Positions 1 to 64,000 of a stretch of DNA of 64,000 nt are shown piece by piece. Both the position numbers and the translations under genes were made by a program. A model generated the notes under the pieces. The model was not told the DNA's origin and did not search any database. It saw only the letters and a program-made list of their open reading frames with translations. Origin of the DNA: a virus; the IMG/VR virus record IMGVR_UViG_3300022700_000278, positions 50,883 through 114,882 of that record. The stretch is one strand, 5' to 3'. The first letter of the stretch is position 1; every line of letters starts with the position of its first letter.

Positions 1-216
1 GCTCTTGCTTCTGCGGTTGCAACGACAAGTGAAGAGATAGCGGGACTAGGTTATTTGCGGACTGGCAAGTTTGAGGAAGTCTATGTTCACCGAAGCACCC
101 CGGACGGAGAAGGAGTAAAGAAAACTTTGTTTGAGGGAGATGTGGTAGACTCTCTTTATAACGAACGCCCCTTGTTGGAAACTTCCACAAGGCATAGAGG
201 AATCCAGTTTTTGTAG
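1..216 (+). CDS. 3' end of a gene truncated by the window edge (possibly baseplate-associated)
   Basis: Frame 1 is open from base 1 to TAG at 214-216 (ALASAVATT...RGIQFL). The function is inferred only from its position before the baseplate-like genes. Confidence 0.6.
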   Translation, partial: ALASAVATTSEEIAGLGYLRTGKFEEVYVHRSTPDGEGVKKTLFEGDVVDSLYNERPLLETSTRHRGIQFL

Positions 217-231
217 AGAAAGGAGACTATA

Positions 232-510
232 GTGTCAGAGTCAAAGGTTAAGCCAGTAGAAAAGAGAGCACAGCGTGTCACCAGTGAAGAGATGTGGCAA
301 ATTCGTGCACTAGAGGCACAGGGGGGCCGCCTGCAAGCCGAGATGCAACTCAAGCAGGAAAGGCTAGAAAACATCTCCAAAGAAACCCAGCTTCTTCTTT
401 TACAGCTTAGAGAGAAGTATGGGGTGTTTACTAGTATTGAACCAGACGGAAGGATTGTTTTTCCTGAGAAGCAGGAATCCGATTCAGCAGAAGACGACAA
501 GGAGAAGTAA
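232..510 (+). CDS. small coiled-coil hypothetical protein
   Basis: AAGGAG RBS before a GTG start; heptad-like sequence. Confidence 0.75.
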   Translation: MSESKVKPVEKRAQRVTSEEMWQIRALEAQGGRLQAEMQLKQERLENISKETQLLLLQLREKYGVFTSIEPDGRIVFPEKQESDSAEDDKEK

Positions 511-516
511 CAAACA

Positions 517-2151
517 GTGACCTCGGTTGCAGGGCAATATAGGAGATCTTGGATCACACAGCGGATCCTTAATAGGGCTCCCGAATGGACACGGGCAAGA
601 CGCAGCCCTGTGTCTGTGGCACAGCAGATATGCAATGTTCCTGCTCTTGAGATTGAAGAAACAAGTAAAAAGTTAGAAGAGGAAAGAGATAACTTTTTCC
701 TATCTACTTGCGATCCCACGCTGCTAGACCATGTCTACAAGATAGACCTCCCCGGTAGGTTTGAGTTTAACCAAGAGGAAGATCAAAATCGATGGTCTGT
801 CTATTATTCTCCAAGTGTTTGGGGGGAGATAGACGGATCCTATGTTTCCATTTCTCAGGCCAATCGGAATAATGTTGAGTCTTTATTTTATGGCGTAGTG
901 CCTACAAGGGTGGGGTATGGAGAGCAGTCTGAAGTATGGGAAGAGGTTTTGCCTCCGACGAAAGTTTCTGGGGTCTCTTCTGCTTCTCCAGCAACCATGG
1001 TTCTCGAAGGACCTTTATATGTCACCTTGAAAAACAATACGGTTTGGAGCGAGGAATATAACGACATTGTTTATTTTACCAAAGTCCGTTTAAAAGGTAC
1101 TGGTCTCCTCAGAGAAGACATTGAGGAAATCATTCCTCTGAGACTCAACGGAACTTACCAAACGAGAAACCACTGGAAGACACTTGATGAATTTGAGATT
1201 TTGCACGCCAGTGAAGATGCAACGGTCTCTGTTTCTGTTTTTCCTTTTAGAGAAGCTCCTGTTGCAAACGATCGAGAGATAGCGGTTGGCTCTGATGGGG
1301 TAGAGCGCACTCGGTTTTATTCTCTTTACTCATATTCCTGGGGATCAACTCTTATTGCAAAAAGATATCTTGTTGATACTGAAGAGCAAGTTAGACTAGG
1401 CCTAAACTTAAAGACAATTGATTACGAGATGGAATTGCATGATGGAGAACTTGGAAATGTTTCGGCCAGTGCATTTGTGTTTAAGCCCCACTCCGACTGG
1501 GTGTATGTTGTAGACGACACTTATTTGTACGTATATGACTATCGGCTGCCGTCACCGAGCACAGAGTACCTGGGAGAAAGCTCTGGCGATAGCAGAATGG
1601 CGATTAGGCTTGACAATGATAAATATTTCTATACGAGAGAAGATGAGGTATCGTTTTCGTCTCGTGTTTTAGAATATACGTCAATACCGTTTGCTACCAG
1701 GTGGACATTGGTTTGGAATGACGGAACAGAGTATAGAATTGGACTAGATGGCTCTTTGTGGAGCACCTCTTCTCAAGAAGGCTGGATATATAACGACAAT
1801 TGGGATAGTGGAAAATGGGAAGATCAAAAAATTACCTTGTCTTCGGTTGGTCTTCCTGGCACATACGTTATAAAATTAGAAGCAAAGTATGAAGAAAACG
1901 ATGAGGTCGTTACACGAACCACCAAAGAAGCTTTTTCTGTTCCATCCATTGATCCAGAGGCGAAGCTAATGCTTCCCGTAGAACTAAAAGGAGCAAGAGA
2001 TCTTGGTATAGATGGACAGGGACGGCTTTGGTTTTATAACGGTACCAGTGTTTTGCTAGCTGATTTGTATTACGACTATTTTATTGTTGATTTCCAAGAA
2101 AAGAGAGTTTGGATGAGAGAGCAATATCCGTCAGTTAGGGTTCGTCCATAA
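517..2151 (+). CDS. putative virion structural protein
   Basis: 544-aa ORF with an AAGGAG RBS and a TAATG overlap with the next gene; beta-rich and acidic; structural context. Confidence 0.7.
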   Translation: MTSVAGQYRRSWITQRILNRAPEWTRARRSPVSVAQQICNVPALEIEETSKKLEEERDNFFLSTCDPTLLDHVYKIDLPGRFEFNQEEDQNRWSVYYSPSVWGEIDGSYVSISQANRNNVESLFYGVVPTRVGYGEQSEVWEEVLPPTKVSGVSSASPATMVLEGPLYVTLKNNTVWSEEYNDIVYFTKVRLKGTGLLREDIEEIIPLRLNGTYQTRNHWKTLDEFEILHASEDATVSVSVFPFREAPVANDREIAVGSDGVERTRFYSLYSYSWGSTLIAKRYLVDTEEQVRLGLNLKTIDYEMELHDGELGNVSASAFVFKPHSDWVYVVDDTYLYVYDYRLPSPSTEYLGESSGDSRMAIRLDNDKYFYTREDEVSFSSRVLEYTSIPFATRWTLVWNDGTEYRIGLDGSLWSTSSQEGWIYNDNWDSGKWEDQKITLSSVGLPGTYVIKLEAKYEENDEVVTRTTKEAFSVPSIDPEAKLMLPVELKGARDLGIDGQGRLWFYNGTSVLLADLYYDYFIVDFQEKRVWMREQYPSVRVRP

Positions 2152-3104
2152 TGCCGTATGGGACGAAAAGTGTTGGTTTTGCTGTTAATGTCAGCAGCGT
2201 CTCTGAATATAGAGGCAAACCCCAGCGCCATTCTCTTGTCAATAGATTTGACGAACACGGGGACCTGTATTCTTTAGACAGGCTTCCCGGAGAGACCAAC
2301 ACAGCATTTAAGAAGAGGATAATGGACCTAACCCTACATCCGGGTGGTCCTAATTATGAAGGACTGTTAAATAACCTTGCTCGAGAACTGGGGTGTCCGA
2401 GAGAGCCTGCGTTAACAATTGATCTCAAAAGAGATGCCAGTTCAGGTTCTGTTCTTGCCCCAAACCCACGAGTCGACATATTGGCAGACCGGGTTGTCTT
2501 GTATTATGACTGGAAAGACTATGACAGCTTTTCTGTAGATCGAGAAATTGATTTTTACGACCTTGGTTCTAGCGGGTATTTTTTAAGTGGGCTTATTAAC
2601 GAGATTAATAAATCCTCTTACTTTGTCGCTGTTGCAGATCGGGATGTCCGCTTGAGTCTTCATAGCACAAACATAGTTCGAGGCTCTTCTTTTGGTCGCG
2701 TCGTTGACGATGTTATCAAGGCTGATGGCCTGACCATCCTTAGCGCACAAAACATTGTTGAGGGATCAATGTGGTTCTCCGAAAAAGATATTTTTGTGAC
2801 AGAGGTCCAAAAAGAACCAAGCACAGACGGAGAATACAGGATAGATTATGCAAATGGCCTGCTGTATACATACTCTCTTCCAAGTGGCAGAGGGTCCTGC
2901 GGCTATTATTATGCTGGTTTTCCAATGGAAGTGGATGCTTCTCTTATTCATGTGTATTCTTTACATGATGATAACTATGTGAAAAAACTTTTTAGGCAAG
3001 AAGCTCTTCCTTCTGGCGATGAGCAAAACGCTCTTCCCAATACAGAAGGAGCAGAGGTTTTTCACCAACTGTTCAAAGAGACAGAAGTTCTGTGGGGAGA
3101 ATAA
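2151..3104 (+). CDS. putative baseplate wedge / tail protein I-like protein
   Basis: Motif FDEHGDLYSLDRLPGETNTAFKKRI resembles the LD-x-x-G...R-x-x-GE-x-D-x-x-YR-x-RI pattern of baseplate wedge proteins. Confidence 0.55.
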   Translation: MPYGTKSVGFAVNVSSVSEYRGKPQRHSLVNRFDEHGDLYSLDRLPGETNTAFKKRIMDLTLHPGGPNYEGLLNNLARELGCPREPALTIDLKRDASSGSVLAPNPRVDILADRVVLYYDWKDYDSFSVDREIDFYDLGSSGYFLSGLINEINKSSYFVAVADRDVRLSLHSTNIVRGSSFGRVVDDVIKADGLTILSAQNIVEGSMWFSEKDIFVTEVQKEPSTDGEYRIDYANGLLYTYSLPSGRGSCGYYYAGFPMEVDASLIHVYSLHDDNYVKKLFRQEALPSGDEQNALPNTEGAEVFHQLFKETEVLWGE

Positions 3105-3107
3105 TTC

Positions 3108-5372
3108 GTGGCTGGATTAGATAGACCAACTCTGTATTTCGATACCATGCAGTACGTTTACGAACGTGCTAGCGCAAAACCATATGTTGGACACGAGCAC
3201 CCTACAGACTTACCAGATGGTTTTAGTTTCGATGCGAAGAGATGGTGTAGCCCATTTGATCTCAGGCTGCCGTCTTTGCCAAGACTTCTTGACCCGTCGA
3301 CACAGGGTATAAAGCCGGAAACTTATTTTAAGTGTGGTGTCGGCAATGAAAAAATAGACTTAATTGTTGATGATATAGAAGAGCACTATCTAGGCCATGA
3401 GCGCTTATGGGTTCCAAAGGTGCGAGACGGGTATTATTACCGGTACAAAACAGATTATTTTTATTATGGCGATAATAGTGTTATCCAGTATTTAGACCCG
3501 GCTGACAACAAAGAAGGAAGGAACTATTTAGAGCTTGCAAAAGAAGAGGCACCTGGAAAACCATTGCTTGCTGCTTCTTTTTCTAGAGACCCAGAGTCCA
3601 GGGCCATCACATATGACGTTAGGGTCAACCATGTTGGGGTCTTTACTGGCAAGTATGAGAATGGAGAAGAAGTCTCGACGTACACTCCTACGACCGAAAA
3701 AGTGATATGGTCTGGAGTAGATACGACAAAGAAAGAATTTGTTGTGGATCGACACGTCGAGGGAGTGACGGCGCTCAAATTCAACAGAAACTACATAGAA
3801 CATGTTGGAGTTTCGCCAGGCAGCTTTTCTGATCTCGGCGCATGCGATGTGCTTGGGCAATCTACTGGCGGAGCAGACCAGTTGTTTTACTTGTCGCTCT
3901 TCCCTGTCTTGCCTGACACTTTCCATTTGTATGTCGTCGACGCAAACAGCGAAGAATGGGAAGAATGGACCAGGGTTGAAACATACCACGAACTCTTATC
4001 TTTGATGAACATTGGTCTTGTACAGCCGTATCTTTACAGTGGAAAATTTTACTTCCTAGACAGAGACTTGGGAATTGTTGTTTTTGGCGATGCTTCCACT
4101 GGCATACCGGAAGAAGGCAAGTGGATTGTAGCAGAATATGACAAAACTCTTCGTATCGAATATGAAGAGGCAGATTTATCAACAAGTGTCACGGCGTGGA
4201 AGGCAGACGTTAACCCTGTCTCTCAGGCCGTGAACGAAGGGTTTGTTTGTATAACTCACGAACCACTTGAAGCAGCAAAGATTTCTCTTGATATCGACAA
4301 GGAAGAGCTTTCTTCTGGGAGTTCGGTGTATGGACCAATACAGGTTGGAAATGACTGGGCTCGTCTGATAGCGAAAGTTTCGACTTTTAGGGATGTTCCC
4401 GTACCGAACAAAGAAGTAACTTTCCATGCAACTCCGTTGGTTGGAGCGCTTGGGGGAAGCAGCACGGGCAAATCTTTTGGTGCCACAAATTCCGAAGGAC
4501 TCGCGTACACACACTACCAACCCCCTCTAGACGCAGACTCGATAGGACACTACGCCTTGTCTAGTGACGCAGTACAGGGAGACTGGTTGAGGCTTGACGA
4601 AGAGAATACTGGGCTTACGGAAGCAGACGAGGTGTATCTTTATCAGGTGCTAAAAGACGATCCTCTGCTTGGTATGCACAGCTCGTATGTATCGGGTTTT
4701 CTGCCTGATCCGCCAGAGTGGGCAGACCCAGTTTTGAGCCCCGTGCTTTATGAGCAGTGGGTAGAAAATCAGAAGATAGAACTTGGCCTTGAAGATTGGA
4801 TTATTAACACGGCGACCCATAAACCAAACGGCAGAAAAGTTGTTGTGTATCAGTGGGACAGCAGTGCAACGAACCCAATAGACGGCACGAGCGGTGCGTT
4901 CTCTCCTGTGCGGCCACTAGAGGTTAGCAGCGACGGTAGCATGCTGCGGTTCCCCTCTGGATCGCTTTATTCTAGTAACCCTTATGACACCTGTACTTCA
5001 AACCCAATGGGCTATGATATTGGTGGCTATTGGGTTGTCGGGTCTTTTTATGTGGACTTTTGGGCAACATGCTGGAGTGCGTATTATAATAGGACGATAG
5101 AAAGCAATCGCATTAGGGCTAAAATTACTTTGCCCCAGTATCTTCTGGGCGAACATGTTAACAACCAGCTTCATAAGTTGCCGTTTGGGTGGAAGCTTTT
5201 TAGAAGCACAGAACAGAACCACGCGGCTGGGTTGGATGGAGCTACTTTTTTAACTATCAACCCACAAGCTGGACCGTATGAAATATTGACCTGGTACAAC
5301 GAAGGCTCAACAGGCGAATGGGCACAAGCAATAATGTCTGTTGCTTCGTTTAAGGTTACAGTTAACGGCTAG
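3108..5372 (+). CDS. baseplate-associated protein with an Ig-like (Big-1-type) domain
   Basis: LGQSTGGADQLFYL..PV..WEEWTRV..YFLDRDLGIVVFGD..GIP resembles an insert in baseplate J/eCIS-type wedge proteins. VPVPNKEVTF..ATNSEGLAYTHY resembles a Big-1 domain. Confidence 0.6.
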   Translation: MAGLDRPTLYFDTMQYVYERASAKPYVGHEHPTDLPDGFSFDAKRWCSPFDLRLPSLPRLLDPSTQGIKPETYFKCGVGNEKIDLIVDDIEEHYLGHERLWVPKVRDGYYYRYKTDYFYYGDNSVIQYLDPADNKEGRNYLELAKEEAPGKPLLAASFSRDPESRAITYDVRVNHVGVFTGKYENGEEVSTYTPTTEKVIWSGVDTTKKEFVVDRHVEGVTALKFNRNYIEHVGVSPGSFSDLGACDVLGQSTGGADQLFYLSLFPVLPDTFHLYVVDANSEEWEEWTRVETYHELLSLMNIGLVQPYLYSGKFYFLDRDLGIVVFGDASTGIPEEGKWIVAEYDKTLRIEYEEADLSTSVTAWKADVNPVSQAVNEGFVCITHEPLEAAKISLDIDKEELSSGSSVYGPIQVGNDWARLIAKVSTFRDVPVPNKEVTFHATPLVGALGGSSTGKSFGATNSEGLAYTHYQPPLDADSIGHYALSSDAVQGDWLRLDEENTGLTEADEVYLYQVLKDDPLLGMHSSYVSGFLPDPPEWADPVLSPVLYEQWVENQKIELGLEDWIINTATHKPNGRKVVVYQWDSSATNPIDGTSGAFSPVRPLEVSSDGSMLRFPSGSLYSSNPYDTCTSNPMGYDIGGYWVVGSFYVDFWATCWSAYYNRTIESNRIRAKITLPQYLLGEHVNNQLHKLPFGWKLFRSTEQNHAAGLDGATFLTINPQAGPYEILTWYNEGSTGEWAQAIMSVASFKVTVNG

Positions 5373-5384
5373 GAGTGAGGACCT

Positions 5385-8300
5385 GTGACCATTTCAAGTT
5401 ATGATAGAATGGTTGATGTTTTTCCAACCGTCTTCGATTTCAAGGTTGGAGAACAACCAAGCAGCAGAAAACTTACCAAGTGGGTAAAGCTAACTGACAA
5501 TGCTTTCCGTCTTGTTACGCAAGCAGTGGGAGACCCGTGGGACTATCAGACTCATGAGGGACAGCTTAGTCCTCAAAAGTTAGGACAAGCAACTATTGCT
5601 AGGCTAATTGGGCCGTCTGATTATGTTGGGCCGCTTGGCGAAACAATCAACTCAGACACCACTTCAGTGGAAGTTTCTTTGTCTGTTGACGGGGCAAGCT
5701 CTTGGTATCTAGGGTTTCCTTTGGTCAAAAAAGCAGGAACGGTCACGCCACAGGTGTTGCCCTCTTGTTTAGAAAGCCTAACGGCATCTGATCTTAGTTT
5801 TTCTGGCACTGGCTATTCAGATTACTTCGTTACGCTCTATTCTGACCCCAGAGACATGAGCCAAAAGGGCGACTATTGTGTTGATTTTGCTAGAGGCGTT
5901 ATTCAGACATATCTGCCTATCGATCCTGGTGATGGCAGCGGGTCGTTAACTGTAACGATAAGCAACCTAAGTTTTGTTGGGGCCGGAGCGCCGTGGGCAA
6001 CGCACAACGTCATTCCCATCTGGGAAGATGGCGGAAATGCTGGAGTAACAATTGTAGAAGCTGCGCTGGGACCAGGGAATTATGAAATTACCCTGCCAGG
6101 CAGAGATGCCTCTGGGTATTCTAATGATTACCCAAGAGTGGGAGCCGCAGAAGACTCCCCGTCTAACACGATGACCGGTGCGGGATATCCTGAAAGCGAT
6201 CCTCTTACTGGCGACCGCCGCCAAGCAACTCTTGCTGTTCGACCAACAGGGAACGTTTCTTATCGATTGCCTTATTCTTTAGAGGCGAACTATTCTAGCG
6301 GGGACGTTCTTCCAGGAGGCACGGTAAAGCTTTGGTGCAACAGCACAAATAGCTTTGTCGCGCTAACTGAGTTTGAGTATGTTAGCCCAACAACCCTAAA
6401 GCTAACTTGCCCAACGCTGTCAGACGTAGATGCGACCGGGAACGAAAACAACTATCGACTTGTTGTGGTTGGGACAAGCTTAGCAGAACAAGTAAGTTAT
6501 CTTGCTGGCGTAGTGAGAGAAGGCCAGGGACAAGGGGTCTCTGTTGGTGGCCCCGCCACCTTCCCTAGCATGAGTTTTAGTCCTCCAATGTCGCACGACA
6601 GGCTTAGAGATCGCTATGGCTTTTCGCTAGCAATGGAAGAGAGCGGGGATTTTTCTTCGTGGGCTAGTTCGCACGACAACTGGCAAAGAAGGTTTGCGTT
6701 TACAGAGTCTGCTTATCCGACTAACCCACACCCACAATATTTGCATAGAGCAGGGTATTTGTCTGACGACGAGACAGCAAATACTAGCAACGCCATGCGA
6801 GGATGGCTGTGCTTCGCTGGATACAAGACAGAAACCAGTGGCCACAGCTATGAAAGCTCCAAGTCTAACCCAGGGTTCAACTCTCCCATTGACGAGTGGA
6901 CTTACGGTGTTGCTTGGGGTGCTGGAGAATTTGAGAATTCTAGCGGAGATCATCCCAGAGCGTTTTTCGACGGGGGAAAAGAAAAAGAATGGAGCGGTTC
7001 TGGTCCGGCGACTAGGTTGGGATTTGGTCTTTATGGTTCTGATGGCGGGCTTGGGTTTGCAGAATCTTCTTACTATTCAAACTATGGAGCATTGGTTTAT
7101 GAGGGATTCAGGGGCCAGCCGTTCTATGTCAGGGGAAGAAAGGGTGCAAGCAGTTCGCTAGATACAAGTGTTCATGGCGGAGCCATCGCCATGGACCTAG
7201 GCGATCAGAACGAGATGAACTATCTTAAGCTTGTCGGAGGCAGTCGTCCCTCGACAGGAAGTTATGCCGGAGATCCCGCCAACGATCCTGCATGGATAGA
7301 TGCTTCTTCTTCTGTGTTTAACACACCGCTGGCAATTACTCCTGGGCTAAGCAAAAGAATCTCTGCAGAACAGACCAGAGAACTTAGGTTTAGAGGCGTC
7401 TCTTATAATGAGCTTGTTCAGAATGCTGAAGATGGTATCGGCTCTCTTTCTACCTACCCCTCTTCTGGAGTACAAAAAACAGCTAATGTAGTATTGCTGG
7501 ATGCAACGCTTAATTACATGGTGTTAGAGGGGAATGTTGCTGGCGACATTCGTATGAATGACACCACGATAACCCTTAGTGGCACTACCAGTGACGGAGA
7601 CTATCAGATTTCAGATCTTGCTGATTATGACGCAGTCAACGACCATACGTACCTGACCGTTACTGGTAGCATAAGCAGCAACCAACCTGCTCCTGGTGGA
7701 ACAGCTACTTGGACTACATACGAGTTTAATCGATACTTCAGATCTCCTGGCATTATTGGAGGAGACTTCCTCAACGTATATGGCAATGCAGTCTTTTTCT
7801 CTGAAGAAGGAGATGGCAAAAAGACTTCCTTTACCGACAGAGGAAAGGAATGGCTTACAGATGGCACTACAACGCCTTCTGGCCTGTTTTACGTTCCCGC
7901 CGGGACGCTTGGTTCTGCTTGTGTTTTTGTTGGGTATGAAGGCAGCGGCACTGGCAGCTATGACGGAGCAAAGACGCAAGCTTATTTTGGACACACGAGG
8001 GGTTCTTGGGCAAACTCTACGCTTGGTGTTAAGCGAGGGCTACAATTTGAGGGCCACGACGACTCCGGCTTGCATGTCGCATATAATACTACCGGCGGGA
8101 CAACGTACCCTGCTTCTAATACAGCAGAGCAGGGGCTATCCTGTATCGTGTACAAGGTGCACGGAGAAAGTTTTTCTGCGGGCGACAACACCATCACCGT
8201 TGCAGATTCTTCTTATTTGCCAAAATGTATTCGTTCCCCAGAAAGCGGATCGGTTTCAGATAACTTTAAGAAAAGAGTTGTGGGGGTGGAAACCTTGGCA

Positions 8301-8597
8301 AGACAGTCTAGCGGGGATGTGTTTTATCCGTTGTCTTCTGGTTCGCACTTGATTGGAGGACAAAACTATGTTTTTCAGGGGCTCTATTATTATTTAGACG
8401 GCAGCAACAACTTGTCTTTGCATACCATTTTATATGAGTGGGACTTTCTGCATGGAGAGCCAGATCTGTATGCCACTTTTTCTGAGTCGCTAGAGCTTGT
8501 TGTAAAAGTTTGGTATCTTACTAATCGCCCAAGCATTACAGATCTTCCTTATGAGTCAGCGATGAATCCACTAGACGTTGAAATAAACCCCCTCTAA
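5385..8597 (+). CDS. large Gly/Ser/Thr-rich virion protein (tail fibre-like)
   Basis: 1070-aa ORF with an N-terminal FKVGEQPSSRKL motif and G/S/T-rich beta composition. Confidence 0.6.
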   Translation: MTISSYDRMVDVFPTVFDFKVGEQPSSRKLTKWVKLTDNAFRLVTQAVGDPWDYQTHEGQLSPQKLGQATIARLIGPSDYVGPLGETINSDTTSVEVSLSVDGASSWYLGFPLVKKAGTVTPQVLPSCLESLTASDLSFSGTGYSDYFVTLYSDPRDMSQKGDYCVDFARGVIQTYLPIDPGDGSGSLTVTISNLSFVGAGAPWATHNVIPIWEDGGNAGVTIVEAALGPGNYEITLPGRDASGYSNDYPRVGAAEDSPSNTMTGAGYPESDPLTGDRRQATLAVRPTGNVSYRLPYSLEANYSSGDVLPGGTVKLWCNSTNSFVALTEFEYVSPTTLKLTCPTLSDVDATGNENNYRLVVVGTSLAEQVSYLAGVVREGQGQGVSVGGPATFPSMSFSPPMSHDRLRDRYGFSLAMEESGDFSSWASSHDNWQRRFAFTESAYPTNPHPQYLHRAGYLSDDETANTSNAMRGWLCFAGYKTETSGHSYESSKSNPGFNSPIDEWTYGVAWGAGEFENSSGDHPRAFFDGGKEKEWSGSGPATRLGFGLYGSDGGLGFAESSYYSNYGALVYEGFRGQPFYVRGRKGASSSLDTSVHGGAIAMDLGDQNEMNYLKLVGGSRPSTGSYAGDPANDPAWIDASSSVFNTPLAITPGLSKRISAEQTRELRFRGVSYNELVQNAEDGIGSLSTYPSSGVQKTANVVLLDATLNYMVLEGNVAGDIRMNDTTITLSGTTSDGDYQISDLADYDAVNDHTYLTVTGSISSNQPAPGGTATWTTYEFNRYFRSPGIIGGDFLNVYGNAVFFSEEGDGKKTSFTDRGKEWLTDGTTTPSGLFYVPAGTLGSACVFVGYEGSGTGSYDGAKTQAYFGHTRGSWANSTLGVKRGLQFEGHDDSGLHVAYNTTGGTTYPASNTAEQGLSCIVYKVHGESFSAGDNTITVADSSYLPKCIRSPESGSVSDNFKKRVVGVETLARQSSGDVFYPLSSGSHLIGGQNYVFQGLYYYLDGSNNLSLHTILYEWDFLHGEPDLYATFSESLELVVKVWYLTNRPSITDLPYESAMNPLDVEINPL

Positions 8598-8615
8598 GGA
8601 ATGACGAATTAACCA

Positions 8616-11234
8616 ATGCCTGCTAGCAGCAAATCACTGGCTTTTTCTGTTACGGTAACTAACGTATCGAATAAGTCTTTTCAGGCGGATGTCCGTGCTA
8701 ATGTGAAAAAGCGCATTTCGGATATTCTTTATCTTGCCTCTCCGCCAGACGATTCTGTTCGCCTAGAATACGTTGGATCGAAAGAGGCAACTTCTTCTAC
8801 TGCGCTTTTTATTGGCGACAGAAGCGACAGGTTGTATCAGAATGTTGATATTGAAGAGGGGAGAGAGCTGATAGTAGAGGGGAGCTCTACTGGCGTCCAG
8901 CATAAAAAATTGCTGGTAACACAAAAGTTTAAGGAGCGCGCAGGTCAAGCACGGCCGTTATACTATAAGCATGTGTTGCCGGCACAAATTGATCTGGACT
9001 CTGTCGCTTTGTTTGACAAAGATCTAGAAGAGATTGGCAAAGAAAAGTTTAGGGTAGAATTAATACAAGAATATGACGAGGCAACAGGGCAGCCTGCAAC
9101 GCCGCCAAGCTACTCGTCTGTATATGTGTTTAACAGTTTAGGAAGTTGGTTTGATGAAAACACAGGAGAGCATGAGGTTTTCTATATTCAGTATATGGAC
9201 TCAGACAATGTAGTGAAAACCGAACTCCTTAGCAACGAGCCAGCTTATACCGAAGCAACTATTGATGATATCTGGTATGTAACAAATGAGCTGAAGCCTT
9301 GGTGCTATGCATATATCTTGGATTCGTCATACACGCTGACTTTGCCAGGCAATGTAGATGCAAAGCATATGGCAATCAAATATCTAGCTCGGTCTAAGAT
9401 AGAGGTTCACCAGCCTACTTTACACGATGACACTTCCCCTTGGTTTCCCAGGGTTTCGAACGGGTCTTTTCGTGATTCTTATGGTGGCTGGTCGTATTAT
9501 TATGAAGTCTCTGAATTCAGCAGCCAAGCTTTTAATCCATATGAACCATATAGAATGACAGATCGTGGGTTGGGAACAAAAATATCTAGTAATATACTGA
9601 AGCTGCCTCACGAAAACTTGTACCTAGATGGCTTTGCAAGGGATCTCTCTATTGTTATAGAAAACAACGGTGTTGTTGTAAAAGCTTTAACAAGAGATGC
9701 CTCTTTGGTGGGAGACAACTATACTACCTTTGATGGCAGCTATGTAAAAGACGAAGATGGAGACTATATAAAGTGGTCTTCGGATGAAATTCTTAGTGTT
9801 GATGAGCTTGGCGGGTTCGTAAAATTAAGTTTTGCGCTAAAAGACTATTGGGATTGCTGGTGTGCTTACACATATGAGGAAAATCTATATGAAGTCTCCA
9901 GTCTAAATATGAATCCTATTTATGACAGTGAAGCACACAAACAGACTAGAGCGTTATATCTTGTTCCAAAATCTGCTCCCAATGGAAATACGGCGCAAAC
10001 AAGAGCGGTTCAATATATTAAAGTTTCCCCCGGGGGTATTATTCAAAAAGCCAGCCAAGACGGTTCCGGCAACAACAATGATATTTCTGGTGATGCTCAG
10101 CTTGGTGATGCCGACGGACACTCTATCACAAACATAGTCGGTTTGCATTATAGTTGGAGGGCAGAAACAGATATTCAAGCAAGCTTTCAGTGCGCTCCTG
10201 GCTCCGCTGTGTCTGTGGCGGGCACGGATCGGTTTCCTCGAAGCGGCTGGGTTCGTTTCTTAGACAACAATGACCATTGGGTATATGCTAAATATTCAAC
10301 AAAGACAAGTAACACACTTGTTTTTTCAAGTGATTCTGGAGAAACCCCAGACTCTACTCCAACTGTAACTTTTGGGGCTCCATCTTCGGCAAAGCTTCAG
10401 GTTGTTAATTTCTTAGATCAATATACGACAAGCTCACATTATTCTTTTTCTAGTGAGCTTGTTCATTCCGGGCTTTCTTCTGGGCTTCCAAATTGTTATT
10501 CTAGGTTTTTGTTGTTGGCGGATCTGTCCATTAATCCTCCGCTGGGCATTGGGGATCTTGCAAAGATAGACGTAAGAGAAGAAGGTGGCGGAATCCTTCC
10601 TGACAAATACGAGGAAGCGAAGCTTCTAAACCCAGAGGCTCAGTGGTACCAAGATTTCTTGCGATATGATGGCCAGCCAACTCCGGGCAATGCTGCAGCA
10701 GTAATAAAATTGCCGTCAAAACTTCTCGAGGTATTTTCAAAAGATCAGATAGAAGAAATTGTTGACAACAACATTCCTTACGGAATCAAGCCGCTCATTC
10801 GGTATTATGGATACAAACCAGAAATTCTATCTATATCAACCACCCCAGATGGACTCCTGGTTTGTTGGGAGCCAATGGGGCCGGACTTTACTTATACCGT
10901 ATGGTGTTCTTCTAAGCCAGACGGACCATGGACAAAGCATAACGAAACCCGTCTAACAGATAATTCGCTTGGAAGGTCTTATGTAAAAAATTGCTATCTT
11001 GTTGATGGTTTGTCTTCTGGCGAGGTATACTATGTGAAGGTCACATGTCTTGATAGGTATGGTATGTGGCAGTGTAGCTATGACGGCTACGACTCTGTAG
11101 AAGGCGGAGAAGACAGGATAGATGATGCTCCGGATCCCCCGTTCGGAAATTCAGTTTCTTTTAAGGTCAGTGTCGATGTTGTGTCTTATGGGTTCGGAGA
11201 GGGAGCATTCGGTGAAGATGAATTTGGAGGCTAG
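8616..11234 (+). CDS. virion protein with a C-terminal fibronectin type III-like domain
   Basis: 872 aa. VCWEP..YTVW..GLSSGEVYYVKVTCLD matches the FN3 signature. It ends in an FG-rich tail (YGFGEGAFGEDEFGG). Confidence 0.65.
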   Translation: MPASSKSLAFSVTVTNVSNKSFQADVRANVKKRISDILYLASPPDDSVRLEYVGSKEATSSTALFIGDRSDRLYQNVDIEEGRELIVEGSSTGVQHKKLLVTQKFKERAGQARPLYYKHVLPAQIDLDSVALFDKDLEEIGKEKFRVELIQEYDEATGQPATPPSYSSVYVFNSLGSWFDENTGEHEVFYIQYMDSDNVVKTELLSNEPAYTEATIDDIWYVTNELKPWCYAYILDSSYTLTLPGNVDAKHMAIKYLARSKIEVHQPTLHDDTSPWFPRVSNGSFRDSYGGWSYYYEVSEFSSQAFNPYEPYRMTDRGLGTKISSNILKLPHENLYLDGFARDLSIVIENNGVVVKALTRDASLVGDNYTTFDGSYVKDEDGDYIKWSSDEILSVDELGGFVKLSFALKDYWDCWCAYTYEENLYEVSSLNMNPIYDSEAHKQTRALYLVPKSAPNGNTAQTRAVQYIKVSPGGIIQKASQDGSGNNNDISGDAQLGDADGHSITNIVGLHYSWRAETDIQASFQCAPGSAVSVAGTDRFPRSGWVRFLDNNDHWVYAKYSTKTSNTLVFSSDSGETPDSTPTVTFGAPSSAKLQVVNFLDQYTTSSHYSFSSELVHSGLSSGLPNCYSRFLLLADLSINPPLGIGDLAKIDVREEGGGILPDKYEEAKLLNPEAQWYQDFLRYDGQPTPGNAAAVIKLPSKLLEVFSKDQIEEIVDNNIPYGIKPLIRYYGYKPEILSISTTPDGLLVCWEPMGPDFTYTVWCSSKPDGPWTKHNETRLTDNSLGRSYVKNCYLVDGLSSGEVYYVKVTCLDRYGMWQCSYDGYDSVEGGEDRIDDAPDPPFGNSVSFKVSVDVVSYGFGEGAFGEDEFGG

Positions 11235-11236
11235 GG

Positions 11237-12136
11237 ATGCCAAACACTCCTAATAGAAGCTGGCCGTATCCAGCAAAGGGCGAAAAACCTTATTTCGCTT
11301 CGTTTCAGTCTTTTGCAAACGCTATTGATTCGGACGTGCAATCTAATGTAGATGACGTCTCGACCAATACTGGCAATATCAGTAGTCTCCAGACTAGTCT
11401 GTCTGGGGTGCAAAGTTTCATGCCTACTGGAGCACAGAGCTTTGGTGGTGGAGGCGGTCCGTATAGCATAACTACGGGCATGAGCGGGTATTCTATAACC
11501 TCTCCTACTAGCGGAGATGTTCTGGAGCTTCCTGCTCCTAGTAGTGGTTTGAGTTATTTTATTAGTTGTGCTGGCGCAGGTAGCGACTATGTTGTGTTAG
11601 ACGCGAGTACAAACGGTGGGACAATATTTGGGCCGTTCCAAACTTATTCTGGGGGAGGAGCAACTTGGAATAAGATGCGTATATTTGGAATGCCAAATTG
11701 GGTTTTTGTCTATGCGGCTGAGATTTTAGGATCTTGGAACTGGGTGGTCTGGGGCGGAACTGCCAAGATAATGAACGACGATGACACCGAAGAGTGGATG
11801 AATCTTTCATTCTATCCAGAAGAGGCTCTATTAGATCAAGCCTACAGCATTAGTGCAAGTATGACTGGTGCTAGTCGGTATAACTACAAATGGTATAACG
11901 TTGTTTTTGTAGATTGTAGCGGAGGAGCAATAGATGTTGAGATCTCTAGCAACCTAATCGGTATAGATGGCTGGACTTGTACTTTTGTAGACAGTTCAGG
12001 AGATGCGGGAGCAAACAATATTACTCTTAGCACAGAGGGAGATGAAAAAATTATTGGTCAAGATGAATTTGTCTTGTCTGCTGATTATAACAGCGTCACT
12101 CTTGTTGCTAATGGCAACAATTTGTTTGTTAAGTAA
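11237..12136 (+). CDS. short tail fibre-like protein
   Basis: N-terminal TPNRSWPYP..IDSDV plus a short coiled coil; C-terminal VDCSGGAIDV..VDSSGDAGANNITL..SVTLV module typical of phage fibres. Confidence 0.6.
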   Translation: MPNTPNRSWPYPAKGEKPYFASFQSFANAIDSDVQSNVDDVSTNTGNISSLQTSLSGVQSFMPTGAQSFGGGGGPYSITTGMSGYSITSPTSGDVLELPAPSSGLSYFISCAGAGSDYVVLDASTNGGTIFGPFQTYSGGGATWNKMRIFGMPNWVFVYAAEILGSWNWVVWGGTAKIMNDDDTEEWMNLSFYPEEALLDQAYSISASMTGASRYNYKWYNVVFVDCSGGAIDVEISSNLIGIDGWTCTFVDSSGDAGANNITLSTEGDEKIIGQDEFVLSADYNSVTLVANGNNLFVK

Positions 12137-12139
12137 AAC

Positions 12140-12706
12140 ATGCAGGTAGACAAGACAGTACACCCAGCCCTAATCCCTTTGATGGCCGTCTCTAGTATAG
12201 TTGGCCTTGTTCTGGTTGTTCTTGGCATCTTGTATTTAGAGAAGATCGGCTTGTTAGTTGCGGTGTTGGTTGGATCGGTATTCGTGGCTGGGGGGCAAGT
12301 TGCTTTTTGGGCAAATTTTCTTTACAACAAGAATATTTGGGAAAAGTATGTTGTTCGATTTGGGAATGTGTATTGGTTTGATTTTTGTCGCGCACCGAAA
12401 GTAAAAAATTTTATTTTTGAGCTACGATATTTAGAGCGCGAAGTGCAACACTTGCTAGGAAAGTATGGAGAAAGAAAAATTTCCGAACCGCTTTGTTGCT
12501 TTGTTATGAATCCGGGAGAGGTTTTTTGGAAAAACAAACACGCAATGGGGCTGCAACTAAACAACTGGATCAAGATAGAGTGGCGAGGAAGAAGCATTTC
12601 TTATAAGCTAGCAAGGCATGAAATGATGCACTATTTTCTTTCTAAAGCAATGCCCACTTCTTCTGAGCAAGAGCAACATGAGATTATGAAAAAATGTATC
12701 AACTAG
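12140..12706 (+). CDS. membrane protein with an HEXXH zinc-metallopeptidase motif
   Basis: Two N-terminal hydrophobic helices; ARHEMMHY motif near the C-terminus. Confidence 0.6.
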   Translation: MQVDKTVHPALIPLMAVSSIVGLVLVVLGILYLEKIGLLVAVLVGSVFVAGGQVAFWANFLYNKNIWEKYVVRFGNVYWFDFCRAPKVKNFIFELRYLEREVQHLLGKYGERKISEPLCCFVMNPGEVFWKNKHAMGLQLNNWIKIEWRGRSISYKLARHEMMHYFLSKAMPTSSEQEQHEIMKKCIN

Positions 12707-12867
12707 ATCGAGAAAATATTTATCACAGGACTGCCCCGGGACATTCTGGGCTTGGCTTGGTATCTCCTGGGACAGAAGACTCTGAAGTGTGGGGCGCAAG
12801 AACAGAACCAGATGTTAAGTATATTGTGTTGCCCGAGACAAACAGCTATTACACAGAGGGAGACTAA
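12694..12867 (+). CDS. 57-aa hypothetical protein (below the ORF-track cutoff)
   Basis: ATG at 12694 gives MYQLDRENIYHRTAPG..YYTEGD. It fills the gap and ends in a TAATG overlap with 12867. Confidence 0.6.
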   Translation: MYQLDRENIYHRTAPGHSGLGLVSPGTEDSEVWGARTEPDVKYIVLPETNSYYTEGD

Positions 12868-13424
12868 TGACTGTTAGCATAACTATTTCTGGAGAATCTG
12901 CCGGCAATCCTATTGACGAGGTAACCGATTCTGGCAGTCTTGATCCCGGCACTGCTGCTGATGCAGTAAGCTTGTATATCCGCCATGATGCTGCAGTGTG
13001 GCAAATTACAGACTGTGCCTTTTATCTGGTTAGATATGTTGGCTCAGAGTCCGGAACACCAGACCAAGATTTTTCCGATATTATAGGGTGGGGAGACGCC
13101 ACGATTGCGCTTAATCCTAATGCGCATGGTGTTAGCGAAGATCCCGACTACGGTGGTTTCTATTTAAACATGAACCACTCTGGTGGGTTCCCTACATCTG
13201 ATTGGCATCCCTTTTATACTGGACGAGGAGACTCTGCGGACAACGCTGTTGTCCTTAGTCAAAATGCAATTAATGATTCCGGCTCTGGGTGGACTCCTGC
13301 AGATGGAGAAATTCCATTTCAAGGAGAAGCACATATAAAGGTTCGGTGGGACATTCCGGCGAATGTTTCAGATGCTGGGTCTTTGTTGATTCAGCTTGTA
13401 ATGACATATAGCTACACCTCATAG
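12867..13424 (+). CDS. putative virion beta-sandwich protein
   Basis: 185-aa acidic, beta-rich ORF with a GAGGGAG RBS. Confidence 0.65.
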   Translation: MTVSITISGESAGNPIDEVTDSGSLDPGTAADAVSLYIRHDAAVWQITDCAFYLVRYVGSESGTPDQDFSDIIGWGDATIALNPNAHGVSEDPDYGGFYLNMNHSGGFPTSDWHPFYTGRGDSADNAVVLSQNAINDSGSGWTPADGEIPFQGEAHIKVRWDIPANVSDAGSLLIQLVMTYSYTS

Positions 13425-13439
13425 TGGAGGCTGTTTTTC

Positions 13440-13673
13440 ATGTCGAATAGCACAGATGTTCAAGCTTTAAAGCGACTTGAAAGAATGGTCGGTTATACAA
13501 AAGCACTAGGGAATTTTTGCGAAGAATACTACGACTCTACCGATCCCTACACTCCACACGGAGAGTGTCCTTTTTGGACTGGCTCGGAATGTGTGTTGCA
13601 GTCAACCCACCCTAGTGATTGGGATGATTTTGTGGTGGCTGCCGCGAACAAGGTAGAGGAAGAGACCTCTTAG
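13440..13673 (+). CDS. small Cys-containing hypothetical protein
   Basis: GGAGG RBS; C..CPF..C pattern. Confidence 0.65.
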   Translation: MSNSTDVQALKRLERMVGYTKALGNFCEEYYDSTDPYTPHGECPFWTGSECVLQSTHPSDWDDFVVAAANKVEEETS

Positions 13674-13724
13674 GTGTGGTAAAATATACTAAGGTGTACC
13701 TGCTAGACTAGGAGGGCGATTTAT

Positions 13725-14654
13725 TTGTCTATTCCAAACACCCTTAAGGGTCGAGATTATTCTTCTTTTAAAGAAATAAGCCAGCCGTTTTATATTGATC
13801 CAGATGCCAATATCGTTCGGGCAGTTGGGGGATTATGTTCTGTTTATCCTCGCTCGTATAATGACGGAGATGCTGTTCCGTTTCATTTTGATTCCCAGGG
13901 ACGTCTAAAAGTAGACACAGAAATGACCCTGCAAGGGGATGTCGTTGTTGACAACCTCGGTGTTTTTGCTACTGATATTTCAGATTTTTCTACTGCTGGT
14001 CTGGCTCTAATTGATAGCGACGGACACTTACAGGCCGATGTTCTTTCTCTCCCTGGCGGGCTGACCGGCCAGGAGGAAGATTCTCCTCACACTTCTGGTG
14101 ATGTTGGCTTCATGGCCTTGGCTGTTCGCCATGATATTGCAAGCAGTCTTGTGAATTTTGATTCTGATTACGCCCCGCTTCAAGTTACCCAGGTTGGAAA
14201 TCTCAGGGTGGATACATCTTCTCTTGGTGGGGAAGATATCTCTAGCACCAGCACAATTCTTAACGAAACTGCTATTTCTGCTGATCCTGGGGATAGTTAC
14301 TCAAGCGAAGTGACAATGTCTCCTTACAAAGATATTTCTTTTCAACTGTACTTAAAAGGTGGCGTTGACGCTGCTGTGAACGATGAGACAGTCACCGTAA
14401 CCGTGGAGGGAACCAACAGCTTAGAAATAAGTGGTACTCCTCGGTGGGTAGATATTACAAAATCCGTATATAATGCAAATGATTATTCTTACGAGAATGC
14501 TACTTTTGCTGCAACGGGTGCGGTGGCTGTTGACTTTTTGCTAGATCTAGACAACTGCAATTATGACAAAGTCAGGCTGAAATATACTTGGAGTGGCGAT
14601 CCAGATGCAACAAACGGTGCTATTGTTGCCGTTGCTAGGAGGAAGAGCTTGTAA
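13725..14654 (+). CDS. putative virion structural protein
   Basis: AGGAGG RBS before a TTG start; DSPHTSGDVGFMALAVRHD..YAPLQV motif; acidic. Confidence 0.65.
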   Translation: MSIPNTLKGRDYSSFKEISQPFYIDPDANIVRAVGGLCSVYPRSYNDGDAVPFHFDSQGRLKVDTEMTLQGDVVVDNLGVFATDISDFSTAGLALIDSDGHLQADVLSLPGGLTGQEEDSPHTSGDVGFMALAVRHDIASSLVNFDSDYAPLQVTQVGNLRVDTSSLGGEDISSTSTILNETAISADPGDSYSSEVTMSPYKDISFQLYLKGGVDAAVNDETVTVTVEGTNSLEISGTPRWVDITKSVYNANDYSYENATFAATGAVAVDFLLDLDNCNYDKVRLKYTWSGDPDATNGAIVAVARRKSL

Positions 14655-15958
14655 TGAGACCTCCATATATACCAGAGCCTGAGAGCACTTCTGAAGACAT
14701 GGACATCTACGTCGACGGGGCAACCGGGAATGATACGACCGGAAAAGGGACTGCTGCTCTTCCTTATGCTACGATCCCACGAGCCTACGAAGACATCCCG
14801 GACGTGATCCAGCACGAGTGCCGGGTCTACATCGAGGGTTCCGGCGGCCCCTACACGGACTGGCCAGACGTGATCAATGTGGAGTTCCGTGAGGGCGGGT
14901 TCCTGTCGTTCATCGGGGTCGGTGCAGTGAACGAGGTCGCCGGCCCGTTCACGCTGACCGGCCACTCCGCGCTGCATATGAGCGCTGGCGACAAGATGAC
15001 CGTGGCTGGTGCCGGTTGGACGCCAGACGACTACGCGCTGAAGTATGCCCGGTTCAGCTCCGGAGCGTTGGCCGGCAAGGTCCTGCCCGTGTTTTCCAAC
15101 ACGGCGGACTCGCTGTTCACCATGTGCTCGTACGGGGTCGGGGTCGGTGACTCGTTCACGATCGTGGAGCCGACGCCACAGGTCGTCGACACCAGCACGG
15201 AGGCGAAAGTTCTCGTCAAGGATCACACCGGAGGGCCAGACCCGGCATTCTCCATCGTGAACCTGGACATCCAGGTAAAAACGTTCAGCCTGGAAGGGTC
15301 GGGTGACTGGGAGGCCGGTCTCGGATTTTTCTTGGCCAAGATTGGGTGTGACTCGTACGGGAGTTATAGTAAGGACGTCAAGATCGGCTGGGAAGCTGCC
15401 AGCGCCGCACAGGTCGATGGCACAGGTACTAGCATCACGCTGTCAGGCACCTACGGGCCGGGCGTGTTCTACCGCATCGGGTCAGAGCTGAGCACGTCGG
15501 ACTCCATTGCAACGATTGATGGCGGCACGTGGTGCTGCGTGACAAGAAACCTCGTCTATGTGCAAGATACGACATTCTTTCAGTTCTTCTGCGCAGGACG
15601 GGTAGATGCGTATCAGTCGCCAATCATCCAGTTCGGCCTGATATGGAGCAAAGTCAAGACCTGGCCCTGCTGTGATTGGTGGGTGCGTGCGCTCCACTTC
15701 GTTGGCGAGTCGACGAGGTTCATGGATGTCGGCGATGTCTCCTCGTTGCGGGTCGAAGACTTGTCTTCAGAGGCGAACGCGACATCGTACGCCTTCGACA
15801 TCGGTGAGATGGCGAGGGTGTTCGTCGAGAGCGGCGTCACGATCGACGGCGACACCGACACCATTTCGTGGGACTCCGGCGCTGCCGACGCTTCGATGCC
15901 CGCCGCCGACACGCTGATCGACGACGGCAGGGGCGCTCAGCTTTACTGGAAGGCATAA
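14654..15958 (+). CDS. adhesin/tailspike-like protein, paralog 1 (DUF1565-like N-terminal motif)
   Basis: DIYVDGATGND..G....PYATI.RA motif; homologous along its length to 15973 and 17392; GC-rich codons. Confidence 0.7.
   Translation: MRPPYIPEPESTSEDMDIYVDGATGNDTTGKGTAALPYATIPRAYEDIPDVIQHECRVYIEGSGGPYTDWPDVINVEFREGGFLSFIGVGAVNEVAGPFTLTGHSALHMSAGDKMTVAGAGWTPDDYALKYARFSSGALAGKVLPVFSNTADSLFTMCSYGVGVGDSFTIVEPTPQVVDTSTEAKVLVKDHTGGPDPAFSIVNLDIQVKTFSLEGSGDWEAGLGFFLAKIGCDSYGSYSKDVKIGWEAASAAQVDGTGTSITLSGTYGPGVFYRIGSELSTSDSIATIDGGTWCCVTRNLVYVQDTTFFQFFCAGRVDAYQSPIIQFGLIWSKVKTWPCCDWWVRALHFVGESTRFMDVGDVSSLRVEDLSSEANATSYAFDIGEMARVFVESGVTIDGDTDTISWDSGAADASMPAADTLIDDGRGAQLYWKA
14692..14721 (+). repeat. 30-bp near-identical block (28/30) shared with 16041-16070
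   Basis: TGAAGACATGGACATCTACGTCGACGGGGC versus TGAAAACATGGACCTCTACGTCGACGGGGC. Confidence 0.9.
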
Positions 15959-15972
15959 CCGGGAGATAAGAT

Positions 15973-17379
15973 ATGACACATCTAAGATCAACAAAGAGCG
16001 GAACAATCAAAGTCCTATCTTCAGGGCAAACTGCTACGATTGAAAACATGGACCTCTACGTCGACGGGGCGACGGGCTCCGATTCTACCGGAGACGGGTC
16101 GGCGGGTTCGCCCTACGCCACGATTGCTAGGGCGTGCGAGGACGTGCCCGAGGTGATTGCTCACAACGTCTGTATCCTCGTTGACGAGGCCAGTGGACAT
16201 CTCTACGACTGTCCCGCGCTGATGCAGAACACGTTCAAAGGGAAGAACGGGGCGCTGTCGCTGGTGGGGGTAGGTAGCCCGACGGAAGAGGTTTCGTCGT
16301 TCACGCTGACAGGCGACTCAGCGCTCGGAACAGAGGCTGGGCACCAGTTCGACTGTGCGGGAGCAGGCTGGACGGATAAGGAGCACAGCGGATTTTTCCT
16401 CAATCCAACCACCGGTGCGGCGGCTGGGAAGTACATCCCGATCCTGAACAACGATTCGGATAGCCTGTGGTGTCCGTACCGAGATCCGGTTCCGGCCAGC
16501 GGTGACGACTGTCGAATCGTCCATCCGTCGACGAGGGTGAAGGTCTCGGATAGCACCTTCCTAGTAGGTGGCGCGGACAGTTACGATTCTTCATGGAACC
16601 ACAGTCGGCTCGGACTGTTCAACATGCAGTTGGAGCTATCTGATGCTGTCTCGTGGATTCGGATGACTGGAGAAATCCAGATCAGTTTCTGCGTCTTTCT
16701 AGTCAACGATGCGGCATATGATCCGATTAGCGTGAGCGGGGCCAACATAAATAGATGGCCTTTACTCGACACAAGCGCGGCGGGGAAGAGCGGGCTGTCG
16801 GGGCTTGAACCGGCAGGCTTTTCCAAGGATCAGGTGGGCTTTACGGGACGGCGAGAAACGCCTGGTAGCGGTGCGTTTGGGATACTAATAACAGAACCGC
16901 GCGCCTCGGCAAATCTTTATGCTGGCGGGTATTGCGCGTTGGAATCTGAGTTCGCGGTGTTCGGCAATTTGCATTTCTACCTCTGCGGCTTCGGCAGGCT
17001 AGGCACTGGAGACTTGTACGGTTCCATAATACATACCCTTGTTGATGGCATGGGCTCGAACGATGGGATCACTGCCTATACCGGAGCCAGTTTGCGGATC
17101 AGCAAGACCCATGTGAGAGACGCCACAATGGCATTCGAGCTTGGCTATGGAAGCCATTACATCAAGGATTGCAGCAACGATCCGACGACTGCGGATTACG
17201 GTATAATTTGCGGAGCAGGGGGTTTCGTCAGGATTGGGGACGCCTGTGCCAATCTGTCGGGGACTACGAACGACATCAAGTTCACGGCTCCGGATCCAGA
17301 CACGAACGCAGCGTGGCCAGCGGCGGCAGGAGATCAAACAACAGACGGCCTTGGGGCTTCGGTTGTACGAACGGGATAG
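15973..17379 (+). CDS. adhesin/tailspike-like protein, paralog 2
   Basis: DLYVDGATGSD..GSPYATIARA motif; GGGAG RBS; GC-rich body. Confidence 0.7.
   Translation: MTHLRSTKSGTIKVLSSGQTATIENMDLYVDGATGSDSTGDGSAGSPYATIARACEDVPEVIAHNVCILVDEASGHLYDCPALMQNTFKGKNGALSLVGVGSPTEEVSSFTLTGDSALGTEAGHQFDCAGAGWTDKEHSGFFLNPTTGAAAGKYIPILNNDSDSLWCPYRDPVPASGDDCRIVHPSTRVKVSDSTFLVGGADSYDSSWNHSRLGLFNMQLELSDAVSWIRMTGEIQISFCVFLVNDAAYDPISVSGANINRWPLLDTSAAGKSGLSGLEPAGFSKDQVGFTGRRETPGSGAFGILITEPRASANLYAGGYCALESEFAVFGNLHFYLCGFGRLGTGDLYGSIIHTLVDGMGSNDGITAYTGASLRISKTHVRDATMAFELGYGSHYIKDCSNDPTTADYGIICGAGGFVRIGDACANLSGTTNDIKFTAPDPDTNAAWPAAAGDQTTDGLGASVVRTG
16105..16124 (+). repeat. 20-bp exact repeat GGTTCGCCCTACGCCACGAT (second copy 17524-17543)
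   Basis: Read directly in both copies; encodes GSPYAT(I). Confidence 0.9.
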
Positions 17380-17391
17380 AGTGAAACAAAC

Positions 17392-18696
17392 ATGACTATT
17401 AAAAAACCAATCGGCAACGGCGAAATTGAAATTTGTCCTGACGGGAGAACCAGAACTCTCTCTAACCTTGATATTTACGTAAACGGCTCAACAGGCTCTG
17501 ATACTACTGGTAATGGTTCTTCTGGTTCGCCCTACGCCACGATCACGCGGGCGTACGAAGACGTGCCGTACTGCATCGCCCACGCTGTCCATATCCACGT
17601 CGCCGCCGGCGCGTACACCGACTTCCCCGACGTGATCGAAAACGACGTCACGGCGAGCGGCCAGATCGTCATCGACGGGTCGGCAGCGCTCGCAGACGTC
17701 GCCACAGGCCTTGCCATCGCGGGCGGCGGCTGGTCCGTCTCGTTGGCAGAGGTTGCGGGTATCATCACCGAGGCCAGCGGCGGCCTCACGCCCGACGCAT
17801 TCCGCAACAAGTTCATCCAGTTCACGGACGGTCCGCGTGCCGGGTTGCTCGCGACCGTCGCCAAAAACACGGCCACCGAGATCGTGATGGGGTGCCATTC
17901 GACGGCACCCGTCGCCGGAGACGCGTTCAAGATCGTCGAACCGGGCGTAAGCATCACCGTCGCCAAGGACATTGAGGTACGGGGGAACGTCGCGCTGGTC
18001 GGTATCGACTTCGACAACGCGCCGAACCTGCTCACGGTCTTGGCCGGGTCCAAGTTCGTCAACGCCTGTTCGCAGATTTCAGGCGGCAACGCTGGCGGAT
18101 TCATCGCCGGATTCCGGCACGACACGGATTCGCGGGTCGACTGCCGTGGCCAGAACCTGCTCGCAGCCGACGTCGCGGGCTTGCTCACGACCGGGGAGTC
18201 CTGCGCCGTGTTCGACTGCGTTACCCTGTCTCTGGGTTGGCTGCGGGCCTTCCAGGCAGACGGCAGTGTGTTCTGCCGAGGCCCCGCAAACATTCAGGAA
18301 TGCGTGTCGATGGACGGCTACCTGTACGCGGAATGGGCAAACAGCAAACCTTTGTTCACCGACGTCTATCGGGACAGCGCGAACTATGGGGTGTACCTCG
18401 CGACCGGGGCCGAGGCGCACATCACGCGCCTGTTCGTCGAGGCTGGTACCGATGCGGTGTACCTCAGCAACGCGTGCAAGGCGTACATGGATGGTGTTGA
18501 CGGTACTGCGGCAAACGTGAGCGGTCATTCCGTCATGGTCGGGCGCGGTGCGCGCGCCGTCGCCAAGAAGTCTAGCTGCACCTTGGTTGGCACGACCGGG
18601 CAGGTCGGATGGGGCAACGGTGCGGCGTCCGTCGCATGGCCCAACCAGGACGTCGCCGTAACAGACGCTGTCGACGCAACTGTAGTCGGCGTGTGA
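17392..18696 (+). CDS. adhesin/tailspike-like protein, paralog 3
   Basis: DIYVNGSTGSD..GSPYATITRA motif; AT-rich for the first ~130 nt, then strongly GC-rich. Confidence 0.7.
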   Translation: MTIKKPIGNGEIEICPDGRTRTLSNLDIYVNGSTGSDTTGNGSSGSPYATITRAYEDVPYCIAHAVHIHVAAGAYTDFPDVIENDVTASGQIVIDGSAALADVATGLAIAGGGWSVSLAEVAGIITEASGGLTPDAFRNKFIQFTDGPRAGLLATVAKNTATEIVMGCHSTAPVAGDAFKIVEPGVSITVAKDIEVRGNVALVGIDFDNAPNLLTVLAGSKFVNACSQISGGNAGGFIAGFRHDTDSRVDCRGQNLLAADVAGLLTTGESCAVFDCVTLSLGWLRAFQADGSVFCRGPANIQECVSMDGYLYAEWANSKPLFTDVYRDSANYGVYLATGAEAHITRLFVEAGTDAVYLSNACKAYMDGVDGTAANVSGHSVMVGRGARAVAKKSSCTLVGTTGQVGWGNGAASVAWPNQDVAVTDAVDATVVGV

Positions 18697-18709
18697 CAAG
18701 GAGGAAACC

Positions 18710-18793
18710 ATGACGATCCGAATGAGCGCAACGCGCAACCTAGGTGACGACGCCATCTCTATCGGCGAGAGTGCCTACGTCGTCGGGTACTGA
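18710..18793 (+). pseudogene. 27-codon GC-rich mini-ORF, likely a remnant of a donor gene
   Basis: AAGGAGG RBS, then MTIRMSATRNLGDDAISIGESAYVVGY*, then an orphan AGGAGG. Confidence 0.45.
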
Positions 18794-18846
18794 GGCGGCT
18801 AGGAGGACGAGAGCAACCTAGAAGAAATCTGGGAGTTATTTAGAAG

Positions 18847-19668
18847 ATGACTTATATTACAAACACAAGTTCTTCGGTAGAGAGGGCGATTTTTTACCAT
18901 CAGAGTCTCGACTACGATCTTTGTGCGGGTTCCGGCCCAGCGGATAGCTGGTCTCCCAGAACCCTAACTCTTGAAGAACACAACGACATTTCTAGCTTAG
19001 AGCTTATTAGTTATGATATTGTATCCACGGATTCTGCTGCTGATACAATAACTGTTTCTGGAACAGATGCTGATTCAGTATTAAAGCAGGGTAGAAGATT
19101 ATGTGTCAGAGGAACTTCTGATAACGATGTTAACACTGGAGATAGAGAATATCTATACAATTCTTCTTCTGTTGGCGGGGGAAATACAACGATTAGTATT
19201 GCTACTGCTAGTGTTGGTGGTCATTTAAAAGATTCTATAAGTGCAAGTTTGGGAGCAGGAGGAAAAGTATATACAGGACTGTTAAAGTTTACAGAAGACA
19301 TGGACGTAATTGTAACTGCTTACGGACTAGGCCATAGATCTGAGGGAATGACTTTACAAGTAGCAAAATATGATGGAGCGATTACTTATAGCAATACAAC
19401 TGGAGAGATCACCGGACATTCTGGAACAGTTGGTACTCCGGGTGTTGGGGGATGGGCAACAACTGGAACGTCAATAACCATGTCTTCTATTGTTTCTTCT
19501 AGTGTTTCTATTACTTCTGGTGATATTATAGAGGTACAGCACTTTAACGGGGCGGTATATACTTCCGGTGGTGAATACAAAACATGGGGTGCAGGATATA
19601 GTGACTCTGAAGTCGCAGGTGCGGGGTCTGTGCCACCTTCATTGCTTGTTGATGTTCTAAAAATTTAA
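18847..19668 (+). CDS. Ser/Gly/Thr-rich virion protein
   Basis: 273-aa beta-rich ORF with a GGGAG RBS; codon usage returns to AT-rich. Confidence 0.65.
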   Translation: MTYITNTSSSVERAIFYHQSLDYDLCAGSGPADSWSPRTLTLEEHNDISSLELISYDIVSTDSAADTITVSGTDADSVLKQGRRLCVRGTSDNDVNTGDREYLYNSSSVGGGNTTISIATASVGGHLKDSISASLGAGGKVYTGLLKFTEDMDVIVTAYGLGHRSEGMTLQVAKYDGAITYSNTTGEITGHSGTVGTPGVGGWATTGTSITMSSIVSSSVSITSGDIIEVQHFNGAVYTSGGEYKTWGAGYSDSEVAGAGSVPPSLLVDVLKI

Positions 19669-19683
19669 AACTAGGAGTATGAA

Positions 19684-20019
19684 ATGAGGGCATATAGAAA
19701 ATATTATAACGCTTCAGACGATCTCTTGAGAGAGGATGTCGTGAATGTGGCACTTAGAGGCAACTACAAAGATGTCAACTTGTTTTCTTATGCAAGCGAA
19801 GATCTCAAGATGAGATATAAAGTAAAAATTGATACCAGAAAAATTTTTGGTCCAAGTGGCCTTGGCTCTCGTACAGTTGACAGAATCGAGCTAGAGGGAA
19901 ACTTTTCTTCGTGTGAAACGAGTTCTAGCAACTATACCTGGGCGAGTTGGGATCTTGGAAACGATCAGAACGCATTGGCCGATATGTCTGGTCTTCCTGT
20001 CGTAGGGGACACTGTTTAA
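19684..20019 (+). CDS. hypothetical protein
   Basis: AGGAG RBS; co-oriented ORF. Confidence 0.65.
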   Translation: MRAYRKYYNASDDLLREDVVNVALRGNYKDVNLFSYASEDLKMRYKVKIDTRKIFGPSGLGSRTVDRIELEGNFSSCETSSSNYTWASWDLGNDQNALADMSGLPVVGDTV

Positions 20020-20034
20020 AGGAAGGATTTTCTA

Positions 20035-20499
20035 GTGTACGGGTGGATAAAAGTTTTTGAAGACGGTTCAACAGAAGAAGTTTACGACAAAGATATTTTA
20101 AGCGGAAAAGGATCTTGGTCCAAAGGGAAACTAGATAATATTGCCGGCGTGTGTCTGGTTTCTAAGGGGCTTTGTCGCTTGCTGTTTGCTCCCAATACAA
20201 GCTGGCATCAATTTGATAAGTTTTCTATTACATTGTCGGCTGGAAAACATAAACCGATTAGAACACACCAAGTTGTACAAGCAAAGATTCAGCGATATCA
20301 TGTTGGAATGTATGTCGAGTTTAATACACAAACTAGATCAACGGCCACTTCTGTTGCAGTTGTAAGCGAGCCACAAAAACACCTGTTCTCGCTTAAGATC
20401 AAAGAAAGACATATAAACAAATGGTTATCTCTTAGTACAGACAAAGATCTTACTACAAAAATTAATTTTGTTGAAAAGCGTGGACAGCTTCCTAGGTAA
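20035..20499 (+). CDS. hypothetical basic protein
   Basis: AAGGA RBS before a GTG start; co-oriented ORF. Confidence 0.65.
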   Translation: MYGWIKVFEDGSTEEVYDKDILSGKGSWSKGKLDNIAGVCLVSKGLCRLLFAPNTSWHQFDKFSITLSAGKHKPIRTHQVVQAKIQRYHVGMYVEFNTQTRSTATSVAVVSEPQKHLFSLKIKERHINKWLSLSTDKDLTTKINFVEKRGQLPR

Positions 20500-20511
20500 A
20501 AGACTATCGCC

Positions 20512-22689
20512 GTGACTAAATATCTTTCCAGTGTAATGAAAATTCTCCCTGCCACTCAGGCTCGGCAGATAGCAGACATACTACAAGAACTGCGTGCTAA
20601 TGGAGAATTAAGAGATACTAAAGATTATCAAAATGCTCTTTCAGAGCTTGCTGGCTTGGTAAATGCCGAAGACCCCAAGCCTACGTTTGAACAAATTAAG
20701 GCTTTGGTGTGGGCGCTGTGTCGATCTAGCTCACATAATGCAATGATGCGGGCCGCTAAAAATGATCTAGAAGCGGTCTTTTTGCAAACAGACGAAATTG
20801 GCCGAAGACTTGATGACCAACATTCATATATGATGAAAAGTCTAATTGCAGACTTGCAGAAAATTTTACAGGATCAAGAAGATAAGGTTCGAGAGCTAAA
20901 AACAAAAAGCGCGAAAGACAACGAGTTTGATGGGGCAATTTTAAACTCTTTTGCTCGAACAGCGCTTAAGCAAATGACCAGAGCAGAATGCGACGAAGAC
21001 TTATTCTTTTTTGAAAATCGTACTGGGCGAGCAAAAGATCAAAACGAATTACCAGATGCCTATGTGTCTGAACATGGCCAGAAGCTTGTTCTGCCCTCAC
21101 AAAACGATCCTAAAATTCTTCCAATAAGCGCGAGGCTTGTTTACGAAGAAAATTCTTTTGACACATCTCTTGATGCGACAATAAACAACAGTCTGTCGAA
21201 CATCATAGACGGAAAGAAAGATACCTTTTGGTCTAGGGAAGTTTATCTAAACGAAACAACGAATGAGGTTTCTACAACAATAGAGTTTGACTTTGGTTCT
21301 GGCAGAGATATTAATTATTGTATAGTAGAAGGGGCTGTGGGATTTCCCTTCTACATCAACGAAATGCATGCCGTTGGGATAGACGGACAGACTATTGATC
21401 TATTGTTAAGACGGTCAAAAAATTCTTCTGATTTAGTTGACCAGGAATATACAGCAAGCGAAATAAAAGAAGTTAAGATAGAGGGGCATGAAAGAATAGA
21501 CTTTTTTCAGGTTTTTGCAAAATCTGTTCGAATTAAATTTGCATGTTCTTCTTTTGAGGAAGCAGATTTTTATGTTCCCCCAGAGACTTCTATTAGTGAC
21601 GCCTTAGATCTTAAAAACCCCGAAGACATTGATCTTTCTGATTTAAATCCGGCGGCAGAGAAAGCTCTTGTGTCCACAGAATTAGCAGAAATTTGTAACG
21701 CCCAGAACGACGGAACAAGCCATGTCAATGCTAATGCTTATCGGTTTTGTCTAGACAATGTTTGGTTTGGAAACAGCCTGTATCATCACAACGGAATCTT
21801 TGTTTCAGAAGCGACTCGGTTGTCTGCTCCTGGAGTCGTTTCTATAAAAGCACAAGAAAAAAACGTTGGTTATTATTACGAAGACAGCGAAGAAACAATC
21901 CAGACATCAATTGAAGAAAACGATTTAAGCGAGACAACCCTATCGAGCGATCAATATAAGAATGCTGGTTCTGTTGAGTATGAAGTTATTCGACACTGGA
22001 CAAACCAAGAGGGGAATCCCCAACGAGAACATTTTCCTATTCCAATATTAGGACAAAGAAAAGTCGTTAGAGAACGCATAGTCTTGTCAAAAAGAGTTGA
22101 CGACCCATTGGTAAATGATGTTGGGATGTTAAGGTTTGCTCCAAGGGTAGAAAGAGGATTTGGGGTCCATATATTTAGGAATGGCAAAGAAATGGCTTGT
22201 GGGACAGGGCCAGACAATTGGCAGTTTGCTACTAGAAAATTTGGAGGGGCTTTTGAGTGGAAAGACAGCACTTTGAGTGAGGATTGGAGTGATTTTCGAC
22301 GATGGAATCTTATTCCACAGAAAATGTGGATCAAGTTTAACAACGTATCTCCAGGGGATGTCTTTACCGCTAGCTATACTATAAGGACGAGTGTTAGAGA
22401 AGATTCAGACTTCATTCATCCTCCATATTCCACCCCACTAACTGCATCAGAAGCTGTCGTTTATATGGACAAGAACAAAATGCTTTATCTGGGAGAAGAT
22501 GGAAAAGTTATTTTTGTCCCAGATCCAGAAACTGGATACACAAGCGCGACAGACTTATACGTACAAATTACTCTTAAGAGAAATTCTTCTGAAATCGCCT
22601 TGTCGCCCGAGGTGTTAGAATATATGTTGTTGTCGGCTCCATATAAACCAGGATTTTCTTCTGAGGACAGGACAGCAAATGACGAATAA
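20512..22689 (+). CDS. coiled-coil plus discoidin-like virion protein (paralog A)
   Basis: N-terminal helical/coiled-coil region; LSNIIDGKKDTFW..IEFDFG resembles an F5/8-C-like motif. Confidence 0.6.
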   Translation: MTKYLSSVMKILPATQARQIADILQELRANGELRDTKDYQNALSELAGLVNAEDPKPTFEQIKALVWALCRSSSHNAMMRAAKNDLEAVFLQTDEIGRRLDDQHSYMMKSLIADLQKILQDQEDKVRELKTKSAKDNEFDGAILNSFARTALKQMTRAECDEDLFFFENRTGRAKDQNELPDAYVSEHGQKLVLPSQNDPKILPISARLVYEENSFDTSLDATINNSLSNIIDGKKDTFWSREVYLNETTNEVSTTIEFDFGSGRDINYCIVEGAVGFPFYINEMHAVGIDGQTIDLLLRRSKNSSDLVDQEYTASEIKEVKIEGHERIDFFQVFAKSVRIKFACSSFEEADFYVPPETSISDALDLKNPEDIDLSDLNPAAEKALVSTELAEICNAQNDGTSHVNANAYRFCLDNVWFGNSLYHHNGIFVSEATRLSAPGVVSIKAQEKNVGYYYEDSEETIQTSIEENDLSETTLSSDQYKNAGSVEYEVIRHWTNQEGNPQREHFPIPILGQRKVVRERIVLSKRVDDPLVNDVGMLRFAPRVERGFGVHIFRNGKEMACGTGPDNWQFATRKFGGAFEWKDSTLSEDWSDFRRWNLIPQKMWIKFNNVSPGDVFTASYTIRTSVREDSDFIHPPYSTPLTASEAVVYMDKNKMLYLGEDGKVIFVPDPETGYTSATDLYVQITLKRNSSEIALSPEVLEYMLLSAPYKPGFSSEDRTANDE

Positions 22690-25600
22690 GTTTACATCTC
22701 CTCCTCCGACTGATTGGGTAGTAGCAAAGCTACAAGTTTTGTTAGACTATACGAATCGTCTATACCAAGAAGGCGGTCTTTCTTTAAAAGAAGATATTAT
22801 CGATGCTTATACTGAAGCAATGGGGTTGTTTGTAGACTCTATAGACAAGTCAATTGTAGGAGTCGTGTATCCAATACAGGCGGGGATGCCTGCTGATCCA
22901 GTAGACTATAATGTTTTTTCTCGAGCGATTCTTCAAGATCTGCAGGTTTTGTTTTCACAAACAAAAGTTACAGATAGTCTTGTTAGTGCCAACTTTAACA
23001 ATATCATAGCTCTTAGAGATAAGGTTTTAAGCATCTCCAGAAGAATTACTTCTAAAACAGCAGATTATTTGCTTTATGCTGATCCTTCTCTTGGAGAGGG
23101 CTTTTTCTTTGGAGAGCGGTTTAATAGCGCAAGGCATATTGACATAGGATCTAGTTTGGTAGAAGACGAAGAATGTCTATTGAACCAAGAAGAAGGGGTT
23201 GTTCTTCTTCCTCTTGACGGCAATCCCGAGAGACATAGTGTAGCGAAATATACTTTAAACGATTCCAGTAATGGAGAACTAGGCAACAACCACGAAGCTT
23301 TTGCAGAACCACACAGCACACTAGAAGCACTGGGAGACGGAGAGCCAGATACCTGGGTAGAATATGAAAGGGTTACCCAGTTTGCCTCAAGCCGTCCTCT
23401 CGTCTTAGACATGACTCTTACTTTAGGGAAAGAATCTATTGTAAACCACATCCATGTCTTGCCAGTACAATTTGGCACACCAACTCCTCCAAAAATATTG
23501 ACTCTTGAAACATCTTCTGATGGAAAAGATTATAGATCTGTAAAAGATGAAATTCCAATTAGCGATTTCTTTTCCGAGGAAGAGGATGATGTTTTTGAGC
23601 TTTCTGGCAAAACTAGCAAATATAGCGGAGAGGGCTACTTCTCTTTTCTTCCTCGCCGAGCCAAATTTGTACACATAGTTATTCAGCAGGGATCTGCTTA
23701 TGCGATAAGAACGAACACTGGAGAAAAGCTAAGGTATGCTATTGGCCTAAAGGATATAAATATATATGGAAGAAAGTTTAAGCCAAAGGGCAGTCTCGTA
23801 TCTAAGGCCATTTCAGTAAATGGCGACGCAACAAAAATGTCTTTGTGGGCATCTGAAAACCCAACAGAAAAGTCTGTTTTAGCAGATATCCGACATGATC
23901 TGTCTCCCGATGATGGCGGATCTTGGTATTCTGTTCAGCCACAGGGCAGGGACTATGTCACTTATCCAGAAATCTTGAATTTCAACAACAGCGAAAGCGA
24001 TTCTATCTCTACCGGAGGAGAGATTCCCTCTGTTCGACATAAAATAATAATGAATCGTGATGCTGATAAGTTCACAGGAAATGTAGTATTAGAACAAGAA
24101 AAAAAATCTACTGTTGATCTTGTCCCGACAACGGGCCTCAGCCCGTTTCTGTTGGAACTTCAGAACGAGCCTATCCCAGAGACAGTGAACGCAAGCATAC
24201 CGGTATATGGTAGCTGGAGCTGCCCGAGAGAGCGAGAGACAGCGGGCTTACAGTCTGTCTCTCCTCCAATGGACTTAGATTTTATAGAAGCAGAAATCAA
24301 CAGTGCAACTACAGATACCATTAGAATAAAACTTCCATATAAAAACATTCCTAATCTACCACATCGACTCAGAGTCTTTGTAGACGGATCTCAGTGGTCA
24401 TACAGTTCTACAAAAGATTCTGACTTGTCGTCTCTTGATGAAGAAAGTCGAGTTTATTTCTTAGATCGAGGAGGGCAGATTTTAAAATTTGTCCACCTTT
24501 TTGATTCTGTCAAATACGGAAAACTTCCTGGTAGCGGAGCAAAGGTTCAAGTTTGTCTAGACGGAGATAATCCGCCAATGAGAGTCTTAGATGCGGGTCC
24601 TACGCTCATGTTGTCTGGGTCTTCTGATGGCTTCAAGAAAAATGTTAGCATCGTCACTCCAAGAAAACTTGAGTCTTTACAAGAAGACACAGAAGAACCC
24701 CTGGGGTCGGTGGAAACTTTTGTGGTTCCTGGCGGAGACGGACACAAGGCTATTAGTCTAAACGCCGGCAATCAAACAGAAGAGGAAGAGAGCGCTAGTG
24801 CAATATCTACTGGAACCATTCCTCCTGTTTACGATACCAGCGAAGACAGTTTTTGGATGACAGAGTATTCAGCATCAAATACGACTCTAGAATTAAGCCC
24901 AACTCATGAGGATCGTGCTTTTTATAGCGACAGCAGTGAAGTCAGAGAAGATGGCTATGTGCCTTTTGTAGACGGCTATACAGAGTTCTTGTTTGAAGGC
25001 TCGTACCACAAAAATAGATGGACCTTTGATCCGTATTCTGGCGTTCTGTATATAGGGGGAGGACATAGAGGAAACCATTCGGTAAGATTTACTTATTATC
25101 GAAGAAAGTTAAAAGTTTTATCAGAAGAAGACTGGGACTATTATCGTAGCCCTATTTCTGGGAAAGAAGATACCTCTAGAATTGTTTTAAAACCTTCTTC
25201 TGTTTATCAGTTTGAAAAAACAGTTAGTTTATCAGAAGACGATCGTAGTGCATCTTTGACTGATAATTTATTTGACAGACACGACTGGTGGAAACAAAAA
25301 ATTGTTAGAGGCTCTATAAAGCTTAGTGAAGGCATTCTTCTAGACGATGAAGACAAGCCTATTGCTCCCGTAGAAGTAAACTTTGTAGACGGAGAAACAG
25401 AATTAACAAATACCACATGGGTATCACAAGCAATTTCTGCAGAATCTGGAACTCTACATTCTTTCCAACTTGATCGAATCGACAGCGAACACCCGTTAGC
25501 AGGAGCGCCTGTTTTTGAAGTCGCCACAGAATATCCCGATGCTGTTCAGTCCAATCAGTTTGTCAGTCAGGTTGAAAGTCCTGGAGATATAAGCTCTTCG

Positions 25601-26083
25601 GGAGACTGGTGTGTTGCCAGTAACGGAACTGTCACAATAAAAACTGCTTCAAGCGGACTTATAAAACATAAAGTTCGCTATAGTTTTGAGGATTTGAACA
25701 ATGGAATTGATAAAAGAGGACTTTTTTCTGTTGATTATGAAAATAACAATATTCATTTTGGTTCAGGTGTCGCCGCTGACAATAATGTGACGTTCAACGT
25801 CACCATGTATAGCGCTTTTTACAACATGAGCGAAGTGATAAGAGATGATGATATAGAAGAAATAGATTCGGACAACAACACAATAGAACTCAAAACAGAG
25901 TATGCTGAAAAATTCTTAAGAGAACCATCACCACAAAACCCAGCGCCTAGATATGTTAGAGTAGGATATAGTTATTATGAGAAGTCAACAGAGTCACTAA
26001 AAGATCTAGAACCATACTTCTCTCCTATTTGTAAGGACATCGCTATTCGCGCAATTACAAAAGCTATGATGGGCACTTTTTAA
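22679..26083 (+). CDS. coiled-coil plus discoidin-like virion protein (paralog B)
   Basis: 1134 aa; ALGDGEPDTW..LETSSDGKDY..AKFVHIVI motif. Confidence 0.6.
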   Translation: MTNKFTSPPPTDWVVAKLQVLLDYTNRLYQEGGLSLKEDIIDAYTEAMGLFVDSIDKSIVGVVYPIQAGMPADPVDYNVFSRAILQDLQVLFSQTKVTDSLVSANFNNIIALRDKVLSISRRITSKTADYLLYADPSLGEGFFFGERFNSARHIDIGSSLVEDEECLLNQEEGVVLLPLDGNPERHSVAKYTLNDSSNGELGNNHEAFAEPHSTLEALGDGEPDTWVEYERVTQFASSRPLVLDMTLTLGKESIVNHIHVLPVQFGTPTPPKILTLETSSDGKDYRSVKDEIPISDFFSEEEDDVFELSGKTSKYSGEGYFSFLPRRAKFVHIVIQQGSAYAIRTNTGEKLRYAIGLKDINIYGRKFKPKGSLVSKAISVNGDATKMSLWASENPTEKSVLADIRHDLSPDDGGSWYSVQPQGRDYVTYPEILNFNNSESDSISTGGEIPSVRHKIIMNRDADKFTGNVVLEQEKKSTVDLVPTTGLSPFLLELQNEPIPETVNASIPVYGSWSCPRERETAGLQSVSPPMDLDFIEAEINSATTDTIRIKLPYKNIPNLPHRLRVFVDGSQWSYSSTKDSDLSSLDEESRVYFLDRGGQILKFVHLFDSVKYGKLPGSGAKVQVCLDGDNPPMRVLDAGPTLMLSGSSDGFKKNVSIVTPRKLESLQEDTEEPLGSVETFVVPGGDGHKAISLNAGNQTEEEESASAISTGTIPPVYDTSEDSFWMTEYSASNTTLELSPTHEDRAFYSDSSEVREDGYVPFVDGYTEFLFEGSYHKNRWTFDPYSGVLYIGGGHRGNHSVRFTYYRRKLKVLSEEDWDYYRSPISGKEDTSRIVLKPSSVYQFEKTVSLSEDDRSASLTDNLFDRHDWWKQKIVRGSIKLSEGILLDDEDKPIAPVEVNFVDGETELTNTTWVSQAISAESGTLHSFQLDRIDSEHPLAGAPVFEVATEYPDAVQSNQFVSQVESPGDISSSGDWCVASNGTVTIKTASSGLIKHKVRYSFEDLNNGIDKRGLFSVDYENNNIHFGSGVAADNNVTFNVTMYSAFYNMSEVIRDDDIEEIDSDNNTIELKTEYAEKFLREPSPQNPAPRYVRVGYSYYEKSTESLKDLEPYFSPICKDIAIRAITKAMMGTF

Positions 26084-28251
26084 TGTCAATTATTTCATCA
26101 CATAAAGAATATATCTTAGAGCGCTTGCTGTTGGCACATTTACTAAAAGGGGAGTTGCCAACTGCTGACGTATTAGAAGAAGAACTAGAAGAATATATGA
26201 ATACGCATCCGTCTCTTGCAGAGCCAACATCTATGCAAGCAGATTTTGATATAGAAAGAGTCTCTAAAGCAAAAGCTTCTAAGATTCAAGAAATTGCTAG
26301 TTATATTTCTAGTGATGTTTCTATTGTAAATAGAGAGCTTCGGCATATTTTAGACAAGGGGAAGTCTCATTATGAACGCTGGACGATAGAACTTAACCGA
26401 CTACTCAACAAGGCAAAGCGCATAGAACACGAGGTAGACACTCTTCTCTTGTTACAAGGAGATACTGCTGGATACTTTAGCCAGGTTTCTGATATTTTTG
26501 TTGATACAACAAAAATTGATATGGAGAATACCGATGCAAAAATAGATACAACGGCAAACTCTGTCTCTTTGGATCCCGAAGCCGGTTATTCTTCTGATGC
26601 TTCTGGAGGAAGCAGAATTGATTTAAGCACAATGCTAGAAGACGACGTCTTCTTTAGCGTGCTTAGCACCACTCCTACTGGTTATACGCCTGTACAGGGA
26701 AGTAAATTATTTCATATGTTTGTTTCCCCTAGTTCTGGCTGGCGGGGAATTGTCAACAAAGGTTCTGGCGGAGAAGTTGTTTGTGAGTTAAAGGCTCGGC
26801 TAAGCAGAGTTGAGGATATCTCTGTTTCTAAGATCGTGTATGTTTCTAATGTTGGTGATGCTGGTGGAGACGCTTCCGTCACATGCATGCATTCTTTAGA
26901 TGGATATCAGTGGTATATGATAGACAATGCAGCGCCGACACAATCTTTGGATGCTGGTGTCGTCTCTTGGTCTTTTCCGAAGACGGATTTAAGATGGGTT
27001 AAGTTTTTACTTAGAAAAACAAACTATGACGAAGTTAACGGAGGTACTTGTTATTATAATTTCGGTGCAAGCGATGTTCGACTATATGGTTCTATGTATA
27101 ATTCTCTTGATGGCGGAACCTTGGTCAGTCAGGCTATTCAGCCTTTGGACTACGAAGACAAAGTTGTTCCTTTTACAAAAGCTGCGCTTGATGCCTGTGA
27201 AGAAAACGTTAACATAGAAGAACTTGGAACAGATATACAATACTATTTGTCTGCCTCTACAGATGGAGAAACTTGGACAGGCGAAACACAAGTAGAGCCA
27301 TCTGGGAGATCAAATAGAATTTGGCCTTCTGTCGCAAATTTTAGCGGAGCAAGAAAACTTGATAACGTTGAAGACAGCAGCTCTTTTGATTTGTTAGATA
27401 GCGAGGTTGCATCAAAGCTTTATATCGTCAAAGACATTGACTCGAGCTCTTATATTCCATATGGGTATAAAGACGGAAGCTATGGGTTTGTAAACACAGC
27501 AATCCCCTTGAAAGACGCAGATACTGGAACATCTTTATCTGCGCAGCATATATTTAATAGCCTTGAGGTTTGGAGAAATATTTTCGATATTTCTTCTCCA
27601 TCTACTTTGGTAAGAGGTGTCTCTGCAGGATGGGGAAAAGATAACGACAAATATTATTGTCAATTTTATGTTGGCTCTCCTAGTGGAACGACGTTTGACT
27701 TTGGTCCCACTTCTTGCGTGATAGATGGAGTAAAGCGTTCTGGAAAAGTGTCTTTGCCATTAGGTGTCCATTCTTTTTCTACAGCTTATACAAATTGGTT
27801 TAATATTTATAGTGATTCTTATGCAGAACCAGACAGCGAAGACGACCTAGAGGTACTTGATCCCCTATACCCGTATAACCATAAGCTTGTGCTAGAAGGA
27901 TTTGAGTATAAAAATAGTTTTTCTGGAGAACAAAAGTATAACAACAGAGCTGATATTATTGCAGAATATTACTGCAAGCGAACAAGCACATATGATTTAG
28001 AGAACAATATAGAAGACAAAGAAAGATATTTTTCCTTTGTAAAATCTCTTGGAAAATCTTCTTCTCCTACTGCCGGCGTTTTGTTATATAGAAACATGTC
28101 TTTTGACGATTATTCGAACGAAAAATGTCGATTGCTATGGAATTCTGGCAAGAGTTCATATAAATATATTAAACTAAAAGCTATTTTGTCTACGACAAAG
28201 GAAGAAAACACTCCTTTACTTTATTCGTATCGAATTAAGATTGGTTCTTAA
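26083..28251 (+). CDS. coiled-coil plus beta-sandwich virion protein (paralog C)
   Basis: HSLDGYQW..SFPKTDLRWVKF; C-terminal IKLKAIL..TPLLYSYRIK. Confidence 0.6.
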   Translation: MSIISSHKEYILERLLLAHLLKGELPTADVLEEELEEYMNTHPSLAEPTSMQADFDIERVSKAKASKIQEIASYISSDVSIVNRELRHILDKGKSHYERWTIELNRLLNKAKRIEHEVDTLLLLQGDTAGYFSQVSDIFVDTTKIDMENTDAKIDTTANSVSLDPEAGYSSDASGGSRIDLSTMLEDDVFFSVLSTTPTGYTPVQGSKLFHMFVSPSSGWRGIVNKGSGGEVVCELKARLSRVEDISVSKIVYVSNVGDAGGDASVTCMHSLDGYQWYMIDNAAPTQSLDAGVVSWSFPKTDLRWVKFLLRKTNYDEVNGGTCYYNFGASDVRLYGSMYNSLDGGTLVSQAIQPLDYEDKVVPFTKAALDACEENVNIEELGTDIQYYLSASTDGETWTGETQVEPSGRSNRIWPSVANFSGARKLDNVEDSSSFDLLDSEVASKLYIVKDIDSSSYIPYGYKDGSYGFVNTAIPLKDADTGTSLSAQHIFNSLEVWRNIFDISSPSTLVRGVSAGWGKDNDKYYCQFYVGSPSGTTFDFGPTSCVIDGVKRSGKVSLPLGVHSFSTAYTNWFNIYSDSYAEPDSEDDLEVLDPLYPYNHKLVLEGFEYKNSFSGEQKYNNRADIIAEYYCKRTSTYDLENNIEDKERYFSFVKSLGKSSSPTAGVLLYRNMSFDDYSNEKCRLLWNSGKSSYKYIKLKAILSTTKEENTPLLYSYRIKIGS

Positions 28252-28295
28252 CTGGCCAAAAGTGATAGAATAGACAAAGATTGGGAGCTTCTAGC

Positions 28296-29837
28296 ATGCT
28301 CGATTATCCTTTTAATTGGAACTGGGTTTTGAAGGTCGATAGTTCTGGCGGCCGAATAAAGAGAGTTCCTATGTCAACATCGTATAGAGCCTCTTCTCTT
28401 AGAGGCCCTAACGACGCAAACAAACTTAGGTCTTTCCAAAAGGAAGTACAAAGCGATCTCGCTAGTTTGACTGGTATTGTCAACAACACAATAAGACCAG
28501 TATTAAACTCTTTGCCTGCTGGCGGAGCAGATAGCCGATGGAGTCTTCGGTCTGAGATTGATTGTTATTCCTATGGTGTCCAAGGCTCAACTCTATTTGT
28601 TTTTAACAGCGCAAACAATACCTTTGCCGATGGTAGATATTGGAGCAGCGAAGAAAATCGACCATATACTATTGCAGAAAAGATAGAAGACCATGATGGT
28701 CGGATTAGCGAGCTAGAATCAATTGCAAATACTGACGTTGTTTCATCTGGTTCTATAGACCTGCAAGATCTCTGGAGAGCTGTTGGCGCAAATTATCAGA
28801 GCGGGACAAAAACAAGCTGGACAAATAGCTTAGATGCTAGGGTTGGCCGCTTAGAATGTCATGACTCTCAGTTAGCTCCTGATTTATATGGTGATTCACG
28901 AGCCACTACAGGTGGATATACGACCCCCTCTAACACTATAGAAAAGTATGAAGGGTACAACAGTGTAAGCGGCGATCCTGGCTGGGGAGGCTGGTCTTGG
29001 GCTGGTTCTTGTGATAAGACACAGTCGTTTGGAGTAGCTGAGTATGTTCATTATTTAGCTCTTCTTCACGGAATAGATGTGTCTAGCGGGGAGGATCCGT
29101 GGAAACTTGATCACGATCCTTCGCTTGGTGGCTCTATTTCTCTACCTCTTTCGCAAGGGCCAACTGACATCAGAAGCTCTGTTTTTACAACAAGAAGCAG
29201 AACAGATCCAGTATCTGATTCTTTACTATATGACCTAGGTCGAGTTCGATACGAGCTAGAAAGACTAAGAGGAACCGACTGGAGTACAGGAAACCAGACA
29301 GGGCCATTTATTTCTAATTGGCCTGGTGCTGGTGACAACGAGCAATCATTATACTTACATATCAACTATACAGGCTCAGGAACTCCAAGTATTTCCAATC
29401 CTCATGGTGTTCATTATACAGAGACCGATGCAGATACTCAGTTTAATGCTGTTGCCTCTTTTGTTGGTCAGAATGCTATAGGCGACAATACTACGAACTA
29501 TTCAGCTCATGTTGGCGCGCTCAGTCATATTGCTGATGGCGATTCTCTCGAGCTTGCTCTTGCTAAAGTTGACAGTGCTACGCCTGTTTCTATCCAAAGA
29601 TATCAAATGTTAGTTTCTAGATCTTCTATGACAGAGGAAGAAAGAGAAGATACTGCTATTGCTGTTTCGCACAACCTTGGACAGTATCCAATTGTTAATG
29701 TATTAGATATGGATCCAGAAGAATTGAATCCCTATACTGCTTCTTGGACAAGAGACTTAAATATTGAACACATAAATGTAAATGAGTTTCATATTTATAC
29801 CGGGGCAGAAGATGTCCTGATCGTTTGGATTGGATAA
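28296..29837 (+). CDS. tail fibre-like protein
   Basis: Short coiled-coil segments and a C-terminal SHNLGQYPIVNVLD module. The start is moved to ATG 28296 because of the GGGAG RBS. Confidence 0.6.
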   Translation: MLDYPFNWNWVLKVDSSGGRIKRVPMSTSYRASSLRGPNDANKLRSFQKEVQSDLASLTGIVNNTIRPVLNSLPAGGADSRWSLRSEIDCYSYGVQGSTLFVFNSANNTFADGRYWSSEENRPYTIAEKIEDHDGRISELESIANTDVVSSGSIDLQDLWRAVGANYQSGTKTSWTNSLDARVGRLECHDSQLAPDLYGDSRATTGGYTTPSNTIEKYEGYNSVSGDPGWGGWSWAGSCDKTQSFGVAEYVHYLALLHGIDVSSGEDPWKLDHDPSLGGSISLPLSQGPTDIRSSVFTTRSRTDPVSDSLLYDLGRVRYELERLRGTDWSTGNQTGPFISNWPGAGDNEQSLYLHINYTGSGTPSISNPHGVHYTETDADTQFNAVASFVGQNAIGDNTTNYSAHVGALSHIADGDSLELALAKVDSATPVSIQRYQMLVSRSSMTEEEREDTAIAVSHNLGQYPIVNVLDMDPEELNPYTASWTRDLNIEHINVNEFHIYTGAEDVLIVWIG

Positions 29838-29838
29838 T

Positions 29839-31482
29839 ATGGTATCAGTAAACCTAGACAGAGAGAACAGAGGAAAAGTAAACGCTGTCAGGAGAGTGCC
29901 TGTTTCTTCTTCTGATAAAGGAAATCTTTGCATGCACGAGAACACGGGGCATCTCTATACCCGGCGAGTCTCGAGCGGTTCCTTGCAAGACTTTTTTAAT
30001 ATTTGTTCTGATGTCACGTATGTTCCAAATGCTACAGAACTAACTACTTTGCTGTTAGATGATACTCCCAGAATTTTGACGCTTGGTGCAAAAAATTATC
30101 AAATGCCATCTGGCCCTCTTATTATTACTGCCCCCAAGGTGGTTGTTGGTAAGGCTACTGGAGAATCTATCTTAAAATTTACGTGGGACCCAGGAAGAAG
30201 TTTGTATGATTTGTATATTAATTCTGAAAGTGTTTGGTTTCATGATCTTACGCTAATGCGGACACAAGACGACACTCCGAATCACTTTGTGTTTATTGCC
30301 AATGCCAACAACAGCGGTTTTAATAATTGTTATATTGGTGGGGGAAGCACCAATCCGACAGAGAATTTAATAAAAGTGTCCGAATCAGATTATGTAAGCG
30401 TGAATAACTCTTTCTTTAATGTCGCCACTACAACCAAGGACGCTTCTCTTCTATATGCGGATAATTCTGATCATATAAAGATTGATCGTTGTGTCGCTGA
30501 TGATCAAGTTGCTACTAGAGCAATTAAATTAGATCAATGTGACTACTTTTATATAAACAGATCCAAGTTTTCTAACCACAGTTCAATTGATAGTAATGCT
30601 GGAATTGACTTGTCTAGAAGCGATCATGGATCAATAGAGAATACTCATATCAACATTCATTCTTTTTCTGGCCTTGCAAACAGCAATGCCCTTCGAACTG
30701 CTACAACAGGCGGAACATATTGCAAAGATGTTAGAATAAATTCTTGTAGCTTCACATTAGACCAAGGCGACGACTATACCCCAGTAGATGTGCCCTTGGT
30801 TTCTTTGTGGGGAGACCATATTTCAGCGTCTAACTCTTATGTTTATGCTCAATATATGGGCAAGACAGAGACTTTAGAAACAAATATTACAAGTCGACCT
30901 GTAATCATGATGCGTGGAGACAATGTCTCTCTGCAAAGCAGTGAGGTCCGAGCAGCAAATTGCCGATGTGCAATTTTGGTAGATGCTAATGATGCTGATC
31001 TTTCTGGTGCAAATGGTGCCGGTACCAGAATTAGAGGGAATTATATTGGGGAGTTTGGGATGGATCATTCCGACACAAACCCTGGTGGAGCAAATAGAAT
31101 AGACAGCAACGGAATCTTGCTAACTGATATAGAGTCAGTTGGCGCCACTCCTCTTCCGTGTTCTACTGGTGTTATTGCTGAAAATGTTATTGTTGGCGAC
31201 CCAACATTACACAGTACTGCTATTACTGGATGTCCACATAATGATTATTCTGATTCTGTTCATGCGTTGTATTGGGCTATCAGCAATAACGTTATATACT
31301 GCGATCCTCCTAGCGGAGCACAAATATTTGGTATTAAAACTACAGAAATTGATAGCTCGGTAATGCTGGGCAACCTTGGCGCACAGTCTGGTGCTGCTGT
31401 GCTTGACTATTCGGAAGGAACCAACAATACTAGCGAGTATGGTTCTACAAATGACACTGAAAGTACTGGAGCGAACATATAA
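29839..31482 (+). CDS. right-handed beta-helix (pectate lyase-like) tailspike
   Basis: Repeating Asn/Ile/Ser-rich rungs (ISNNVI, IRGNYI, IAENVI, FNNCYI). Confidence 0.7.
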   Translation: MVSVNLDRENRGKVNAVRRVPVSSSDKGNLCMHENTGHLYTRRVSSGSLQDFFNICSDVTYVPNATELTTLLLDDTPRILTLGAKNYQMPSGPLIITAPKVVVGKATGESILKFTWDPGRSLYDLYINSESVWFHDLTLMRTQDDTPNHFVFIANANNSGFNNCYIGGGSTNPTENLIKVSESDYVSVNNSFFNVATTTKDASLLYADNSDHIKIDRCVADDQVATRAIKLDQCDYFYINRSKFSNHSSIDSNAGIDLSRSDHGSIENTHINIHSFSGLANSNALRTATTGGTYCKDVRINSCSFTLDQGDDYTPVDVPLVSLWGDHISASNSYVYAQYMGKTETLETNITSRPVIMMRGDNVSLQSSEVRAANCRCAILVDANDADLSGANGAGTRIRGNYIGEFGMDHSDTNPGGANRIDSNGILLTDIESVGATPLPCSTGVIAENVIVGDPTLHSTAITGCPHNDYSDSVHALYWAISNNVIYCDPPSGAQIFGIKTTEIDSSVMLGNLGAQSGAAVLDYSEGTNNTSEYGSTNDTESTGANI

Positions 31483-32366
31483 TGATAAGGAGAAGCGGAA
31501 TAATGGGCGGAAAAAGCTTAAAAAAAACCAAATCCAAACCTAGAAAAGGAGGCGTAACTAGGGAGGCAGAGCCTTTGAAAGATCAAAAGATTGATAAGAT
31601 TAGCATCAAAGAAAGTGAAACTCTTCCTGTAGAAGACAAAGAATTTGTCAAAGAGAAAATGAAAACCCTTAAAGAATCAGAAAATAAACCAGAACCCGAG
31701 AAGTCACAACCTACTGTCGTATTCGATCATTTTAGAGAGAAGCTAAAAGAATGGGCAGACACTGCTGCTATTGTAGATGTTCAAGAGATCAAAGACGAAG
31801 AAGAGAAGGAGGCAGAGGGATCAGTGGAAAAAGATTACTTTGTTGTGATTGATTTCGAAGCCACATGCTTTAAAAGTCGAAAAGTTTCTAGGGAAGAAAT
31901 GGAAATTATTGAATTTGCAGCAGCCTTGGTCGAGAAAGACACCCTCGACACTGTCGCGGAATTTAATGAATTTGTTCGTCCCGTTATACATCCTGCTCTA
32001 GACGATTTTGCCACAGAGCTTACCACTATTACCCAGGATCAGGTAGACAATGCCTTTACTTTCCCTACCGTTCTAAAACAGTTTGTGAATTGGTTGCAGA
32101 AATATCCTGGTAATAAAACTTTTGCTTCGTGGGGCAGCTATGACAAGAAACAGCTTCTTCAAGATTGTAATACCCATGATGTCGAGTACCCATTTGATGA
32201 CGAGCATGTAAACATAAAAGAAGTATTTCGTCAAAAGCGTGGCTACAAAAGACAATGTGGAGTGCAAACTGCTCTTGGACGTCTCAAAATGCCTTTTGAA
32301 GGAACTCCGCATAGAGGCAGAGACGACGTCCGCAACATCGTTAAAATCATGAGGAAGGCTTGGTAA
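31482..32366 (+). CDS. DEDDh 3'-5' exonuclease (ERI-1/KapD-like) with a charged N-terminal extension
   Basis: VIDFEATC, EIIEF, WGSYD and HRGRDD motifs. Confidence 0.85.
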   Translation: MIRRSGIMGGKSLKKTKSKPRKGGVTREAEPLKDQKIDKISIKESETLPVEDKEFVKEKMKTLKESENKPEPEKSQPTVVFDHFREKLKEWADTAAIVDVQEIKDEEEKEAEGSVEKDYFVVIDFEATCFKSRKVSREEMEIIEFAAALVEKDTLDTVAEFNEFVRPVIHPALDDFATELTTITQDQVDNAFTFPTVLKQFVNWLQKYPGNKTFASWGSYDKKQLLQDCNTHDVEYPFDDEHVNIKEVFRQKRGYKRQCGVQTALGRLKMPFEGTPHRGRDDVRNIVKIMRKAW

Positions 32367-32369
32367 GAC

Positions 32370-32582
32370 ATGGCGCTTACAGGAGCCGAAGAAAAGAGAC
32401 TGCGGGAAGCAGAGCAAACTCTTGTCAGAATCAATAAAATTCTGGACGGCGCAGCTAGCAAGAACCAGTTAAATAGGCTATATGTTTTATTGCTGAGAGA
32501 AGTAGAAGAGTTGTCTAATGCTGCTAGCGAGATAGAAGAAAAAGTTAATGAAGTTTTAGAATATGCCCGAAAGGCCCAATAA
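32370..32582 (+). CDS. small helical hypothetical protein
   Basis: 70-aa ORF; last gene of the + arm. Confidence 0.65.
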   Translation: MALTGAEEKRLREAEQTLVRINKILDGAASKNQLNRLYVLLLREVEELSNAASEIEEKVNEVLEYARKAQ

Positions 32583-32613
32583 CACTTTTCAGTATGTCGT
32601 TTTGTTCTAGAGC

Positions 32614-33780
32614 TTATAAGGCATAGCTACGAATAATCTCTGCCACTTCTTTACACATTGATCTCGTCATAGTATTTCCAGAGGGGATACATAGTATCTT
32701 GCGCCATACCGATTCGGTTTTTTCAAGCCTGAATGTCTGACATCTAGAATATGGGACTTGCAAGTGTCCTGGCATCCACAAAGGTCTTGTTTGAACACCT
32801 TCGGCATAAAGTTTTGTCATTAGTTGTTCTCCGCTCATTCCAAACACGTCTTTGTCAATTGTTATGGCAGTAAGCCAAAAGTTGGCCTCTTCTTTGTTTG
32901 GCGGAGAAAAGACTTTGATGCCTGGAACTTCTCTCAATTCTTCATGGTATGTTTTCCACCATAAACGATGGTTGGCAAGAAAAGTGTCCAGGTGTTCCAT
33001 TTGTGAACAAGCAAGGGCTGCATTCATATTGGTCAAGCCCAAATTGTATCCTACATCATTGTGGACATAGCGTACGGTGTCATCCTTTGCTTGTAAAGAT
33101 AAATACCGGGCACGTTTGCCGTATTCTTCATTGTTTGTAATTAGCATGCCTCCGCCTCCAGCAGTCACTATTTTATTAAAACTGAAGGAAAAGATTCCCA
33201 TGTCTCCATGGGTACCTGCATGCTTGCCTTTTCCTGCGCCACTTATACACCATGTTCCCAAAGCTTCTGCTGCGTCTTCTACGATGGTTAAACCAAAGTT
33301 TTTGGCGGTCTTTCGAAGGGCTATAGGAGCGTCAGAAAATGTTCCAAGGATATGAACAGGAAGAATAGCTTTTATGGTTCTTCCAGTAAGTTTATTTTGA
33401 AGTCCTAGAGGAGTCTGAATGCATTCCTCTTCGATAAATTGTTGTGTTTTGCCCCAGTCTAAATTTAGATCAAAGTCTTGGCAATCCATAAAGACGGGAT
33501 GAGCGCCTACGTGTTTGATAGCATTGATTGGAGCGATAAAGGTTAAAGAAGGTATTAAAACTTCGTCTCCCGACCCTACTCCCGCCAATCTAAGAGCCAG
33601 CATGAGTCCAGAAGTGCCTCCATTAACAGCAATAGCGTACTTAGCGCCAGTGTAGGCTTTAACCTGTTGCTCGAGCTTGTCTACGTAGTCTCCTGCATAG
33701 GAAATCCACCCTGTGTCTAGACAGTTCTTTATATACCTCCAGGCGTTTTTGCTAATCTTTGGTTCTGCTAATGGTATCAT
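32614..33780 (-). CDS. DegT/DnrJ/LegC-family PLP-dependent sugar aminotransferase
   Basis: VNGGTSGL, PSLTFIA, VEDAAEALG, FSFSFNKIVTAGGGGM (PLP Lys) and GYN motifs. Confidence 0.9.
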   Translation of the reverse strand: MIPLAEPKISKNAWRYIKNCLDTGWISYAGDYVDKLEQQVKAYTGAKYAIAVNGGTSGLMLALRLAGVGSGDEVLIPSLTFIAPINAIKHVGAHPVFMDCQDFDLNLDWGKTQQFIEEECIQTPLGLQNKLTGRTIKAILPVHILGTFSDAPIALRKTAKNFGLTIVEDAAEALGTWCISGAGKGKHAGTHGDMGIFSFSFNKIVTAGGGGMLITNNEEYGKRARYLSLQAKDDTVRYVHNDVGYNLGLTNMNAALACSQMEHLDTFLANHRLWWKTYHEELREVPGIKVFSPPNKEEANFWLTAITIDKDVFGMSGEQLMTKLYAEGVQTRPLWMPGHLQVPYSRCQTFRLEKTESVWRKILCIPSGNTMTRSMCKEVAEIIRSYAL

Positions 33781-33819
33781 CAGTAAAGTCCTTTATTTCT
33801 TTTTCTGAGACGTGATCTA

Positions 33820-34359
33820 TCATAACTTTTTATATGCTTCTTCTGCAAGTCTCAATATCTTATCTTTTGGTCTCTTTTTGATTGGTTTGGCAGGAGATCC
33901 AATATTAATTGTCCATGGTTCTATATCTTTTGTTACAACAGAACCAGAACCAACCACAGCTCCTTCTCCAATAGTTATGTTTGGAAATACGATTGTATTT
34001 GTAGCAAGGAAAGCAAATTTTTTTAAAGTAACAAAAGATCTTGTTACATTTCTTAGTCTGTCAGGCACAGTTGGTCCCATTAGCCCCGTTCCGTCTGTTG
34101 CGTCTATTCCCGTAATTATTCTACTTCCAGCTGCAATGTTTGCAAAATCTTCAACTCTAGTGCGACCTCCTCCGCTTATAGAAACATAAGGCGCTATATG
34201 TACAAACCATCCAATGATAGTGGAGATACCACCCATGATATGAACATATTCGCTAATCATATCATGGCCCTTTAAAACTACTTTTTCTGGTGATATAATT
34301 GTTACTGGCTCAAAAATTCGAACCTCAGGGCCAACTTCTTTAAGTAGTTCTACTTCCAT
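33820..34359 (-). CDS. hexapeptide-repeat acyltransferase
   Basis: TIGEGAVVGSGSVVTKDIEPWTINIGSPAK. Confidence 0.9.
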   Translation of the reverse strand: MEVELLKEVGPEVRIFEPVTIISPEKVVLKGHDMISEYVHIMGGISTIIGWFVHIAPYVSISGGGRTRVEDFANIAAGSRIITGIDATDGTGLMGPTVPDRLRNVTRSFVTLKKFAFLATNTIVFPNITIGEGAVVGSGSVVTKDIEPWTINIGSPAKPIKKRPKDKILRLAEEAYKKL

Positions 34360-35111
34360 TTATAATCTTTTTCTAAAAACTCATACAATGCTTGATTGTA
34401 ATCTTTGTAGAAGGATTGCAGCATTTTAAATGCTTTTTCGTCTATTGGTTTCTCAGGGCTGCTCTTTCTTATATGGGTAAAATTTTTTGGATAAAATTCT
34501 TTTAGTCCTAGAAATTTTATAACATCACAATATGGTCTTTTGGGAGACTCAAAGAAGTCTTCTGACTTGATAACTAAAATTTGAGAAGAATCAAAAAGTT
34601 CACAGCACAATGGAACTGTTTTGATATAGCATCCTTTATCAATTAAATAGTAGTCGTTTTCGTGGGCGGTATCCAAGTAGTTCAGAAATGACGGATATCG
34701 TGTTTCCCACTTTGGGGCTATTTTCGCAATATGATGAAAATGAGAATAAAGACGATAGACAGGGTCTCTAAGCAAAATAATTATTTTAATATCTGGTAAA
34801 GTTGCTTTGATACGTTGCATTGAGAGGGCTCGATAGAGATATGTAGGAGATGCCTCTCCAGTAATTTGTCCTGGTTCTAAAACGGGGAACCTGTTTCGAT
34901 ACCAATCTAGTCCTTTGGACCAATGGCGATCAAAGAACCTTACTTCTTTTTGCTCAAGAGAAAGCTTTCCACCAGTATAGTCTACTTCACTATTTGGAAG
35001 TTTTCGTGCGGGGCAAATTTTTGGGTGCTTAACTAAATCTTCAAAGAAAGAGGATGTCCCACATTTGGTTTCTCCAACTAAAAGGAAGGAGGGAGTAGAT
35101 GGCTTAGACAT
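34350..35111 (-). CDS. PAPS-dependent sulfotransferase
   Basis: 5'-PSB motif GETKCGTSS, KEVRFFD, GEASPTY and 3'-PB motif LRDPVYRLYSHF. Confidence 0.9.
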   Translation of the reverse strand: MSKPSTPSFLLVGETKCGTSSFFEDLVKHPKICPARKLPNSEVDYTGGKLSLEQKEVRFFDRHWSKGLDWYRNRFPVLEPGQITGEASPTYLYRALSMQRIKATLPDIKIIILLRDPVYRLYSHFHHIAKIAPKWETRYPSFLNYLDTAHENDYYLIDKGCYIKTVPLCCELFDSSQILVIKSEDFFESPKRPYCDVIKFLGLKEFYPKNFTHIRKSSPEKPIDEKAFKMLQSFYKDYNQALYEFLEKDYKWK

Positions 35112-35952
35112 AAGAAATTGTTTCTAAAAGAAGTTTTTCTTTTGAAATTGATTTTTCGAGTTGAAGTATGGTTATTTGTGATGCATCATAAAATCGTTTT
35201 TTTACTTTTTTAGCAAAAACATCTTTTCTTTCATGAAAAACAACTGTTTTTGTACAACCATCAGAAACAGAGCAGAAAAAAGCTGAATTCGAGGCTAATA
35301 AAAATTCTGCTGCTCGTGTTAATTTCACAGCAGCTCTTCCCGTTGTTTTACCAACAAGATTAAACAACCTTTTTCTTTGATAAGAAAACTTTTCTTCAAA
35401 GAATTTAGGATTTTGAGAATTTCTTATTTTTGCGTGACTTCCTCCTACTATGACGACATTAAGATCCTTTTCTTCTACAACCATGTCTATAAATGGAATA
35501 TAGTTTTCAGGAGAAAAAAATATGCGATTTTTGCCTCCAGCGAAAGGATGAATTACTATATATCTACCTTCCTGCTGAATCCGATCAATTGTTTCCTGCT
35601 CTTTTTTAGAGAGAAAAACATCTATATTTGGTTGCTTTTTTAAGTTGTTTCGTTTTCCAAATTCTTCTAGAGATTTATACTTTTTTGCTTCTTCTTTAAT
35701 GTTTTTGCATTCTTTTATTTTGAGCGGAGATATCCATGGGTGTATATCAATAGAATCAATCCGAGGATCTAATTCAAAAAACCTAGAGGCTTCTTTTTGA
35801 ACTGGATGACAAATTAATTTAATCTTGGCTTCAGGAATTTTTGTTTTCAATTCCTGAAGATAGCCGAAACCAAAGGGGAAGCTGTGTGGAGAAAAATACC
35901 CTAAAAGATGATCTCCCAATCCCCCAGCAGTATGTAAAAAAAAGTTATTCAT
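35104..35952 (-). CDS. GT9-like glycosyltransferase
   Basis: GGLGD, IVIHPFAG, NLVGKT and SNSAF motifs; paralog of 36412. The start is placed at MNNFFL. Confidence 0.7.
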   Translation of the reverse strand: MNNFFLHTAGGLGDHLLGYFSPHSFPFGFGYLQELKTKIPEAKIKLICHPVQKEASRFFELDPRIDSIDIHPWISPLKIKECKNIKEEAKKYKSLEEFGKRNNLKKQPNIDVFLSKKEQETIDRIQQEGRYIVIHPFAGGKNRIFFSPENYIPFIDMVVEEKDLNVVIVGGSHAKIRNSQNPKFFEEKFSYQRKRLFNLVGKTTGRAAVKLTRAAEFLLASNSAFFCSVSDGCTKTVVFHERKDVFAKKVKKRFYDASQITILQLEKSISKEKLLLETISYV

Positions 35953-36157
35953 TTTTTTCAAAAAATTCATCGATAGAAGAAACAATCTTTACTCGTTGGG
36001 CATTTAAAGAAACAACTTGTTCACATAGTTCTTCAATTTCTTCGTCAGATCTTTCTTTGTCCTTTTCTTTTCCCCGTATGTTTTCTTCTATGTGCCAAAT
36101 TTTTAAATGTACAACAGCAAGCTTGTCAATCATTTCTCCAATAGAATAGGCTAGCAT
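35945..36157 (-). CDS. small helical protein (DUF4254-like)
   Basis: SIGEMIDKLAVVHLKIWHIEE..LNAQR..ID; GAAGGAGG RBS before MLAYS. Confidence 0.65.
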   Translation of the reverse strand: MLAYSIGEMIDKLAVVHLKIWHIEENIRGKEKDKERSDEEIEELCEQVVSLNAQRVKIVSSIDEFFEKNE

Positions 36158-36158
36158 G

Positions 36159-36410
36159 TTAGCCTCCTTCACAAAAATTAATTTTTGTTTCGTTTGCGCC
36201 AGAATTAAACTTTTTGTCAATTTCCCATCTGACAGCCGAACGTTGTGCGTTTAGTTCTCTAATGTTCAGAAAAATTTCTACTTTTTCTTTTGTTCCTAAT
36301 CCTTTGTCTTTTTTTACTTCACCAGAAAGAGTTTTGATCTTTGTTGCTTTGTGCCAAATTTGATTGTTTATGTTAATAAGGGAATCTATTACTTCTCCTG
36401 TTGTCTTCAT
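36159..36410 (-). CDS. small helical protein (DUF4254-like paralog)
   Basis: TTGEVIDSLININNQIWH..LNAQRS..EID. Confidence 0.65.
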   Translation of the reverse strand: MKTTGEVIDSLININNQIWHKATKIKTLSGEVKKDKGLGTKEKVEIFLNIRELNAQRSAVRWEIDKKFNSGANETKINFCEGG

Positions 36411-36411
36411 A

Positions 36412-37299
36412 TTATAACTCCTTGATTGTTCTAAAAACTTCTTTTGTTACTTCTTCAGGCGGGCGAAGATTTTTTTCGTTGCCAAGGCTAATAATTTTAT
36501 GTTTTTTTCCTTCCCACCGTTGTCCTTGGTTGAATCTTTTTCTTAAGTTTTTTTCAGGCTTCTCGGAAACGAGAAGAATTGTTAGTTTGTTATGAAGCCA
36601 AGAAGCGACAGAATAAGCAGACCAGCTACCAATAAAGTATTCTTGGTGTTTTGCAAGATGGTAGTATAGCCTAGGGTTCCCTTTGTTAACTAAATTAAAC
36701 AAGCCTGGTCGCTCATAATCAAACCTTTCTTTCATTATGAGAACTTTTTTTTCATTTTGGGTTAATCGTTTATGATCGTTCCCTATAACAACTGTATTGA
36801 CTTTTTTGTCGTCAACCAACCAGTCTATCAAAGGAATATATTCTTTTTCTGTCCCAGAACACCTTCGTCTCAGCCCCGCAAAGGGGTGAATTAATACAAA
36901 CGGACCTGCCCCTTGTATTTTTTTTAAGACTTTTCTGTCCTGTTCGTTAAGAAAAATTTTTGGACGTTTAAAAGTCAGTGAAGATAACAATCTTTTCTGA
37001 GTTGAAAGTCGTTTTGCCTGGTTACAATGAGCTTTTTCAAATGATTCTCTATTTTTTGGAGAAACTGCTCTAAAATTTTCTGCTTTTGTTATATATGGAT
37101 TATACTTAATAAGCTCTAGTACGTTTGAGTTATGTGAGGTGCCTATAACATTTATCTTTACTTGTGGATATCTTTTTTTTAAACTTTCAATATAGCCCCA
37201 ACCGGCTTTACCTTTATGGTAAGTCCAGAAAGCATCTCCTAGCCCTCCCCCAAGGGAAAGAAAAACACTTTCTGGTAATTTTTGCTTTCTTACCACCAT
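36412..37299 (-). CDS. GT9-like glycosyltransferase
   Basis: GGGLGD, YNPYI, LIHPFAG and NLVNK motifs. Confidence 0.7.
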   Translation of the reverse strand: MVVRKQKLPESVFLSLGGGLGDAFWTYHKGKAGWGYIESLKKRYPQVKINVIGTSHNSNVLELIKYNPYITKAENFRAVSPKNRESFEKAHCNQAKRLSTQKRLLSSLTFKRPKIFLNEQDRKVLKKIQGAGPFVLIHPFAGLRRRCSGTEKEYIPLIDWLVDDKKVNTVVIGNDHKRLTQNEKKVLIMKERFDYERPGLFNLVNKGNPRLYYHLAKHQEYFIGSWSAYSVASWLHNKLTILLVSEKPEKNLRKRFNQGQRWEGKKHKIISLGNEKNLRPPEEVTKEVFRTIKEL

Positions 37300-38138
37300 A
37301 AAAGATTTTTATACCCAACTTGTTTCATCAGCTTCTTGAGCTTGTCTTGTCTGCACAGTTCGTCAAACTCAAGCGACATAAAAGATCTTGTGTGTTCTAT
37401 GTCACCAGCTAAATATTTCCTCTTGAAGTTTTCCCACTGAGGCTTGGGAGAAGAGTTTCTTTTCTTTTCTATTAGCTGATAGGTCCTATTTTGTGGCTCC
37501 CATTCCAAAGTCTTTTTCTTCGCTTTTTCATTAAAGTTCAAACCGCAAAAGTCATACAGGTGTTTGATTAATTTTATTCGACCGTTTTTTGTTTTAGACT
37601 GTTCTGCATCTATTGGCAATAGAAAAGCATGTTTCTTTGGCACAGAAAGCATTTCTGTATATTTTTGTATCCACGTTTTTAATCTTTTTTGTCTAGAAAC
37701 ATTATCCATTTCATTTGGGTTGTTATGCTCTTCGTCTTCTCTCCATAACTTGGAATGAAGAGATAATAGTGGATCTCTTATCGGAATAACAATTTTTACT
37801 TCTGGCTTTTTCTCAATCAAACTTTTGATAAACCAAGAACTTGGTTTGTGATGATGCTCGTGAGCAATAACAATCTTTTTCCCTGCTAGCTGTTCTTCTT
37901 TACAAGCCGACAAAACACCTTCGCTAAACCATTCGGTACAAATTTTTTCCGACGGCTTGGTAAAGTCTGAAAGCTCTATGGGCTTGGTTTTTACATATCG
38001 CCGATGATTTAGTTTCTTATGTTTTTCCCACAAGCTTCCTATTCTAAAAGCTTCTTCTGTGTGAAACCCAGCAGCAAGCATAGAACTAGCAAAGAAAGTA
38101 CCAGTGTGCTGAATGCTATAAACAAAAACCTTTTTCAT
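37290..38138 (-). CDS. sulfotransferase-like P-loop protein
   Basis: SIQHTGTFF near the N-terminus and IRDPLLSLHS (3'-PB-like). Confidence 0.5.
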   Translation of the reverse strand: MKKVFVYSIQHTGTFFASSMLAAGFHTEEAFRIGSLWEKHKKLNHRRYVKTKPIELSDFTKPSEKICTEWFSEGVLSACKEEQLAGKKIVIAHEHHHKPSSWFIKSLIEKKPEVKIVIPIRDPLLSLHSKLWREDEEHNNPNEMDNVSRQKRLKTWIQKYTEMLSVPKKHAFLLPIDAEQSKTKNGRIKLIKHLYDFCGLNFNEKAKKKTLEWEPQNRTYQLIEKKRNSSPKPQWENFKRKYLAGDIEHTRSFMSLEFDELCRQDKLKKLMKQVGYKNLLWW

Positions 38139-40084
38139 TTGATTTTCTCTAGTAAAGCTTCATAGACATCTTTAACTGCAATGTTTTCCATACATTTAGA
38201 GTGTCCTTTTGCTGAGCCAGTCTTTTTGCATGGCATATTCTGGTTTCTCCAACAAGGAACGCAGTCCATTTTGCTACTCACCACAAGACAATTCTTGTAG
38301 TGTTTGCAGCGTGCTCGAGGATCAATCGGACCAAATAAAGCTATAGTAGGGAGGTCAGCACTTCCGGCAAGATGCAAGAAAGAAGTGTCTGGAGTAAGCA
38401 TTATATCTGCGCTTAGAGCTATCGCAGCAGCTTTCCGGAAGGGAAACCCGCCAGCATCTACAGTGTTTGGATATAAAAACTCTCTAGAATGATCAAGAAT
38501 AATTACTTGAAACTTATCAACTAACAAAGGAATTAAATCATTATATTTTTCAATTGGCCAGTTTCGGTATTCTTCTGCACAACGTAAAGCAACAGCCAGT
38601 CTCGGCTTCTCTGTTTCTGGAAGAAAAGTTTTTGCCCAAGAAAGTTCTTCTTCTGTCGGCCAGTAAGTACTAGACTTTTTCTTTATAATCTTAGAAACCC
38701 CTAGTGCCTCTGCAAAGACCTCTACTCTAGTTTTGTCTACTGGTTTTCTACTACGAACCTTGTTAGCTTCGTAGTGAGCGCATGGAGTAGAGATGTCGTA
38801 CACGATAGAATATCTGTTGTTTTTAATTTCCTTATCAGCGTCTAGCAGCTTATCTATCGTTGGACTATTTTCTGCTGCTGGCCAATACTTTTTTGGAAGC
38901 GCGAAGTAAACTTTCTTTGTAGGATATTTATCTTTTAATGCCTCTATGGCAGTCATGCTTTGTGTAATATCTCCAAATCCTCCGAAGTGTCTTTTCACTA
39001 GTACAATATTGTCAGGCTTGAAGCCTTTTCTAGAGTTTACTGTTATCACTTTCTGTACCTTGGTTTTTTCTGCAAGCTTTGTTTTAATTGCATCATGTAC
39101 CATTTCAGGATGCAGTTCTTTCATACAGGTAATTTTTCCACCACACGTTGGGGTATACCAACATCCTTCACAAGGAAGACCTGCTGTAATAGTAGTGCAG
39201 TTTGCATAGTGGTTTGTTCTAGACTCAGGAGGCACAGATCCAAACAGTGACACTGTTTTCTTTTGTAGCGCGCCAGCCAAATGTAACAATGAACTATCAG
39301 GAGTGACTACAACGTCACACTGTTCTAATATAGCCCCAGTGTATCGTAAGTTATAGTTACAAATAAATGTTTGGCGAGGGTTAAAGTGGTTCTTCTTCTC
39401 CCAATGGAACAATGCTACCCTAACCTTAGGGTCTTGCGTAAGAAGCTCTACAAGTCGCTTGTTGTGTTCCAGAGGCCAAGTACGTCTATTGTCATTGCTT
39501 TTTACCTGAAGTCCAACTAAAGTAACGTCCTTGCGGTTGTGGGGGAGCGCTTTTTGCTTTATTAGTTCCTCTGCCCATTCTTTTTCGTCATCAGTAACAA
39601 CATATGTAGGAACAGGGTCAGAAGAAACATCTACCCCAAGTTGTTCCGCAAACATATCTATTCGATTAGGTGGGACCTGACCTTTTTTTTCTCGTGCCAA
39701 ACCAGTCGCTGTTATATCTGTAAATAAATCATAGTCTCTTGCTGTTGCTGTTTTATAGCTAATTAGTTCGTCTACAAAAGGATTGTTTCGAATCACGTCG
39801 CCTAAAGCTCCGTTAGAATAAACCAAATCTGTAGCATATATTAAGTGACAGTTGGGAAGTAGTCTTTTGATGTGCTTGAGCATTGGTGTGCTCATTATCA
39901 CATCGCCAATACCTCCTAGTCTTCTGTAGACACAAACCTTTGGCTTCTTCCCTCGAAGCAGCCCATCTAGTCTGCTGAAAACTTTTGGCTCGGCACGAGC
40001 CTTAGAATGTACGTTTAAAACACGTCCTTTTGATCTCTGCTCTCCATCTGGAACGAGAATGCCTTTTTTAAGCCTGGCTACCAT
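38135..40084 (-). CDS. tandem two-domain GT9 (heptosyltransferase-like) glycosyltransferase
   Basis: Two copies of GG(I/F)GD..R.WP..TPD(S/T)S.LHLAG..LFG..P..R..C.(G/P)CW..C..CM. Confidence 0.85.
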   Translation of the reverse strand: MVARLKKGILVPDGEQRSKGRVLNVHSKARAEPKVFSRLDGLLRGKKPKVCVYRRLGGIGDVIMSTPMLKHIKRLLPNCHLIYATDLVYSNGALGDVIRNNPFVDELISYKTATARDYDLFTDITATGLAREKKGQVPPNRIDMFAEQLGVDVSSDPVPTYVVTDDEKEWAEELIKQKALPHNRKDVTLVGLQVKSNDNRRTWPLEHNKRLVELLTQDPKVRVALFHWEKKNHFNPRQTFICNYNLRYTGAILEQCDVVVTPDSSLLHLAGALQKKTVSLFGSVPPESRTNHYANCTTITAGLPCEGCWYTPTCGGKITCMKELHPEMVHDAIKTKLAEKTKVQKVITVNSRKGFKPDNIVLVKRHFGGFGDITQSMTAIEALKDKYPTKKVYFALPKKYWPAAENSPTIDKLLDADKEIKNNRYSIVYDISTPCAHYEANKVRSRKPVDKTRVEVFAEALGVSKIIKKKSSTYWPTEEELSWAKTFLPETEKPRLAVALRCAEEYRNWPIEKYNDLIPLLVDKFQVIILDHSREFLYPNTVDAGGFPFRKAAAIALSADIMLTPDTSFLHLAGSADLPTIALFGPIDPRARCKHYKNCLVVSSKMDCVPCWRNQNMPCKKTGSAKGHSKCMENIAVKDVYEALLEKIK

Positions 40085-40108
40085 CAGAGTGCCCTTTCTT
40101 TTCGTTTA

Positions 40109-40720
40109 TTACATCTGGACGTGTTCGATCATAATCGAGGGAGAGAACTTTTTGTCATCTTCATAGTTCTCTTTTGAGGTATAGTAAGCTGTTGCTTCGG
40201 TATAAAAGTTCCCTGCATTAGCGCTATTGATCTTCCAGTTTAGCTTGACAACATTAACTTCTGGCGTCTTTGTGGAAAATAGCGCTGCCATATCCTCTGC
40301 TAATTCTGTAGGATTGCGAGGCTTGCTAAAGCGTAGTTTGTCTATTAGCTTGCCAGTATATTGTCTAGCGTCTTCGTATTCACCGAAAGAAAGCTCAATT
40401 CCAATAATATTTGGACGGCTTCTCATGAGTGTTCTAAAGTATTCCGCTAATTCTTCTTCTTCTAATTTGCGGATTGCGATAGTTCCTGGGAGGCCACTAT
40501 ATTCCCAATTGCCATTTTCGTCTTGTTCATATTGATATAGTATCTTCTTTCGTTTCGCACGCATATCCTTTATTTGCTGTACAATTTCTCTTTGATTGTC
40601 TGCATCGGAAATTTCCATTCGAGTAGGATTGCGAGCAATAAGCCTAGTCGATGGATTTACCCTTGCATCGGGATCTACTTTATCAGGGGAAACTTTTTCT
40701 GGAGTTCTTTTTGCGACCAT
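40109..40720 (-). CDS. hypothetical protein
   Basis: 203-aa co-oriented ORF. Confidence 0.65.
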   Translation of the reverse strand: MVAKRTPEKVSPDKVDPDARVNPSTRLIARNPTRMEISDADNQREIVQQIKDMRAKRKKILYQYEQDENGNWEYSGLPGTIAIRKLEEEELAEYFRTLMRSRPNIIGIELSFGEYEDARQYTGKLIDKLRFSKPRNPTELAEDMAALFSTKTPEVNVVKLNWKINSANAGNFYTEATAYYTSKENYEDDKKFSPSIMIEHVQM

Positions 40721-40722
40721 TT

Positions 40723-41292
40723 TTATAGCCTTCCTTTCATTTTACCTGCAATTATTTGCAGGTCCTCGTTAATCGATGTTTTGCTAACCCCAAGAGATTG
40801 TGCAATTTGTCTGCAACTAGGAGCCTCTAAGGTTAACAAGGTTAGTATAATTGCTTTTTCGTAAATAGACAAGTTTTTGGCCAGCCATCGAGTTTCGAAT
40901 AGAAACTTAGGAATAGAAGGCCATATTTCTTCTTCTATGCAATATGTTCCTAAGTTTATCTCTAATCCTGTTGCGTCTTCTGGTGGAGGAGAAAGCCTGT
41001 TCAGCAACTCAGACACTTTCCAAGGAGTTCTGGTTTCTATGTAATAGAGTAACCGCTTATTGGGATCAAATTCTTCTATAAGAGTGTTGCACAGCAAAAA
41101 GATTTCACTTTCTGCTTCTTCTTGTTCAAGATTACACTGTGTTCGTAGTGCGTCCCTTACCCAGTCCAAGGAAGGAGAGAGTATTTTATATAGTAATTTT
41201 TTCTTGGTGACAATAGAGACTTCTTTGTTTTTGACATATTTTTCCCATTTTTTTATCTTCTTTCTTCTTTGTTCTGGTAGGAACCAAGACAA
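40723..41292 (-). CDS. sigma-70-like RNA polymerase sigma factor (divergent)
   Basis: Region-2-like EEAESEIFLLCNTLIEEFDPNKRLLYYI and region-4 HTH LSIYEKAII..SCRQIAQSLGVSKTSI. Confidence 0.6.
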   Translation of the reverse strand: MSWFLPEQRRKKIKKWEKYVKNKEVSIVTKKKLLYKILSPSLDWVRDALRTQCNLEQEEAESEIFLLCNTLIEEFDPNKRLLYYIETRTPWKVSELLNRLSPPPEDATGLEINLGTYCIEEEIWPSIPKFLFETRWLAKNLSIYEKAIILTLLTLEAPSCRQIAQSLGVSKTSINEDLQIIAGKMKGRL

Positions 41293-41293
41293 A

Positions 41294-41602
41294 TTAGAAG
41301 TTGTCTTTCCAGTAGCCTGGATCGGTATAATCTAAACGATCATATCCATTTAGCTGACACCAGCCGTGCAAGGGAAAAACGTTTTCCTCGAGTCGCTTTT
41401 GACATTCTTCTAGCGAGCCATACCAACGTTGCTCTAGGGGTTTAATTCCGTTTCCTGATGCGCCATCTTCATCAGCATAATACAGAATGTGATATCCGCT
41501 ATTATCCAGGGCAAGTTGTGCTGTTGCAGTATGGGTGTGTGGAAGCTCTATTCTATCATAGTTCTTCGTAAAATCGAGACTTAGTTGTTTATTTGCCAAC
41601 AT
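41294..41602 (-). CDS. hypothetical protein
   Basis: Co-oriented ORF; ATG 41602 follows the upstream stop codon. Confidence 0.6.
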   Translation of the reverse strand: MLANKQLSLDFTKNYDRIELPHTHTATAQLALDNSGYHILYYADEDGASGNGIKPLEQRWYGSLEECQKRLEENVFPLHGWCQLNGYDRLDYTDPGYWKDNF

Positions 41603-41604
41603 TT

Positions 41605-42192
41605 TTACTCCCATGTCGGAATTTGAGATTCATACTCTTCTGTGAGTTTGTCGTAAAACATTACTTTATAGCCTAGCTTTTTGCAAAATTCGATATTTTT
41701 CTTTTCTGTGCTGCGCCATAAGACTACGGTTAATTTATCTGCTTCTTCAGGATGTACTATTTTAAAACGTCTCAATCTGCTTCTGCTTTCTGAGTTTAGC
41801 CACCCTTTGATTTCGTACCAACCTTTTTTAAACCGTTTTGAACCTTTTGTTATTTCAAAATCAGGAATATATTGGAAGGGTTTTCTTTCATATCCAAAGA
41901 AAGGAAAAACTTGTTCTTCGAATTTCCACTTAAGATTTTCTTTTTCCAAAATTCTAGCAAAATTAGCTTCTGTCGCAGAACGAAAAACATAAGAAGGATG
42001 AATGTCTTTTCGTTTTCCTCGTTTTACTTTGGAAAGTTTTGCTGCCGCGGGAGCTTTTCTTCCATCTTTCTTTTTTGTCTTGTTTTTATCACAGCTTACA
42101 CAGACAACCTTAAAAGCCATATCATAATTTGACGGGAGATAAAATAAATCTTTCCCACACTTGCTGCATTTGATCTTTCTTCTCCTTCCCAA
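41605..42192 (-). CDS. PD-(D/E)XK endonuclease (T7 endonuclease I-like) with an N-terminal Zn ribbon
   Basis: CSKC..CVSC, FRSATE and YIPDF..YEIKG motifs. Confidence 0.75.
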   Translation of the reverse strand: MGRRRKIKCSKCGKDLFYLPSNYDMAFKVVCVSCDKNKTKKKDGRKAPAAAKLSKVKRGKRKDIHPSYVFRSATEANFARILEKENLKWKFEEQVFPFFGYERKPFQYIPDFEITKGSKRFKKGWYEIKGWLNSESRSRLRRFKIVHPEEADKLTVVLWRSTEKKNIEFCKKLGYKVMFYDKLTEEYESQIPTWE

Positions 42193-42204
42193 TTAGATTC
42201 CTCC

Positions 42205-42480
42205 TTACACTGTTACTAGCTTGTCTTTATAATCAAGCTCGCCAGATAACACAAGGACTTCTTCTCCAAGTTTTAAAGACAGGGTGCCTTTTCCTTCCAA
42301 CACAGTAACCGGCAATGTCTCTGAAATCAAGCCTTCTTCTTTACAAATTTCTAAGCAAATTGTTGCTGCTTCTTCTGCGCTGTGTCGCAGGTCTGGTGGC
42401 AAACAGCCCGTTCGTTCAAAGAAATTAGTAAAGCCGCTCATTCCTTTAGCTAGTGATCTTGTTACTTTTTCTGGTAGCAT
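42205..42480 (-). CDS. hypothetical protein
   Basis: AAGGAG RBS before ATG 42480 (MLPEKV). Confidence 0.6.
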   Translation of the reverse strand: MLPEKVTRSLAKGMSGFTNFFERTGCLPPDLRHSAEEAATICLEICKEEGLISETLPVTVLEGKGTLSLKLGEEVLVLSGELDYKDKLVTV

Positions 42481-42505
42481 CCCTGCTCCTTCTCTTGTGT
42501 GTAAA

Positions 42506-42670
42506 CTAGCAGAATTTTGATCCTGCACAGAATCGACAGCTATTGACTTTGTCAGGAGTCTTTGCAAAGTCTTTTTCTAATATTTTAGGATTAGAGTTGT
42601 TTTTGAATAATTCATATTCATAATCTTCATCTAATTCAACGAAGAGTTCTTCGGCAACTTCTGGTGACAT
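42506..42670 (-). CDS. 54-aa acidic peptide with a Cys-rich C-terminus (not in the ORF track)
   Basis: GGAG RBS; MSPEVAEELFVELDEDYEYE..SCRFCAGSKFC*. Confidence 0.55.
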   Translation of the reverse strand: MSPEVAEELFVELDEDYEYELFKNNSNPKILEKDFAKTPDKVNSCRFCAGSKFC

Positions 42671-42697
42671 TGTTTATCTCCAAACTACAGCGAAGGC

Positions 42698-43258
42698 CTA
42701 GTCTTTTTGGTTGAACGGTCTACTTGGAATTTTTCTTTTCGGCCAAGTATATTTTTTCTTTTGTTTTTGTGGTTTCTTGTTCTTTTCTGCTGCTTCTTTT
42801 ACTTTTTTCCACATGTCTTCTGTCTTTTTTGAAATAAGAGAAAGAGCAAGTTCGTTTTTTATCTTTTCAGAAAGCTCAGATTCGTCTATGTTCGCTTCTT
42901 CGTATGACACCATGACATAGACCCATCCGGCTTTTTCAGCAGCTTCTCGCTTAGCCTCGTCACGCTCTTGTTGTTTTACAAGGTTTGTTTTGGCTTCTTC
43001 TAAAGAGATTCCTCCAAATGTCACTGGTTCAAAATGTTGTTTTCCGTGACATTCTATGATTATTTTTGCTCCCAAGACTACCCAGTCAAATTTTTCTTTT
43101 CCAGAAGAGAATTCCTTGTTTACTTTTTTGACTGGGTATTCTTGTCGGATCTCAAAATTTTTAAATTCTGGGATTTTTTGTATTAATTCTCCCACATGCT
43201 TGTGGAGTTTGCTTGCGTTCTTAGCCAATTCTCTTGGTAGTTTTGTTTTTTTCATCAA
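42698..43258 (-). CDS. DUF559/Vsr-like endonuclease
   Basis: RQEY..FDW..IIECHGKQHF..ERDEAK..GW motif. Confidence 0.65.
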   Translation of the reverse strand: MMKKTKLPRELAKNASKLHKHVGELIQKIPEFKNFEIRQEYPVKKVNKEFSSGKEKFDWVVLGAKIIIECHGKQHFEPVTFGGISLEEAKTNLVKQQERDEAKREAAEKAGWVYVMVSYEEANIDESELSEKIKNELALSLISKKTEDMWKKVKEAAEKNKKPQKQKKKYTWPKRKIPSRPFNQKD

Positions 43259-43542
43259 GCTAGCTTTCTTAGTGGCGGTGGCCCAAGAGCCAACAAACCA
43301 TTTTCCATAGCGAAGTTTGTTAAAGCTTCGTGCAAAGAATCGTCTTCGATAGCTTCTAAATGCCCACCAGTAACTTCTTCGATATGGCTTTGTGCTTTTG
43401 CATGGTCAATAAATATTAAATATTCTTTGCATCCATGTCCAATTGTAGCTCTATGTTCATATCTATGAAAAACTAGATTTTCCTTTTCATTATCTACTTT
43501 TAATGGAAAACTTTTTCTGCTTAAGATTTGGAAGTTTGACAT
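43255..43542 (-). CDS. hypothetical protein
   Basis: Co-oriented ORF with overlaps at both ends. Confidence 0.6.
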   Translation of the reverse strand: MSNFQILSRKSFPLKVDNEKENLVFHRYEHRATIGHGCKEYLIFIDHAKAQSHIEEVTGGHLEAIEDDSLHEALTNFAMENGLLALGPPPLRKLA

Positions 43543-44240
43543 TTATTGCACCTTTCGCAGGTCCAGTATGGGTGATAGTTGATATTTTGTTTCATTCCGC
43601 GAGCAAGAAATTCTATGATTTTTCCTGCTTCTGCAATGTTGTCCTTATCATAATAACACGAGGAAATATTGATTTCATTATTCTTAGCTAACAGATCTAC
43701 ATTGATATAAACAATATCTTTGTCTAAGTCTTGTAGCAAATACATTTCTGCCATGGTTTTTATATCTTGAGAAAGTGTTCTACGAGATACTTTTTCCCAT
43801 CCTATATTTATTATGTTGATATATTTGTCTATTTTCTTAGGAACTTTTATTATATCTAGTTTGCTATGTAAAACTCCGCTTAATAATTTCTTTTCTAGCG
43901 GCACGCCAACACCAAGAGTAAAATATCCTGTTCCTACAATGTCATAATTACAATAGCTGTTAAATTTCATTGCGGCAGAAAATGTTTTTTCTTCTATTTC
44001 TTTTGCACTTAATCCTAATGATGTTGCCAGAGGCCACCAGATCTTGTTCCAATATTTTCCAAGCATTCTATTGTCAACAAAGCCTTTGCTTTTTGTTGCT
44101 TCGACTTCTGCGGCACAAATAGAATCTTTCATTGCCTTTACAAATGGAGGCGGTTTCTCATATAACTTGGCAGTTCCTCCCCTGTTATAGAGGAATGGAC
44201 AAAAACTAAATGTTTTTACATCTTCTGGTGTTATCCGCAT
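43521..44240 (-). CDS. Cas4/RecB-like PD-(D/E)XK-fold protein, probably catalytically degenerate
   Basis: FCP..Y at the N-terminus, SKLDII, and a C-terminal CERC..C; the D/E-x-K position reads INI. Confidence 0.5.
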   Translation of the reverse strand: MRITPEDVKTFSFCPFLYNRGGTAKLYEKPPPFVKAMKDSICAAEVEATKSKGFVDNRMLGKYWNKIWWPLATSLGLSAKEIEEKTFSAAMKFNSYCNYDIVGTGYFTLGVGVPLEKKLLSGVLHSKLDIIKVPKKIDKYINIINIGWEKVSRRTLSQDIKTMAEMYLLQDLDKDIVYINVDLLAKNNEINISSCYYDKDNIAEAGKIIEFLARGMKQNINYHPYWTCERCNKCQTSKS

Positions 44241-44295
44241 AATAGCCTATTGCAAACAACAAGGATCCAGATCCAGAAAAGAACAATCAGAATTG

Positions 44296-44481
44296 TTATA
44301 GTTTTGTTTTTCGACATGCCAGTCGATCTCTTAGTTCTAAATATCTTTCTAATATTCCAGACGAAGCCTCGCACACATCACCAAACATTTCCAGTGCATC
44401 TGTTACTGTTTTGTATAAAATTCTTCCATTTTCAGGAGTGGCAAGGAAAACACTTCCTACTAGCGCTAACAGTCCTTTCAT
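44296..44481 (-). CDS. small hypothetical protein
   Basis: ATGA overlap with the primase stop codon. Confidence 0.5.
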   Translation of the reverse strand: MKGLLALVGSVFLATPENGRILYKTVTDALEMFGDVCEASSGILERYLELRDRLACRKTKL

Positions 44482-46919
44482 AGGCTCTTTTTTCTTTCCT
44501 TTAAGAACTCTCTTCTTGCTTCTATATCTGCTAAAGCGGCTTCTTTGTCAACAGATTTCATATATCCCCATCTGGGAAATAGATCAAAGAACTCTCTGTC
44601 TTCATAGCCAGAGATTTTGTTCTTTCCAAATTTGCATCTTACTCTAGGCAAGAGTTCGTCGTTATATTCATGGACCATTCTAGATCCAGAAACTCCGTTG
44701 TCTTGTGTGTGAGCGTCGTTGTAAAGATGCAGTACGGCCGAGGCATCGTATTTAATTGCTCTGCTATCTGCAATGCTATCGTTTGACGGCATTGCATTGT
44801 CATATGATTTTCTATATTCAACGGTAGAAACGATGGTTGCTTTATATTCTGTAGTAAGATTCTTGATATAGTTTGATACTTTTTTGACTCGGTCAGACCC
44901 TTGTAAGTTGTCAAAGTCAGAAATTTTATGGAAGTTGTCTATAAAAAATACAATGTTTTTGTCTGGCATGTTCTCTCTATAATATCTTAAAATGTTTCTC
45001 ATATAGGAGAGAGAACTGCCATCGCTTGCGTCTTTGAGCACTAATCTTTGTTCTCTTGCTAGCTTTACTACTTTTCTGTAGCCTTCGTCTCTGATTTTCA
45101 GCATCTTTTCTGCTTCTCTAAGAGGCATCCGCTCTTTCCAATAATTGGGATTTGCTATTTGCCCAAGAGTAAGATCAAGGTTATCAGCAGCAACTCCGAC
45201 TAGCTTAAACAAAATAAGTCTAGCTGCGTCGTCAATCGACAAGTATATAGTAACTGCTTCATTAGCAAGGTTCTCTGCGATTTCATATGCCATTTGTGCA
45301 CATAAAGTGCTTTTGCCTGCTTGTGCATCTCCTCCAATACACATCCAGGTGTTGCTTCTCCAGTCGTCATCTAGTCTTTTGGCAATGTTTCCTAATCCAT
45401 CCTCTCTCATATAAAAACCAGCAAAATCTGTAGATTTTTTCTCGTCTTCTTCTTTTTGAGCAAGGATCCGACTTACCATTCCTGCACTACCAGAAGAGTC
45501 TCCGTCTATGCTTCTGTGCAGGTTTTCAATGCTATTATGTGCTTCGCTTAATAGTAAACTTGTATCGTCTGGATTCTTTTTTGCTCGCCACAAGACGTCA
45601 TTTAATATGCCAAGCTTTTTTTCTGCAAGTTCTTCATGGACGATGTTTCGACGACGCTTAATTTCAGACAGAATTGTCAAAACATCTATGCCAGTATAAA
45701 CAGCCAATGCCTTGGCCATTTTTTCGTGTCTGATGTGGCTTGGTTCTGCTAAGATAATAGGAATCATTTTTGCAGCCACATCTTCTGGGTCGGCATCGTC
45801 GTTAAATCTGTTTAGTCTCCACTCAAAAGCTTCCCAGCGTTTTAGTCTAAGAAACTCTCCTGGTCCTTTTTCTCTGAAGAGCTGATCTGGATCCATTCCT
45901 GTTGGAAGCTGGATAAGTTTTACTCTAAATTCTTTGTGTTCGCTTAATTTCTCATCCATCAACTTCTGAATGGCTGCTTCTCCAGCAGGATCCGAATCGA
46001 AAACAAAGATGAGGTTAAAACATCCATGTCTTTTCAACAGGCTAATATGGTGATCTGTGAACGATGTGCCAAGCGAACAGACACAGTTCATATGGCCATG
46101 ATGTCTTGCTGTTATGACATCTGATTGGCCTTCAAAAATATATAAAGGAGAGCCAGCATCTATGGCAATATCAAAACCATAGAGCCGTTCTCCTTTTTTG
46201 AAGATATTACATTCTAGACCAGTAACTCTAGTGTTATTGTATTTTGGGCCAGCGCTTGGATCTCCTTTCTCATACTTTAGGTTTCTTGCGCTAAATCCAA
46301 CTGGTCTTCCATCTGTGTCGAAGACGGTAAAGATTAAATTATGGCTGTCAAATAAGTTGCTTCTGTCTAAGTCTATGCCTTTTAAAAAGCCAGGCTCGAA
46401 GCCAGCCTTTTTTAGTGTTTCTCTAAACTTTTTAAAGTCTACGGTTCCGATTCCCCATTCTGCACATCGTTTAGGGTCCCACTTTCTAGCTTCAAGCTCT
46501 GGCAACACCTTAGAATAGTCACCAAACTCCGGATCTGCTACTAGTTCTGCAGCCAATTGATAAGCATTATATGTTCTGAATTCATAGACCTCTTCTTGTG
46601 TGAGGTCAGCCATCTTAATATCTATGTCATATTTTTCAGTAAGGTATAAAACGTTATCTTCGATAAATCCTTTTCCTCTGATTGGTCGGTCTTCAAGAAA
46701 ATGAACTGCCGAAAATATATCCATGACCATTCCACAACTAAAACAGAAAGCTCTTTCGGGATCCTGTTTTATGGTCATAGATGGAGTCTTGTCTTCATGT
46801 TTTGGATTAAGACAAGAAAAGTTTTTTTCTGTGTTTATTCCATTGTCTTCTAAATATTGACGCAGATATGGCTTAATAGCAGACGTGGCTGCTTCTAGAT
46901 CTAGCAGTCTGTTTTTCAT
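44478..46919 (-). CDS. DnaG primase / DnaB-like helicase fusion
   Basis: CHC2 zinc finger (CLNPKHEDKTPS..CFSC), KYNN, TOPRIM (EGQSDV, FDSDPAG), Walker A GDAQAGKST and Walker B FIDNFH. Confidence 0.9.
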   Translation of the reverse strand: MKNRLLDLEAATSAIKPYLRQYLEDNGINTEKNFSCLNPKHEDKTPSMTIKQDPERAFCFSCGMVMDIFSAVHFLEDRPIRGKGFIEDNVLYLTEKYDIDIKMADLTQEEVYEFRTYNAYQLAAELVADPEFGDYSKVLPELEARKWDPKRCAEWGIGTVDFKKFRETLKKAGFEPGFLKGIDLDRSNLFDSHNLIFTVFDTDGRPVGFSARNLKYEKGDPSAGPKYNNTRVTGLECNIFKKGERLYGFDIAIDAGSPLYIFEGQSDVITARHHGHMNCVCSLGTSFTDHHISLLKRHGCFNLIFVFDSDPAGEAAIQKLMDEKLSEHKEFRVKLIQLPTGMDPDQLFREKGPGEFLRLKRWEAFEWRLNRFNDDADPEDVAAKMIPIILAEPSHIRHEKMAKALAVYTGIDVLTILSEIKRRRNIVHEELAEKKLGILNDVLWRAKKNPDDTSLLLSEAHNSIENLHRSIDGDSSGSAGMVSRILAQKEEDEKKSTDFAGFYMREDGLGNIAKRLDDDWRSNTWMCIGGDAQAGKSTLCAQMAYEIAENLANEAVTIYLSIDDAARLILFKLVGVAADNLDLTLGQIANPNYWKERMPLREAEKMLKIRDEGYRKVVKLAREQRLVLKDASDGSSLSYMRNILRYYRENMPDKNIVFFIDNFHKISDFDNLQGSDRVKKVSNYIKNLTTEYKATIVSTVEYRKSYDNAMPSNDSIADSRAIKYDASAVLHLYNDAHTQDNGVSGSRMVHEYNDELLPRVRCKFGKNKISGYEDREFFDLFPRWGYMKSVDKEAALADIEARREFLKERKKSL

Positions 46920-46931
46920 CTTTTGTTGCTC

Positions 46932-47630
46932 CTAAGAGCGTTTGATTTTGAGGTGGTTTTCTAGGTCGTTTATAGCGTCTTTTTTAATTCCTATAATTCC
47001 ATTCAAACAAGATTCCGCAAGTCTTATTTTCTCTGGCAGCTCTGACATGCAGCGAATAGATTCCTGTAGCCCTCGAGCTTCTTCTCGGTATTGTTTGTTC
47101 CACGGGTGTTCTACGCAAATAGTAAGAGCAGTAGGGTGAACTAGTGCTCTTGGATCATCGTCTACAAGAACATGTGTGTTTACTAACTGTTTAGCAGTCA
47201 CATCAGATGTCATTATTACATTATAGGGAATGCTACCAAGGTGTTCATGCAGCCAATCCAGCTTTTCTGAAACAACATAGTTTTGTGGGTTTTTGCTATT
47301 TCTATTAAGGTTTAAGGCTTTTGTCAATATAGTTATTTCTCGTCCATCTTTTGCTAATTGCTCCATGGCTTCTATTGCATAAGGCATTGGCTCTAGATTT
47401 CGAAAAAAATCTTTCTGCATAAGAAGTTCATAAATTTCTTTATCAGAAAAATTTTTCTTTTTTGTGCCTTTTTGTTCTTCTTCTAGTTTTTGTTTCACTA
47501 TTTTAGCAAAATGAACTTCTTTTATTTCATCATAAGACAAACAAAGAGACAATTCTTTTTCAACAGCCTTGTTGGCAGAACTAACAAAGTCAGCCAATAC
47601 GCCATCCATGTCAACTGCAACTTTGATCAT
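46932..47630 (-). CDS. 5'(3')-deoxyribonucleotidase (HAD)
   Basis: VDMDGVLADF, FFRNLEP, EKLDWL, LVDD and PWN motifs; ATGA overlap start. Confidence 0.85.
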   Translation of the reverse strand: MIKVAVDMDGVLADFVSSANKAVEKELSLCLSYDEIKEVHFAKIVKQKLEEEQKGTKKKNFSDKEIYELLMQKDFFRNLEPMPYAIEAMEQLAKDGREITILTKALNLNRNSKNPQNYVVSEKLDWLHEHLGSIPYNVIMTSDVTAKQLVNTHVLVDDDPRALVHPTALTICVEHPWNKQYREEARGLQESIRCMSELPEKIRLAESCLNGIIGIKKDAINDLENHLKIKRS

Positions 47631-48523
47631 TCTTCCCCTCCCGAGTAGCACTCATTCTCAAAAGGACAATAAGAACAATTCCAGTCCCCTAGTGGCTTGC
47701 CCTTCTTATAACTTTTGTATTTTGTATCAGATAGTTCTCCAATAGAATGCAGCCATTCGACATCAGCATCATTGTAGTTCTTTTTAAAATCTCTTTGTGG
47801 CTTTTCTCTTAGCTTAACTGCTTCAACTAATTGTCTCATTCGGCTATATACATCGTCTATTGTATATGGTCGATAGACTTTTTCTGCTGATTCTGTTCCC
47901 CAATATGGTCCTTCAATTTGCTGAAATCCTATTCTGTTCTCGTTATCTGTGAACACTTGAAAGTCTACTCTATGCCCATCTCCGCGTTCTAAATAATAAA
48001 GACGAAAATGATCTAGGCTTTCCTTGAATTCGTTTAAATAAATAGAAGCCTGTAGTAAGTGATCAAGCTTTGGCGTTCCTGCAACAAAGGGACGTTTTGA
48101 TCCGCAAATTTGCCTATTTGCGCCAGCACCATAGAAAGACTTTACTTCTACTCCGATTGGTTTCTTATCCGAATCTTCAAAATTTCTTAAAATTACATCT
48201 ATTTCTCCAGACAGGCCATACTTTTTAACATAAAATTTAATATTGTTGTCTAGCAATATGCCCATACGTTTCCATCGCTCGACACAAGCTTCTTCTGCTG
48301 ATTTTCCAAGTTCTCCTTTCATCTTTAAGTTCGGATCAACTCGTTCTTTAGGGTATCCCATTATGCGATACCATGATTTTCGCAAGCAGCAGCCATCTAC
48401 ACGTCTTCGGCCATCAATTTCGTATTCAACCGAGGTTTCAGACGGCCAGATGCCAGGTCTAGGAATTGAGAAATTTGGCTTTGTTTCAAGATATAGGTTC
48501 TCTTCTAAAACAAGGGACTTCAT
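47627..48523 (-). CDS. Cas4/RecB-like exonuclease
   Basis: CLRKSWY, SGEIDV, VEVKS, QASIY and CSYCPFENEC motifs. Confidence 0.8.
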   Translation of the reverse strand: MKSLVLEENLYLETKPNFSIPRPGIWPSETSVEYEIDGRRRVDGCCLRKSWYRIMGYPKERVDPNLKMKGELGKSAEEACVERWKRMGILLDNNIKFYVKKYGLSGEIDVILRNFEDSDKKPIGVEVKSFYGAGANRQICGSKRPFVAGTPKLDHLLQASIYLNEFKESLDHFRLYYLERGDGHRVDFQVFTDNENRIGFQQIEGPYWGTESAEKVYRPYTIDDVYSRMRQLVEAVKLREKPQRDFKKNYNDADVEWLHSIGELSDTKYKSYKKGKPLGDWNCSYCPFENECYSGGEE

Positions 48524-48999
48524 TCAACTTCTTCTCTTTCTGGGAAACGAATCTTCGATCCCTCTTTTTCGCTTGGAAGAACAACATCTCCTTTGTACTC
48601 TTCTTCCTCTTCCTCTTCCTCTTCTTCTTCTTCTTCTTCCATCACTTCTTTTTGTGCTGTGGCAATTGCTTCTTCGTGCATTCTTTTTTGCTCTTCGTAC
48701 TGTTCTTTTTGTTTCTTTGCATTGCTTTCTTGCAGTTTGTCCCATTCTTCTTCTGACATAATGTCGTTTGTAATTAATACGTCTACAAGAGAAAGGATTG
48801 CATATTGAATAGTATCAATTTGCATTTGGCATCGTTGTAATAGCATCGCTAATTGTCGTGCGTTTTCTTCTTGAATTTCGAAAACTGTATCAACATTTTT
48901 TTGAACAACAGACACTACTTCTCCAATGCCATTCATGCTGTTGTTGCTAGAGGCTTTTTTCAATAGCGCCTGCACGACCTCTTCTGGTGTCTCGTTCAT
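48520..48999 (-). CDS. acidic coiled-coil protein with a poly-Glu tract
   Basis: AAGGAG RBS; run of about 14 Glu encoded by mixed GAA/GAG codons. Confidence 0.7.
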   Translation of the reverse strand: MNETPEEVVQALLKKASSNNSMNGIGEVVSVVQKNVDTVFEIQEENARQLAMLLQRCQMQIDTIQYAILSLVDVLITNDIMSEEEWDKLQESNAKKQKEQYEEQKRMHEEAIATAQKEVMEEEEEEEEEEEEEEYKGDVVLPSEKEGSKIRFPEREEVE

Positions 49000-49011
49000 T
49001 GCTTTCTCCTT

Positions 49012-49971
49012 TTAGTACATATGCCGTTCGGCATTTTTGTTAGCTAGTGTTTGTCTTCCACGGGACCAGCGGCCACATCTTCTACATTGGAATCTTTGGT
49101 AGATGTGTACCTTTGTACAGCGGAAGCCTCTTTTCGTTACGTCTGTGCTTTCGCAAGACGGACAGCGATATTTTATTTCTCCACTAAGTAAATTCCAGTT
49201 TGGCAAGTTTTTGGTAATCGGAAGTAATTTTTGTGTAACAGCATATTGCGTTTTTACATCCTGCTTACAATAATCTGTCATCATCTTCAGTGCTTCTAGA
49301 TCATGTGCCTTTGATCGTCGCCAAATATGCAAAGGCAAGGAGCCTTTCCTTTCTTTGCAATCTAGTGCTTTAGCTAGTGTTTCTAGCTTATTGCTATGCA
49401 GTCTTAGTTGATACTTAGCGATTTTCCAGGTATCAATATGAATGGTATCTGGAATTGGTGGAAGACCATGGAAAAGACAACGTGTTTGAATGAATCGATG
49501 ATCAAAGCCAGTAGAATAATGTCCAACTAGCACATCTGCTTCAGAGATAATGTTTGATATCGCTTCGACAAGAGGTTTGTCTCTTTTTTCAATTGGAGGC
49601 TTGTCCCAATTTGGGAAGTCGTATATTGAAAGTAGATGAACAGTAGGATCGTCGTGCCACCTGTATCCCATCATCAAGACTTCTCCAAATGCAGCAGAGA
49701 GGTCTGTTGTCTCGATATCAAAATATAAAATTTTTGGTCGTTCTTCAATGACGAAGTTATCTTCCCAGGCCAAAGCAAATTCTTCTTCGTCGTTTAGCGG
49801 AGTGGTAGCTTTTTCTTCTTCTTCAAGGATTCTTGCAATTCTGCCCCTAACAGAATGGGGAGATCGAAAAAATCCATTTTTTCTTAAAACAGATGACATT
49901 TCTGCACTAGAAACAGTTCCTAGTAGCTTCAAGATGATGTCATCTTCTTCTTTTGTCCAAAAGACATTCAT
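49012..49971 (-). CDS. RNase H-like/DnaQ 3'-5' exonuclease with an N-terminal HTH and C-terminal Zn ribbon
   Basis: WTKEED, YFDIET, GHY..GFD, IDT, YCKQDV and CPSC..CRRC motifs. The start is an ATGA overlap with the dnaE stop. Confidence 0.8.
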   Translation of the reverse strand: MNVFWTKEEDDIILKLLGTVSSAEMSSVLRKNGFFRSPHSVRGRIARILEEEEKATTPLNDEEEFALAWEDNFVIEERPKILYFDIETTDLSAAFGEVLMMGYRWHDDPTVHLLSIYDFPNWDKPPIEKRDKPLVEAISNIISEADVLVGHYSTGFDHRFIQTRCLFHGLPPIPDTIHIDTWKIAKYQLRLHSNKLETLAKALDCKERKGSLPLHIWRRSKAHDLEALKMMTDYCKQDVKTQYAVTQKLLPITKNLPNWNLLSGEIKYRCPSCESTDVTKRGFRCTKVHIYQRFQCRRCGRWSRGRQTLANKNAERHMY

Positions 49972-52900
49972 ACTTTTTCTCCAAGGTTTTTCAGGATCGC
50001 TATGGCGCGTTGCCAAGCATCAGTAGATGTTTTTTTTGAGACCCTGAATGTAATTGTTGAACCATCCTGTAACCCAAAAGATAAATCCTTTGGTTCTGGT
50101 GGCATTGGTATACCCTCTCCTGCTTCTTTAAAGTCTTGAAAGATTAATTGTATTTGTGATTCGTCTCGTCGATCTGCTTTGGCCTTGCAGGTTATAATGC
50201 CAACCTGTCCTTCTTTAAGTTGGTCTTTGTGCTTGTTCCACACAGAAGGAAATACCGTAGCTTCTGCTCTGGTAGTTTTGTCTTCTATCTGAAGTATGGC
50301 CATATTTTTCCCTTTTTTAGTCCTTTTTTTAGACATAACGCTAATTACTACGGGAAACTTGGGTGAAGATGTTTTTGGCCTTTCTTCTAGTGCTTCTTCT
50401 AGCGTGTTTGGCGCAATTCTGTATAGCCCAGGGTAAGAGTCTAGGGGGTGCCCTGTCAAGTAAAATCCTAAGGTTTCTCGCTCTAGGTCAAGACGCTCTT
50501 GTCTAGTTAGTGGCTTGGTGTCTGGTACTGGCGGCTCTTCTGGAGGATCTGGCAGAGCTTGAAGACGACGAGGAGGAGCTTTCCCTTGTTGAATAGCTTC
50601 TTCTCTTTCTTTATTTCTTCTTTCAAATTTTTCTTTTCTTTCTGTCCAACGACGCAGCTTCTTGTGATAAGCAATTAGTTCGCTTGCCCATTCAACAATT
50701 ACAGTTCTGCCATGTTCCGTTATGCTCTCGAGAGCACCAGACATTGCCAAGGGTCTAATATCTTTTGCAGAAGCTCCTGCTTTTATCAAGGCACCTAAGC
50801 TGGGAAATCCTTTTTCAGGTCTGTTTCCTAAAATTCTTTCACAAGCCTTTGCTCCTATTCCTTTAATTCCTCCTAGACCAAAAACAATTGTTCCATTGTC
50901 AATGGAAAACAATGCCTGTGATCGGTTTACATCTGGAGGCTCTACTGGTATGCCATCATCTTTACAAGCATATATATATTTAACCAATTGAGGCTGTTCC
51001 TTGATTGTATTGTTAAGCAAAGAACAATAGAATTCTTGTGGATAATAATGTTTTAGCCAAGCGGTGCGGTATGATATTTCGCTATATGCGACACTGTGTG
51101 CTTTGTTGAATCCATACTGACCAAATCCTTTAATTGCCTCAAACAATTCTGTTGCTACTGATTTTGGCATATTGTTTTTTGTACAGCCAAGAATAAATTT
51201 TTCTTGTTCTTTCTCAATTTTTTCGGTAATTTTTTTCCCGATTGCTTTTCTAACAGAATCAGCATCGTGTTCGTTGTATCCAGCAATATCTGTGCATATA
51301 CGCATAATGCTTTCTTGAAAAACAAGAACCCCAAAGGTGCTTTTTAGAATTGGCTCGAGCATTGGATGTAAATATTCAAACGGCTTTCCTCGACGCCGAT
51401 TTACATATTCGTTTGTTAATCCTGTACCTAGGGGGCCTGGTCGATATAATGCTGTAATAATAGAAAGATCTTCAATTGATCTGGGTTTAATTTTCATACA
51501 TAAGTCTTTAAACCCTGTTGATGTTTCAAATTGGAAGATACCTTCTAGCCTTCCTCTGTGAAAAATTTCTTCATATACTTCTTGATCTTTTCTATCTATT
51601 TTACTTATGTCTATTTCTTTTTTCTGTATCTCTCTTATATGATTTATCGTATCTTGTATTACGTCTAAGTTTACCAGTCCAAGTAGGTCATATTTTACCA
51701 GTCCAATTTCTTCGACATCATGCATGTCGAATTGAGTGGCAACCTCATCTCCTCTTCCTCTGAACAGAGGAACTTGTGCTTTCAACTCTTGATTAGAAAT
51801 TACAACGCCAGCAGCATGTACACCAGCCTTGGTGTTTAAACCTTCTGCTTCCTGTGCTAGTTTTACTACTTCTGGCCACTGTGTTTTCTTTAATTTAGGC
51901 TCTGCTTCTAGTGCCTCTTCGAAGGTAAGTGATTTACCAGCAACATCTGGTGGAATCAAACTAGCAAGCTTATCGCCAACAGCAGGCTCGTAACCACAAA
52001 CTCTTGCAAAGTCTCTTAAAGATCCCCTTGGTTTCATTTGCATATATGTACCAATCTGAGCCATTTTATCTTGGCCATATTTATTGGACAAATATGCCAT
52101 TACATCTTTTCTTCCGCGAGGGCTGATGTCTACATCAATATCAGGCATAGACACACGATGTTTGTTTAGGAACCTGCTAAAAAACAATCCATATTTGATA
52201 GGATCAACCTCTGTGATTCCAAGACAGTAAGAGATCAGGCTTCCAGAGGCACTTCCTCGTCCAGGTCCAACAGAAACATTATTCTTTTTTGCCCATGCAA
52301 CAAAATCCGACACCACCAAGAAATATGTAGGGAAACCCATTTCTTTGATGGTTTCGAATTCCAGGTTAAATCTTTTCTCGTATTCTGATTTTTCAGATAG
52401 GCCAAGCCTTTTCATTCCTTCCCATGCTTGAATTTTTAGCTGATTTTCTGGCTTCTTTTCACCTGGAAGGTTGTATGCTGGCCAAATATATTCTCCGTGT
52501 TGCCAATCAACATTACATTTTTCTGCAACTTCAACAGTTCTTTCTATTGCATGCCATTCTTCTTTCTTAAAACGTTTTCTCATTTCGTCTCGAGACTTAA
52601 AATGCATTTCTGTAGTTCCAAATTCTAAGTCTCCGGCTGACAGCTTGCATATTTTTTGATGCAGAGGAGCGCTTTCTTCTTTAATAAAATGAGAATCCTG
52701 TGTTGCTACAACAGGAATGTCTGTTTTTTCTGATAGTTGAAATATTTGTGCTTTTAATGGAAGTTGCCAGTCCATTCCATGATTTTGTGCTTCTAAATAA
52801 AAATCTTTTTCGAAAAGTGCTTTCATCTTTAGTGCATATTCGATAGCTTCGTCTGTTTTTCCCTCTAATATTCTGTTAGATATTCTGCCTGATGCACAGC

Positions 52901-53312
52901 CAGATAAGACAAGAATTCCTTCTTTGTATTTTTCTAGAAGAGTGTCGCTTATTCTAGGTTTATAATAAAACCCTTCTAGCCACCCAAGAGAACACAGTCT
53001 AAATAGATTCTGTAGTCCTTTCTCGTTTTTTGCAAGAAGGGTTAAGTGATAAGAGGTGTTGTGTCCTTCTATCTTCTCTCTTAAGGTATGCGATTCTGGA
53101 GCACAATAAAATTCGCAGCCATAAATAGGCTTCACATCATTTTCTTCACATGCTTTCTTGAATTTTAGCAGTCCTCCACAACGACCGTGGTCTGTTAGAG
53201 CAACACTATTCATGCCAAGCTTTTTCGCTTGCTTGGCAATTTGTTTTACCGTACAGGCTCCGTCTTGAGGAGAATAATCTGAATGAGTATGTAGCGAAAT
53301 ATATCCGCTCAT
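49968..53312 (-). CDS. dnaE: DNA polymerase III alpha subunit
   Basis: PHP motif HTHSDYS..TDHG, GPGRGSASGS, MPDIDVD, HAAGV, KYDLLGL, FNKAHS and an OB fold. Confidence 0.95.
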   Translation of the reverse strand: MSGYISLHTHSDYSPQDGACTVKQIAKQAKKLGMNSVALTDHGRCGGLLKFKKACEENDVKPIYGCEFYCAPESHTLREKIEGHNTSYHLTLLAKNEKGLQNLFRLCSLGWLEGFYYKPRISDTLLEKYKEGILVLSGCASGRISNRILEGKTDEAIEYALKMKALFEKDFYLEAQNHGMDWQLPLKAQIFQLSEKTDIPVVATQDSHFIKEESAPLHQKICKLSAGDLEFGTTEMHFKSRDEMRKRFKKEEWHAIERTVEVAEKCNVDWQHGEYIWPAYNLPGEKKPENQLKIQAWEGMKRLGLSEKSEYEKRFNLEFETIKEMGFPTYFLVVSDFVAWAKKNNVSVGPGRGSASGSLISYCLGITEVDPIKYGLFFSRFLNKHRVSMPDIDVDISPRGRKDVMAYLSNKYGQDKMAQIGTYMQMKPRGSLRDFARVCGYEPAVGDKLASLIPPDVAGKSLTFEEALEAEPKLKKTQWPEVVKLAQEAEGLNTKAGVHAAGVVISNQELKAQVPLFRGRGDEVATQFDMHDVEEIGLVKYDLLGLVNLDVIQDTINHIREIQKKEIDISKIDRKDQEVYEEIFHRGRLEGIFQFETSTGFKDLCMKIKPRSIEDLSIITALYRPGPLGTGLTNEYVNRRRGKPFEYLHPMLEPILKSTFGVLVFQESIMRICTDIAGYNEHDADSVRKAIGKKITEKIEKEQEKFILGCTKNNMPKSVATELFEAIKGFGQYGFNKAHSVAYSEISYRTAWLKHYYPQEFYCSLLNNTIKEQPQLVKYIYACKDDGIPVEPPDVNRSQALFSIDNGTIVFGLGGIKGIGAKACERILGNRPEKGFPSLGALIKAGASAKDIRPLAMSGALESITEHGRTVIVEWASELIAYHKKLRRWTERKEKFERRNKEREEAIQQGKAPPRRLQALPDPPEEPPVPDTKPLTRQERLDLERETLGFYLTGHPLDSYPGLYRIAPNTLEEALEERPKTSSPKFPVVISVMSKKRTKKGKNMAILQIEDKTTRAEATVFPSVWNKHKDQLKEGQVGIITCKAKADRRDESQIQLIFQDFKEAGEGIPMPPEPKDLSFGLQDGSTITFRVSKKTSTDAWQRAIAILKNLGEKV

Positions 53313-53315
53313 AAG

Positions 53316-53522
53316 CTACTGCTTTCTATGAAACGTCTTGGTAAAAGGCTCTTTGTTTGGGCATGTTATTTTAATAATAATAGTGCTTCGTGAACTGTCT
53401 TGCTCTGTTACTTTACATTTAGGATATTCTGCTTCTACTCTACGCTGAGCAACAGAGGTGCAGCATACAAATATTACAATCGTAGCCAGAAAAAGCAGTG
53501 TTTTTATACTTCTAAAACCCAT
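53316..53522 (-). CDS. small secreted or lipoprotein-like protein
   Basis: Basic N-terminus, hydrophobic stretch, then CC. Confidence 0.5.
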   Translation of the reverse strand: MGFRSIKTLLFLATIVIFVCCTSVAQRRVEAEYPKCKVTEQDSSRSTIIIKITCPNKEPFTKTFHRKQ

Positions 53523-54109
53523 TGTCTTGTTTCCTTAATTAATGGAAAACCAATATGGTCTGCAAATCCATATTTTATTGCTTCTTTTGCATTTAGGTAA
53601 AGTTCTCCATTTGAATCTTTTAGCAAGTTGTTAAATTGTTTCTGTGTCAAGTTGGACTTTTTTATTACTCTTTTTATCCACTCTTCATTCATTCTAGAAA
53701 CTGTATTTAAGTAACGCTTCATATCTTCGCTGTCCATAGATATTGCTGTAACCTGAACATTATGAAACATCAATCTAGAAGCAGGAGCCATCCATCTTTC
53801 TTCTCCTAAAGAAAATAGTATTGCTCCTGCAGATAACGACTTCCCAGCATTAACTGTTACTACAGGTTTAGTAGAGCATTCAATTATTTCTGCCATACTA
53901 AATAAAGCGTCAAGATCTCCTCCGTTGGAGTCAACATATACAACAATTTTTTCAATCTTATCGTCGCTTAGATAACAAGAAAAATCATAAAAGAATTCTT
54001 TTGCTGTATCTTCATCAAAGTTATTAACCCAAATTACAGGTAGTTCGTTTTCGTCTTGCATAGCGAGAGGCACAGAAGCTTCTCCTATGACAGCAGAGTG
54101 TTTCGTCAT
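53504..54109 (-). CDS. ClpP-like protease subunit
   Basis: VDSNGG, SLSAGA (Ser), LMFH (His) and AKEAIKYGFADHI. Confidence 0.85.
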   Translation of the reverse strand: MTKHSAVIGEASVPLAMQDENELPVIWVNNFDEDTAKEFFYDFSCYLSDDKIEKIVVYVDSNGGDLDALFSMAEIIECSTKPVVTVNAGKSLSAGAILFSLGEERWMAPASRLMFHNVQVTAISMDSEDMKRYLNTVSRMNEEWIKRVIKKSNLTQKQFNNLLKDSNGELYLNAKEAIKYGFADHIGFPLIKETRQWVLEV

Positions 54110-54705
54110 TAAACAGCCTCACATTCCCAGACTTCAGATCTACTTATTTTCGGCACTCCAATATGATCTATAAAACCATATTCTTTTGCTTTCTCTGCTC
54201 CAAAAAACCATTCTCCTTCGTGTTCTTTTATTTTTAATATAATTTCTTTTGTCGACAACTGTGCTTTTTTGGCAATCAGAGAAAAAATTCTATTATTTCG
54301 TTCTTCTAAAGCATCTAATTCTCTTTTCAATGTTTTTGTATTGCCGGTGATATCGCTTGATGCGTGATGTATTTGCATCATACAATTTCTACTCATCCAT
54401 CTTGTGCCACTTGGACCAAGTGCTAAAAAATATGCTGCAGCAGAACAAACTAAGCCAAGTCCTACTATATGTATTTCTTTTGATGAATTATTTATTGTGT
54501 CTACCATAGCTAACAAAGGATCAACTTCTCCTCCATATGAAAAAACATTGATGAATATGGAGGTCAGGTTTTGATCTGCTTCTAGCTCTTGCATTCTTTT
54601 AATGAAAACGTCTGCCGCCTCAAAGGTGAAGTCACATATGTTTATTATTGGAGCTTCATCTTTCTCCACTTCTAGTGGAACGCGCTTGAATTCCCATGTG
54701 TCCAT
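54109..54705 (-). CDS. ClpP-like protease subunit
   Basis: FSYGG, VCSAAA (Ser), MQIH (His) and AEKAKEYGFIDHI. Confidence 0.85.
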   Translation of the reverse strand: MDTWEFKRVPLEVEKDEAPIINICDFTFEAADVFIKRMQELEADQNLTSIFINVFSYGGEVDPLLAMVDTINNSSKEIHIVGLGLVCSAAAYFLALGPSGTRWMSRNCMMQIHHASSDITGNTKTLKRELDALEERNNRIFSLIAKKAQLSTKEIILKIKEHEGEWFFGAEKAKEYGFIDHIGVPKISRSEVWECEAV

Positions 54706-54714
54706 GTTGGCTTC

Positions 54715-55278
54715 CTATCCCGACAAAATCTTTTTTACTATGTTTGTAGTGCTAGTTTCTGTTCCTTCTAATAAGTGAATTTCTGTCTTTGTTGTTTTTG
54801 CAGCTTTGGTTTCTTCACGATTAAAAGAAGATGCTGTATATTTTCCTTTTGCGAAATAGCTTGGACGCAACTCTATAATGTTTGATACATTTGTTGGTTC
54901 ATCAAACATGAAGACATAATCTACGGCTTCTAAAGCAGCAACAAGGAACATTCTTTCTTGCTCAGGAACAATTGGGCGATCGACAATCTTGTGTGGCTTA
55001 TATTTTTTTACTGATGCGTCAGAATTTATTCCCACTACCAAAGGAGCATTTTTGTTTATAGTAGCAATTTCTTCTAAAAAACTACTGTGCCCTACATGTA
55101 GGATGTCAAATGCACCCGAAGTAAAAACTATATCTGCTGTTTGATCTTTGGGGATGCTTCTGTTAATTGTCTTTGCCAGTATTTTCCGTGTCGTAATTTT
55201 CTCCGAGGCCCGTTGTCGAGAAAAGAAGCCCTCCGGACTTTTCTTCTTGATCCAGGTTTCTTTGAGGTTTTGACGCAT
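54715..55278 (-). CDS. HldE/RfaE domain II-like heptose-1-phosphate nucleotidyltransferase
   Basis: GAFDILHVGH, GINSDASVK, RPIV..ER..LEAVDYV..FDE and STTNIVKKI motifs. Confidence 0.8.
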   Translation of the reverse strand: MRQNLKETWIKKKSPEGFFSRQRASEKITTRKILAKTINRSIPKDQTADIVFTSGAFDILHVGHSSFLEEIATINKNAPLVVGINSDASVKKYKPHKIVDRPIVPEQERMFLVAALEAVDYVFMFDEPTNVSNIIELRPSYFAKGKYTASSFNREETKAAKTTKTEIHLLEGTETSTTNIVKKILSG

Positions 55279-55918
55279 CTTTAAGCTCCTTTACATCATA
55301 AAAGACAGGATGTCTTTCTTCGGGCGTAGCTGAAACTTCTCCTCGAGACTTTCTATATTCTGCTACTGTTCCAATAAAAGGAACAGAAATTACTTTCTTT
55401 TCGTTTTCTTGTGCAATAGGAGCATATTTCCAAACCGGCCTTACAACAGTGCCGAGTTCTGCCAAAAAAGTCATTTCTCTATCTGGTGGCAAATCTATTT
55501 CGTCGCCAAATACTGCGAGAGCACTTGGAAATGGAGCAACATCTTTCTCTCCTACAAATTTAATTCTTCCTTTAATAAAAGTAATATATTTTGCGTGGTT
55601 CCATATTTCCTGGAACCATCTTGTTTCTGTTCTTGCAGCAACCAAGACAACAACGGAGCAGCCGTTATGAGCGGATTCAACTGCCTTGTGAATCCACTTC
55701 TTAGTTTCTCTTCCATAAGGAGGGTTCATCCAGCAGCAGCCGGTCCAGTCTTTTGTAAGACCGTCTGTTTCTTCTGAAAAGAATTCGTCACATTTTGTGT
55801 TGTCTATATTGGCACACACATCTTTTTGAAAACAAAAGATATCGTCTAGCCTTTTAAAAAGCCATTCTGGTGTTTCTTTACACAGGTCGCTAGATTTAAA
55901 ATGAACATTTTTTGTCAT
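55163..55918 (-). CDS. phage N6-adenine DNA methyltransferase (Dam-like family)
   Basis: ETPEWLF, DVCA, DGL..DW, WMNPPYG, ARTETRWF and GRIKF motifs. Confidence 0.85.
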   Translation of the reverse strand: MTKNVHFKSSDLCKETPEWLFKRLDDIFCFQKDVCANIDNTKCDEFFSEETDGLTKDWTGCCWMNPPYGRETKKWIHKAVESAHNGCSVVVLVAARTETRWFQEIWNHAKYITFIKGRIKFVGEKDVAPFPSALAVFGDEIDLPPDREMTFLAELGTVVRPVWKYAPIAQENEKKVISVPFIGTVAEYRKSRGEVSATPEERHPVFYDVKELKDASKPQRNLDQEEKSGGLLFSTTGLGENYDTENTGKDN

Positions 55919-55922
55919 TGCA

Positions 55923-56297
55923 CTATTCCATTAAAAAGCTTTTATAAAGAAGGTGTCTAAGAGAGGCAAAAATTTGCCAATCTTTTTCTGGAAGAGAAGC
56001 CCAGCCAACTCCACGGTTGTCCGAAAAGTCTCTCCAAAGACAAAAAGCATCCCATAAGCCAATCGAAGAATACCCCTCTTCTACAAAAGCTTTTTTGATT
56101 CTTTGACAATCCTTTAAATATTTTTCTTTTTTTAAGTCAAATGGAAGATTGTTGTCATTGTCAAAGAAAGAGTTTTTTTCTAATCCTAGGATTTTCCAAA
56201 CTTCATCTACTATTTCTGTTACAGAAAGATCCTTGTCTTGTTTTTTCTTTTCTAAAGAAGTTTTTAGCTTACGTTTTAAAATAGACGTTGTCAACAT
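55923..56297 (-). CDS. hypothetical protein
   Basis: GGAG RBS; co-oriented ORF. Confidence 0.65.
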   Translation of the reverse strand: MLTTSILKRKLKTSLEKKKQDKDLSVTEIVDEVWKILGLEKNSFFDNDNNLPFDLKKEKYLKDCQRIKKAFVEEGYSSIGLWDAFCLWRDFSDNRGVGWASLPEKDWQIFASLRHLLYKSFLME

Positions 56298-56307
56298 GTT
56301 TTCTCCG

Positions 56308-57024
56308 TTAACAAGTTAAAGGAGTATATTCTTTTAGTTTATTTTCAAGAACTTTTCTATATTGAAGATACAAAAGAGACCACTCTTCTAGTTCATCTGC
56401 TACCTTTTCTAGTTCGCCGATCGTTTTCCACTCTAGGCTCGACAACTCTTCTTCTTGCAAAGAAACTTCTTCTCGATTCTTAAGAGAAACTTGCATAATC
56501 AGTCCGAGATGAACCCTTCCTACTTTTGTTGTTCCATCGTAGACAAGTGGTCCATTTAAACATAGCCAGGGACGAGAAATAGACTTCAAATTAAGTTCTT
56601 CTGTCAGTTCTCTTGTCATTCCATGCATCAAGACATCTGTTATGCGTGTCTTAGTCGAAAGCGGTTCTGAAAATGACTTTATAAGATCTGTTGTGTTTAC
56701 ATGTCCCCCGATGCCGATAGATAATTTTTCGTGTAAACGACTCTCTCCTCCACTTTTTGTTCTCCTATATAACAAAAATTGATTATCAGAAGTAACAATA
56801 GCATATGGGATTATCTGGAGAAGTTCTTCGTTATTTTCTGCTTCTTCTCGATCTACAAAGAAAGCAGTTTTGATTAAATCTTCTTGAGAATAAAATGGAA
56901 CAATTCCTGACCATTTGTCATTATGAAAAATCCTGCAAAGATCATCATAACTTTGTCTTGGTAGCTTATATGTACCTTGAGATAAAATGTTAGATCTATT
57001 TATAACAAATACTTTTTCTGACAT
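56308..57024 (-). CDS. NUDIX-family phosphoesterase (YmaB-like)
   Basis: QIIPY, ESRLHEKLSIGIGGHVN, RELTEEL and VGRVHLG motifs. Confidence 0.85.
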   Translation of the reverse strand: MSEKVFVINRSNILSQGTYKLPRQSYDDLCRIFHNDKWSGIVPFYSQEDLIKTAFFVDREEAENNEELLQIIPYAIVTSDNQFLLYRRTKSGGESRLHEKLSIGIGGHVNTTDLIKSFSEPLSTKTRITDVLMHGMTRELTEELNLKSISRPWLCLNGPLVYDGTTKVGRVHLGLIMQVSLKNREEVSLQEEELSSLEWKTIGELEKVADELEEWSLLYLQYRKVLENKLKEYTPLTC

Positions 57025-57049
57025 TGTTTACTCCAGACTAGTAGGAGAT

Positions 57050-57078
57050 TTTATAATATTTTTATAGTTTTAGTTCAA
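57050..57078 (-). promoter_or_regulatory. sigma70-type promoter upstream of the NUDIX gene
   Basis: On the minus strand, TTGAAC-N17-TATAAA with upstream A-tracts, in an 85-bp AT-rich gap. Confidence 0.55.
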
Positions 57079-57109
57079 GATTTTTTCTGTTTTAAAAATT
57101 TTTTGTATC

Positions 57110-58102
57110 TTATTCCATTCCTCTTGCTCTCAACGCCTCTTGTCTGAGAAGTTGATAAACTTCTGGATTTTCTCTTAGCCAAGTTTCTGCTCCGGTTACT
57201 CCTTGAGCAATATTTGAATCTTCATACTTATACCAACTGCCACTTTTTGTCATTAGTCCATCTGCCAGTGCAAGATCCAAAACTTCTGAAACGCGGTCAA
57301 CACCTTGTCCAAACTTAATCTTAAGTTCTGTTTGTCGAAATGGTGGGGCAAGTTTGTTTTTTACAATTTTTGCTCTAACCTTAATTCCAGTTGGAGTTTC
57401 TTTGTCTCCTTCTATTCCTGTTCTGGTTAGCTGAATTCGCTGAGAGGCATAAAATTTAAGAGCATTCCCCCCTGATGTTGTTAGGGGAGAACCATACATA
57501 ACACCGACTTTTGATCTTGTTTGGTTAACAAAAATAATGGTTGTGTCGCTACTATTAAGGCTACCTACAAGCCTTCTCATGGCCTGGCTCATCAGTCTAG
57601 CCTGTAAGCCAACATGTGAGTCTCCTGATTCTCCGTCAAGCTCAGCCTTTGGAACTAAAGCAGCGACAGAATCTAACACAACTAGATCTATCATGTTTGA
57701 TCGAGCCATTATGTTTATGATTTCGAGTGCTTCTTCCCCGTATGTTGGTTGAGAAAGAAGTAAACTGTCTACATCGACACCAAGACTTTTAGAGTATAAA
57801 ATATCTAAACCGTGTTCTGTGTCGATATAAGCACAGTTACCGCCGTTTGATTGACATTCTGAAATAGCTTCTAAAGCAAGCGTGGATTTTCCTGTTGACT
57901 CTGCGCCATATATTTCTACCATTCTTCCTTTTGGATATCCGCCAATGCCTAGAATAGTATCTAGGCCTATACTTCCTGTGTGAAGTACTCTCTCGCTGTC
58001 AAAGACAGGTCTTTCGGAAAGACTAGTAATAGATCCCTTTCCAAATTGCTTTGTAATAACTTTTTTTAATACAGATAAATCTTTTTGTGCTTCTTCGTTC
58101 AC
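57110..58102 (-). CDS. recA: recombinase A
   Basis: GAESTGKST, DSVAALVPKAE, GLQARLMSQAMR, GGNALKFYAS and KNKLAPPF motifs. Confidence 0.95.
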   Translation of the reverse strand: MNEEAQKDLSVLKKVITKQFGKGSITSLSERPVFDSERVLHTGSIGLDTILGIGGYPKGRMVEIYGAESTGKSTLALEAISECQSNGGNCAYIDTEHGLDILYSKSLGVDVDSLLLSQPTYGEEALEIINIMARSNMIDLVVLDSVAALVPKAELDGESGDSHVGLQARLMSQAMRRLVGSLNSSDTTIIFVNQTRSKVGVMYGSPLTTSGGNALKFYASQRIQLTRTGIEGDKETPTGIKVRAKIVKNKLAPPFRQTELKIKFGQGVDRVSEVLDLALADGLMTKSGSWYKYEDSNIAQGVTGAETWLRENPEVYQLLRQEALRARGME

Positions 58103-58117
58103 TCTACCCTCCAGGGC

Positions 58118-58318
58118 CTAGTCTTCAAACATATTGCCTGGATATGTTGAAGAGAAAAAACCTTGATCTTTTAATGTGCTTTTAAGTGCTTCTACCTCGT
58201 CTTCTAGTTCGGTAACTCTGTCTTCGTATTCAGAAATTTCATCTTTTAGTCGTTGGTTTAAATCCTCAAGAATCCCAATTTTTATCTCCAGCCGTTTCTG
58301 ATCTTTCACTATGCTCAC
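58118..58318 (-). CDS. small coiled-coil protein
   Basis: Heptad pattern; co-oriented. Confidence 0.55.
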   Translation of the reverse strand: MSIVKDQKRLEIKIGILEDLNQRLKDEISEYEDRVTELEDEVEALKSTLKDQGFFSSTYPGNMFED

Positions 58319-58586
58319 CGTCCCTTATTGCAAGTTCAATTCTTCTCATTAAAAACCAAATAGCCTTAAACAAGTCTAAAACTTTGCCTTTGTTTTTCCA
58401 TCGACAAATGTACTTTACAACATTTGCTTCATGATGACCAAGTCGTTGATCTTCTATAAAGTCTATTGGTTCAATCTCTCCTCTATAATGACGTCTTTCG
58501 TTACCAGGCGATGTTTCTGCTTCAGAAAGATTTTTTTTAACAAAAGCATAAGCTTCATCAAGCAACTTACTGTCTTTGATTTCCAT
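58266..58586 (-). CDS. DUF3310-like protein
   Basis: HY..IEPIDFI..NVVKYICRW..KG..DL.KAIWFL. Confidence 0.8.
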   Translation of the reverse strand: MEIKDSKLLDEAYAFVKKNLSEAETSPGNERRHYRGEIEPIDFIEDQRLGHHEANVVKYICRWKNKGKVLDLFKAIWFLMRRIELAIRDGEHSERSETAGDKNWDS

Positions 58587-59004
58587 GATTAATTCTTTGC
58601 CTTTCTCTACGAGTTTTTAGGGCACTTCTTTTTTGTCTAACTTTTTTCCTTATGTCTTTCCATTGTTGTTTTCGCCACTTATCAATACTTTTTATTTCTC
58701 GCCAATTTCTCAACAAATCTTCTATTGTAATTTCAGTATTGCCAAGTGCTATTGTATAGCCATCTACAAACAAAAAACTGTATGCTGTGTCGGCATAAAA
58801 TTTATCTTCTTCAGAGAGGCTTTCTCCATCTTCATGCATTCTTAGAAATAAAGCCAAATCTTCTTTTGCTTTTGCTATTACCTCCATCCAAAGTAACGTA
58901 ACCCAACTTCTATCTAAGACTTGGTCTCTACTGCCTATATATACTGTTCTGTCGTCTTCGTTTGTAATAGGGCCGGGGTCAATATTGTCGTATCTTTTTG
59001 CCAT
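58567..59004 (-). CDS. hypothetical protein
   Basis: 145-aa co-oriented ORF. Confidence 0.65.
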   Translation of the reverse strand: MAKRYDNIDPGPITNEDDRTVYIGSRDQVLDRSWVTLLWMEVIAKAKEDLALFLRMHEDGESLSEEDKFYADTAYSFLFVDGYTIALGNTEITIEDLLRNWREIKSIDKWRKQQWKDIRKKVRQKRSALKTRRERQRINHGNQRQ

Positions 59005-59035
59005 AAACTCTTGTTACTAGGATAGAGAGAGAATG

Positions 59036-61447
59036 TCAAGCACAACCTGTTGTTTCTCCACAAGTCGGACAATAATGACAGGTTCCATTTCTAAGCGTAA
59101 TGCTTCCGCAATTGGTGCAAGGTGGACCAGAAGCATCTACTTCTTTTATCGGTTCGGAAGAATATGTGTTTGCCGGTAAAACTGCTTCATTTTCGTCGTC
59201 ATCACAAAATTGCTGTGCAAGCCATCTAAAGATGTAGTCCATAATACTACTAGTTATAGGAATGTCTTCATTATCTGTAAAGCCTTGTGGATCAAATTTA
59301 GTTTGAACCATTTTGTCCACCATCACTTCTAGCGGAACTCCATATTGCAACGCAAGAGAGACCATAATGGCAAAAGAGTCCATTAGTCCAGAGATAGTAC
59401 TTCCTTGTTTTTGCATTCTAAGGAATAATTCTCCTACAGAACCATCTTCGTATATGCCAGGCTGGATAAAGCCTTTAAAGCCGCTAATATTGAAAGCATG
59501 TGTTAAGCTTTGTCTGGTTTGAGAAAGTTTCTTTCTTACCGGTTGCCATTGAAGTTCTTCAACTTCTTCTTCTAACTCTTTGTTATCTTCTTCGATTTTT
59601 GTTAGTGGCTGAAGATTTTTGCTTCCATCCCTATAAATAGTAACTGCCTTTAGGCCTTTTTTCCAAGCATACATGTAAGCTTCTTCTACATCTGTCATTA
59701 AGGCGTCATTTGGTAAGTTTACCGTTTTTGAAATACTGCCATTCAAATGTTTTTGTGCAGCAGCAACCATGTCTATATGTTCTTTCCATGTAATTTCATT
59801 AGCAGTTTTAAAAATTTCTATTTCTGCAGGAGAAAGGTCTTCTAGTCCATCTTTTTCTAGAGAAGACAATGTATTTTGAACACAATGAGGAGTGAATGAC
59901 ATAGTCCCACCACCAGACAAAGTCTTTAATGTCTGCAGAGAAAAAAGCGGTTCTATGCCAGTAGTATCACACCCCATTAAAATGCTTATTGTTCCTGTCG
60001 GAGCTAACAAGGTTAGCTGAGAATTTCTAAGAGCGTTGGTTTTTGAAACCTTATCTGCTAATCTTGGCGAGCCTGTTAATTTTTTAATTAAAGTTATATT
60101 TTGTGCTTTGTTTTCTTCAAAGGCAGGAAAAGATCCTTTCTTTATTCCAAGAGCGTGACTTTGTTCGTAAGCACAACAAGTCATTGTTTTAGTAATTTGA
60201 GATGTGGCTTCGCATGCCCTAGAAGAACCGTAAGGTATTTTTCCTTGCATTAACAATGCACCTAGGTTTGTATATCCTAGTCCTAAAGGACGAGTTTCGT
60301 GAGTTGTCTTTGTAATTTCTGCAGTAGGATAACTAGATGCATCAATTAAAATATCCATTGCAGTTATCATGATTTTAATATCTTGTTCAAAAAGATCTAT
60401 AAGAAGCAAGCTTTCAGAAGAAGGATCAGCATATTTTATAAGATTAAGACTAGCCAAATTACATGCAGAATTATTTATAGCAGATAATTCTCCGCATGGA
60501 TTTGTAGATAAAATATTTCCTCTTTTTGGTACTGGGTTGTCGACATTCATGCGATCGTGGAATTGAATTCCAGGATCTCCTGTTTCCCAGGCCATTTTAG
60601 TTGCTTGGCGAAAGACATATCGTGCTGACGTAAGCTGTTTTTCTTTGTCTCCTCTATTGATTAGTGCCCATTCTTTGTCGTTTTCGACGGCACTCATAAA
60701 ATCATCAGTTACTCTAATTGAATGATTCGCATTTTGGAAGGACACTGTCTGATAAGCTTCTTCTGGAGAAACTCCGTTCTCTATAAGAATGTTAGCTTTG
60801 TCTTCTTCTTCCCTTTTGCAGTCGATAAAGTCTAGGATGTCAGGATGGTCTGCATCCATACAAATAAGCACAGCACTTCTTCTGGTTCGTCCGCCACTTC
60901 TAATAGAGCCTGCGCAAGCATCCCACATTTTCATAAAAGAAAGTGGGCCGCTGGTAACTCCTCGGTTTGATAAAAGCTCTCCGCATGCTCTAAGTTTACT
61001 TACATTCAATCCTACTCCTGATCCTTGTTTAAAAATTCTTCCTGCTCGAGTTGTATGTTGCAAGATATCTTCCATTGTGTCTTCTACAGGAAGAATAAAA
61101 CATGCAGCACACTGAGGGTTCTCAATGAGCCCTGCATTAAACCAGGTGGGAGAGTTAAACGCTGCTCGTTGATTTATTAAGATATCCTTTAGTTTATCTT
61201 TAAACGAGGAAGCATCAAGATTTAGGATAGGAAAGTAGTCTTGTTTTTCTCCTTGCTCAGTAATCCAATTAACGACTCGATCAATAATTTGAATAGCACT
61301 TGTTTCTCCTCCAGTAGCATATTTGCTAGCGGCTATAATAGCAGAGGAGTCGCTCCAATTGGCTGGGATTTCAAAATTATCTTGTCGAAAAACTACTTCA
61401 TCAGTTTGCTGGTTCTTAATTAAAACATCAACCCTACGTGTTTCCAT
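59036..61447 (-). CDS. nrdJ: class II (adenosylcobalamin-dependent) ribonucleotide reductase with a C-terminal TSCPD-like/Zn region
   Basis: FNSPTWFNAG, ACFIL, TNPCGE, ACNLASLNL, LAPTGTIS, ISKTVN, YRDGSK and CTNC..CPTCG motifs. Confidence 0.9.
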   Translation of the reverse strand: METRRVDVLIKNQQTDEVVFRQDNFEIPANWSDSSAIIAASKYATGGETSAIQIIDRVVNWITEQGEKQDYFPILNLDASSFKDKLKDILINQRAAFNSPTWFNAGLIENPQCAACFILPVEDTMEDILQHTTRAGRIFKQGSGVGLNVSKLRACGELLSNRGVTSGPLSFMKMWDACAGSIRSGGRTRRSAVLICMDADHPDILDFIDCKREEEDKANILIENGVSPEEAYQTVSFQNANHSIRVTDDFMSAVENDKEWALINRGDKEKQLTSARYVFRQATKMAWETGDPGIQFHDRMNVDNPVPKRGNILSTNPCGELSAINNSACNLASLNLIKYADPSSESLLLIDLFEQDIKIMITAMDILIDASSYPTAEITKTTHETRPLGLGYTNLGALLMQGKIPYGSSRACEATSQITKTMTCCAYEQSHALGIKKGSFPAFEENKAQNITLIKKLTGSPRLADKVSKTNALRNSQLTLLAPTGTISILMGCDTTGIEPLFSLQTLKTLSGGGTMSFTPHCVQNTLSSLEKDGLEDLSPAEIEIFKTANEITWKEHIDMVAAAQKHLNGSISKTVNLPNDALMTDVEEAYMYAWKKGLKAVTIYRDGSKNLQPLTKIEEDNKELEEEVEELQWQPVRKKLSQTRQSLTHAFNISGFKGFIQPGIYEDGSVGELFLRMQKQGSTISGLMDSFAIMVSLALQYGVPLEVMVDKMVQTKFDPQGFTDNEDIPITSSIMDYIFRWLAQQFCDDDENEAVLPANTYSSEPIKEVDASGPPCTNCGSITLRNGTCHYCPTCGETTGCA

Positions 61448-61451
61448 TTAA

Positions 61452-62006
61452 TCACGACCCCTTGTTTTCTTTTCCTTCTTTGACAACGAAATCTCTTTGA
61501 ATTCGAGCATCTCCAGAAAGAGCATATCCTATTAACTCTAAGTGCTTTCTAACCTCAGAAAGAAGTATACATGTTTTATGCCAAAATTCAGAAACTATTT
61601 TTTGATTTGACAAAGCTTCTTCTATGTCTTTGATTTCTAATAATGCTGCTGCTTTGCACGAATCTGCTGCAAGACGTTTTCCATATGTTTCTTGATGTTC
61701 ACGGCGAACTTGATTGTAAGCGCTGTTGTATTTGTTAATTTTAGCTTGTTCTAATATAGCTAACTGTGTGTTTTCTTTATCTCGATAAAATGCAGCTTCT
61801 TGGTGTTTTTTACAAATTTCTAAACTCTTTTGTATTAAAGTGGAAAAATTAATGTCTTCTGGAAAACTAACATGAAAGTGCTTTCTCCATTGACGAAGTG
61901 TTTTCCCTTCAATAACAAGATTTTTGTCTAGAAATTCTGACAAGTCAGCATTAAACTCTTTTGCTCCTTCTATCGAAGAAGCAACATTGTCTAGTTCTTC
62001 TCTCAT
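61452..62006 (-). CDS. helical hypothetical protein
   Basis: 184-aa helical ORF. Confidence 0.65.
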   Translation of the reverse strand: MREELDNVASSIEGAKEFNADLSEFLDKNLVIEGKTLRQWRKHFHVSFPEDINFSTLIQKSLEICKKHQEAAFYRDKENTQLAILEQAKINKYNSAYNQVRREHQETYGKRLAADSCKAAALLEIKDIEEALSNQKIVSEFWHKTCILLSEVRKHLELIGYALSGDARIQRDFVVKEGKENKGS

Positions 62007-62083
62007 TTTTACTTTTGTCCTTTTTGCTTGTTGCTGATTCGTTGGTCGTCAGGGGTGGTTGTAATTTCTCTACTTATATTATC

Positions 62084-62599
62084 TTATTCCTCTATCACCA
62101 AATGTAAATCTCCCTTGGTAATTTCTATGCGCCCACCGCCAAGCAAGTCCCTTACTTTCCTCAAATAATCTATTGTATCTTCTGGAATTATAATGTCAGC
62201 CTTTTTGCTATTTCCTATGGAGGTATTTTCTCGTACAACAACAGCTTCTATATTTTCCTCTGGAACTTCTTCCTTGGTAGAAGCTTTGTTTATTAGTTCT
62301 GCAACATTTTTTAGTGTCTCAAAAGCTTTTTTTCTCGCCGCTATATTTTCACTTTTTGCATCAAGATCTTTTGTAGGAGGCAATTTAAAAATATTTTCTC
62401 CAGATAGGTACCTTCTTGCTTTGCCAAAAGCAAGACCGTATCCCGTCTCATGTTTTATTTCTCCGTATGAAGCTACATCTATTATATTTATGGAAAGACT
62501 CTGATTCTTCAAGAGCTTCTGTAAAGCAAGAGTCATCTTTTTAATAAGTTTTTTTGATTCTTTGTCTATTTTCCATTTATAAAAAGTAACTTTTATCAT
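62084..62599 (-). CDS. hypothetical protein
   Basis: 171-aa ORF with a TAATG junction. Confidence 0.65.
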   Translation of the reverse strand: MIKVTFYKWKIDKESKKLIKKMTLALQKLLKNQSLSINIIDVASYGEIKHETGYGLAFGKARRYLSGENIFKLPPTKDLDAKSENIAARKKAFETLKNVAELINKASTKEEVPEENIEAVVVRENTSIGNSKKADIIIPEDTIDYLRKVRDLLGGGRIEITKGDLHLVIEE

Positions 62600-62937
62600 T
62601 AGCTTCCTGCTCTTGGTTGGCTTGGTAACGAGTCATCATACCCTGGTTTCTTTGGAAGGCTTTTAGGTCTAAAATCTCTTATCCATCGTGTTTCACCCAC
62701 CACCCAAATTGGACGAATTTCTACACCACCATCACTAAGTTCTTTAACAGCCTCTGCGTGTTGTATTATATGACATAAATCAGCTTGTTCTTCATAATAC
62801 TGATCTGAGTAGTACTGTTCCTCTTGATAACTATAATAGTCGTCCATGCACAGATCACAAGGGTAAGATCCTTGATGGTCAGGGTGTACTTCACAACATC
62901 CAGGTCTCAGGTGGCTTCCATAAATATCAAATGCCAT
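62599..62937 (-). CDS. small Cys/His-motif hypothetical protein
   Basis: CCEVHP..YPCDLC; TAATG junctions. Confidence 0.65.
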   Translation of the reverse strand: MAFDIYGSHLRPGCCEVHPDHQGSYPCDLCMDDYYSYQEEQYYSDQYYEEQADLCHIIQHAEAVKELSDGGVEIRPIWVVGETRWIRDFRPKSLPKKPGYDDSLPSQPRAGS

Positions 62938-63152
62938 TATTTCCTCTGCAACGAGTCTAGATATTCATGATCCTCGTCTGTTAGATATTTTATCCAGATG
63001 TGGTCCAAGGTGTCCTGAAATTTATCATACATATGAGGTACACCATCCTTTTCTAAGCAGTCTAAACACAAATCTATCCGCTTTGTTTCTGGTTTGCTAA
63101 TTATAGAAGGCTCCCCATCTCTTTTCGCTAATAGATGTAAATATATATCCAA
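62937..63152 (-). CDS. hypothetical protein (start uncertain)
   Basis: CLDC motif; the start may lie upstream at ATA 63176. Confidence 0.55.
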   Translation of the reverse strand: MDIYLHLLAKRDGEPSIISKPETKRIDLCLDCLEKDGVPHMYDKFQDTLDHIWIKYLTDEDHEYLDSLQRK

Positions 63153-63179
63153 CCATTCTGATTCTGGTTTATTTATTTC

Positions 63180-63539
63180 CTACTCCTTGACAAGCTCAAT
63201 GCTAAACTCTTCTACTTTTCCAGGCCACTCGTGATTGTCATTCATAAAAACAATCTCTACGAACTCTCTAAAAGTAGCGGCACCATATTCTGACTCTCCA
63301 ATGGAATTATAAATCTCTCGAAGAATCTTTTCATTTGAAAAATTAGAATTAGCATGCTTCTTTACATACTCTTTCATAGCTTGATGCTCAGGCTCCTTAT
63401 TTAAATCTTTGTCCATCCATTCGCTCCAGTTTAGGTACATGTCGAGCATGTAGGACTGTGACACCTTCTCTTCTACTATTCTTGTAATTTTATATAACTT
63501 TTCTTCTTTTTTTTCTTCTGACTTAAGATTAATTTTCAT
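63180..63539 (-). CDS. hypothetical protein
   Basis: GAGGAG RBS before ATG 63539 (MKINLK). The upstream Ala/Thr-repeat extension in the track is probably not translated. Confidence 0.65.
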   Translation of the reverse strand: MKINLKSEEKKEEKLYKITRIVEEKVSQSYMLDMYLNWSEWMDKDLNKEPEHQAMKEYVKKHANSNFSNEKILREIYNSIGESEYGAATFREFVEIVFMNDNHEWPGKVEEFSIELVKE

Positions 63540-63603
63540 TTTCTTGCTCCTCTTGTTGGAATTGTTTTCGTTGTCAATCGTCTTCTCGTTCAAAGTCTCT
63601 ACC

Positions 63604-63939
63604 TCAGGCGCACTCAAAACCATATCCATCTCCGGATCCCTCTCCGTAGAGGGAGCCGTAGCCGTAGCCGTCGCCGGAGCCGTAGCCGGAGCCGGAGCCG
63701 TCGCCGTCGCCGTAGCCGTAGCCGAAGCTGAAGCCGAAGCCGGAGCCGTAGCCGTCGCCGTAGCCGTCGCCGTTGCCGTAGCCGTAGCCGTAGCCGTAGC
63801 CGTCGCCGTAGCCGTCGCCGTAGCCGTCGCCGTAGCCGTCGCTGTCGCCGTCGCTGTCGCCGGAGCCGTCGCCGTAGCCGTAGCCGTAGCCGAAGCCGGA
63901 GCCGTAGCCGAAGTCGTTATTGTTCTCTTCATATAGCAT
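63604..63939 (-). CDS. Gly/Tyr/Asp/Ser-repeat protein
   Basis: (G-x)n repeat from hexamers GGCTAC/GGCGAC/GGCTCC; TAATG-coupled start. Confidence 0.65.
   Translation of the reverse strand: MLYEENNNDFGYGSGFGYGYGYGDGSGDSDGDSDGYGDGYGDGYGDGYGYGYGYGNGDGYGDGYGSGFGFSFGYGYGDGDGSGSGYGSGDGYGYGSLYGEGSGDGYGFECA
63655..63912. repeat. degenerate hexanucleotide tandem repeat (GCCGTA/GCCGTC/GCCGGA)
   Basis: Read directly; a GC-rich tract in an AT-rich background. Confidence 0.95.
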
Positions 63940-63995
63940 TAATCTGCCTCGCCATCGTCGTAGCCGTAGTCGTCCTTAGAGCTTTCATATGCCAT
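63939..63995 (-). CDS. 18-aa mini-ORF related to the Gly-rich gene
   Basis: MAYESSKDDYGYDDGEAD*, with a TGATG junction upstream and TAATG downstream. Confidence 0.45.
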   Translation of the reverse strand: MAYESSKDDYGYDDGEAD

Positions 63996-64000
63996 CAACC

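What the first reader, a model, noticed from the sequence alone, without database searches (positions are those of the whole stretch)
32614..40084. Phage-encoded glycan building and decorating cluster including sulfotransferases
Seen: nine contiguous genes, in transcription order a double GT9, a sulfotransferase-like protein, a GT9-like protein, two DUF4254-like proteins, another GT9-like protein, a sulfotransferase, an acyltransferase and a LegC/DegT aminotransferase. The central part is visibly more AT-rich. Established: an aminotransferase plus acyltransferase makes N-acyl-amino sugars, GT9 enzymes transfer heptose, and sulfotransferases use PAPS. Inference: the product is a sulfated, acylated glycan placed on virion proteins (many here are Ser/Thr-rich), on host LPS (receptor masking), or on DNA. 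No dehydratase or PAPS synthase lies in this window. Sulfation of a phage-made glycan is not something I know to be characterised.
Basis: partly seen in the sequence, partly recalled or inferred. Interest (0 to 1): 0.75.

Follow-up and report, generated by a model that had tools for sequence, protein, structure and literature searches.

The report
Phage heptose-and-sulfate glycan gene island
A large uncultured tailed phage carries nine tightly packed, apparently intact genes for building a heptose-based sugar chain and adding an acylated amino sugar and sulfate; a whole phage lineage shares this kind of island, but what the sugar is attached to is still unknown.

Summary
Nine abutting minus-strand genes (32614-40084) encode:
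- a tandem GT9 heptosyltransferase
- a divergent sulfotransferase-fold protein
- two GT9-fold paralogues, each next to a small DUF4254-like protein
- a canonical carbohydrate sulfotransferase
- an AntD-like N-acyltransferase
- a GDP-perosamine-synthase-like aminotransferase

The centre of the cluster has the lowest GC of the 115-kb record. The record is a fragment (CheckV 61%) of a roughly 190-kb contractile-tailed phage.

The tandem GT9 occurs in about 90 metagenomic protein clusters and in none of the bacterial genomes scanned. It is as conserved as the primase-helicase. Some homologues carry an intein.

The genes after it form a variable island. Relatives hold a true GDP-mannose 4,6-dehydratase, methyltransferases or pyruvyltransferases. 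Most islands hold sulfotransferase-fold genes.

A heptose-1-phosphate adenylyltransferase lies 15 kb away. No APS kinase, GmhA or DNA hydroxymethylase was found, even in a complete 197.7-kb relative.

The likely product is a heptose oligosaccharide capped with N-acyl-perosamine-type sugar and sulfate (chemistry about 0.75). The acceptor is unresolved:
- virion proteins, about 0.40
- host LPS core, about 0.33
- DNA, unlikely

Earlier notes of this scan describe similar clusters in other phage genomes.

The parts
38135..40084 (-). g1: tandem (double) GT9 heptosyltransferase, 649 aa. It is the conserved anchor of the island.
   Evidence: Pfam PF01075 with 2 stretches, E 2.4e-23. Both halves keep GxGD, a (R/K)xWP-type motif, PD(S/T)xxLH(L/I)AG and a Cys4 motif, invariant in 8 homologues. 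A profile search of the PDB finds 3TOV, WaaF and WaaC. About 90 metagenomic clusters hold homologues.
37290..38138 (-). g2: divergent sulfotransferase-fold protein, 282 aa. The P-loop reads H-T-G-T instead of K-x-G-T.
   Evidence: No Pfam hit. Atlas feature score 0.96 and TM 0.6 to sulfotransferase clusters. AF2 model with Foldseek hits only to PAPS sulfotransferases, TPST first at E 1e-5. HTG and RDP motifs are invariant in 5 homologues.
36412..37299 (-). g3: GT9-fold glycosyltransferase-like protein, 295 aa, of a family seen only in phage and metagenome data.
   Evidence: AF2 pLDDT 93.8. Best folds are WaaF 1PSW, 3TOV, TibC and WaaC. GGGLGD and HPFAG are invariant in 25 sequences, but the C-terminal D(S/T)GxxH motif is replaced. 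24 homologues were found. No relative was confirmed in a pattern-based scan of bacterial genome contigs.
36159..36410 (-). g4: single-unit DUF4254-like helical protein, 83 aa.
   Evidence: Paralogue of g5 (35% identity). The nearest Atlas clusters are viral DUF4254. Orthologues pair with a g5-type gene in 4 relatives.
35945..36157 (-). g5: single-unit DUF4254 protein, 70 aa from the ATG at 36157.
   Evidence: Pfam PF14063 E 1.9e-7, 31.5 bits against a cut-off of 27. The start is placed by alignment with homologues.
35104..35952 (-). g6: second GT9-fold protein, paralogue of g3, 282 aa from the ATG at 35952.
   Evidence: 29% identity to g3, E 6e-32. It aligns with the g3 family and keeps its invariant motifs.
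34350..35111 (-). g7: carbohydrate-type PAPS sulfotransferase, 253 aa.
   Evidence: Pfam Sulfotransfer_1 E 2e-12. Best PDB match is heparan sulfate 3-O-sulfotransferase, E 3e-19, with E56 aligned to the first Glu of its EPHFFD motif. The K-C-G-T, E56, RFFD and RxPxxRLxSH motifs are invariant in 5 homologues.
33820..34359 (-). g8: left-handed beta-helix N-acyltransferase, AntD-like, 179 aa.
   Evidence: Pfam Hexapep. Best PDB matches are 3VBI-3VBP, E 1e-28 over residues 8-177. 3VBN is AntD of Bacillus cereus (PMC6031040).
32614..33780 (-). g9: PLP sugar aminotransferase, GDP-perosamine-synthase-like, 388 aa.
   Evidence: DegT family E 1e-85. TIGR04181 LegC family at 408 bits, just under the 420 cut-off. 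Best PDB matches are perosamine synthetases 3BN1, 3DR7 and 3DR4, E 3e-57. The SFxxxK and DAAxA motifs are readable in the translation.
54715..55278 (-). Heptose-1-phosphate adenylyltransferase-like gene (HldE domain II type). It is the likely supplier of ADP-heptose and lies 15 kb from the island.
   Evidence: Pfam CTP_transf_like E 1e-14. NCBIfam rfaE_dom_II E 3.9e-31, 108 bits against a cut-off of 181.5. The orthologue in L004 is fused to GmhB.
40109..41292 (-). Two conserved genes of unknown role (203 aa, and 189 aa with a weak C-terminal HTH) that precede the tandem GT9 in every relative examined whose contig reaches them.
   Evidence: Synteny in 13 contigs. The HTH hits are weak. No informative PDB match. 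Membership in the system is not shown.
32370..32582 (+). 70-aa gene that marks the far boundary of the variable island in relatives.
   Evidence: Homologues end the island in L001, L003, L004, L007, L012, L021 and L022.

Best explanation
The nine genes are a phage-borne, cytoplasmic glycan assembly and decoration line.

Proposed steps:
1. The tandem GT9 (g1) transfers heptose from ADP-heptose. The final activation step is helped by the phage adenylyltransferase at 54715-55278.
2. The two GT9-fold paralogues (g3, g6) extend the chain. Each sits beside a one-unit DUF4254 protein (g4, g5). Together these two probably form the two-unit DUF4254 module that bacteria encode as one chain.
3. g9 aminates GDP-4-keto-6-deoxymannose. 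The keto sugar comes from Gmd: inside the island in relatives, but from the host or the unsequenced part of the genome here.
4. g8 N-acylates the resulting perosamine-type sugar.
5. g7, and perhaps g2, add sulfate from host PAPS.

Shown: gene content, intact motifs, folds, synteny and lineage-wide conservation.
Inferred: donors, order of steps and product.

I commit to the phage's own virion proteins as the most likely acceptor. Under that reading the glycan forms an anionic coat on the particle.
For: Chemistry:
- Family, motif and fold results.
- Gmd (TIGR01472, 534 bits) sits inside relatives' islands.
- The HldC-like gene, and its GmhB fusion in L004.

For a virion acceptor:
- The tandem GT9 behaves as a core gene. 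It shares 42-58% identity across relatives, the same range as the primase-helicase at 47-55%.
- It occurs in about 90 clusters on contigs up to 198 kb, and some homologues carry an intein at the invariant C308.
- Pattern-based scans of the bacterial genome contigs confirmed no relative.
- No flippase, polymerase, ligase or lipid-carrier transferase family turned up among the island proteins scanned.
- The downstream island is hypervariable (sulfate, methyl, pyruvyl, amino sugar), as expected of an exposed glycan.
- The island abuts the end of the virion module.
- GT9 enzymes can O-heptosylate proteins in the cytoplasm, as TibC does (PMC4358343).
- Virion glycosylation by phage-encoded transferases is established in mycobacteriophages (Freeman 2023, as cited in PMC12619734).
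Against: - No acceptor is identified and no chemistry has been measured.
- By sequence, g1 groups with LPS-type GT9 (3TOV, WaaF, WaaC). TibC is not found.
- DUF4254 is linked to RfaF in all 50 Flavobacteriia genomes of PMC9425974. That points to LPS-core chemistry.
- The island is transcribed in the same direction as the replication genes, not the structural genes.
- Gmd is absent from this 115-kb record.
- g2 lacks the P-loop lysine.
- Ser/Thr enrichment of virion proteins is slight.
Confidence: 0.4

Rival explanations
1. Host LPS or LOS inner-core remodelling. The same enzymes add and decorate heptoses on lipid A-core at the inner membrane during infection. This changes the cell surface, either to mask the receptor so that progeny are not lost on infected cells and debris, or to exclude competing phages.
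For: - The sequence affinity of g1 is with WaaC, WaaF and 3TOV, not TibC.
- DUF4254 is genomically linked to RfaF in Flavobacteriia (PMC9425974).
- The phage encodes only the last ADP-heptose step and no GmhA. The host therefore probably makes heptose for its own LPS.
- The island is co-directional with the replication genes, which may mean early or middle expression.
- Perosamine-type N-acyl sugars are, to my knowledge, classical LPS components.
Against: - Core-gene-like conservation and an intein are unusual for an exclusion function.
- Scores against the HepI, HepII and HepIII equivalog models are all far below cut-off.
- The g1 and g3 families were not found in bacterial genomes.
- No other LPS gene turned up among the proteins scanned.
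Confidence: 0.33
2. DNA hypermodification. The glycosyltransferases build a glycan on a modified base of phage DNA to evade restriction.
For: - The island sits beside replication and recombination genes.
- Phage glycosyltransferases can put multi-sugar glycans on DNA (Pyle 2024, as cited in PMC12619734).
Against: - No thymidylate-synthase-like hydroxymethylase in this record or in the complete 197.7-kb relative.
- No Tet/JBP hit, although that search had no positive control.
- I know of no GT9 enzyme that acts on DNA.
- Sulfation and N-acyl-perosamine on DNA have no precedent that I know of.
Confidence: 0.05
3. Another acceptor: a host or phage non-virion protein, a lipid, or a soluble small-molecule glycoside made during infection.
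For: - All enzymes are soluble and no acceptor is identifiable.
- DUF4254 units are fused to acyl- and methyltransferases in other contexts.
- An earlier unverified note of this scan reads a GT9-like plus DUF4254 cassette in an archaeon as a small-molecule pathway.
Against: - No transporter, kinase or scaffold-synthesis gene accompanies the island.
- Four GT9-type domains argue for an oligosaccharide on a macromolecule.
Confidence: 0.15
4. Decaying cargo: recently acquired, low-GC genes that are no longer functional.
For: - The centre has the lowest GC of the record.
- Gmd is missing here although relatives have it.
- g2 has an atypical P-loop.
Against: - All nine frames are open and tightly coupled.
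- Motifs are invariant across homologues at 25-60% identity.
- The same gene order is kept in four other contigs.
Confidence: 0.04

Closest known systems
LPS inner-core heptosyltransferases WaaC and WaaF (CAZy GT9; PDB 2GT1, 2H1H, 1PSW) and Veillonella GT9 3TOV
   Same: - GT-B fold.
- The N-terminal GxGD motif and the C-terminal D(S/T)xxxH(L/I)A motif are kept in both halves of g1.
- These are the best sequence and fold matches.
- ADP-heptose is the presumed donor, with a phage HldC-like gene present.
   Different: - g1 is a fused tandem of two GT9 domains, found only in phage and metagenome data.
- It scores far below the HepI, II and III equivalog cut-offs.
- g3 and g6 lack the C-terminal donor motif and get no Pfam hit.
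- The acceptor is unknown.
Bacterial autotransporter heptosyltransferases TibC and Aah (BAHT; PDB 4RAP, 4RB4; PMC4358343)
   Same: - GT9-type enzymes that O-heptosylate proteins in the cytoplasm.
- TibC has a Cys4 metal finger and works as a back-to-back dimer. g1 has a Cys4 motif in each half and is a covalent tandem.
- TibC is among the top fold matches of g3.
   Different: - No sequence-level match of g1 to TibC or to a BAHT model.
- The Cys spacing differs: x2/x5/x5 and x2/x7/x11, against x2/x15/x11 in TibC.
- No autotransporter substrate gene lies beside g1.
[quoted passage not shown]
GDP-perosamine pathway (Gmd, Per, PerB; Caulobacter Per 3BN1/3DR4) and the anthrose N-acyltransferase AntD (3VBI-3VBP)
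   Same: - g9 is most similar to perosamine synthase (E 3e-57).
- g8 is most similar to AntD (E 1e-28).
- Relatives carry a true Gmd in the island.
   Different: - Gmd is absent from this record.
- g8 is only distantly related to PerB (E about 7e-5).
- The acyl group is unknown.
- The pathway sits in a phage island together with sulfotransferases.
Heparan sulfate 3-O- and N-sulfotransferases, and bacterial carbohydrate sulfotransferases (PF00685)
   Same: - g7 keeps the 5'-PSB and 3'-PB motifs.
- E56 of g7 aligns with the first Glu of the EPHFFD motif. I recall that Glu as the catalytic base.
- PAPS is the presumed donor.
   Different: - g7 is phage-encoded and its acceptor is unknown.
- The second enzyme, g2, has His in place of the P-loop Lys. 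Its nearest folds are tyrosylprotein sulfotransferases.
Virus-encoded virion glycosylation: mycobacteriophage capsid and tail-tube glycans (Freeman 2023, cited in PMC12619734), and giant-virus glycan clusters (from my own knowledge)
   Same: - Soluble virus-encoded glycosyltransferases together with methyltransferases and amino-sugar enzymes.
- Variable gene content between relatives.
   Different: - Heptose-based GT9 chemistry and sulfation have not been reported there.
- The host is probably Gram-negative.
- Attachment to the virion is not shown here.

Membership tests
GT9 (PF01075) - g1 | Pfam match above the gathering score | tested here: met
   83.2 bits against a cut-off of 22, with two stretches. 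Both halves ring again.
GT9 (PF01075) - g1 | N-terminal GxGD Asp motif and C-terminal D(S/T)xxxH(L/I)A donor-site motif | tested here: met
   G60-D61 and D263-S264..H268 in the first half; G371-D372 and D566..H571 in the second. All are invariant in 8 homologues.
GT9 (PF01075) - g1 | Transfers heptose from ADP-heptose | not testable with these tools
   The only support is contextual: an rfaE_dom_II-like gene at 54715-55278.
LPS heptosyltransferase I/II/III equivalogs (TIGR02193, TIGR02195, TIGR02201) | Score above the NCBIfam equivalog cut-off | tested here: not met
   90.2 against 185.3, 73.5 against 134.6, and 43.3 against 170.2.
GT9 - g3 and g6 | Pfam match | tested here: not met
   No family at E <= 0.01. 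Orthologues in G007 and G006 give weak PF01075 matches, E 2e-8 and 4e-4.
GT9 - g3 and g6 | GT-B fold closest to GT9 structures | tested here: met
   pLDDT 93.8. The top Foldseek hits are 1PSW, 3TOV, 4RAP and 2H1H, E 1e-8 to 1e-6.
GT9 - g3 and g6 | C-terminal D(S/T)GxxH donor motif | tested here: not met
   Replaced by a WSAYS-type segment that is conserved in the family.
BAHT (TibC/Aah) | Sequence membership (match to TibC or to a BAHT model) | tested here: not met
   No TibC chain at E <= 1 with either the protein or the profile. No BAHT model appears among the NCBIfam hits.
BAHT (TibC/Aah) | Cys4 iron finger | tested here: inconclusive
   A Cys4 motif is present in both halves but with different spacing. 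The metal is unknown.
BAHT (TibC/Aah) | Adjacent autotransporter or adhesin substrate gene | tested here: not met
   The neighbours are a 203-aa unknown gene and g2.
PAPS sulfotransferase (PF00685) - g7 | Pfam match above cut-off, plus the 5'-PSB and 3'-PB motifs and the acidic residue I recall as the catalytic base | tested here: met
   47.5 bits against a cut-off of 22. K16-C-G-T, R115..R120..S123 and E56 are invariant.
PAPS sulfotransferase - g2 | Sulfotransferase fold | tested here: met
   All Foldseek hits at E <= 1e-3 are sulfotransferases. Atlas TM is 0.6.
PAPS sulfotransferase - g2 | 5'-PSB lysine or arginine, and a Pfam match | tested here: not met
   The loop reads H11-T-G and is invariant. 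There is no Pfam hit. hhalign against the g7 family gives a probability of only 12%.
GDP-perosamine synthase / LegC-family aminotransferase - g9 | Family score above cut-off | tested here: not met
   TIGR04181 at 408.3 against 420, a marginal miss. DegT Pfam at 288.6 against 19.8 is met.
GDP-perosamine synthase - g9 | Partner GDP-mannose 4,6-dehydratase | tested here: inconclusive
   Absent from this 115-kb record. Present inside the island in six related contigs: L001, L002, L003, L004, L005 and L015. The record is only 61% complete.
DUF4254 (PF14063) - g5 and g4 | Pfam match above cut-off | tested here: met
   g5 scores 31.5 against 27. g4 qualifies only through paralogy and the family profile.
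Phage virion glycosylation systems | Glycan shown on capsid or tail proteins | not testable with these tools
   No isolate, and no sequencing run was listed.

The most novel reading that the evidence does not exclude
A widespread lineage of roughly 175-200-kb uncultured, probably aquatic myophages coats its own particles with a sulfated, heptose-based glycan.

- The glycan is started by a fused tandem GT9, a covalent counterpart of the TibC back-to-back dimer.
- It is finished by a hypervariable decoration island.
- Paired one-unit DUF4254 proteins act as adaptors that dock glycan enzymes.
- In relatives that lack an N-acyltransferase, the g7-type enzyme, which always sits next to the aminotransferase, might sulfate the perosamine-type sugar itself.

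I know of no phage-made sulfated glycan that has been characterised, and none turned up in the papers searched.
Probability: 0.35. Interest if true: 0.8.

Novelty: new variant of a known kind. Interest (0 to 1): 0.6.

Why it matters
- **Sulfotransferases in phages.** They are repeatedly annotated in phage genomes without any known role. PMC10580990 says so explicitly.
- **A concrete context.** Here the sulfotransferases sit in a defined pathway: heptose transfer, amino-sugar synthesis and N-acylation. The pathway is anchored by a gene that a whole phage lineage keeps as faithfully as its replication genes.
- **If the glycan is on the virion.** It would add sulfated heptoglycans to phage particle chemistry. 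That bears on adsorption, on stability and on how such phages behave in sediments and water.
- **If the glycan is on LPS.** It would be a lytic-phage receptor-masking system.
- **DUF4254.** Either way, the island gives this family a testable partner and role. DUF4254 is conserved in all 50 Flavobacteriia genomes sampled in PMC9425974.

Tried and rejected
The genomic context of the metagenomic homologues came only from IMG/VR loci.
- Cultured phages: no DNA match. There was no protein match for g3. g7, g5 and g1 gave only weak matches.
- Single-protein scans of viral contigs found nothing. Alignment-based scans did work.
- Both scans of bacterial genome contigs found no relative of g3 or g1. 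These scans depend on short exact patterns, so distant relatives could have been missed.
- Sequencing runs: none was listed, and no RNA holder was listed.
- No tRNA genes in the window.
No host could be inferred that way.
- The promoter and terminator scan did not exceed shuffled controls.
- hhalign of the g2 family against the g7 family was weak. The fold evidence was needed instead.
- The search for longer, fused forms of the g3 family found none. No GT9 fusion appeared among the 150 best DUF4254-like representatives.
- A PDB search with only the C-terminal Cys motif of g1 found nothing.
- A PDB search with the 203-aa neighbour was uninformative.
- The Tet/JBP search had no positive control.
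- The 'moraphage' lineage of PMC12619734 was considered as the identity of this phage and was not adopted. It has a T4-like core gene set, and neither RecA nor ClpP is mentioned in the paper.

Full report
**What is there**

The window is the last 64 kb of a 114,882-base IMG/VR virus record. The record is linear, with a CheckV completeness of 61%. It encodes:
- terminase, portal, major head protein and tail sheath
- tail proteins
- on the opposite strand, a replication block: primase-helicase, DnaE-type polymerase, two ClpP, Dam and RecA

The finding covers the last nine genes of that minus-strand block. The nine genes converge on the end of the plus-strand virion module. They overlap or abut, with gaps from -10 to +39 nt. 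The central genes g4-g6 have GC 0.315-0.325, the lowest in a record that averages 0.446.

**Identity of the nine genes**

| Gene | Coordinates | Result |
|---|---|---|
| g1 | 38135-40084 | Two GT9 domains. Both halves keep the GxGD and PD(S/T)xxLH(L/I)AG motifs and a Cys4 motif, all invariant in eight homologues at 43-58% identity. |
| g2 | 37290-38138 | No Pfam hit. An AF2 model (pLDDT 81) matches only PAPS sulfotransferases, tyrosylprotein sulfotransferases first. The Atlas agrees. Its P-loop reads H-T-G-T, so activity is uncertain. |
| g3, g6 | 36412-37299, 35104-35952 | Paralogues with no Pfam hit. The g3 model (pLDDT 93.8) is closest to WaaF, 3TOV, TibC and WaaC. The family keeps GGGLGD but not the C-terminal donor motif. 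|
| g4, g5 | 36159-36410, 35945-36157 | Paralogous single-unit DUF4254 proteins. |
| g7 | 34350-35111 | A canonical carbohydrate sulfotransferase. Closest solved structure is heparan sulfate 3-O-sulfotransferase (E 3e-19). The PAPS-binding motifs and an aligned Glu are invariant. |
| g8 | 33820-34359 | Closest to AntD (E 1e-28), the N-acyltransferase of the anthrose pathway. |
| g9 | 32614-33780 | Closest to GDP-perosamine synthase (E 3e-57). |

**Conservation**

The g3 family has 24 homologues in metagenomes. The tandem GT9 has about 90 clusters, on contigs up to 198 kb. Pattern-based scans of the bacterial genome contigs confirmed no relative of either.

IMG/VR scans returned 24 loci on 17 contigs. 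In 13 of these contigs g1 is at least 42% identical to its homologue. Where the contig reaches them, the gene order is the same: primase-helicase, an endonuclease I-like gene, a 189-aa HTH-like gene, a 203-aa gene, the tandem GT9, then a variable island that ends at a 70-aa gene. The tandem GT9 is as conserved as the primase-helicase.

Some homologues carry an intein. In all 13 intein-length homologues that I aligned, the insertion falls at invariant C308.

Two island types recur:
- **Perosamine type** (this window and four other contigs; two further contigs break off after Gmd): GT9-like, Gmd, DUF4254 pair, GT9-like, methyltransferases, g7-type sulfotransferase, aminotransferase.
- **Second type** (L021, L022): GT9-like, g2-type sulfotransferase-fold genes, an unknown 237-aa family, and a methyltransferase or pyruvyltransferase.

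Sulfotransferase-fold genes occur in seven or eight of the nine islands seen whole or nearly whole. Among the contigs seen, this window alone has the AntD-like gene. It is also the only perosamine-type island without Gmd.

**Precursor supply**

The gene at 54715-55278 is best matched by the HldE adenylyltransferase domain (E 3.9e-31, below cut-off). Its orthologue in L004 is fused to GmhB.

The 115-kb record has no APS kinase, no SDR dehydratase and no GmhA. A complete relative (197,730 b, with terminal repeats) has no APS kinase, no GmhA and no thymidylate-synthase-like hydroxymethylase. PAPS and the early heptose intermediates must therefore come from the host. That implies a host with an ADP-heptose pathway.

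**DUF4254**

A profile search found 424 representative clusters:
- Most are single units of 65-95 aa. The nearest Atlas clusters of g4 are largely viral.
- The forms of about 140 aa contain two units.
- A few units are fused to a hexapeptide acyltransferase, to a methyltransferase, or to endonuclease VII. None is fused to GT9.

In a 735-kb megaphage, a DUF4254 gene again sits among sugar-modifying genes. In Flavobacteriia the family is present in all 50 sampled genomes and is linked to RfaF (PMC9425974). I infer that g4 and g5 form a split two-unit module that works with glycan enzymes.

**Acceptor**

Nothing computed here decides the acceptor.

- **For virion proteins:** the anchor gene behaves as a core gene, it was found only in phage data, no lipid-carrier, flippase or ligase family appears among the scanned island proteins, the decorations are hypervariable, and protein O-heptosylation by GT9 has a precedent in TibC (PMC4358343).
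- **For LPS core:** g1 is closest in sequence to WaaC and WaaF rather than TibC, DUF4254 is linked to RfaF, the island runs in the same direction as the replication genes, and the sugars are of LPS type.
- **Against DNA:** no hydroxymethylase was found.

My odds are virion 0.40, LPS 0.33, another acceptor 0.15, DNA 0.05 and decaying cargo 0.04. The chemistry itself (a heptose chain with an N-acyl-perosamine-type sugar and sulfate) I put at about 0.75.

**Novelty**

Phage and giant-virus glycan islands are known. Phage sulfotransferases have been noted, but their role is called unclear (PMC10580990). What is new here is the combination:
- a lineage-core tandem GT9, with an intein in some homologues
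- GT9-like and DUF4254 gene pairs
- a perosamine branch
- recurrent sulfation

Earlier notes of this scan describe similar GT9-like and sulfotransferase clusters in other phage genomes, mostly read as virion decoration. I treat those notes as leads, not as evidence.

Noticed in passing
homologues of window 38135-40084 (P0029, P0037, P0041, P0050, P0052, P0059, P0061, P0075, P0078, P0080, P0095, P0100, P0110); L017:10001-12742: About one in seven homologue clusters of the tandem GT9 is roughly 940-1040 aa long and carries intein or LAGLIDADG domains. In all 13 checked, the insertion falls at the invariant C308, the second Cys of the N-half CxxC motif.
   Followed up: partly
L001:10869-13094 and L015:12877-14844: The island's GDP-mannose 4,6-dehydratase carries an intein with a homing-endonuclease domain in L001. 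The long L015 homologue probably does too, but it was not scanned. This would be a second intein-bearing sugar enzyme in the same lineage.
   Followed up: partly
L004:541-1590: A relative fuses the heptose-1-phosphate adenylyltransferase domain to a GmhB-type heptose bisphosphate phosphatase. The fusion sits next to the NT5C-like gene and the primase-helicase.
   Followed up: partly
window 32370-32582 against L001, L003, L004, L007, L021, L022: The 70-aa gene at the island boundary lies on the strand opposite to the island here and in L012. In the other relatives it is co-directional with the island, which suggests a small local inversion.
   Followed up: no
L010:8827-9972: An IS605 OrfB/TnpB-type (Cas12f-like) gene is inserted directly upstream of the tandem GT9 in one relative.
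   Followed up: no
P0145, P0266, P0249, P0142: Single DUF4254 units occur fused to a hexapeptide acyltransferase, to a Methyltransf_24 domain (weak hit), and to endonuclease VII.
   Followed up: partly
G007:C1:62852-63193 (L022:17031-18173, minus strand): In a 174-kb relative, a weak Sulfotransfer_1 match (E 3e-5) lies in a 380-aa gene of the convergent operon, just beyond the island.
   Followed up: no
window 53504-54705: Two adjacent ClpP-family protease genes lie between the DnaE polymerase and the adenylyltransferase gene.
   Followed up: no
L007:9015-14964: In one relative only the tandem GT9 stays at the usual site. A second cluster lies a few kb further on. It holds a pyruvyltransferase, a GT9-like gene, an SDR and a B12-radical SAM enzyme, and sits beyond the exonuclease gene.
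   Followed up: partly
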